A stretch of 24,706 nt of DNA from a virus. Its lineage: Duplodnaviria; Caudoviricetes. The notes under the pieces were generated by a model, which was given only the letters and a program-made list of their open reading frames with translations, ran no database searches and had not been told where the DNA came from. Location: IMG/VR virus record IMGVR_UViG_3300032329_000200, positions 1-24,706 of that record; one strand, written 5' to 3'. This document shows, one piece after another, positions 1-24,706 of this stretch. Position numbers and translations under genes: made by a program. Position 1 is the first letter of the stretch. The number at the start of each line of letters is the position of its first letter.

Positions 1-120
1 CTTTTTCGCACCGCTCCGAAGTTGAAAGGTTTCTGGTATAGAGTTGAAACGCTCGGCGTGTGATGGTTCAAATAAGCCACACAAGGCTCGCTGAGGGCTT
101 TTGATGAGAGGTTGAATACT

Positions 121-561
121 ATGGCTAATCCACCTAAACCTGCCGAACTCAAGGTGTTGCAGGGTAACCCTGGCAAAAACAAAATCAAGTTGTCTACCGA
201 AATTGAGCCGGTGCCTTATGGTCGTGTTGATCCGTTGCGACCTTTGGAGTGGGCTGGTAAGCAACTTTGGGATTCTGTGTTCAACGCTGGTGAACTATGG
301 GTTTCGTCTCAGACTGATACACAACTTTTGCAAATGGTTTGTGAGCAACTTGACCGCAAGGTTGTTATCGAGAGGCTGATTGCTGAGAAGCCTGAGGAGT
401 GGCATATGTTCAAACAGTTGAACGACTTGGAGAGGCTTATCACGGCTAACTTGTCTTTGCTTGGTTTTACTCCTGCTGACCGCACCAGGTTGGGTCTTGT
501 GTCGGTAAAGACTAAGAGTAAGTTGCAAGAGTTGTTGGAACGGAAGGCGCGAGGTGAGTAG
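121..561 (+). CDS. terS: Terminase small subunit (P27-family-like)
   Basis: Directly upstream of and overlapping terL. N-terminal 'PPKPAELKVLQGNPGK' and C-terminal 'LGFTPADRTRL' are typical of P27-type small terminases. ATG at 121 is preferred over TTG at 112 because GAGAGG lies upstream. Confidence 0.88.
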   Translation: MANPPKPAELKVLQGNPGKNKIKLSTEIEPVPYGRVDPLRPLEWAGKQLWDSVFNAGELWVSSQTDTQLLQMVCEQLDRKVVIERLIAEKPEEWHMFKQLNDLERLITANLSLLGFTPADRTRLGLVSVKTKSKLQELLERKARGE

Positions 562-2083
562 TTGGCCGCCGCGTTGGTTGACGCCGGTCGATGAAGCTGC
601 GCTTGCTGTTTCTGATGGGCGTTATGCTGCCGACTTTGCTGAAACGTTTGGCTCGATTGGTAAGGATGGTGTTGCTGGTAAGGCTGGCGATGCTTTGAAA
701 TTGCGTGATTGGCAGCGTGAATTGTTGCGCCACGTTTACGCTCAAGACGGTTCCGGTGGTTACAAGGCTTCTACTGCCCTGATTGGGATGCCTCGTAAGA
801 ATGGAAAGTCTGCTTTATCGTCGGCGGCGTTTGCGCTTTATAGCTTGATCGCTGAGGGTGTTGAGGGTGCTGAGGTCATTGTGGCTGCCGCTGAGAAGGA
901 ACAGGCTCGCATTGTGTTCAATGAGGCGAAGCGAATGATTGAGTCGAGCGAGTTGTCTGAGATTGTGCAGATTTACAAAGACAGCATTTATGTGCCTGGT
1001 TCGAAGTCGGTGATGAAGGTTGTTTCGGCGGAAGCCTACTCAAAGGAAGGCTCAAACCCGAGCCGTATCATCATCGACGAGTTACACGCACACCAGACTC
1101 GCGACTTGTTTGACGTGTTCTCTTTGGCTATGGGTAACCGTGGCTCGATTGCTCAGCTCGTTGCGATTACTACGGCTGGCAAGAAGTCGGATTCGACCGG
1201 TTCGGACTCTATCGCTTACACGCTTTACCAATACGGCCAGAAGGTTGCCAGGGGCGAAGTCATTGACCCCTCATTTTTTATGGCTTGGTGGGAGGCTAAC
1301 CCTGACCGGAATCATCTTGATCCGAAGGCTTGGGCTGAGGCTAACCCTGGCTTTGGTGATTTGGTATCTGAGGCTGACTTTGCTTCGGCTGCGAAACGAA
1401 CACCTGAGTCGGAGTTTCGAACTAAACGTTTGAACCAGTGGGTTTCGTCAACGACGGCTTGGTTGCCGAACGGTGTTTGGGGTGAACTTGAGGGAAACTT
1501 TGAGTGGTCTGAGGATGATGAGTATGTTTTGGGTTTCGATGGTTCGTTCTCGGGTGACTCGACCGCGATTTGCGCTGTCAGTATTCCGAAGGATGACGAG
1601 CTGCCAAAGGTGAAACTGGTTGCTACTTGGGAGAAGAACTGGGGTGTTGATGACGATTCTTGGCGTGTGCCGATCGCGGATGTTGAACAAACCCTATTCG
1701 ATTGGGTGAAGAAATATCCGTTGGTTCGCGAAATTGCTTGCGACCCGTTCCGTTGGGCGAGAACTATGGAGGCTTTACAGGAACAAGGGCTGCCCATTGT
1801 TGAATACAACACGGGTTATTTGAAATATATGATTCCTGCAACGCAAAAAGTGTTCGATGCTGTGGTTGAAAAGAAGCTGATACACGACGGTAATCCTGCA
1901 CTTGCCAGGCACTTAGACAACTGCGTTCTCAAGTCTGATGCTCGCGGTGTGCGTGTGACCAAAGAATCAAACACTTCTAAACGCAAAATTGACAACGCCA
2001 TTGCGTTCATTATCGCTTTCGACCGTGCGACGAGGGCTGGTAACATAGAAGAAGCCATTGTGCCAGAGTTTTTTTCATTCTAG
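554..2083 (+). CDS. terL: Terminase large subunit (HK97/Terminase_1 type)
   Basis: Adenine-binding 'LRDWQ', Walker A 'MPRKNGKS', Walker B 'IIIDELH', coupling motif 'ITTAG', nuclease 'LGFDGSFSGDSTA' and 'KIDNAIA'. Confidence 0.97.
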   Translation: MSSWPPRWLTPVDEAALAVSDGRYAADFAETFGSIGKDGVAGKAGDALKLRDWQRELLRHVYAQDGSGGYKASTALIGMPRKNGKSALSSAAFALYSLIAEGVEGAEVIVAAAEKEQARIVFNEAKRMIESSELSEIVQIYKDSIYVPGSKSVMKVVSAEAYSKEGSNPSRIIIDELHAHQTRDLFDVFSLAMGNRGSIAQLVAITTAGKKSDSTGSDSIAYTLYQYGQKVARGEVIDPSFFMAWWEANPDRNHLDPKAWAEANPGFGDLVSEADFASAAKRTPESEFRTKRLNQWVSSTTAWLPNGVWGELEGNFEWSEDDEYVLGFDGSFSGDSTAICAVSIPKDDELPKVKLVATWEKNWGVDDDSWRVPIADVEQTLFDWVKKYPLVREIACDPFRWARTMEALQEQGLPIVEYNTGYLKYMIPATQKVFDAVVEKKLIHDGNPALARHLDNCVLKSDARGVRVTKESNTSKRKIDNAIAFIIAFDRATRAGNIEEAIVPEFFSF

Positions 2084-2092
2084 GGAGTTAGT

Positions 2093-2230
2093 TTGCTCGC
2101 AAACATTCTGCAAGTCGCTGGTGTGGTATCGGTTGCCGTTGGCGCATTTTTGATTTGGGTTCCTGCCGGTTTCATTGTTACCGGTGCAGGGCTTATCCTG
2201 TTTGGCCTTGCCGCGGAAAGAAGTAAATAA
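2093..2230 (+). CDS. Small hydrophobic membrane protein (45 aa) between terL and portal
   Basis: Not in the ORF track; read manually. TTG start after AGGGAG, translating MLANILQVAGVVSVAVGAFLIWVPAGFIVTGAGLILFGLAAERSK*. Its stop overlaps the portal ATG (TAATG). Two hydrophobic segments. Confidence 0.75.
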   Translation: MLANILQVAGVVSVAVGAFLIWVPAGFIVTGAGLILFGLAAERSK

Positions 2231-3633
2231 TGTTAAACCGTTTATTGCCGATTGGTGAAGAACGCGCCATTTCCTTCCAATCAATTTGGGGTTCTGGCGG
2301 TGACCTGACGGCTTTTAGCACACAGGCCGACACTCTTATCGATCAGCAGTCTGCGACGGCTATAAACGCTGTGTGGGCTTGTGTCACTTTGATTGCTGAC
2401 ACGATTTCTACTTTGCCTGTTGATGCGTTTGTGAAACGCGACGGTGTGACGTTCCCTTACCGACCAAAACCGACTTGGGTTACTCAACCAGACTTTGAGC
2501 TTGCTTCGACGGCGTTTTGGCAGCAGTGCCTCATTTCCCTTTTGCTCGACGGCAACGCTTTTGTTCGCGTGTTCCGTGATCCGAACACTGGTGATGTTCT
2601 AAACCTGATGACCCTTGACCCGATGAAGGTTACGGTGAACCGCACGGCTGTGGGGCAGAAGCGTTTCACTTATGAGGGTGAAGGCAAGTCGTTGGACTCT
2701 AACCAAATTCTGCATATCACTGGTTCGTTGTTGATGCCTGGGCAGGTTCGTGCTGTTAGCCCTGTTGACAGGTTGAAAGAGAACTTGGGTTTGGCTTCGG
2801 CTTTGGAAAGTTTCGCAGCTCGTTTCTTTGGGCAGGGAACACACACTCAGGGCGTTATCACTTACCCTGGCACTTTGACTCAGGAACAGGCCGCTAACTT
2901 GTCGCGTTCGTTTGACAGCGCACACAAGGGTTTCAAACGCGCTCACCGCACCGGTGTTTTGTCTGGCGGTGCGCAATTCCAGAAAACTTCCGCTAATCCT
3001 GACGAGGCGCAAATGTTGGATTCGCGACGTTTGGCTGTTGAGGACATTGCTCGCGCTTACCGTGTGCCGTTGAATATGATTGGTTTGGCTGAGAAGGGTG
3101 CGCAGTCTTACAACTCGAACGAGCAGAACGCTATTTCTTTTGTCACTCACACTCTTAGGCCGTGGATTGTCAAGCTCGAGGATGCGTTCTCGACCTTGTT
3201 GCCGAATAAGGCTTACATTGATTTCAACGTTTCGGAACTGTTGCGAGGCGATTTTGCGACTCGTGTTGCTGGTTACTCGTCGGCGTTGCAGGCTGGTTGG
3301 ATGACAATCAATGAGGTTCGTAAGATTGAGGACTTCAAACCTGTTGCTGATGGTGACACTAACCGCGTTCCTTTGGCTAACGTGAACTTGGGTTCCGCTT
3401 CGCTTGGTGAGCAGGAAAGCAAAATTGGTATGGCTCAAAAACTTATTAACATTGGTTTCAAGCCTGAAGATGTTTTGTCGGCGTTGGCTTTGCCACCAAT
3501 TCCTCACACCGGTATTCCGTCAACTCAGTTACAAAACCCTTCACTGGTTGATCCTGCTAACCCTTTGACTTATGACACCGGAACCGAGTCTCTTCCTTCT
3601 GCGATTGTTGCGCCTACGCAAGAAGGTTTGTAA
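2230..3633 (+). CDS. Portal protein, HK97 family
   Basis: Motifs 'AVWACVTLIADTISTLP', 'LLLDGNAFV', 'EDIARAYRVP', 'GWMTINEVRKIED'. Position after terL. Carries a C-terminal extension of about 80 aa. Confidence 0.95.
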   Translation: MLNRLLPIGEERAISFQSIWGSGGDLTAFSTQADTLIDQQSATAINAVWACVTLIADTISTLPVDAFVKRDGVTFPYRPKPTWVTQPDFELASTAFWQQCLISLLLDGNAFVRVFRDPNTGDVLNLMTLDPMKVTVNRTAVGQKRFTYEGEGKSLDSNQILHITGSLLMPGQVRAVSPVDRLKENLGLASALESFAARFFGQGTHTQGVITYPGTLTQEQAANLSRSFDSAHKGFKRAHRTGVLSGGAQFQKTSANPDEAQMLDSRRLAVEDIARAYRVPLNMIGLAEKGAQSYNSNEQNAISFVTHTLRPWIVKLEDAFSTLLPNKAYIDFNVSELLRGDFATRVAGYSSALQAGWMTINEVRKIEDFKPVADGDTNRVPLANVNLGSASLGEQESKIGMAQKLINIGFKPEDVLSALALPPIPHTGIPSTQLQNPSLVDPANPLTYDTGTESLPSAIVAPTQEGL

Positions 3634-3905
3634 TGCCAATAACGCAAACCGCTTACACGGTGGGAACTGCTTTGGTGCAGGTTATTGCACCTGATACGCA
3701 ACCTCAGTTTGTAACTTTGCACAATTTGGAAGATGTAACTGGTCGCAAAATTTACATTGGCAACGGTGCTTTGGTTGCTGGCCAGTCGGTTGAAATAAAC
3801 CCTGCCGTGTATTTGCAAATGACTTTGGGGCCTGGCGATAACTTGTTTGCTGTTACAAGCTCCGGCACTTATGATCTTGGCGTAATGATTCAGAAGCAGG
3901 ACTGA
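3633..3905 (+). CDS. Hypothetical beta-rich virion protein (90 aa)
   Basis: Translationally coupled to the portal (TAATG) and to the next gene (TGATG). Alternating hydrophobic beta-strand pattern. Confidence 0.7.
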   Translation: MPITQTAYTVGTALVQVIAPDTQPQFVTLHNLEDVTGRKIYIGNGALVAGQSVEINPAVYLQMTLGPGDNLFAVTSSGTYDLGVMIQKQD

Positions 3906-6007
3906 TGCCTTACTTTATCAAGAAAGCCGTGAAGGGCTGGAATACAATTAAGAGTGACGGAACTGTTGTCGGATCACACGCTACAAAACAGGGTGCGATT
4001 GACCAAATGGTTGCTGTTAGTTTGGCTGAGAAGTCGACTCCAGGTGGCGAAATGCGAGCAAGTTTTACACCTCCACAGGGCGTTTCTGATGCGGCTAAAC
4101 GAGCTTTGGAATGGATTGACAAAGGACTTGCTGGGTCTGGGTTTACGGCTGTTGGCCGTCGACGTGCAGAACAACTTGCTTCGGGTTCGGCTGTTTCGGA
4201 GGATGTTGTTGCAAGGATGCGTTCTTATTTCGCTCGACACGAGGTTGATAAGAAAGCAACAGGTTTCAATTTCGGTGAGAAAAACTTTCCGACTCCTGGG
4301 CGTGTGGCTTGGGATGCGTGGGGTGGCGACGCCGGACAAAAATGGGCTAATAGTTTAGGAAGCAAAATGACTACAAGAGATGCCGGAATGAATATCGGTA
4401 TAAGCGACATTGACGATACGTTGATTGTCGAAGGCAAAATTCACCAAGACTACTACGCCTGGCTTGACCACCAACCGGTTGACCTTTACTTGGTTACTGG
4501 CAGACCGACCACTAATCGCGAGTCGACGATTGCACAGCTCAACAACTTAGGTGTGCAATACCAGCAACTCATTATGAACCCTGGCGGTGACCCTAACCAA
4601 TTCAAGGGTGACACTGCTGCCTCTCTTATGGAGGATGGTTACAATATTGCGTTTGCCGTAGACAATAACCCTGAAGCACGTCAAGCTTACACTGATGCCG
4701 GTGTCGCTAACGTTTATGACCCTGCGAAAATGCCTGCTATGGCTGCTATGGCGCAACGTGATGGTGGAATGGATGAAATGCCTGAACCTGTTGCTGCTGA
4801 GGCCACTGAGGAAACCCCTGCTTACCTGGCTGGTGAGTTGTCGGAACTTTTGGGCAACTTGGTTGCTGCTAAATTCTTGGCTCACGGTGCGCATTGGAAT
4901 GTTAAGGGTGTTCTGTTTCCACAATTCCACAAGTTTTTTCAGAAAATTTATGAGGATTACGATTCGGCTATTGATCCTGTGGCTGAGAACATTCGTAAGC
5001 TGGACGTTGATGCGCCGTTTATGTTGCCAACTTTTGTTGCCGACACCGAAATTGATGCGACGTTTATTGGCGGTGACCCTGTTCAGTTGTCTTTAGCGAT
5101 TTACAAGGCCAACGAAATTCTGTTGTCTGACATTGTTGAGACTCAAAAGTGTGCTGATGAACTAAACCAGCAGGGCATTTTCAACTTCTTGGCTGACCTG
5201 CAAGACCGTTTCTCGTTGTGGCATTGGCAACTCGGCACTGTTATTGGTGATGACTTGCGTAACGCTTACGCCACGGAGATTGAAGAAGTGGGCGAAATCC
5301 ACGACCCTGTTCAACCTACTGACCAGATGGAACCAGCACCAGGCGATTACGAGGGTGTTGATGCTTCGGGTGCGACGAACATTCCTGTAACCGTTGAGGG
5401 CCGTTTCGTTGATCCAAAGACCGTTCAAGAAAACCGCGATAAAGGAACAAAAATGATGGAACAACGCATTGCTCAGGAAACTATTGAGCTGCGCCAGGAA
5501 GGTGACGGTATGACCTTTAGCGGTTATGCTGCTAAATTCAACTCACCTAGCCAACCTCTACCGTTTACCGAGATTATCAAGCCTGGTGCGTTCAAGCGTT
5601 CACTCGCTTCTCGCAACGACGTGAAGCTGTTGTGGAACCACGACACCTCACAGGTTTTGGGTTCTACTCGTGCAGGAACGCTAACTCTTGTTGAAGATGG
5701 TGTTGGCCTAAAGGTTACGGCTCAACTGCCGAACACTTCTGCCGGTCGCGATGCTGCCGAACTTATTAAGCGTGGCGATGTAAACGCTATGAGCTTTGGT
5801 TTCTCTGTGCCACAGGGCGGCGATTCTTGGTCTGAAGATGGCAACACTCGCGAACTAAACTCGGTAAGACTTTTCGAATGTAGCGTTGTGGCATTTCCAG
5901 CATATAGCGCGACGGAGGGTTCAACCTCTGTTAGATCAGGTGAGCAAGCCGAACAGAAGGCTGCCGACCTGTCACTTCTAAGGAAACGCCTCGACCTTCA
6001 GAAGTAG
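3905..6007 (+). CDS. Multidomain prohead (capsid maturation) protease: N-terminal unknown domains + HAD phosphatase + Dps/ferritin-like domain + HK97-type protease
   Basis: C-terminal aa ~517-678 has HK97 protease motifs 'FSGYAAKFN', 'LLWNHD', 'MSFGF', 'LFECSVVAFPAY'. aa ~163-272 has HAD motifs DIDDT / VTGR / K / VDN. aa ~305-448 has the Dps signature 'HWNVKG..F...H..F...Y.......D..AENIR.L'. Lies between portal and capsid. Confidence 0.9.
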   Translation: MPYFIKKAVKGWNTIKSDGTVVGSHATKQGAIDQMVAVSLAEKSTPGGEMRASFTPPQGVSDAAKRALEWIDKGLAGSGFTAVGRRRAEQLASGSAVSEDVVARMRSYFARHEVDKKATGFNFGEKNFPTPGRVAWDAWGGDAGQKWANSLGSKMTTRDAGMNIGISDIDDTLIVEGKIHQDYYAWLDHQPVDLYLVTGRPTTNRESTIAQLNNLGVQYQQLIMNPGGDPNQFKGDTAASLMEDGYNIAFAVDNNPEARQAYTDAGVANVYDPAKMPAMAAMAQRDGGMDEMPEPVAAEATEETPAYLAGELSELLGNLVAAKFLAHGAHWNVKGVLFPQFHKFFQKIYEDYDSAIDPVAENIRKLDVDAPFMLPTFVADTEIDATFIGGDPVQLSLAIYKANEILLSDIVETQKCADELNQQGIFNFLADLQDRFSLWHWQLGTVIGDDLRNAYATEIEEVGEIHDPVQPTDQMEPAPGDYEGVDASGATNIPVTVEGRFVDPKTVQENRDKGTKMMEQRIAQETIELRQEGDGMTFSGYAAKFNSPSQPLPFTEIIKPGAFKRSLASRNDVKLLWNHDTSQVLGSTRAGTLTLVEDGVGLKVTAQLPNTSAGRDAAELIKRGDVNAMSFGFSVPQGGDSWSEDGNTRELNSVRLFECSVVAFPAYSATEGSTSVRSGEQAEQKAADLSLLRKRLDLQK

Positions 6008-6020
6008 TGTTTTTTTGCAC

Positions 6021-6033
6021 TAAAATTGAAGTA
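6021..6033 (+). promoter_or_regulatory. Putative late promoter -10 element (TAAAAT-TG-AAG-T-A) for the capsid gene
   Basis: One of six intergenic matches to TANNNT-WG-NNN-T-A (also 7339, 8543, 10409, 14107, 16526). Confidence 0.55.
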
Positions 6034-6113
6034 TTGAGTGTTAGCACCAATAGCCAGCGTTAGCGTAGGCAATTCCATTATTCAATTCAAATCAAACCTG
6101 AAAGGACATTATT

Positions 6114-7280
6114 ATGTCTGAATTTCTAAACGGTATGGTTGAGGAACGCCAGAAGATGTGGCACGAGGCGAAAGCAATTATTGACGTTGCTGAAGCCGAG
6201 GGTCGTTCGCTTACTGGTGAAGAAGAAGCCAAATACCAGGCTATTTCTGCTGACCTCGACAAGAAGGCCGAATTCATCGACGAGGCTCGTAGCCGCGCCG
6301 AGCGTGAAGAGCGTGCAGCTGCTGCTGCTTCGCAGACTCGCGTTTCAACTCCTGCAACCAGCAACAACGACGAGGCTATTCTTCGTTCGCTTGTCAACGG
6401 TGGCGGACACGAATTCCGTGCCATTACCCCTTCAAGCACCGGTTCACCTGTGCCTACCTCGTTCTACAACAAGGTTATCGAGCTTGCTCGTCTAACCGGC
6501 CCTATGTTGCAGACCTCGACCGTGTTGAACACTGCTTCTGGTGAGCCTCTTCAGATTCCGTCACTTGGTAGCTACTCGGCTGCTACTGTGAAGGCACCTG
6601 GTGCTGCTATTGACACCAACGAGCCTGTTTTCAACTCGTTCACTACCCTGTCGGCTTACAAGTATTCGGGTCTTATCTCGGTTGCTCGTGAACTTATGAC
6701 GGATGCAGGTGTTGACCTTATGGGCTTCATCGCAACCGAAGTTGGTAACGCACTTGGTTACGCAGTAAACACCGGTCTAACCACCGGAACTGGAACTGTT
6801 CAGCCTACTGGTGTTGTCAACGTTGCAGGTTCTGCACTCGTTGGTGGAACCGGTGTTTCTGGGTTGCCAACCGCAGACAACATCTTCGACCTGATCTACA
6901 GCCTAGACGGTGCGCTTCGTCAGAAGAACACCTTCGGTCTGCAGATGAACGCGAAGTCGATTGCTGCTGTTCGTAAGCTCAAGGACAACTACGGCCGTTA
7001 CCTTTTCGATCCAGCCCTATCGGCCGAAAAGCGCGACCTTATCGGTGGCTACCAGGTCTTCGAGAACCCTGCAATGGCAGACCCAGCCGTTAATGCTAAG
7101 AGCATTATCGCCGGTGACCTGTCAGCGTATTACGTTCGTTCAGTCGGTGGCGTTCGCCTCGACCGTTCAGACGACTACGCGTTCGGTTCTGACCTAACCA
7201 CGTTCCGTTTCACCTTCCGGGTTGACGGTAACCTGCCTCAGACCTCGCACATCAAATACTTCAAGGGTGCTGCAAGCTAG
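6114..7280 (+). CDS. Major capsid protein, HK97 fold, with N-terminal delta (scaffold) domain
   Basis: Coiled-coil N-terminus of about 100 aa ending at 'EFRA'. Motifs 'KYSGLISVARELMTDA', 'GTGTVQPTGV', 'RKLKDNYGRYLF', 'GDLSAYYV'. Strong RBS GAAAGGA. Confidence 0.96.
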   Translation: MSEFLNGMVEERQKMWHEAKAIIDVAEAEGRSLTGEEEAKYQAISADLDKKAEFIDEARSRAEREERAAAAASQTRVSTPATSNNDEAILRSLVNGGGHEFRAITPSSTGSPVPTSFYNKVIELARLTGPMLQTSTVLNTASGEPLQIPSLGSYSAATVKAPGAAIDTNEPVFNSFTTLSAYKYSGLISVARELMTDAGVDLMGFIATEVGNALGYAVNTGLTTGTGTVQPTGVVNVAGSALVGGTGVSGLPTADNIFDLIYSLDGALRQKNTFGLQMNAKSIAAVRKLKDNYGRYLFDPALSAEKRDLIGGYQVFENPAMADPAVNAKSIIAGDLSAYYVRSVGGVRLDRSDDYAFGSDLTTFRFTFRVDGNLPQTSHIKYFKGAAS

Positions 7281-7294
7281 TCTGTCGTTTGACT

Positions 7295-7336
7295 GGATTC
7301 CCCTCGGTGTGCGTAGACACCGGGGGGTTTCCTTTT
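7295..7336 (+). terminator. Rho-independent terminator after the capsid gene
   Basis: Stem GGATTCCCCTCGGTGT / ACACCGGGGGGTTTCC with a 6-nt loop, followed by TTTT. Confidence 0.8.
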
Positions 7337-7365
7337 GCTAAGGTTGTTTTATCGAGAGGAACTAA

Positions 7366-8550
7366 ATGAATGGTGTTATTGCGTGGGCTTCGAACAGTCC
7401 GACCGCGCCGACAGGTTACGGAACACAGACTGCCGAGTTTTTGATTCAAGCGAAACGTGCAGGTTATAAGGTTGCTTCGATAAGCAATTATGGCCTTGAG
7501 GGTGTGAACACTGTTTGGGATTCCCCTGTTGGCAAGATTCCGCACTATGCCAGGGGAAGTGATCCTTATAGCAATGACGTGATTCCGTTACACGCACAGC
7601 ATTGGGCGAATATGAACCCTGACTTGCCGTCTTGTTTGATTACTCTTTACGATGCTTGGGTGTTTGAGGGAGTCGGCTTTGACCGTTTGGACAGGATTGG
7701 TTCTTGGACTCCTGTGGATCACTCACCGATTCCTGAACGCGTTTTGAAGTGGTTGCGCCGCGACAACGTGACACCGATTGCAATGAGTAAGTTTGGTTTG
7801 GCTCAAATGCAGAACGCTGGTTTGGATGCTGAGTATGTTCCTCACGGCATTGATACAAGAAAAGTTTTTAAGCCAACGTTCAAGTTGCCTGACGGAACAC
7901 CTATCGAGGAACACTTGGACTCGAAGGACAAGTTTGTTGTGGGTATCAATGCGGCAAACAAGGGTGTTTATCCTATGCGTAAGGCGTGGGATGTAAACCT
8001 GTTGGCGTTTAGTATTTTTGCTCAAAACCACGATGACGTTTTGCTTTACATTCACAGCGAACCGTTTGGGTCTGTGGGCGGTGTGAACTTGTTTGACTTG
8101 TTGGAGGCTGTTGGTTTGCCGAAGAATAAAGTTTCTTTTGTTGATCCTGTGGCTTACCGTTACGGTATCGACCAGCAAACTGTGGCCGCGCTTTACACCG
8201 GTATGGATGTTCTCCTAGCAACGAGTCTGGGTGAAGGCTTTGGTCTTGCCACGATTGAAGCTCAGGCTTGTGGCACGCGCGTGATCGGTTCCGACTATGC
8301 AGCAACACCTGAGTTATTGTCAGACGATTCTTGGAAGGTTCAGGGCCAACCTTTGTGGGATGCGCCTCAAAAGTCTTGGTTCAACACTCCTAACGTTATG
8401 GAGATTGTTTTGGCGTTGGAGGATGCCTACCAGAAGGGCAAGTATCGGTCACAGGCGGCTCGTGAGAAGGCTTTGGAGTATGACTCGGATAAAGTGTTCA
8501 AGGAACAATGGCAACCCGTCTTAGGGCGTTTGCTGAGTGCGGTAAAATAG
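7366..8550 (+). CDS. Glycosyltransferase, GT-B fold (GT4/Glycos_transf_1-like)
   Basis: 'PTGYG' N-terminal loop, 'VPHGID', and the GT4 E-x7-E motif 'GEGFGLATIEAQACGTRVI'. RBS GAGAGG. Confidence 0.92.
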   Translation: MNGVIAWASNSPTAPTGYGTQTAEFLIQAKRAGYKVASISNYGLEGVNTVWDSPVGKIPHYARGSDPYSNDVIPLHAQHWANMNPDLPSCLITLYDAWVFEGVGFDRLDRIGSWTPVDHSPIPERVLKWLRRDNVTPIAMSKFGLAQMQNAGLDAEYVPHGIDTRKVFKPTFKLPDGTPIEEHLDSKDKFVVGINAANKGVYPMRKAWDVNLLAFSIFAQNHDDVLLYIHSEPFGSVGGVNLFDLLEAVGLPKNKVSFVDPVAYRYGIDQQTVAALYTGMDVLLATSLGEGFGLATIEAQACGTRVIGSDYAATPELLSDDSWKVQGQPLWDAPQKSWFNTPNVMEIVLALEDAYQKGKYRSQAAREKALEYDSDKVFKEQWQPVLGRLLSAVK

Positions 8551-8572
8551 AACTAGATTTTAGGAGCTTACT

Positions 8573-9193
8573 TTGGCTATTACTAACGGTTACTGCACTT
8601 TGGCGGATGTCAAGGCAGCGTTACGGATCACGGACACGATTGACGATTCTTTACTTGAAATGTCTATCAACTCGGCTTCGAGACTTATCGACGGTTATTG
8701 CAACCGTTACTTCTACCTGGGCGAAACAAACACTGAGCAACGCTTCTTCAACACTAGCGACGCTTTTCTGTGTGTCATTGATGACCTAGCAGAATTTGTT
8801 TACCTAGACACCAGCTCGACGTTGCAAAACCAATTCGATATTCGTTGGTCGAACTCGGGCGATTACCCTGACTACGAACTGACTCCACCAAACAAACTCT
8901 CTAACGGTTACTACTCGCCTTACACGGCTATCAAAGCCACAGGGCATTACTTGTTTCCGTTCTTTGGTGACAACTCTCTAATTCGTGTCACAGGCCGTTG
9001 GGGTTGGTCTGCTGTGCCAGAAACTATCAAACAGGCTACCGTTATTCAGGCAAGCCGACTGTTCAAACGCCTTGAGTCACCTTTGGGTGTTGCAGGTGTT
9101 TCCGATATGGGTGTGATGCGTGTCGGTCGGGCCATTGATGGGGATGTTGCACAACTCATTGACCCTTATCGTTCGTTGAGAGTAAACGCCTAA
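8573..9193 (+). CDS. Head-tail connector/adaptor (gp6/gp15-like)
   Basis: 'Y.TLADVKAALRI', 'ASRLIDGYCNR.F', 'GRWGW..VPETIKQA', 'LIDPYR' pattern. Position after the capsid gene. TTG start with AGGAG RBS. Confidence 0.85.
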   Translation: MAITNGYCTLADVKAALRITDTIDDSLLEMSINSASRLIDGYCNRYFYLGETNTEQRFFNTSDAFLCVIDDLAEFVYLDTSSTLQNQFDIRWSNSGDYPDYELTPPNKLSNGYYSPYTAIKATGHYLFPFFGDNSLIRVTGRWGWSAVPETIKQATVIQASRLFKRLESPLGVAGVSDMGVMRVGRAIDGDVAQLIDPYRSLRVNA

Positions 9194-9603
9194 TGCCGGT
9201 CGCGATTGCTGATCTACGAAACGGTTTGGCTGCGAACTTGCAAACGATACCTGGTTTGCGTGTAACCTCGACGGTTCCTGACCAGGTGAACCCACCGATT
9301 GCGATAATTAGTTTGGACAAAATAAATTATCAGCGCGCTTTTGCTCGTGGCCTGACTGAGTATTTGTTCAAGATTACGGTGATTGTTTCGCGCCAGTCGG
9401 AACGTAACGCTCAACAAAAGTTGGATCAGTATGTTGCTTCTGACGGCACTTATTCGGTGCTGGATGCGTTAGAAACTGACCGCACACTTGGCGGTAAAGC
9501 AGCCGATTCCACTCTGGTCGCTCTCGACGCTTATGGTAGTGTTGTTATTGGTGAAACAACTTATCTGAGTGCAGAATTTTCTGTCCAGGTATTCGCTCTT
9601 TAG
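9193..9603 (+). CDS. Putative tail terminator/completion protein
   Basis: 136 aa, immediately before the tail tube gene. Alpha/beta pattern with terminal beta strand 'AEFSVQV'. Confidence 0.6.
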   Translation: MPVAIADLRNGLAANLQTIPGLRVTSTVPDQVNPPIAIISLDKINYQRAFARGLTEYLFKITVIVSRQSERNAQQKLDQYVASDGTYSVLDALETDRTLGGKAADSTLVALDAYGSVVIGETTYLSAEFSVQVFAL

Positions 9604-9615
9604 AAAAGGATTATT

Positions 9616-10020
9616 GTGGCTGTATTTGTAGCACAAGACTTTAAGACAACGCTTAACGGCACAAACATTAGCTCTTGGTTGACTCACACCGAGCTTGCGT
9701 TTGAGACTGCTGACGTTGAAACCACTACTTTTGGTCAGACTTGGCGCACTCGTATCGCCGGCCTAAAGACTGGAACTGTGAACCTACAGTTTAACCAGGA
9801 CTTTGGTGCTGCTGCGGTTGATGCAACCATTTGGCCGCTCATCGGAACCGTTGGAACCGTTGTTGTAACCCCAACCTCGACTGCTGTTTCAGCAACGAAC
9901 CCGGCTTACACTGCCACCGTTCTGATCAACGCTTACGGCGTTATGGGTAACATTGGTGACCTGTCAACCGTTTCGGTTACTTGGCCAATCACTGGAACCG
10001 TCTCAAGGGCTACGGCGTAA
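9616..10020 (+). CDS. Major tail (tube) protein
   Basis: Thr-rich beta protein with 'VETTTFG...RTRIAGLK.G' and RBS AAAGGA. Sits directly before the tail chaperone. Confidence 0.8.
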   Translation: MAVFVAQDFKTTLNGTNISSWLTHTELAFETADVETTTFGQTWRTRIAGLKTGTVNLQFNQDFGAAAVDATIWPLIGTVGTVVVTPTSTAVSATNPAYTATVLINAYGVMGNIGDLSTVSVTWPITGTVSRATA

Positions 10021-10022
10021 TA

Positions 10023-10274
10023 ATGAGACCACTTCTACGCATAACGTTCAACGACTCAACTTCAAAAGAGTTGACTGTGAACGCGCCGGACATTATCGCC
10101 TTCGAACGCAAGTTTGAAATCAGTCTTGACAAGCTCGAGTCTTACGAACACCTGTGCTTTTTGGCTTGGCGTGTTGCTACCCGAACTGGTTTGACTGTTG
10201 CCGACTTTGACACCTGGTTGAACACTGTGGAGTTTGTGGAGTTTGTTGAAGGCCCAAAAGGTTCGTCGCTTTAG
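10023..10274 (+). CDS. Tail assembly chaperone (gpG-like)
   Basis: ATG at 10023 follows the tail tube stop. Ends just after the slippery heptamer C-CCA-AAA (10253-10259). Confidence 0.8.
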   Translation: MRPLLRITFNDSTSKELTVNAPDIIAFERKFEISLDKLESYEHLCFLAWRVATRTGLTVADFDTWLNTVEFVEFVEGPKGSSL

Positions 10275-10411
10275 GCGAAAACTCTGAACATTGGTTCATT
10301 GCGAACCTGGCTGTTGCTACCGGTATTGCGCCTAGTGTGTTGTTGCAAGAGTCTGATCGTATGCTTTACACGATGATGATGGCTGTCCAGTCGCAGAATA
10401 GCCCTAAGTAA
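10253..10411 (+). CDS. -1 frameshift extension of the tail chaperone (gpGT-like)
   Basis: X-XXY-YYZ heptamer CCCAAAA in the correct phase. The -1 frame is open: RFVALGENSEHWFIANLAVATGIAPSVLLQESDRMLYTMMMAVQSQNSPK* (stop 10409-10411). It fills the apparent gap before the next gene. Confidence 0.8.
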   Translation, partial: PKRFVALGENSEHWFIANLAVATGIAPSVLLQESDRMLYTMMMAVQSQNSPK

Positions 10412-10420
10412 AATAGGATT

Positions 10421-10921
10421 ATGGCTAACGAAATCTTGATCACTGATATTCAGAAGCTGCAACGTGAACTGATGAAAATTGAGCCTGAACTAAAGAAGCA
10501 ACTTGTTCGCGATATCAAGCAGGTTGCTGAACCTGTTTATCAAGCTGTGAAATCTTCTATTCCCACTGTTGCACCTTTGACTGGTATGAACAACGCTGGC
10601 CGTTTGGGTTGGACTCCTTCTTCTGGTAAAAAACCTGCTGATGTTCGTATCGTTTACCGTTCTGGTTCTAAACGCACTGCTCCCCTGGTTACTTCTTTGG
10701 TGTCTGTGAATGTTGGTTCGGCAGTTATTTCGATGATTGATATGGCTGGTAAACGTAGCCCTTCGGGTCGCACACCACAGGGTCGTGCAATGATTCGAGG
10801 TTTGGGTCGTTCGCCGTCGCGTTATGTTTGGCCAGCCGCCGAACGTTCTTTGCCGCAGGTAGAAGGTAAAATTGAAGCGATAGTCGCAAAGTATTGTCGC
10901 GACTGGAACATTAAGGCGTAG
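10421..10921 (+). CDS. Putative HK97 gp10-like neck/tail completion protein
   Basis: Basic 166-aa protein with an N-terminal helix 'IQKLQRELMKIEPEL' and C-terminal 'SRYVWPAAE'. Tail-operon position. Confidence 0.55.
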   Translation: MANEILITDIQKLQRELMKIEPELKKQLVRDIKQVAEPVYQAVKSSIPTVAPLTGMNNAGRLGWTPSSGKKPADVRIVYRSGSKRTAPLVTSLVSVNVGSAVISMIDMAGKRSPSGRTPQGRAMIRGLGRSPSRYVWPAAERSLPQVEGKIEAIVAKYCRDWNIKA

Positions 10922-10923
10922 AG

Positions 10924-12324
10924 ATGGCATTTGGTATTAACGTTCCGGTTGGGTTCAAGCTCAACCCTGCTGGTTTACGATCGGCTAAAAAAGAGTTTTC
11001 GTCTCTTGGTGATTCTGTCAAGTCTGGTTTGAAGTTTGCTGGTATCGCTGTTGGTCTTGGCGAAATTGTGAATGTTATGAAGGAGTCTGTTAAGGCTGCT
11101 GCGATGGATAACAAGTCACAAAAATTGTTGGCTTTGCAGTTGATGACTACTGTTCACGCAACTAAGGAACAAACTAAAGCCACGGAAGCCTATTTGGGCA
11201 AGTTGTCTATGTCTGTGGGTATCGTCGACGATCTGCTCAGACCGGCTCTGGCGAACGCTGTTCGTGGCACTGGGTCGTTGGCTAAGGGTCAAAAACTTTT
11301 GGGTATCGCGTTGGATGGGGCCGCAGCGACCGGTAAGCCTTTAAACGCTGTGATGCAAGCTTTGATTAAGGCAAGCAACGGCCAGACTGGTGCGCTTTAC
11401 AAGTTGGCTCCACAGTTGAAGGCCACTAAAGGTAACCTGGATGATTTTGCTGCTTCGGTGAAGGGTGCAGCTCAGGCTAACGCTGACCCTTTTGCTCGTA
11501 TGCAAGTTGCGATTGATGAGTTGAAGGAAAAGTTTGGGCGTTTGCTATTGCCTATGGTTATCAAGTTTGTTGACTATTTGACTAAGACTGTTGTTCCTGC
11601 TGTGTCACAGTTTTTGGATCAGGTGGGTAATCCTAAGACTGATGTTGGTAAAACGTTTTTGGATATCAAGAAGGCTGTTGAGCAAACCTTTAAGGGTGTT
11701 CGGGATTTTTTTGCTTTGTTTGGTGGTGGTGATGCGATGAAGGGTTTCGCTAACATTGCTGGAGTCATTATTCGTTTATTGCCTGCTTTGTTGGCTTTGA
11801 AAAGCATTATGTTTTTGTCTTCTGCTGGTTCGGCTATTGGCAATTTGGTCAAGGCTGTTGCGTTGATTCGTGGCACTGGTGGCGGTGGAGGTGGTGTCGC
11901 ACCTGCTGGTGCTGCTGGTGGTGCTTCTACGGTAATGAAATTGTTAGGGCCTGTATCGTTTTTGGCTACTGGTGCTGTTGCTTTGTTGGAGGGTTCAAAG
12001 ATTACAGGCGCGGCTGAAGATGCAAGACTGAAAAAGTATGGTGTAAATGTTCAGGCTTATCACGCTGCTGTAGATCAGAATCCCTACTCGGGTCGTTTGA
12101 ATCCTTTGGGAACACAATTTTCTTACAATCAAGTTATGGCAATGTATTCGCCGGACACTGTTGCTAATGCGCCTTTGAAGGGTAAGGGTGTTCCGCCGAC
12201 TGTTATCAACGTAAATGTTCAGCCTGGCACTTCGGGTCACGAAACTGCTAAACAACTCGTGAAACTTCTTGCAACCTTTGACAAGATCAATGGCACGAAC
12301 ATAGTTACTAAAAAGGGTCGCTAA
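10924..12324 (+). CDS. Tape measure protein (short, 466 aa)
   Basis: Ala/Gly/Leu/Lys-rich helical protein with hydrophobic stretches and a C-terminal 'INVNVQ' strand. Downstream of the frameshifting chaperone. Confidence 0.85.
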   Translation: MAFGINVPVGFKLNPAGLRSAKKEFSSLGDSVKSGLKFAGIAVGLGEIVNVMKESVKAAAMDNKSQKLLALQLMTTVHATKEQTKATEAYLGKLSMSVGIVDDLLRPALANAVRGTGSLAKGQKLLGIALDGAAATGKPLNAVMQALIKASNGQTGALYKLAPQLKATKGNLDDFAASVKGAAQANADPFARMQVAIDELKEKFGRLLLPMVIKFVDYLTKTVVPAVSQFLDQVGNPKTDVGKTFLDIKKAVEQTFKGVRDFFALFGGGDAMKGFANIAGVIIRLLPALLALKSIMFLSSAGSAIGNLVKAVALIRGTGGGGGGVAPAGAAGGASTVMKLLGPVSFLATGAVALLEGSKITGAAEDARLKKYGVNVQAYHAAVDQNPYSGRLNPLGTQFSYNQVMAMYSPDTVANAPLKGKGVPPTVINVNVQPGTSGHETAKQLVKLLATFDKINGTNIVTKKGR

Positions 12325-14099
12325 TGGCTGTGCCTGTCCAAAAGGTTGAGTTTGGGTTTACGCAAAGCTCGCCAGGTGTTTACACTTACCTCGACATAAC
12401 TTCGTATGTTCGTTCTGTGAGTATTAGTCGCGGTGTTTCGCGTGAGACTGACGCTTACCAGGCTGGCACTTGTTCGATTGTTTTGGATAACAACCAACGC
12501 GCTTTTGACCCTTCGTATTCGTCGAGTCCGTTTTATGGGCAGGTGAAACCTCAAGCTGCTGTTCGTGTGACTGTTGGCAACGTTGTTGTGTTTACAGGTT
12601 TTGTTGACAACTGGTCGTTTGATTATCAAATTGTGGCTGATGCGACGGCCACGATTACGGCTTCGGATGCTACTGGGCGTATTTCTCGTGCGAGTCTTCC
12701 TGCGATTACTTGGACTTCTGAATTGTCTAGCACTCGTGTAACAAACGTTTTGAACCGCGCCGAGGTTGCGTGGCCTGCTTCTCAGAGACAAATTTCGTTG
12801 GGTTCGCTAACGTTGGGTGCGGATACTGTTTCGGATGGCACTTCGGCTTGGGATTATTTGCAACAGGTTGCTCAGTCTGAGGGTGGGGCTTGTTTTGTTA
12901 CCGGCACTGGTGATGTTGCGTTCAAGGGCCAGTCAGCTTCTTTGGTTCCTACTTCGGCAACCGCTTACCGTTACAACTTATCTTTAAACCCTTCCGCTGA
13001 AACAAACACCACAGGTTATTCGGGTGCGACAAGGGTTTCAACTCAGGCTTATGTTGGCACTTATTCGTTGCAGGGATCAACGTTTACTGAGTGGGATGTT
13101 TTGCCTCCTGTTGCTGGTGATACTTTGAATGGTTTGAGGTATGCGGATTCGGCTACAACTTTTGTTTCGAACACGGCTTACACGTTTAGTTGTTACGTTT
13201 ATTCGACTGTGGCGCAGACTGCTACTTTGACTGGTGGTTTCAAGAGGACTTCTGCACCAGCGAAATTGGATGCTTCTTACTCGACGGTTTCTTTGGCGGC
13301 GAATACTTGGACTCGTATGAGTGTTACAGCCACACCTTCGTCAAGCGCGGCTACCGGTAACTTGTCGATTGAAGTGCCTGGTGCTGGAACGACTGTGTTT
13401 GTGGATGCTGTGCTTATTGAGGCTTCGCCTTATTTGAATGTTTATTTTGATGGCACTTCGAAACCTGCGAACACGGCAAGCATTACTTACACAAACGCTT
13501 GGCAGGGAACAACAAACAACTCGGCTTCGACGTTGACTATTGTGACCTCGTATTCACCTTCGACACCTAACGGTTTGGTTGTTGGCGATGCTGGTGGAAC
13601 GGCTATACCTTATGAGGATGTTCAGGTTATTTACGCTTCGGAAACGCTTTACACGAACACTTCGATTGGTGTTGCTGGAACGGCTAACGCCACTCAAGCT
13701 AACGCGGCTAACGGTTCGGCGTATGGTATTCGCACATTGACCATTGATCCGTCTTTGGTTGCTGACACAACTAACGGTCAAGCACTTGCTAACTACTATT
13801 TGGACATTTATGACAACCCTCAGTTGCGTTTTGATTCGGTAACTTTTGGTTTGCCGGGTTTGTCAGCTGTAGATCAGGTGAGTGTTTTGAACTCTGAAAT
13901 TTATACGGCCGTGTCGATGACTTACACGCCGTCGGCTTTGGGGTCTGCGATTACTGCTTATCAAAGAGTTGTGGGAATTAGCCACACAATCACACCGGAC
14001 TCTCATAAGGTAACTTTGAACCTGGCAGAATTTGGCACTAGGTTTCGTTTAGATTCTGTGACTTATGGTTTTTTGAACACGAACATTCTCGGATATTAG
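12324..14099 (+). CDS. Minor tail / tail hub protein with inserted beta-sandwich (CBM-like) domain
   Basis: Follows the tape measure gene. Motifs 'SISRG', 'LDN..R.FDP', 'VFTGFVD.W', 'LQQVAQSEGG'. Thr/Ser-rich central insert. Confidence 0.75.
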   Translation: MAVPVQKVEFGFTQSSPGVYTYLDITSYVRSVSISRGVSRETDAYQAGTCSIVLDNNQRAFDPSYSSSPFYGQVKPQAAVRVTVGNVVVFTGFVDNWSFDYQIVADATATITASDATGRISRASLPAITWTSELSSTRVTNVLNRAEVAWPASQRQISLGSLTLGADTVSDGTSAWDYLQQVAQSEGGACFVTGTGDVAFKGQSASLVPTSATAYRYNLSLNPSAETNTTGYSGATRVSTQAYVGTYSLQGSTFTEWDVLPPVAGDTLNGLRYADSATTFVSNTAYTFSCYVYSTVAQTATLTGGFKRTSAPAKLDASYSTVSLAANTWTRMSVTATPSSSAATGNLSIEVPGAGTTVFVDAVLIEASPYLNVYFDGTSKPANTASITYTNAWQGTTNNSASTLTIVTSYSPSTPNGLVVGDAGGTAIPYEDVQVIYASETLYTNTSIGVAGTANATQANAANGSAYGIRTLTIDPSLVADTTNGQALANYYLDIYDNPQLRFDSVTFGLPGLSAVDQVSVLNSEIYTAVSMTYTPSALGSAITAYQRVVGISHTITPDSHKVTLNLAEFGTRFRLDSVTYGFLNTNILGY

Positions 14100-14118
14100 G
14101 ACAAGGTAAAATAGGACT

Positions 14119-14592
14119 ATGGCTGGTGCAGGTTTCAAAACATTCAACTCGGGCGACGTTCTTGGCGCAACCGATGTAAACACTTACCTTATGCAGCAAA
14201 GCGTTATGGTTTTTGCTTCGGCAGCTGCGCGAGCTTCGGCTATTGCTGCACCTTCTCAGGGAATGACTTATTATCAGTCTGATGAAGGTCGAACTTACAC
14301 TTACACAGGTTCTGCGTGGAAACCTAATACGCCTTTTACTATTCAGGCTGGTAATACTGAAACTGGAACTGGAACGGTGACGGTTACTTTTGCTGTTGGT
14401 CGTTTCACTCAGGCTCCTGTTGTTACGGCTTCTCTTTATTCGTCAACTAACGGTGCTACCAGCGTGAGCGTTGCAACACCAGGAACTGCTGGTTTCACTG
14501 CTTATGTTTGGGCTGGAACTGCTGCCGCAGCAGTCTCGAGAACTGTTGCTTATACGGCTGTTCAAATGATTTCAACGAACGGTGCTGCCTAA
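14119..14592 (+). CDS. Minor tail / short fibre protein
   Basis: N-terminal 'F.SGDVL.A.DVN' virion-anchor-type motif. C-terminal 'VTF...FTQAPVVTAS' resembles H-type-lectin-like/gp53-like fibre domains. Confidence 0.65.
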   Translation: MAGAGFKTFNSGDVLGATDVNTYLMQQSVMVFASAAARASAIAAPSQGMTYYQSDEGRTYTYTGSAWKPNTPFTIQAGNTETGTGTVTVTFAVGRFTQAPVVTASLYSSTNGATSVSVATPGTAGFTAYVWAGTAAAAVSRTVAYTAVQMISTNGAA

Positions 14593-14726
14593 TGATAAAA
14601 GTAACTTGCCGAACTGACGGCTGCATAAACGAAAACATCCCTATCTCTTTTGAAACGATTGGTGACACCGTTGTTTGTGGCCCGTGTGGTGTTGTTATCA
14701 CTGACATTGTGACGGACACCGAGTAA
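14592..14726 (+). CDS. Small Cys-rich protein (44 aa), fibre-associated
   Basis: MIKVTCRTDGCINENIPISFETIGDTVVCGPCGVVITDIVTDTE. TAATG coupling at both ends. C-x4-C ... C-x2-C. Confidence 0.7.
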   Translation: MIKVTCRTDGCINENIPISFETIGDTVVCGPCGVVITDIVTDTE

Positions 14727-14947
14727 TGACTGAGCTTAGACAACCGACGAACTCGGAACTGTTGAACCGTATTGATCGCAAACTTGCTGTCATCGAGTCG
14801 AAGATTGACCAAATCGCTGACCACGAGGACAGGTTGCGTGAGTTGGAACGTGCCAGGTATAAGTCGGCTTGGATTACTTCAATTGCTTCGTCGGCTTTGT
14901 CGGCTGTCATTGTGTTCGTAATTATCAAAGGAATAACAGGAAAATGA
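14726..14947 (+). CDS. Coiled-coil plus single C-terminal TM protein (holin/XhlA-like)
   Basis: Heptad region 'IESKIDQIADHEDRLRELE' followed by hydrophobic 'WITSIASSALSAVIVFVII'. Confidence 0.6.
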   Translation: MTELRQPTNSELLNRIDRKLAVIESKIDQIADHEDRLRELERARYKSAWITSIASSALSAVIVFVIIKGITGK

Positions 14948-15288
14948 TTAACCCTGGCTTATACGACCTTGTTTGTCCACAGGGTGCTTCGTTTGACAAA
15001 ACTTTTACTTGGACTATTGGTGGCACAGCCGTCAACTTGACTGGTTACACGGCTGCTATGCAGGTTCGCGCCTATTCTGATTCTTCTGCGGCGTTGGTGA
15101 GCCTCACAAACGGTTCTGGTATCACTTTGGGTGGCACTGCTGGAACGATTGGTGTTGCGATTTCGGCGGCTGTTACGACCGGTCTTGATGCAGGTTCTTA
15201 CGCTTACGATCTTGAGCTGTATTCGGGTTCCACTGTGACTAGGTTGTTGCAGGGTGGTTTTACTGTTACTGGTGGGGTTACTCGATGA
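14944..15288 (+). CDS. Ig-like fibre connector protein (BppU/LtfC-like)
   Basis: ATG at 14944 overlaps the previous stop (ATGA). Pattern 'QGASF', 'VNLTGYTAAMQVR', 'YAYDLEL', 'RLLQGGFTV'. Directly before the collagen-like fibre. Confidence 0.7.
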   Translation: MINPGLYDLVCPQGASFDKTFTWTIGGTAVNLTGYTAAMQVRAYSDSSAALVSLTNGSGITLGGTAGTIGVAISAAVTTGLDAGSYAYDLELYSGSTVTRLLQGGFTVTGGVTR

Positions 15289-16511
15289 GTGATGTTGTTG
15301 TTTCTGTCGTTGAGACTTCAACTAAAGTTTCGGTTGATAATTCGTCTGTTTTGGTTGCTGTTACTGAAACTCCGGTAACTGTTGCGGTTGCAACTTCTGG
15401 GCCACAGGGCATAAAGGGTGACACTGGGGCTACCGGTTCGACTGGTGCAACAGGTTCAACTGGTGCAACTGGTGTTGGCATTACGTCTATTGTGCGAACT
15501 TCTGGCACAGGGGCGGCTGGAACGACTGACACTTTTACTATCACTTACAGCAACGCGACTACTTCGACCTTTCAGGTTTACAACGGTGCTAACGGTTCGG
15601 CTGGTGCAACAGGCGCGACAGGTTCGACAGGGCCACAGGGCGCAACGGGAGCCACAGGTGCGACAGGTTCAACAGGTGCGGCAGGTCGAGGCGTAAGCTC
15701 GATTACTCGAACTTCGGGAACTGGTGCGGCAGGATCAACAGACACTTACACGATTACTTATTCTGATGCGACCACTTCGACTTTTACTGTGGTCAATGGT
15801 GCTAACGGTGCTACCGGTGCAACAGGTTCGCAAGGTGCTACCGGTGCAACAGGTTCGACTGGTGCGACTGGTGCGCAAGGCTCTAGCGGTGTAATCGCGG
15901 TTACTGCACCAATCACCAACTCAGGCACGTCAACTTCAGCAACGATTGGCATAAATCAGTCAGCTATTGCTATTGCTCAAAGCCAGGTAACAAATCTGGT
16001 TTCGGCTTTAGCAGCTAAGGCTGGACTCACTACTAACACTTTTAGCGGTTTACAAACAGCAAACGGTTCAACAGCACTAAACGCTGCGTATGGGTCAACT
16101 TCATTAACAGTAAATACTCAAAATGATGGTGATGCACCTACCGACATTGTTCAGGTTTACAACTCTGCTGCCAGCAAAGTTTTATCTGTGGATTTTCAGG
16201 GAGCTTTGCAGGCGGCAAACATTCGCACAAGTAACGTTTATGGTATTGGTTCTTCGATAACTGTAAACACTTTGAATGTGTCAAACTCTCATATTGGTTT
16301 AGCTGAATCAGGCACAGGTGGCGCGAATCCCAACATTTCGCTTCTGACAGGTTTCGGCAGTTTTGGTGCAGGTCAAAAGGTTGTATTTATTGCTAACGCC
16401 GCAACAGTGCCAACAACAAATCCGACAGGTGGCGGCATCCTGTATGTTCAGGCTGGTGCGTTGAAATTTCGTGGATCGTCTGGCACAGTCACAACCATTG
16501 CAAACGCCTAA
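15285..16511 (+). CDS. Collagen-like tail fibre protein
   Basis: Three Gly-X-Y tracts (GAT/GST/GPQ) separated by two copies of a ~42-aa beta module. C-terminal 'PTTNPTGGGILYVQAGALKFRGSSGTVT'. Confidence 0.85.
   Translation: MSDVVVSVVETSTKVSVDNSSVLVAVTETPVTVAVATSGPQGIKGDTGATGSTGATGSTGATGVGITSIVRTSGTGAAGTTDTFTITYSNATTSTFQVYNGANGSAGATGATGSTGPQGATGATGATGSTGAAGRGVSSITRTSGTGAAGSTDTYTITYSDATTSTFTVVNGANGATGATGSQGATGATGSTGATGAQGSSGVIAVTAPITNSGTSTSATIGINQSAIAIAQSQVTNLVSALAAKAGLTTNTFSGLQTANGSTALNAAYGSTSLTVNTQNDGDAPTDIVQVYNSAASKVLSVDFQGALQAANIRTSNVYGIGSSITVNTLNVSNSHIGLAESGTGGANPNISLLTGFGSFGAGQKVVFIANAATVPTTNPTGGGILYVQAGALKFRGSSGTVTTIANA
15396..15888 (+). repeat. Coding 9-bp-period collagen repeats and a duplicated ~125-bp module
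   Basis: Repeated ggtgcaaca/ggttcgact units. Module copies at about 15471-15594 and 15684-15807. Confidence 0.85.
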
Positions 16512-16537
16512 AAACACGATGGCTGTAAAATTGTTTT

Positions 16538-17014
16538 ATGGCTGCTAAAGATGTAATCGCTCACGCTCGCAAACACCTCGGATACGTTGAAGGTGTCAAC
16601 AAAGACAACTTCTTTGGTAAATGGTATGGGGCAAACCATTCACCCTGGTGTGCGTGTTTTGTGTCTTGGGCGTTGAACGCTGCTGGTGACGGTAAACTAA
16701 TTGCTGGCGCACAAACCAAAAAAGGTTTCAACTCGTGCGGTGCAGGAATCAAATTCTTCAAAGCCAAAAACGCTTGGCACCCTATCGCCGAAGCGCAACC
16801 AGGTGACCTAGCCTTCTTTGACTGGGATCACGACGGTTCACAAGATCACGTGGGCATTGTTATCGAAGTCAACTTGAAAAAGAAACAAGTCAAGTGCATT
16901 GAAGGCAACACGAGCAATACTTCTCACGCTAACGGTGGCGTGGTGCAGGAACAGTGGCGCAACTTTAGCGTCATTATGGGTGTGGGCCGACCAGCTTACA
17001 AAATTGGAGAATGA
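16538..17014 (+). CDS. Endolysin, single CHAP/NlpC-type cysteine amidase-peptidase domain
   Basis: 'PWCACFVSW' (catalytic Cys), 'PGDLAFFDW', 'DHVGIV' (His), 'IEGNTS'. Confidence 0.9.
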   Translation: MAAKDVIAHARKHLGYVEGVNKDNFFGKWYGANHSPWCACFVSWALNAAGDGKLIAGAQTKKGFNSCGAGIKFFKAKNAWHPIAEAQPGDLAFFDWDHDGSQDHVGIVIEVNLKKKQVKCIEGNTSNTSHANGGVVQEQWRNFSVIMGVGRPAYKIGE

Positions 17015-17292
17015 TGCGTGAACGAGTTATTGAAATCTTGGCAGTATTGGGTGCGCTTGCTTGGCGCGGTTTTGGTTTGTTCCTGTTTATTCTTGGCGGT
17101 TCTGCTGGTGTGGGTGCTGTTGTTTCAGGCTCTTGGATTACTGGTGTGGTAATTGCGTGGGGAACTTTGATGATTGGTGTTATTGGTGCTATTGGTTACG
17201 CTATTGCGACTACCGGACAAGCTGACACGGTTGTTGTTGAAAACGCTGTGAAGGATGCTGTTCAAAAGGCTCAGGCCGAAAAGCAGAAGTAA
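17011..17292 (+). CDS. Putative holin (multi-TM membrane protein)
   Basis: Overlaps the endolysin stop (ATGA). 2-3 hydrophobic segments and a charged C-terminus. Confidence 0.65.
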   Translation: MMRERVIEILAVLGALAWRGFGLFLFILGGSAGVGAVVSGSWITGVVIAWGTLMIGVIGAIGYAIATTGQADTVVVENAVKDAVQKAQAEKQK

Positions 17293-17300
17293 CTCCAAAC

Positions 17301-17342
17301 AAAGAGAAACCCCCAGCCGCAATATGCTGGGGGCTTTCTTTT
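17301..17342. terminator. Bidirectional intrinsic terminator between convergent operons
   Basis: AAAGAGAAA-CCCCCAGC-loop-GCTGGGGG-CTTTCTTTT: GC stem flanked by A-rich and T-rich tracts, between the lysis genes (+) and whiB (-). Confidence 0.85.
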
Positions 17343-17361
17343 AGCCAGGGGGGAGGTTTGG

Positions 17362-17640
17362 CTAAATTGATGTTAGCAGTTTTTCGCGGTCGGCGGTGGA
17401 CATTGCACCCCACACACCTGTTGGTTCTTTTGCTGCTAAAGCGTATTCGCCACACAAACCCATTATTGGGCACTCGTTGCACATTAGTTTCGCGTAGGCG
17501 ATTTGGGTTCGGTTTTGGATGTGGTCTCGACCGTTGTTGTCATCTTCCCAACTGGCAGGGTCTGATTTGCAGGGGATGTCGTTGTGAACTGATTGGATTG
17601 CTTTGATCAGCTCGGTGTAGAGGTGGTTTGCTTTAGACAC
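17362..17640 (-). CDS. whiB: WhiB-family (Wbl) Fe-S transcription factor
   Basis: Four Cys in the pattern C-xn-C-x2-C-x5-C ('PCKSDP...AKLMCNECPIMGLC') followed by 'GVWGAMSTADR'. Confidence 0.9.
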   Translation of the reverse strand: MSKANHLYTELIKAIQSVHNDIPCKSDPASWEDDNNGRDHIQNRTQIAYAKLMCNECPIMGLCGEYALAAKEPTGVWGAMSTADREKLLTSI

Positions 17641-17809
17641 AGTAACTGCACCTCGTCAACATTGTGTTGAAACCGTTTGACCAGGCAAGCTCGCTGGCTT
17701 TGTCGGCCGTGTTGACCAAATACTTGTGCGGTAGCAGGTAGTCGCTGAGTTTGCCGTTGCAAGTCTCACAAATAACGTCAAACGTTCCGTCGGGGTTTTT
17801 CTTGACCAT
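17633..17809 (-). CDS. Small putative zinc-binding protein (58 aa)
   Basis: Not in the ORF track; read manually. MVKKNPDGTFDVICETCNGKLSDYLLPHKYLVNTADKASELAWSNGFNTMLTRCSYCV*. Two CxxC pairs, RBS GAGAGGA, 8-bp overlap with the whiB start. Confidence 0.75.
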   Translation of the reverse strand: MVKKNPDGTFDVICETCNGKLSDYLLPHKYLVNTADKASELAWSNGFNTMLTRCSYCV

Positions 17810-17907
17810 AAAATGTCCTCTCTTGGTGTTTGAATACTAATACACGTTAAAGGAAAAACGCACCGGATTTACTCAACGGCGCGTTTCCCTGACACCAGAG
17901 AGGAATA
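17810..17907. promoter_or_regulatory. Divergent promoter/control region
   Basis: 98-bp gap between divergent genes. Contains an outer imperfect inverted repeat (17816-17829 / 17892-17904) and an inner one (17856-17865 / 17877-17886). Confidence 0.7.
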
Positions 17908-18843
17908 ATGATGTCTTATTCAAGTGTAAACCTGCCGACAGAGTTGGGTTCGGCGAAGTTTGATGGCCTGTTTGTGAACGGATCACCAGAGTGGCACGCA
18001 GCTCGCGCGACCGGTATTGGTGGTTCTGAGGTTGGCACGATTTGTGGCCTGAATCGTTGGGAGTCTGCGTTTACTTTGTGGGCTAAGAAGTCGGGCAAAA
18101 TTTCGTCGATTATTCCGCAGTCGGAACCGATGGAGTGGGGGTCACGTCTTGAGGCTGTCATTTTGGACAAGTTTGAGGAGTCGCACCCCGAGTTGGAGGT
18201 TTGGAAGGATTGCGGAACCTGGCACAACACCGTTGATGAGTGGGCGCACGCAAACCCTGACGGCATTTACAAGCGCGAGGATGGCTCATACGGCATTATC
18301 GAAATCAAAACGGCTGCCTACCCTGACGATTGGGAAATGGGCTTATACGGCGTTCTGGGGCGTTCTGAGGGTGTTCCACGCTACTACCGGACACAAGTGC
18401 AACACTATTTGCGTGTTTTCGGGTTCAAAGAAGCCATTGTTTGTGCGTTGTTTACTGGCAACAAGTATCGCGAATACTTGATTGAGGCTGACGAGTTTCA
18501 GCAGGACATTGACCGTGATCAGGTTATTCGGTTTATGGAACACGTTGAGGCGTGTGTTGCACCTGCCTGGGATGGTTCGGCAAACACTTACGAAACTGTT
18601 AGGGCCTTGAACCCTGACATTAGCGACGAGGCTGTTGAGTTGGGTGATTTGGGTGTCGAGTTTTTGAACGCTCAACAAACTGCGGCTCAGGCTGAGGCTG
18701 GTTTGTTTGCTTTGAAGTCGCAAGTGTTGGACAAGATGGGGGATGCTAAGAAGGGTTTGCTTGACGGTGACGTGATTGTTACTCGCCAGGCTGGTCGGAA
18801 CGGTGCAGCACCGTTTCTTGTCGCTAAGAAGGGAAACAAATAA
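17908..18843 (+). CDS. YqaJ-like viral recombination exonuclease (lambda exo/RecE-type)
   Basis: 'W...R..GIGGSE', 'MEWG..LE', 'ANPDG', 'IEIKT', 'Y..QVQHY'. The true start may be the second ATG (17911). Confidence 0.92.
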   Translation: MMSYSSVNLPTELGSAKFDGLFVNGSPEWHAARATGIGGSEVGTICGLNRWESAFTLWAKKSGKISSIIPQSEPMEWGSRLEAVILDKFEESHPELEVWKDCGTWHNTVDEWAHANPDGIYKREDGSYGIIEIKTAAYPDDWEMGLYGVLGRSEGVPRYYRTQVQHYLRVFGFKEAIVCALFTGNKYREYLIEADEFQQDIDRDQVIRFMEHVEACVAPAWDGSANTYETVRALNPDISDEAVELGDLGVEFLNAQQTAAQAEAGLFALKSQVLDKMGDAKKGLLDGDVIVTRQAGRNGAAPFLVAKKGNK

Positions 18844-19373
18844 TGGCTAATTTTGATTTGAACAGTTACGAGACTGTTGAGCAACGTCACGCGCGAGCGA
18901 TTGAGGCGTTCCCTGACTTGCGTTGTGTGTTGCTGAACCATTCGACACCGGAGGATCGTGAGAAGGGTGTGTGGGTTGTTGAGGCGCGAGTGTATTTGTC
19001 GGCTGATGACCAGGCGAATGATTTGCCGAAGGCTACTGAGTGGGCGTTTGAGATTGATGGTCAAGGTATGGCTAACAAGACTTCGGCTTTGGAGAACGCG
19101 AACACCTCGGCTTTGGGTCGTGCGCTTCGTTGGGCTTTGGGTGGGTCTCGTGGCCCGAGCCGTGAGGAAATGCAAAAGGTTGCTCGAAGCCTGGACAACC
19201 GTGACTGGATCACTGAGGCTGCCAAACTGGTCGATGTAGATAAACTAAGAATGTTATGGCAAGAGGCTCGCCAGGCTGGTGCGGCTGACAATGTTTTGAC
19301 GGTTATCAAGGAACGAGCTGATGGATTCAAAGACACGGGCGATTCTGTGGGCGGCAATAAAGCAACAAAATGA
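18843..19373 (+). CDS. Single-strand annealing protein, Rad52/Sak-like (putative)
   Basis: Coupled to the exonuclease gene. 'Y.TV..R' N-terminus and 'SALENANTSALGRAL' resemble the conserved helix of Rad52-superfamily phage annealases. Confidence 0.65.
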   Translation: MANFDLNSYETVEQRHARAIEAFPDLRCVLLNHSTPEDREKGVWVVEARVYLSADDQANDLPKATEWAFEIDGQGMANKTSALENANTSALGRALRWALGGSRGPSREEMQKVARSLDNRDWITEAAKLVDVDKLRMLWQEARQAGAADNVLTVIKERADGFKDTGDSVGGNKATK

Positions 19374-19497
19374 GTTGCGTGAGTTGGCGTTGGCTGTCGG
19401 CCAGTTTGAGATTGCTGAGTTGGCTAAGGTTGAGGTTTTTCGTTTGTCTGAGAGGCTAAAAAATGGAGTTTCAAACACCCGACACGATAATCAATGA
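19321..19497 (+). CDS. Possible small helical protein (58 aa)
   Basis: Not in the ORF track. MDSKTRAILWAAIKQQNELRELALAVGQFEIAELAKVEVFRLSERLKNGVSNTRHDNQ* fills the 19374-19462 gap but overlaps both neighbours. Confidence 0.5.
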   Translation: MDSKTRAILWAAIKQQNELRELALAVGQFEIAELAKVEVFRLSERLKNGVSNTRHDNQ

Positions 19498-19813
19498 ACT
19501 GGCTTTGGTGCGCGCTGAGGCCGCTAAGGGCGTTGACGTATTATTTGAGTGTGAGAGTGAGGTGGCTCGTTTGGATTTTGAGTATTCCAGAACTCAGGCA
19601 CAAGCCGTCTTGGATGCGCAAGGAACAGCGTTGGATCGTCAGGCTTTGGCGACGTTGGCTGCCGCGGAAGTAAAGTTGCAGTTGGATTTGGCTAAAGCAA
19701 AACTGAACCGAGTGAAGGCTAAACTACGCCATTTGCAGGATGTTCAAACGAACGTGCAGTCTCAGGCTCGAATGGTTGAGTTGACGTATAAGACTTCGGG
19801 GGTTGGGCGTTGA
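19463..19813 (+). CDS. Hypothetical coiled-coil protein (116 aa)
   Basis: RBS GAGAGG, all-helical heptad pattern, recombination-module position. Confidence 0.75.
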   Translation: MEFQTPDTIINELALVRAEAAKGVDVLFECESEVARLDFEYSRTQAQAVLDAQGTALDRQALATLAAAEVKLQLDLAKAKLNRVKAKLRHLQDVQTNVQSQARMVELTYKTSGVGR

Positions 19814-20616
19814 AGCACGTTGTGATGTTTAGCGGCGGTATTGGTTCCTGGATGACAGCCAAAAGAGTTGTTGAACAGTTTGGGCCTGACGATGTGATTT
19901 TGCTTTTTAGCGATGTTAAGGGTGATTCTGAAAACCCTCATATCGGCGAAGATGAGGACACTTACCGTTTCATCGACGAAGCCAGCAAAATGCTTGGGGC
20001 GCAACTGGTTACCCTGGTCGATGGTCGCAACATTTGGGAAGTGTTCAAGGATCGCAAGTTTTTGGGCAATTCTCGTCTTGCGCCTTGTTCGGCTGAATTG
20101 AAACAGAAGCCAGCAAAAAAGTGGATTTGGGAAAACTGTGACCCAAATGAAACGATGATTTATGTGGGCATTGATTGGACTGAAACGCACCGGTTGGCTG
20201 CGGTTTCGCGAGGTTATGAGCCTTATCACGTTGCTGCGCCTTTGACTGCTGAACCTTTTTACACCAAAGAACAAATGATTGCTGAAGCTGAGAATATTGG
20301 CCTTCGTGCGCCACGGCTTTATTCAATGGGTTTCAAACACAATAACTGTGGTGGGGGTTGTGTTCGTGCCGGTCATAGTCAATTCAAAAACTTGCTGGAC
20401 AGGATGCCAGAACGGTTTGCTGAATGGGAAAAACAAGAAGAAAAAATGCAAGATTTTTTGGGTGTTGAGGTAACAATTTTGAGTCGCACTATTGACGGTA
20501 AGAAAACGCCTTTTAGTTTGACAAACCTTCGTCACGCCGCAGAAGAACAACCTTATTTGATTGATATGAACGATGAGGGTGTTTCTTGTAACTGCACCAG
20601 TAGTTGGTTATCGTGA
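19810..20616 (+). CDS. PAPS-reductase-like PP-loop (adenine nucleotide alpha-hydrolase) protein
   Basis: PP-loop 'VVMFSGGIGS', 'PCSAELK', 'YVGIDWTE..R', Cys cluster 'HNNCGGGCVRAG' and C-terminal 'CNC'. Confidence 0.8.
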   Translation: MKHVVMFSGGIGSWMTAKRVVEQFGPDDVILLFSDVKGDSENPHIGEDEDTYRFIDEASKMLGAQLVTLVDGRNIWEVFKDRKFLGNSRLAPCSAELKQKPAKKWIWENCDPNETMIYVGIDWTETHRLAAVSRGYEPYHVAAPLTAEPFYTKEQMIAEAENIGLRAPRLYSMGFKHNNCGGGCVRAGHSQFKNLLDRMPERFAEWEKQEEKMQDFLGVEVTILSRTIDGKKTPFSLTNLRHAAEEQPYLIDMNDEGVSCNCTSSWLS

Positions 20617-20942
20617 AGCCGGCTGATCGCAAAAAACTTGTGGCTCGTGACGAGGAAGTTTGTTGGCATTGTGGCACGACCGAAAACATTACCGTCCAGC
20701 ACCGAGTCAATCGCGGTATGGGTGGCTCTAACAGGCGCGATAACCCTGCGAACCTGATTCTGTTGTGTTGGTTTGTGAACTTTGAAATGGAAGCTTCGTC
20801 TCGAGCTGCTGAGTCGGCTCGCCTGGCTGGTTGGAAGTGTGACCGTGGCGCGGTTCCCGAAACAACACCGGTTTATCATTACCCGACTAATCGCTGGTAT
20901 TTGCTTGATAACAAGTGGGGGCGTATCCTCGTAGAGAAATAA
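20613..20942 (+). CDS. HNH endonuclease-like protein
   Basis: 'RD...CWHCG', 'QHRVNRGMGG', 'NLILLC...N'. GTG start overlaps the previous stop (GTGA). Confidence 0.8.
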   Translation: MKPADRKKLVARDEEVCWHCGTTENITVQHRVNRGMGGSNRRDNPANLILLCWFVNFEMEASSRAAESARLAGWKCDRGAVPETTPVYHYPTNRWYLLDNKWGRILVEK

Positions 20943-20962
20943 GTTTTTTGAGAGGAACTTTT

Positions 20963-21361
20963 ATGCTTTACGATTGCGACCGTTGTGGTCGAACTTGCTT
21001 GTCTGAGGATGGTTACCGGAAGTCTTTAGATCGTGGCAAAACGCCGTTGTGTCGAGACTGCCAGGCAAGGCAACTGTTTCGTGTGCAATACGCGGAAGAT
21101 TACTGTGTGCCACACCAGGGGTTTTTTGATGCCGACGATTACCCGATTGATGAATGGGGCCAACGGCTTTACTTGGATGAAGCGACCTGTAAGCACCGTG
21201 ACTGTGTTCGAGTCGTTCACCACACCGAACCGGCTGCTGTTTCGTTTGTGATGCCGGTTTACAAAACGCCGAAGAAACGAAATGCGACGGTTTCAGATTT
21301 TGGGCTTATTATGGCGTTAGCGGAAGCTCAGGAATACAACTCCCGAGTCAAGCGGGTATAG
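20963..21361 (+). CDS. Cys/His-rich putative zinc-binding protein (paralog of 24300-24572)
   Basis: ATG at 20963 after GAGAGGA. CxxC...CxxC...C...CxHxxC..H. Confidence 0.75.
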   Translation: MLYDCDRCGRTCLSEDGYRKSLDRGKTPLCRDCQARQLFRVQYAEDYCVPHQGFFDADDYPIDEWGQRLYLDEATCKHRDCVRVVHHTEPAAVSFVMPVYKTPKKRNATVSDFGLIMALAEAQEYNSRVKRV

Positions 21362-21465
21362 GATAAAAGAAGCGGCCAGGCCACACAAAATGACCTGACC
21401 GCAAAACCAACAAACCGACTGTTGGCAGTATAAGTTTACTGCCTTCACCAACGAAAGGCAGTAAA

Positions 21466-21711
21466 TTGAGTATTGTAAAACCGCAAAAAAATGAGACAGC
21501 CCAAATCCCTTTTGCGTGGATTATGGATGAACGACTCTCCCTCGTCGAGCTGGGGATTCTTGTCAAAGCGACTGCGTTCAACAACATAACGGCTTTGTCG
21601 GCAGATTTTTACGCCACGAATGGCACAAAGTTTAGTGATCCGCAAGCCGTCCTTGAGTCTGCGCTGATACAGCTTGAGCGTTACGGCTACTTGGAACCTG
21701 GCACGTTCTAA
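21466..21711 (+). CDS. Small winged-helix-like protein resembling the N-terminus of the adjacent replication initiator
   Basis: 'QIPFAWIMDERLSLVELGILV ... LIQLERYGYL' aligns by eye with 'QAPTGWLRDPNISFKAKGLLV ... IRELVKAGYL'. Coupled to the next gene by TAATG. Confidence 0.65.
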   Translation: MSIVKPQKNETAQIPFAWIMDERLSLVELGILVKATAFNNITALSADFYATNGTKFSDPQAVLESALIQLERYGYLEPGTF

Positions 21712-22403
21712 TGCAACCAGGTATCTATCGTTCCGAACTATCCTTCGAGCAAGGTTATGTTCAAGCACCGACCGGCTGGTTGCGTGATCCAAACATTTCG
21801 TTCAAAGCCAAAGGGCTACTCGTTTACCTTTTGAGCCATAAGGTCGGCTACACGATTACTCGGGCGCAAATTGTGCGTGAGTCAACTGATGGGCGCGATG
21901 CCGTCGATGCTGCCATTCGTGAGCTTGTGAAGGCTGGTTATTTGCAAACCTCACAAACACGGCAGGATGATGGCCGCAACGGTGCGTTGGCGTTCACGAT
22001 TTGCGAGCCAGAGTCGGAAAATCCGTCTTTGGTAAATCCAGAGTCGGAAAAACCGTTTACGGAAAAACCGTTTACGGATAATCCGACCGCTAAAGAAGAT
22101 ATTAAATTAGAGAATATTAAGTTAAGTATTAAGCAAAATTCAAAAGGCTTCAAAAATGATTGGTCTTTACCTGCCGATCAGCGAACAAAACTTGAAGCTC
22201 AATACCCTAACGCGAACCTTGATGCTGAACTTGCTTTGATGATTGATTATTTGATTGCGAATGGCAAGGAAAAGTCTGTGAAGGATATGGCTGCCAGGTT
22301 CCGCACCTGGATGGCTAATGCCGACAAATTCAACAAGGGTGCTTATTCGACTCGTGTGATGGATGAATGGTTTGTCAAGCCTGAGAATCGGGTGCAGTTT
22401 TGA
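21711..22403 (+). CDS. Phage replication initiator (N-terminal wHTH, C-terminal helical domain)
   Basis: 'D..IS.KAKGLL.YLLS', 'ELVKAGYL', internal iteron repeats and an AT-rich tract, C-terminal 'KD.AARFRTW..NA'. Upstream of dnaB. Confidence 0.8.
   Translation: MQPGIYRSELSFEQGYVQAPTGWLRDPNISFKAKGLLVYLLSHKVGYTITRAQIVRESTDGRDAVDAAIRELVKAGYLQTSQTRQDDGRNGALAFTICEPESENPSLVNPESEKPFTEKPFTDNPTAKEDIKLENIKLSIKQNSKGFKNDWSLPADQRTKLEAQYPNANLDAELALMIDYLIANGKEKSVKDMAARFRTWMANADKFNKGAYSTRVMDEWFVKPENRVQF
22008..22146. repeat. Putative replication origin: five 15-bp iterons plus AT-rich unwinding region
   Basis: CCAGAGTCGGAAAAT / CCGTCTTTGGTAAAT / CCAGAGTCGGAAAAA / CCGTTTACGGAAAAA / CCGTTTACGGATAAT (22008-22082), then an AT-rich stretch with three TATTAA. 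Confidence 0.75.
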
Positions 22404-23032
22404 GTTTGTCAGATGATTACACGATTGAACCAATCAGTTACAAAATGGCTATGGAATTGATAATTCAAAATCATTATCTCCATCGCAAGGCTCCTTGTTC
22501 AATGGCGTTCGGTTTGTTTTCTAATAAGAGTGGTCTTTGTGATGGTGTTGTCATTTATGGTGTTAGTCCGTCTAGCACTTTGTTAAGGGGAGTTTGTGGC
22601 CTTGACGAAGCAAAAAATGTTTATGAATTGACTCGATTATGGGTTGATGATTCAGTTCCAAAAAATGGCGAAAGTTTTTTGATTGGCAACACTTTACGTT
22701 TGGTTAATCGGGAAATTATTATTTCTTTTGCTGATACAAGTCAGAAACATTTAGGGATTGTTTATCAAGCTACTAATTGGATTTATACGGGATTATCAAC
22801 AAAGTTTCGTGATCCGAAAGTCAAAGGACTTGAACACCAGCATCACGCTACTTATGCAAATGGTTTATCGAATAAGCAAGTTATTGAAAAGTTTGGTGTC
22901 GAAAATGTTTATTTTGTTGAACGACCGCAAAAGCACCGATACGTTTTTTTCAATGCTACGAAAAAGAGGAAAAAAGAATTGTTATCTAAATTGAATTATC
23001 AAATTTTGCCTTATCCAAAGTTGGCAGAATGA
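22400..23032 (+). CDS. mom: Mom-family (GNAT-fold) DNA adenine modification protein homolog
   Basis: 'IIQNHYLH', 'GVVIYG', 'ELTRLW', 'KNGESFLI...LR', 'ISFAD....H.G.VYQATNW.YTG' match the motif order of phage Mu Mom-like proteins. Confidence 0.75.
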   Translation: MSLSDDYTIEPISYKMAMELIIQNHYLHRKAPCSMAFGLFSNKSGLCDGVVIYGVSPSSTLLRGVCGLDEAKNVYELTRLWVDDSVPKNGESFLIGNTLRLVNREIIISFADTSQKHLGIVYQATNWIYTGLSTKFRDPKVKGLEHQHHATYANGLSNKQVIEKFGVENVYFVERPQKHRYVFFNATKKRKKELLSKLNYQILPYPKLAE

Positions 23033-24258
23033 GTATCGAACAGGCCCTTATTGGTGCTGTCCTTTTGGGTGGTTCCCGAACTTTTGACGAGGTTGAACTT
23101 TCAGCTGCGGATTTCTTTGAACCGTTGGCTGAGAAGGTTTGGCTGGAGTTTGCTCGACGTGCCGGTGCTGGTGATCCGATTGACCTGATTTCGATGGGCG
23201 ATAGATTCCCTACCGATTACCTGGCTAAATGCACTAGCCAGTGTCCTACTGTCTCGACGGCTATGTTTTATGCCAGCAAGGTTCGTGAGGCCGCGCTGAA
23301 AAGGCGTTTGCAGCAGACTGGCACGATGTTGGTTGAGGAGGCCACTTCGGATTTGTCGGGTGACGAAGTGTTGGAGTCGGCTTATCGGCAGTTAGACTTG
23401 TTGCAACTGACTACTGTGGCTGACGAGGTGGAGTATTTGCCGTCGAGCTTGAGAACGTATCGGGCCAGCCTTGACGAGTATGTGATAAACGCTTCTAGCG
23501 GTATTGGGAAACTTGATCATTTGCTCAATGGGTTCCGCAAGGGTGGGCTTTACGTTATCGGGGCGCGACCTGGTGTTGGTAAGACTGTGGTTGGTTTGCA
23601 GTTGGCTTTTGGGTTGGCTCGTCACTCAAACGTTTTGCCGAAGGGTGAAGAGTCTGGGGCTGTTGCGTTCTATTCGCTTGAAATGTCTAAGCGTGAACTG
23701 ATGAACCGTTTGGTTAGCCAGGTGTTGTCCATTCCGATGGATTCTTTGGATCGTGGCCTGATTGGAACGGTTGAGAAGAACCGCATTGATGCTAGGGCGA
23801 GCGAGCTGCAAAACCTGCTAACAATAAACGACCGAGGCAACCAGTCGTTGGCTTCGATTCGTAACTTTGCGCGGTCTATCAAACGTCAGGGTGTTCCGTT
23901 AAAGGCTTTGGTTGTTGACTATTTGGGTTTGATTGCTGACGTGCAACTGGGTCGGAACCGTTATGAGGCGATGACTATGGTGACTGGTGCGTTGAAGGTG
24001 TTGGCTAAGGATTTGGGTGTGCCGGTGATTGTTTTGGCGCAGCTGAACCGTAACGTTGAGGGCAGTAAAGAGGCGATGCCTAAAATGTCTGATTTGCGTG
24101 ACTCGGGTTCGATTGAGCAGGATGCGGATGTTGTGATTTTGTTGCACCGTGACAAGGATCAGCCAAACGTTTTGACGATGAATGTTGCTAAGAATCGTCA
24201 CGGCCAGACTGACGTTTTGCAGTTTGGTTTTGAAGGCCATTACTCAAGAATCAAATAA
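23029..24258 (+). CDS. dnaB: Replicative DnaB-like helicase
   Basis: Walker A 'GARPGVGKT', 'FYSLEM', Walker B 'VVDYLGL', 'LAQLNR', 'SDLRDSGSIEQDADVV', 'KNRHG'. Confidence 0.96.
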   Translation: MSIEQALIGAVLLGGSRTFDEVELSAADFFEPLAEKVWLEFARRAGAGDPIDLISMGDRFPTDYLAKCTSQCPTVSTAMFYASKVREAALKRRLQQTGTMLVEEATSDLSGDEVLESAYRQLDLLQLTTVADEVEYLPSSLRTYRASLDEYVINASSGIGKLDHLLNGFRKGGLYVIGARPGVGKTVVGLQLAFGLARHSNVLPKGEESGAVAFYSLEMSKRELMNRLVSQVLSIPMDSLDRGLIGTVEKNRIDARASELQNLLTINDRGNQSLASIRNFARSIKRQGVPLKALVVDYLGLIADVQLGRNRYEAMTMVTGALKVLAKDLGVPVIVLAQLNRNVEGSKEAMPKMSDLRDSGSIEQDADVVILLHRDKDQPNVLTMNVAKNRHGQTDVLQFGFEGHYSRIK

Positions 24259-24299
24259 ACCTGTTTGCCGATGTGGAAGAATCAAACTAGCCTTAGTGA

Positions 24300-24572
24300 G
24301 TGTATGTTTATGCAGAATGTCCGAGGTGTGGTTTCCGTTGGGAGATCGCAGGGAAACGCAATAAACAGATTCGTTGCGACGGTTGTAAAGCTACAAGGAC
24401 TGAACGGATAAAGTATGGGTCTGAGGAATGTTTGGCGTGGGGTGGTGACTTTGACGAAAAGGACAACCCTGTTCTTGACGGGGTTTTGTATCTTCCTGGC
24501 TATCGTTTGTGCGCTCACACTGATTGCGTGCGCGTTGACCATATCGTCCGCAATGTCGCAGGGTTGGAATAA
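24300..24572 (+). CDS. Cys/His-rich putative zinc-binding protein (paralog of 20963-21361)
   Basis: 'CPRCG...CDGC...C...GDFD..DNP...CAHTDCVRVDH'. Start codon uncertain. Confidence 0.7.
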   Translation: MYVYAECPRCGFRWEIAGKRNKQIRCDGCKATRTERIKYGSEECLAWGGDFDEKDNPVLDGVLYLPGYRLCAHTDCVRVDHIVRNVAGLE

Positions 24573-24602
24573 ACTGATGAACAAACTGAGAGGAGCCAAC
24601 AA

Positions 24603-24706
24603 ATGGCTGAAGTAAAACTAAAAGGTATCGTCGAGCGTGTTCTAGGCAGCAAGGGTGTTAAGGTTGTTGAACGCCACTCCAAGAAGGATGAAAACGGTGA
24701 CTGGCA
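24603..24706 (+). CDS. Truncated ORF at window edge, possibly a single-stranded DNA-binding protein
   Basis: Strong RBS GAGAGGAG, then MAEVKLKGIVERVLGSKGVKVVERHSKKDENGDW... The beta-strand start and 'KKDENGDW' hairpin recall SSB OB-folds. Only 34 codons are visible. Confidence 0.45.
   Translation, partial: MAEVKLKGIVERVLGSKGVKVVERHSKKDENGDW

Follow-up and report, generated by a model that had tools for sequence, protein, structure and literature searches.

The question raised by this locus is why a prohead protease should be joined to so much additional protein. Like HK97 gp4 and the D3-type protease, the protein is encoded in the slot between the portal and a scaffold-bearing capsid gene, passes TIGR01543 and keeps the His, Ser and Glu residues; unlike them, it has ~500 more residues, with four optional modules that are predicted to be cleavable, two of them enzymes. 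The sequence analyzed here (the window, 24,706 bases in all) is the record of an uncultured linear virus that is 80% complete, giving a genome of ~31 kb, and there are terminase, portal, tail and replication genes near the ORF. We see about an even chance that the ORF encodes a self-cutting cargo polyprotein for the head, whose role would be to protect packaged DNA from iron and peroxide damage. The features of the region are:

2230..3633, plus strand: portal; N-terminal Glu-x-Arg (Arg12, 2263-2265) followed by Ala-Ile-Ser-Phe, resembling the sites at the module borders
3633..3905, plus strand: 90-aa ORF that overlaps the portal stop and the protease start; only some relatives have one
3905..6007, plus strand: whole ORF, 700 aa, in the order M1, M2, HAD, Dps, S78 protease, C-terminal helix
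3905..4057, plus strand: M1, aa 1-51, three strands and a helix, basic (pI 9.6), ending at Arg51 (4055-4057), the first probable cut site
4058..4378, plus strand: M2, aa 52-158, helical, PHROG 2859-type, basic (pI 10.0), ending at Arg158 (4376-4378)
4379..4759, plus strand: HAD phosphatase of the PNKP 3'-phosphatase/LNS2 type, aa 159-285, ending at Arg285 (4757-4759)
4811..5254, plus strand: Dps mini-ferritin domain, aa 303-450, four-helix bundle with a short middle helix
5255..5404, plus strand: acidic, mostly disordered linker ending at Arg500 (5402-5404), an apparent recent recombination zone
5441..5455, plus strand: Shine-Dalgarno-like AAAGGA and in-frame ATG (Met517), where plain protease relatives begin
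5465..5935, plus strand: HK97-family (S78) prohead protease; Arg521 and Arg530 at its front, His579, Ser630 and Glu658, and Arg677 at its end
5936..6004, plus strand: C-terminal tail; the conserved Leu/Lys helix within it (aa 689-699) is a candidate prohead-targeting signal
6114..7280, plus strand: HK97-type major capsid protein; its N-terminal scaffold (delta) domain ends at Glu-Phe-Arg102 (6417-6419)

The preliminary description placed a 700-aa, multi-module ORF in the protease slot, and this was confirmed by the ORF itself (3905-6007, plus strand, zero internal stops), by Pfam and by an AlphaFold model. It is preceded by the portal (2230-3633) and the 90-aa ORF and followed by the HK97-type capsid gene (6114-7280). 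The model has five folded modules joined by linkers with pLDDT < 50. All five of the modules described earlier fold, although the first consists of three strands plus a helix and not of beta structure only. The second is helical, as had been proposed, and matches the profile of PHROG 2859, a group of unknown function, at aa 51-154 (E 6e-40).

Given that the source is an uncultured linear virus record and that the spanning evidence comes from contigs and not raw reads, an assembly chimera, missed stops or decaying passenger domains have to be considered. We find these scarcely credible. The full set of five modules is present, and the fusion open, in 77 of 121 near homologues (query included) from four sources, the same fusion is also open in IMG/VR loci, and one assembled contig from another study's run covers 3601-6296 without a break, which answers the earlier concern over continuity across 3905-6007; with no internal stop in the ORF, a chimera or missed stops were rejected. 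Against decaying passengers are the dN/dS values of the protease (0.09), Dps (0.12), HAD (0.14), M2 (0.22) and M1 (0.26), and every module is under purifying selection.

The architecture is not a one-off but belongs to a large, shuffling family, and the carriers of the polyprotein are a family of uncultured freshwater phages. Dps and protease occur together in 118 of the best 120 homologues. Two of 121 near homologues do not have Dps, nor do Pontimonas phage phiPsal1 and plain 249-aa relatives, whose existence shows that the cargo is optional, and the protease tree (a quick method, with 44 rows picked among proteins found by way of the cargo part) has at least five gains or losses. Among distant relatives of the cargo part, 59 of 148 have a head carrier (31 S78, 24 XkdF, 1 ClpP and 3 portal/MuF). 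Fusions place Dps before or after S78 and also join it to XkdF proteases, and related polyproteins bear zeta-toxin-like kinase, HNH and ADP-ribosyltransferase-like domains. Eleven MAG contigs matched, but their labels are mixed and therefore do not fix the host. A scan for promoters and terminators gave signals no higher than in shuffled sequence, and no RNA holders of the sequence were listed.

The protease assignment made earlier was upheld. Pfam Peptidase_S78 (PF04586) covers aa 527-683 (E 2e-48; 164.9 bits against a cut-off of 21), TIGR01543 scores 129.5 bits against a cut-off of 59, and His579, Ser630 and Glu658, which we take from the family to be the catalytic residues, are kept in 121/121 aligned homologues. 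The C-terminal Leu/Lys helix motif was found in 204 of the 241 proteases examined, plain ones included. HK97-family proteases co-assemble inside the prohead, with ~60 copies in HK97 and ~90 in D3, and the D3 protease band is absent from Prohead 2 (PMC12749128); whatever enters with the protease is thus open to degradation or loss.

That loss favors a different account, in which Dps and the phosphatase are part of a strongly expressed late stress gene and protect host and phage DNA in the infected cell during assembly. Any packaging would then be a side effect, with the cargo broken down or lost through the portal before DNA enters. A phage-mediated defence against ROS has been proposed for phage ferritins, and PF00210 was counted in 114 phages (PMC6802176). 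Dps genes standing alone in six loci fit the same account, as does the possible internal start at Met517. This ATG and its Shine-Dalgarno-like motif are possibly a relic or a live start, which could supply cargo-free protease in this clade. A conserved internal start was rejected, Met517/518 not being the majority residue in 74 aligned homologues, and a purine run before the invariant Met536 may simply reflect Glu-Gly-Asp-Gly codons. We consider the stress-gene account somewhat improbable, as it leaves unexplained the fusion of Dps at one flank or the other of S78 and to XkdF proteases, the tracking of protease class by border residues, and the presence of M2 on portal, MuF, capsid and three protease types.

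HK97-type proteases are not known to cut outside proheads. A conserved Arg lies at each module border, and likewise at the portal N-terminus and the capsid scaffold border. Among homologues with a residue at the position, Arg158 is kept in 117/117, Arg285 in 114/119 and Arg500 in 111/111, and Arg521, Arg530 and Arg677 are each present in 121/121; the linkers that hold the border Args are otherwise variable in the alignment and disordered in the AlphaFold model. Module deletions break at these residues, with 25 of the 30 proteins that have no M2 joining M1 to HAD exactly there. The Glu-x-Arg site recurs in the portal (12/12 loci with a whole portal start) and in the capsid protein (13/13 loci). 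The preliminary description suggested that the protease is a tag that carries enzymes into the virion. Border Args matching those of the portal and capsid, the recurrence of these cargo modules on several unrelated head-interior carriers and intact catalytic residues all support the idea, and on these sequence features we judge it likely that the polyprotein both co-assembles in the prohead and is cut by its protease after Arg.

In 14 of 18 S78 carriers the final basic residue ahead of M2 is Arg, whereas 21 of 23 XkdF carriers have Lys (Fisher p=1e-5, R and K being equal in the background, for proteins that are phylogenetically non-independent). The border residue before M2 thus appears to follow protease class, as expected if the protein cuts itself, with Lys specificity of XkdF being putative. 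The capsids in XkdF loci, which have separate scaffolds, do not offer a clean test of Lys cutting.

M2 has invariant Ala88, Arg111, His112, Asp115, Trp139 and Gly140. Fold searches with M1 and M2 returned nothing at E < 0.001 in Foldseek, a best Z of 5.1 in VIA-align and unnamed viral clusters alone in Atlas; this absence of matches does not show that either fold is new. In GenBank phages M2 is joined to capsid, portal, minor head or protease genes, and it is a widespread head-associated domain for which no fold match was found. In PaBG, M2 (gp148) is a separate gene in a non-structural region, next to a gene that resembles an RNA 2'-phosphotransferase. Among the bands of the PaBG virion table, of which 13 of 14 could be read, gp148 does not figure, which says little because a Coomassie gel would miss an 11-kDa protein.

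The HAD phosphatase claimed for the third module stood up to Pfam (Acid_phosphat_B, aa 184-251, E 4e-6), to fold comparison with the T4 Pnkp 3'-phosphatase (5uj0; Z 14.9, rmsd 2.0 over 114) and to inspection of motifs I-III, where Asp168 is kept in 118/118, Asp170 in 115/118, Thr/Ser198 in 120/120 and Lys234 in 121/121 homologues. The remaining motif residues are Arg200, Asp253 and Asn254. The top fold match is the lipid-binding Nir2 LNS2 domain (9jtz, Z 16.7), and the nearest profile match is bacterial Pnkp1 of an RNA-repair complex (4xrp; E 8e-7, fold Z 14.6); phmmer with HAD alone against the PDB returned nothing significant, whereas the profile search did match. The module shares with these three structures the small HAD fold, the DxD nucleophile motif, Thr-Gly-Arg and Lys; it differs in being without a kinase domain and, in most members, in having Asn where the motif IV pair ends in Asp. 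Asp253-Asn254 aligns to the Asp-Asp of Pnkp1, Ala or Ser replaces the Asn in 10/121, and two loci (L190 and L114) have Asp-Asp. Asn at this position is tolerated by lipin-type enzymes. Neither profile searches nor the AlphaFold model revealed a P-loop kinase domain in the ORF, and a full polynucleotide kinase-phosphatase like T4 Pnkp was rejected because the attached kinase is absent.

The closeness of HAD to Pnkp1 by profile is in keeping with a second alternative, that the freed M1, M2 and phosphatase are early effectors, delivered along with the DNA to the next host as T4 internal proteins are. Ends of tRNA or DNA cut by host defences would be healed by the phosphatase, the basic M1 and M2 would shield the incoming DNA, and Dps would limit iron or oxidant stress on entry. 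Such a scheme has been proposed for MuF, portal and protease fusions (PMC9503650, PMC5512222), and it suits the basic character of M1 and M2, the RNA 2'-phosphotransferase-like neighbor of M2 in PaBG and the kinase, HNH and ADP-ribosyltransferase-like domains of related polyproteins. However, a Dps cage would presumably have to come apart to pass the tail channel, and the annotation of the window turned up neither a ligase nor a kinase as partner. We regard injection as improbable for the cassette as a whole; it shares co-assembly and cutting with the protective head cargo that we prefer, and the two could both be true, injection applying to M1, M2 and HAD.

The fourth module had been described as a Dps-like four-helix bundle, and we agree. 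Pfam Ferritin matches aa 312-448 (E 1e-11), AlphaFold places helices at 305-332, 338-364, 374-380, 392-419 and 423-447, and the region aligns to Dps chains with Z 22.5 (rmsd 2.0 over 150 aligned), bacterioferritin and ferritin being lower at 16-18.7. The ferroxidase-site residues His330, Trp331, His342, Asp357 and Glu361 share columns with solved Dps and are kept in 119/119 homologues; the second-shell position 346 varies (Gln, Gly, Glu). The module scores below the NCBIfam Dps cut-off. It resembles cellular Dps (2fjc, 3iq1, 8ff9, 2pyb) in fold (TM 0.91, rmsd 1.2) and ferroxidase-site residues, but is only 17-26% identical, embedded in a polyprotein, acidic and tailless. Residues 286-500 include 11 Lys+Arg and 40 Asp+Glu (pI 4.1), and no basic terminal DNA-binding tail was found in its composition. 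E. coli Dps coats DNA, which this acidic piece cannot do in the same way; many Dps proteins are without a basic tail, so its absence leaves Dps membership unaffected. Separate Dps genes account for 6 of the 36 Dps-bearing ORFs of the fetched loci (L020, L021, L034, L037, L038 and L163); these and the lone M2 of PaBG indicate that both can work unfused.

Dps proteins oligomerize and the genome is small, so that Dps might have a structural role, bundling proteases into a multivalent core or filling an oversized head, with catalysis irrelevant. This is very improbable, given metal ligands that are invariant in 119/119 homologues and a module that 2/121 near homologues, phiPsal1 and the plain relatives do without, with its at least five gains or losses.

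As a protective head cargo, the polyprotein would be co-assembled inside the prohead, probably through its C-terminal helix. The protease would then cut after Arg, at capsid Arg102, portal Arg12 and its own Arg51, 158, 285, 500, 521, 530 and 677, releasing folded M1 (5 kDa), M2 (11.5), phosphatase (14) and Dps (24). Ferroxidase sites would arise where Dps subunits pair, and the subunits would probably assemble into cages of 12, perhaps ~5 per head and too large to leave it. Space is no obstacle, as 60 cargo copies occupy roughly the volume of 1.8 kb of packed DNA, against a genome of ~31 kb. In the least certain step, Dps would trap Fe2+ and consume H2O2 beside the packaged DNA, while the phosphatase would dephosphorylate the 3' ends of broken nucleic acids, either within the head or soon after ejection; the cassette would then be an optional defence of the genome against oxidation in surface fresh water. 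Several observations count against this reading: the disappearance of the D3 protease band, a Dps piece that is acidic and has no basic tail, Dps and M2 genes that stand alone, the Asp-Asn of HAD motif IV together with a lipid-binding domain as top fold match, and the possible internal start at Met517.

Enzymes on head-interior proteins, with packaging predicted, are also a feature of the MuF/portal/peptidase fusions and 'polyvalent' proteins (PMC9503650, PMC5512222). Those fusions carry NAD/ADP-ribose, nuclease or toxin domains, interpreted as injected effectors, whereas here the cargo is Dps and a phosphatase; cutting is ascribed there to metallopeptidases, and here the Arg sites point to the maturation protease itself. 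The suggestion that the architecture is novel holds in part: a Nudix domain fused to a capsid-processing serine peptidase was named in PMC9503650, so enzyme fusions to a head protease had been predicted, but Dps as cargo of a head protease was not found in the literature searched, and 'ferritin' does not occur in the main texts of PMC9503650 and PMC5512222.

Family 1 encapsulins (PMC8229669) likewise have an HK97-fold shell and ferritin-superfamily cargo brought inside through a terminal signal, as we propose here. Unlike them, this is a DNA-packaging tailed phage, and its cargo is a Dps that is fused to the protease and predicted to be cut free; 'Dps' does not occur in that review (PMC8229669). 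The C-terminal Leu/Lys helix is common to plain proteases and, by eye, unlike the two cargo-loading peptides shown there, a type of signal that binds non-covalently to the inside of the shell. Encapsulin systems, as defined in PMC8229669, are operons of shell and cargo that lack viral packaging genes; membership was rejected on the terminase, portal, tail and replication genes around the ORF. The term 'encapsulin-like' used earlier is thus an analogy only, the cargo being fused to the protease instead of carrying a loading-peptide tag.

Virions are regarded as inert between hosts, and sunlight-driven oxidation is a main cause of their decay in surface water. If the protective reading is true, the head would contain a protein cage able to clear iron and peroxide, a survival device of a new kind. 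Some phage 'ferritin' genes counted as host-helping stress genes would be recast as virion cargo; the main text of PMC6802176 mentions neither protease nor capsid. The Arg-delimited layout predicts exact product sizes, making it directly testable, and points to a natural way of getting several enzymes into HK97-type shells. More broadly, but with somewhat less confidence than an even chance, small freshwater actinophages may use their maturation protease as a programmable rack of interchangeable Arg-ended domains and have virions with working Dps iron cages and an end-healing phosphatase; such virions would counter Fenton damage enzymatically while between cells, and in lakes they would amount to a store of mineralised iron.

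Pontimonas phage phiPsal1 gp6 (AUV61415.1) shares the gene order, a protease that is 62% identical, the M1 and M2 front and the border Args, but has a small Cys-rich module in place of HAD and Dps.

The open reading frame at 3905-6007 (+) is one uninterrupted 700-aa frame within a tailed-phage head module, preceded by genes for the small and large terminase, the portal and a 90-aa ORF, and followed by those for an HK97-type capsid protein, a glycosyltransferase and then neck and tail proteins. Pfam placed an S78 protease at aa 527-683, a Ferritin domain at aa 312-448 and a HAD domain at aa 184-251, while PHROG 2859 matched aa 51-154. An AlphaFold model from a 74-row alignment predicted five folded units, separated by low-confidence linkers (residues 46-51, 154-161, 278-301, 465-520, and 665-688). 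The Dps region matched Dps folds (TM 0.91, rmsd 1.2; Z 22.5), and the HAD fold matched Nir2 LNS2 (Z 16.7), the T4 Pnkp 3'-phosphatase (Z 14.9) and Pnkp1 (Z 14.6). The two N-terminal modules, M1 (aa 1-51) and M2 (aa 52-158), are predicted to be folded (pLDDT 92), and searches of solved structures gave no fold match for either. The frame, the Pfam and PHROG assignments, the model and the fold matches confirm the five-module fusion of protease, Dps and HAD proposed in the preliminary description. One 777-aa relative (P0135) has two tandem Dps domains.

Of the 120 top-ranked homologues listed from a search with 3307 matches among 8000 scored, 118 have both Ferritin and S78. By our own profiles the 121 proteins, query included, comprised 77 with five modules, 30 without M2, two without Dps and 12 starting at M2 or HAD, which may be incomplete. 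The fusion, whole or in part, occupies the same slot in 19 of 21 IMG/VR loci, and BFVD holds a 763-aa prohead protease with 60% full-length identity. The coverage check that had been advised across 3905-6007, made here on contigs, found one contig, from a different study's run, that spans 3601-6296 unbroken (240 letters differ); the best-matching contig covers 3600-5811 with 10 differing letters. An assembly artefact is ruled out by the homologues, the same-slot loci and this unbroken contig. Among GenBank phages, none of 792 matches reached 80% coverage of the fusion protein, and none of the 42 matches to the cargo part (the modules ahead of the protease) touched HAD or Dps.

The cargo modules are intact and under selection. 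Dps residues His330, Trp331, His342, Asp357, and Glu361 are present in all 119 homologues having the domain, and the HAD motifs hardly vary. In place of the second motif IV Asp, 111 of 121 proteins have Asn (Asn254) and 10 have Ala or Ser. Nei-Gojobori dN/dS values, calculated for 13 pairs (not independent) drawn from 11 of the 14 ORFs in the alignment, were 0.26 for M1, 0.22 for M2, 0.14 for HAD, 0.12 for Dps, 0.09 for the protease and 0.30 for the linkers. Alongside these conserved residues, a structural role for the cargo seems very improbable.

The module borders look like protease cut sites. Arg is found at position 51 in 78 of the 84 homologues with a residue there, at 158 in 117/117, at 285 in 114/119 and at 500 in 111/111, and the linker columns beside these residues are variable; Arg521, Arg530, and Arg677 are each present in 121/121. 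Of the 129 low-confidence columns, 26 are conserved at ≥88%, most commonly as Arg (six, vs. five each for Gly and Glu). In 25 of the 30 proteins without M2 the M1-HAD junction lies exactly at a border Arg, the other five being off-pattern. Similar sites occur in neighboring proteins: the portal N-terminus has Glu-x-Arg then Ala-Ile-Ser-Phe in all 12 loci where the start is complete, and in 13 of 13 loci the scaffold domain of the capsid protein closes with Glu-x-Arg followed by Ala or Ser. As a control, we asked whether the border residue tracks the module or the protease class. With carriers having M2 at the extreme N-terminus excluded, the last basic residue ahead of M2 was Arg for 14 of the 18 S78 carriers, and 21 of the 23 XkdF carriers had Lys there (Fisher p=1e-5, rows not phylogenetically independent), against backgrounds of 6.3 and 6.7% Arg and 4.6 and 5.0% Lys, respectively. 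In two of the four exceptional S78 carriers, Arg is at the usual position and a Lys lies inside M2. From these counts we infer that XkdF proteases cut after Lys.

The cargo is gained, lost and exchanged in modules. Among 120 shorter protease homologues, 52 have ≤30 residues ahead of the protease (some end at contig ends; others, e.g., P0336, 249 aa and in 25 contigs, look whole), while M2 is found in 27, M1 in seven, HAD in one and an unassigned front stretch in 33. A Leu/Lys C-terminal helix is present in 204 of 241 proteases examined, cargo-free ones included, and is likely a targeting signal; Duda and colleagues reportedly found in 2013 that terminal segments of the HK97 protease direct its packaging. 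Unlike the fusion, the protease of Pontimonas phage phiPsal1 lacks HAD and Dps and has M1, a Cys-rich module and M2, delimited by Arg. This small four-Cys module (L022:3977-4160), with Arg at both ends, is possibly metal- or Fe-S-binding cargo.

A head protein is fused in 59 of 148 distant cargo-part relatives (S78 in 31, XkdF in 24, ClpP in one, and portal or MuF in three), with Dps on either side of S78 and behind XkdF; Hva1 Tudor, DUF5824, DUF5872, HNH and zeta-toxin-like domains are among the further passengers. A quick tree built from 44 protease domains requires 11 changes of the Dps label, at least five of them forced by well-supported branches. Because silent-site divergence between the window and the related locus L001 jumps from ≤0.10 across M1 to Dps to 0.42 in the protease, a recent exchange in the last linker (5255-5460) is indicated. 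In another locus, L018, Dps is far more divergent than its neighbors.

M2 (4058-4378), with an invariant Arg-His-x-x-Asp motif, is very widespread, being fused to capsid (S-CBS1, S-CBS3 and Roseobacter CRP phages), portal, minor head and protease genes; in PaBG it adjoins an RNA 2'-phosphotransferase-like gene. Five XkdF-type head clusters (L024, L034, L133, L151, and L163) encode several long proteins in which a short Lys-His-x-x-x-x-His-Asp-Gln motif recurs ahead of enzyme-like domains, perhaps a second, peptide-tag route of cargo loading, and also hold stand-alone Dps genes.

We propose that the fusion protein would be packed into the prohead in a copy number like those of HK97 and D3 (~60 and ~90 proteases per prohead, respectively, in the available part of PMC12749128), where cutting at the Args would free pieces of 5.4, 11.5, 13.9, and 23.6 kDa. 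Judged from sequence, such loading and cutting inside the prohead are probable. The cargo volume is roughly the room of 1.8 kb of DNA. Sixty Dps subunits would form about five cages, which would be too big for the capsid pores or portal and would be retained. Injection of the cargo as early effectors appears unlikely. Because the Dps piece is acidic, it would trap Fe2+ and consume H2O2 rather than coat DNA, and the PNKP-type phosphatase would clear 3'-phosphates left by oxidative breaks. We give this virion-protection reading as a whole about even chances. Counting against it, D3 Prohead 2 retains only the cleaved capsid band (PMC12749128, available part), six of 36 Dps ORFs in the fetched loci are stand-alone, and the stand-alone M2 of PaBG is remote from head genes. 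Furthermore, a ribosome-site-like AAAGGA ahead of Met517, where plain relatives begin, could yield a cargo-free protease in the window's clade; Met517 is missing from most homologues. Action of the cargo within the infected cell is rather doubtful. The earlier view of the protease as a tag carrying enzymes into the head is in part supported, by the border Args shared with portal and capsid and by the modular carriers, but is weakened by the D3 loss and the stand-alone Dps and M2.

The label "encapsulin-like" holds as an analogy only, and the window falls outside the encapsulin definition in PMC8229669. As to novelty, enzyme cargo on head proteins is already in print: in the available portions of these papers, Nudix is fused to MuF, portal and a capsid-processing serine peptidase, with packaging inferred (PMC9503650), and multi-enzyme virion proteins are described (PMC5512222), with "ferritin" absent from both main texts. 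The available part of PMC7824862 has neither ferritin nor Dps. Ferritin was counted in 114 lake phages and read as host ROS defence in PMC6802176, whose main text, where available, leaves protease and capsid unmentioned. Available parts of PMC10275583, PMC3185693, PMC10052503, PMC8508860, and PMC7412058 added little. No account of a Dps-protease fusion was found in the literature searched, which lay mostly outside subscription journals; supplements to the Iyer papers may list the architecture. What is notable here is the Dps cargo, together with sequence evidence of programmed release.

The 24,706 bases have an estimated completeness of 80%, giving a full genome of ~31 kb. An actinobacterial host is indicated because of a WhiB gene and a gene order shared with phiPsal1. 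Other features are as follows:
3633-3905, 90-aa ORF of unknown family in the portal/protease gap, found in seven of 14 loci holding both neighbors and in phiPsal1
7366-8550, GT4 glycosyltransferase directly 3' of the capsid gene, in the same position in 12 related loci and phiPsal1
17362-17640 (-), WhiB transcription factor, the only clear minus-strand gene
19810-20616, 268-aa ORF with an N-terminal Ser-Gly-Gly motif and Cys clusters, PP-loop/PAPS-reductase-like by eye, with no match in Pfam or NCBIfam
22400-23032, Mom-family DNA modification gene (PF25680, E 2e-42) within a low-GC stretch (0.35-0.41)

The Mom-family gene is perhaps a recent arrival. Virion glycosylation occurs in actinophages, and the GT4 enzyme possibly serves this role.
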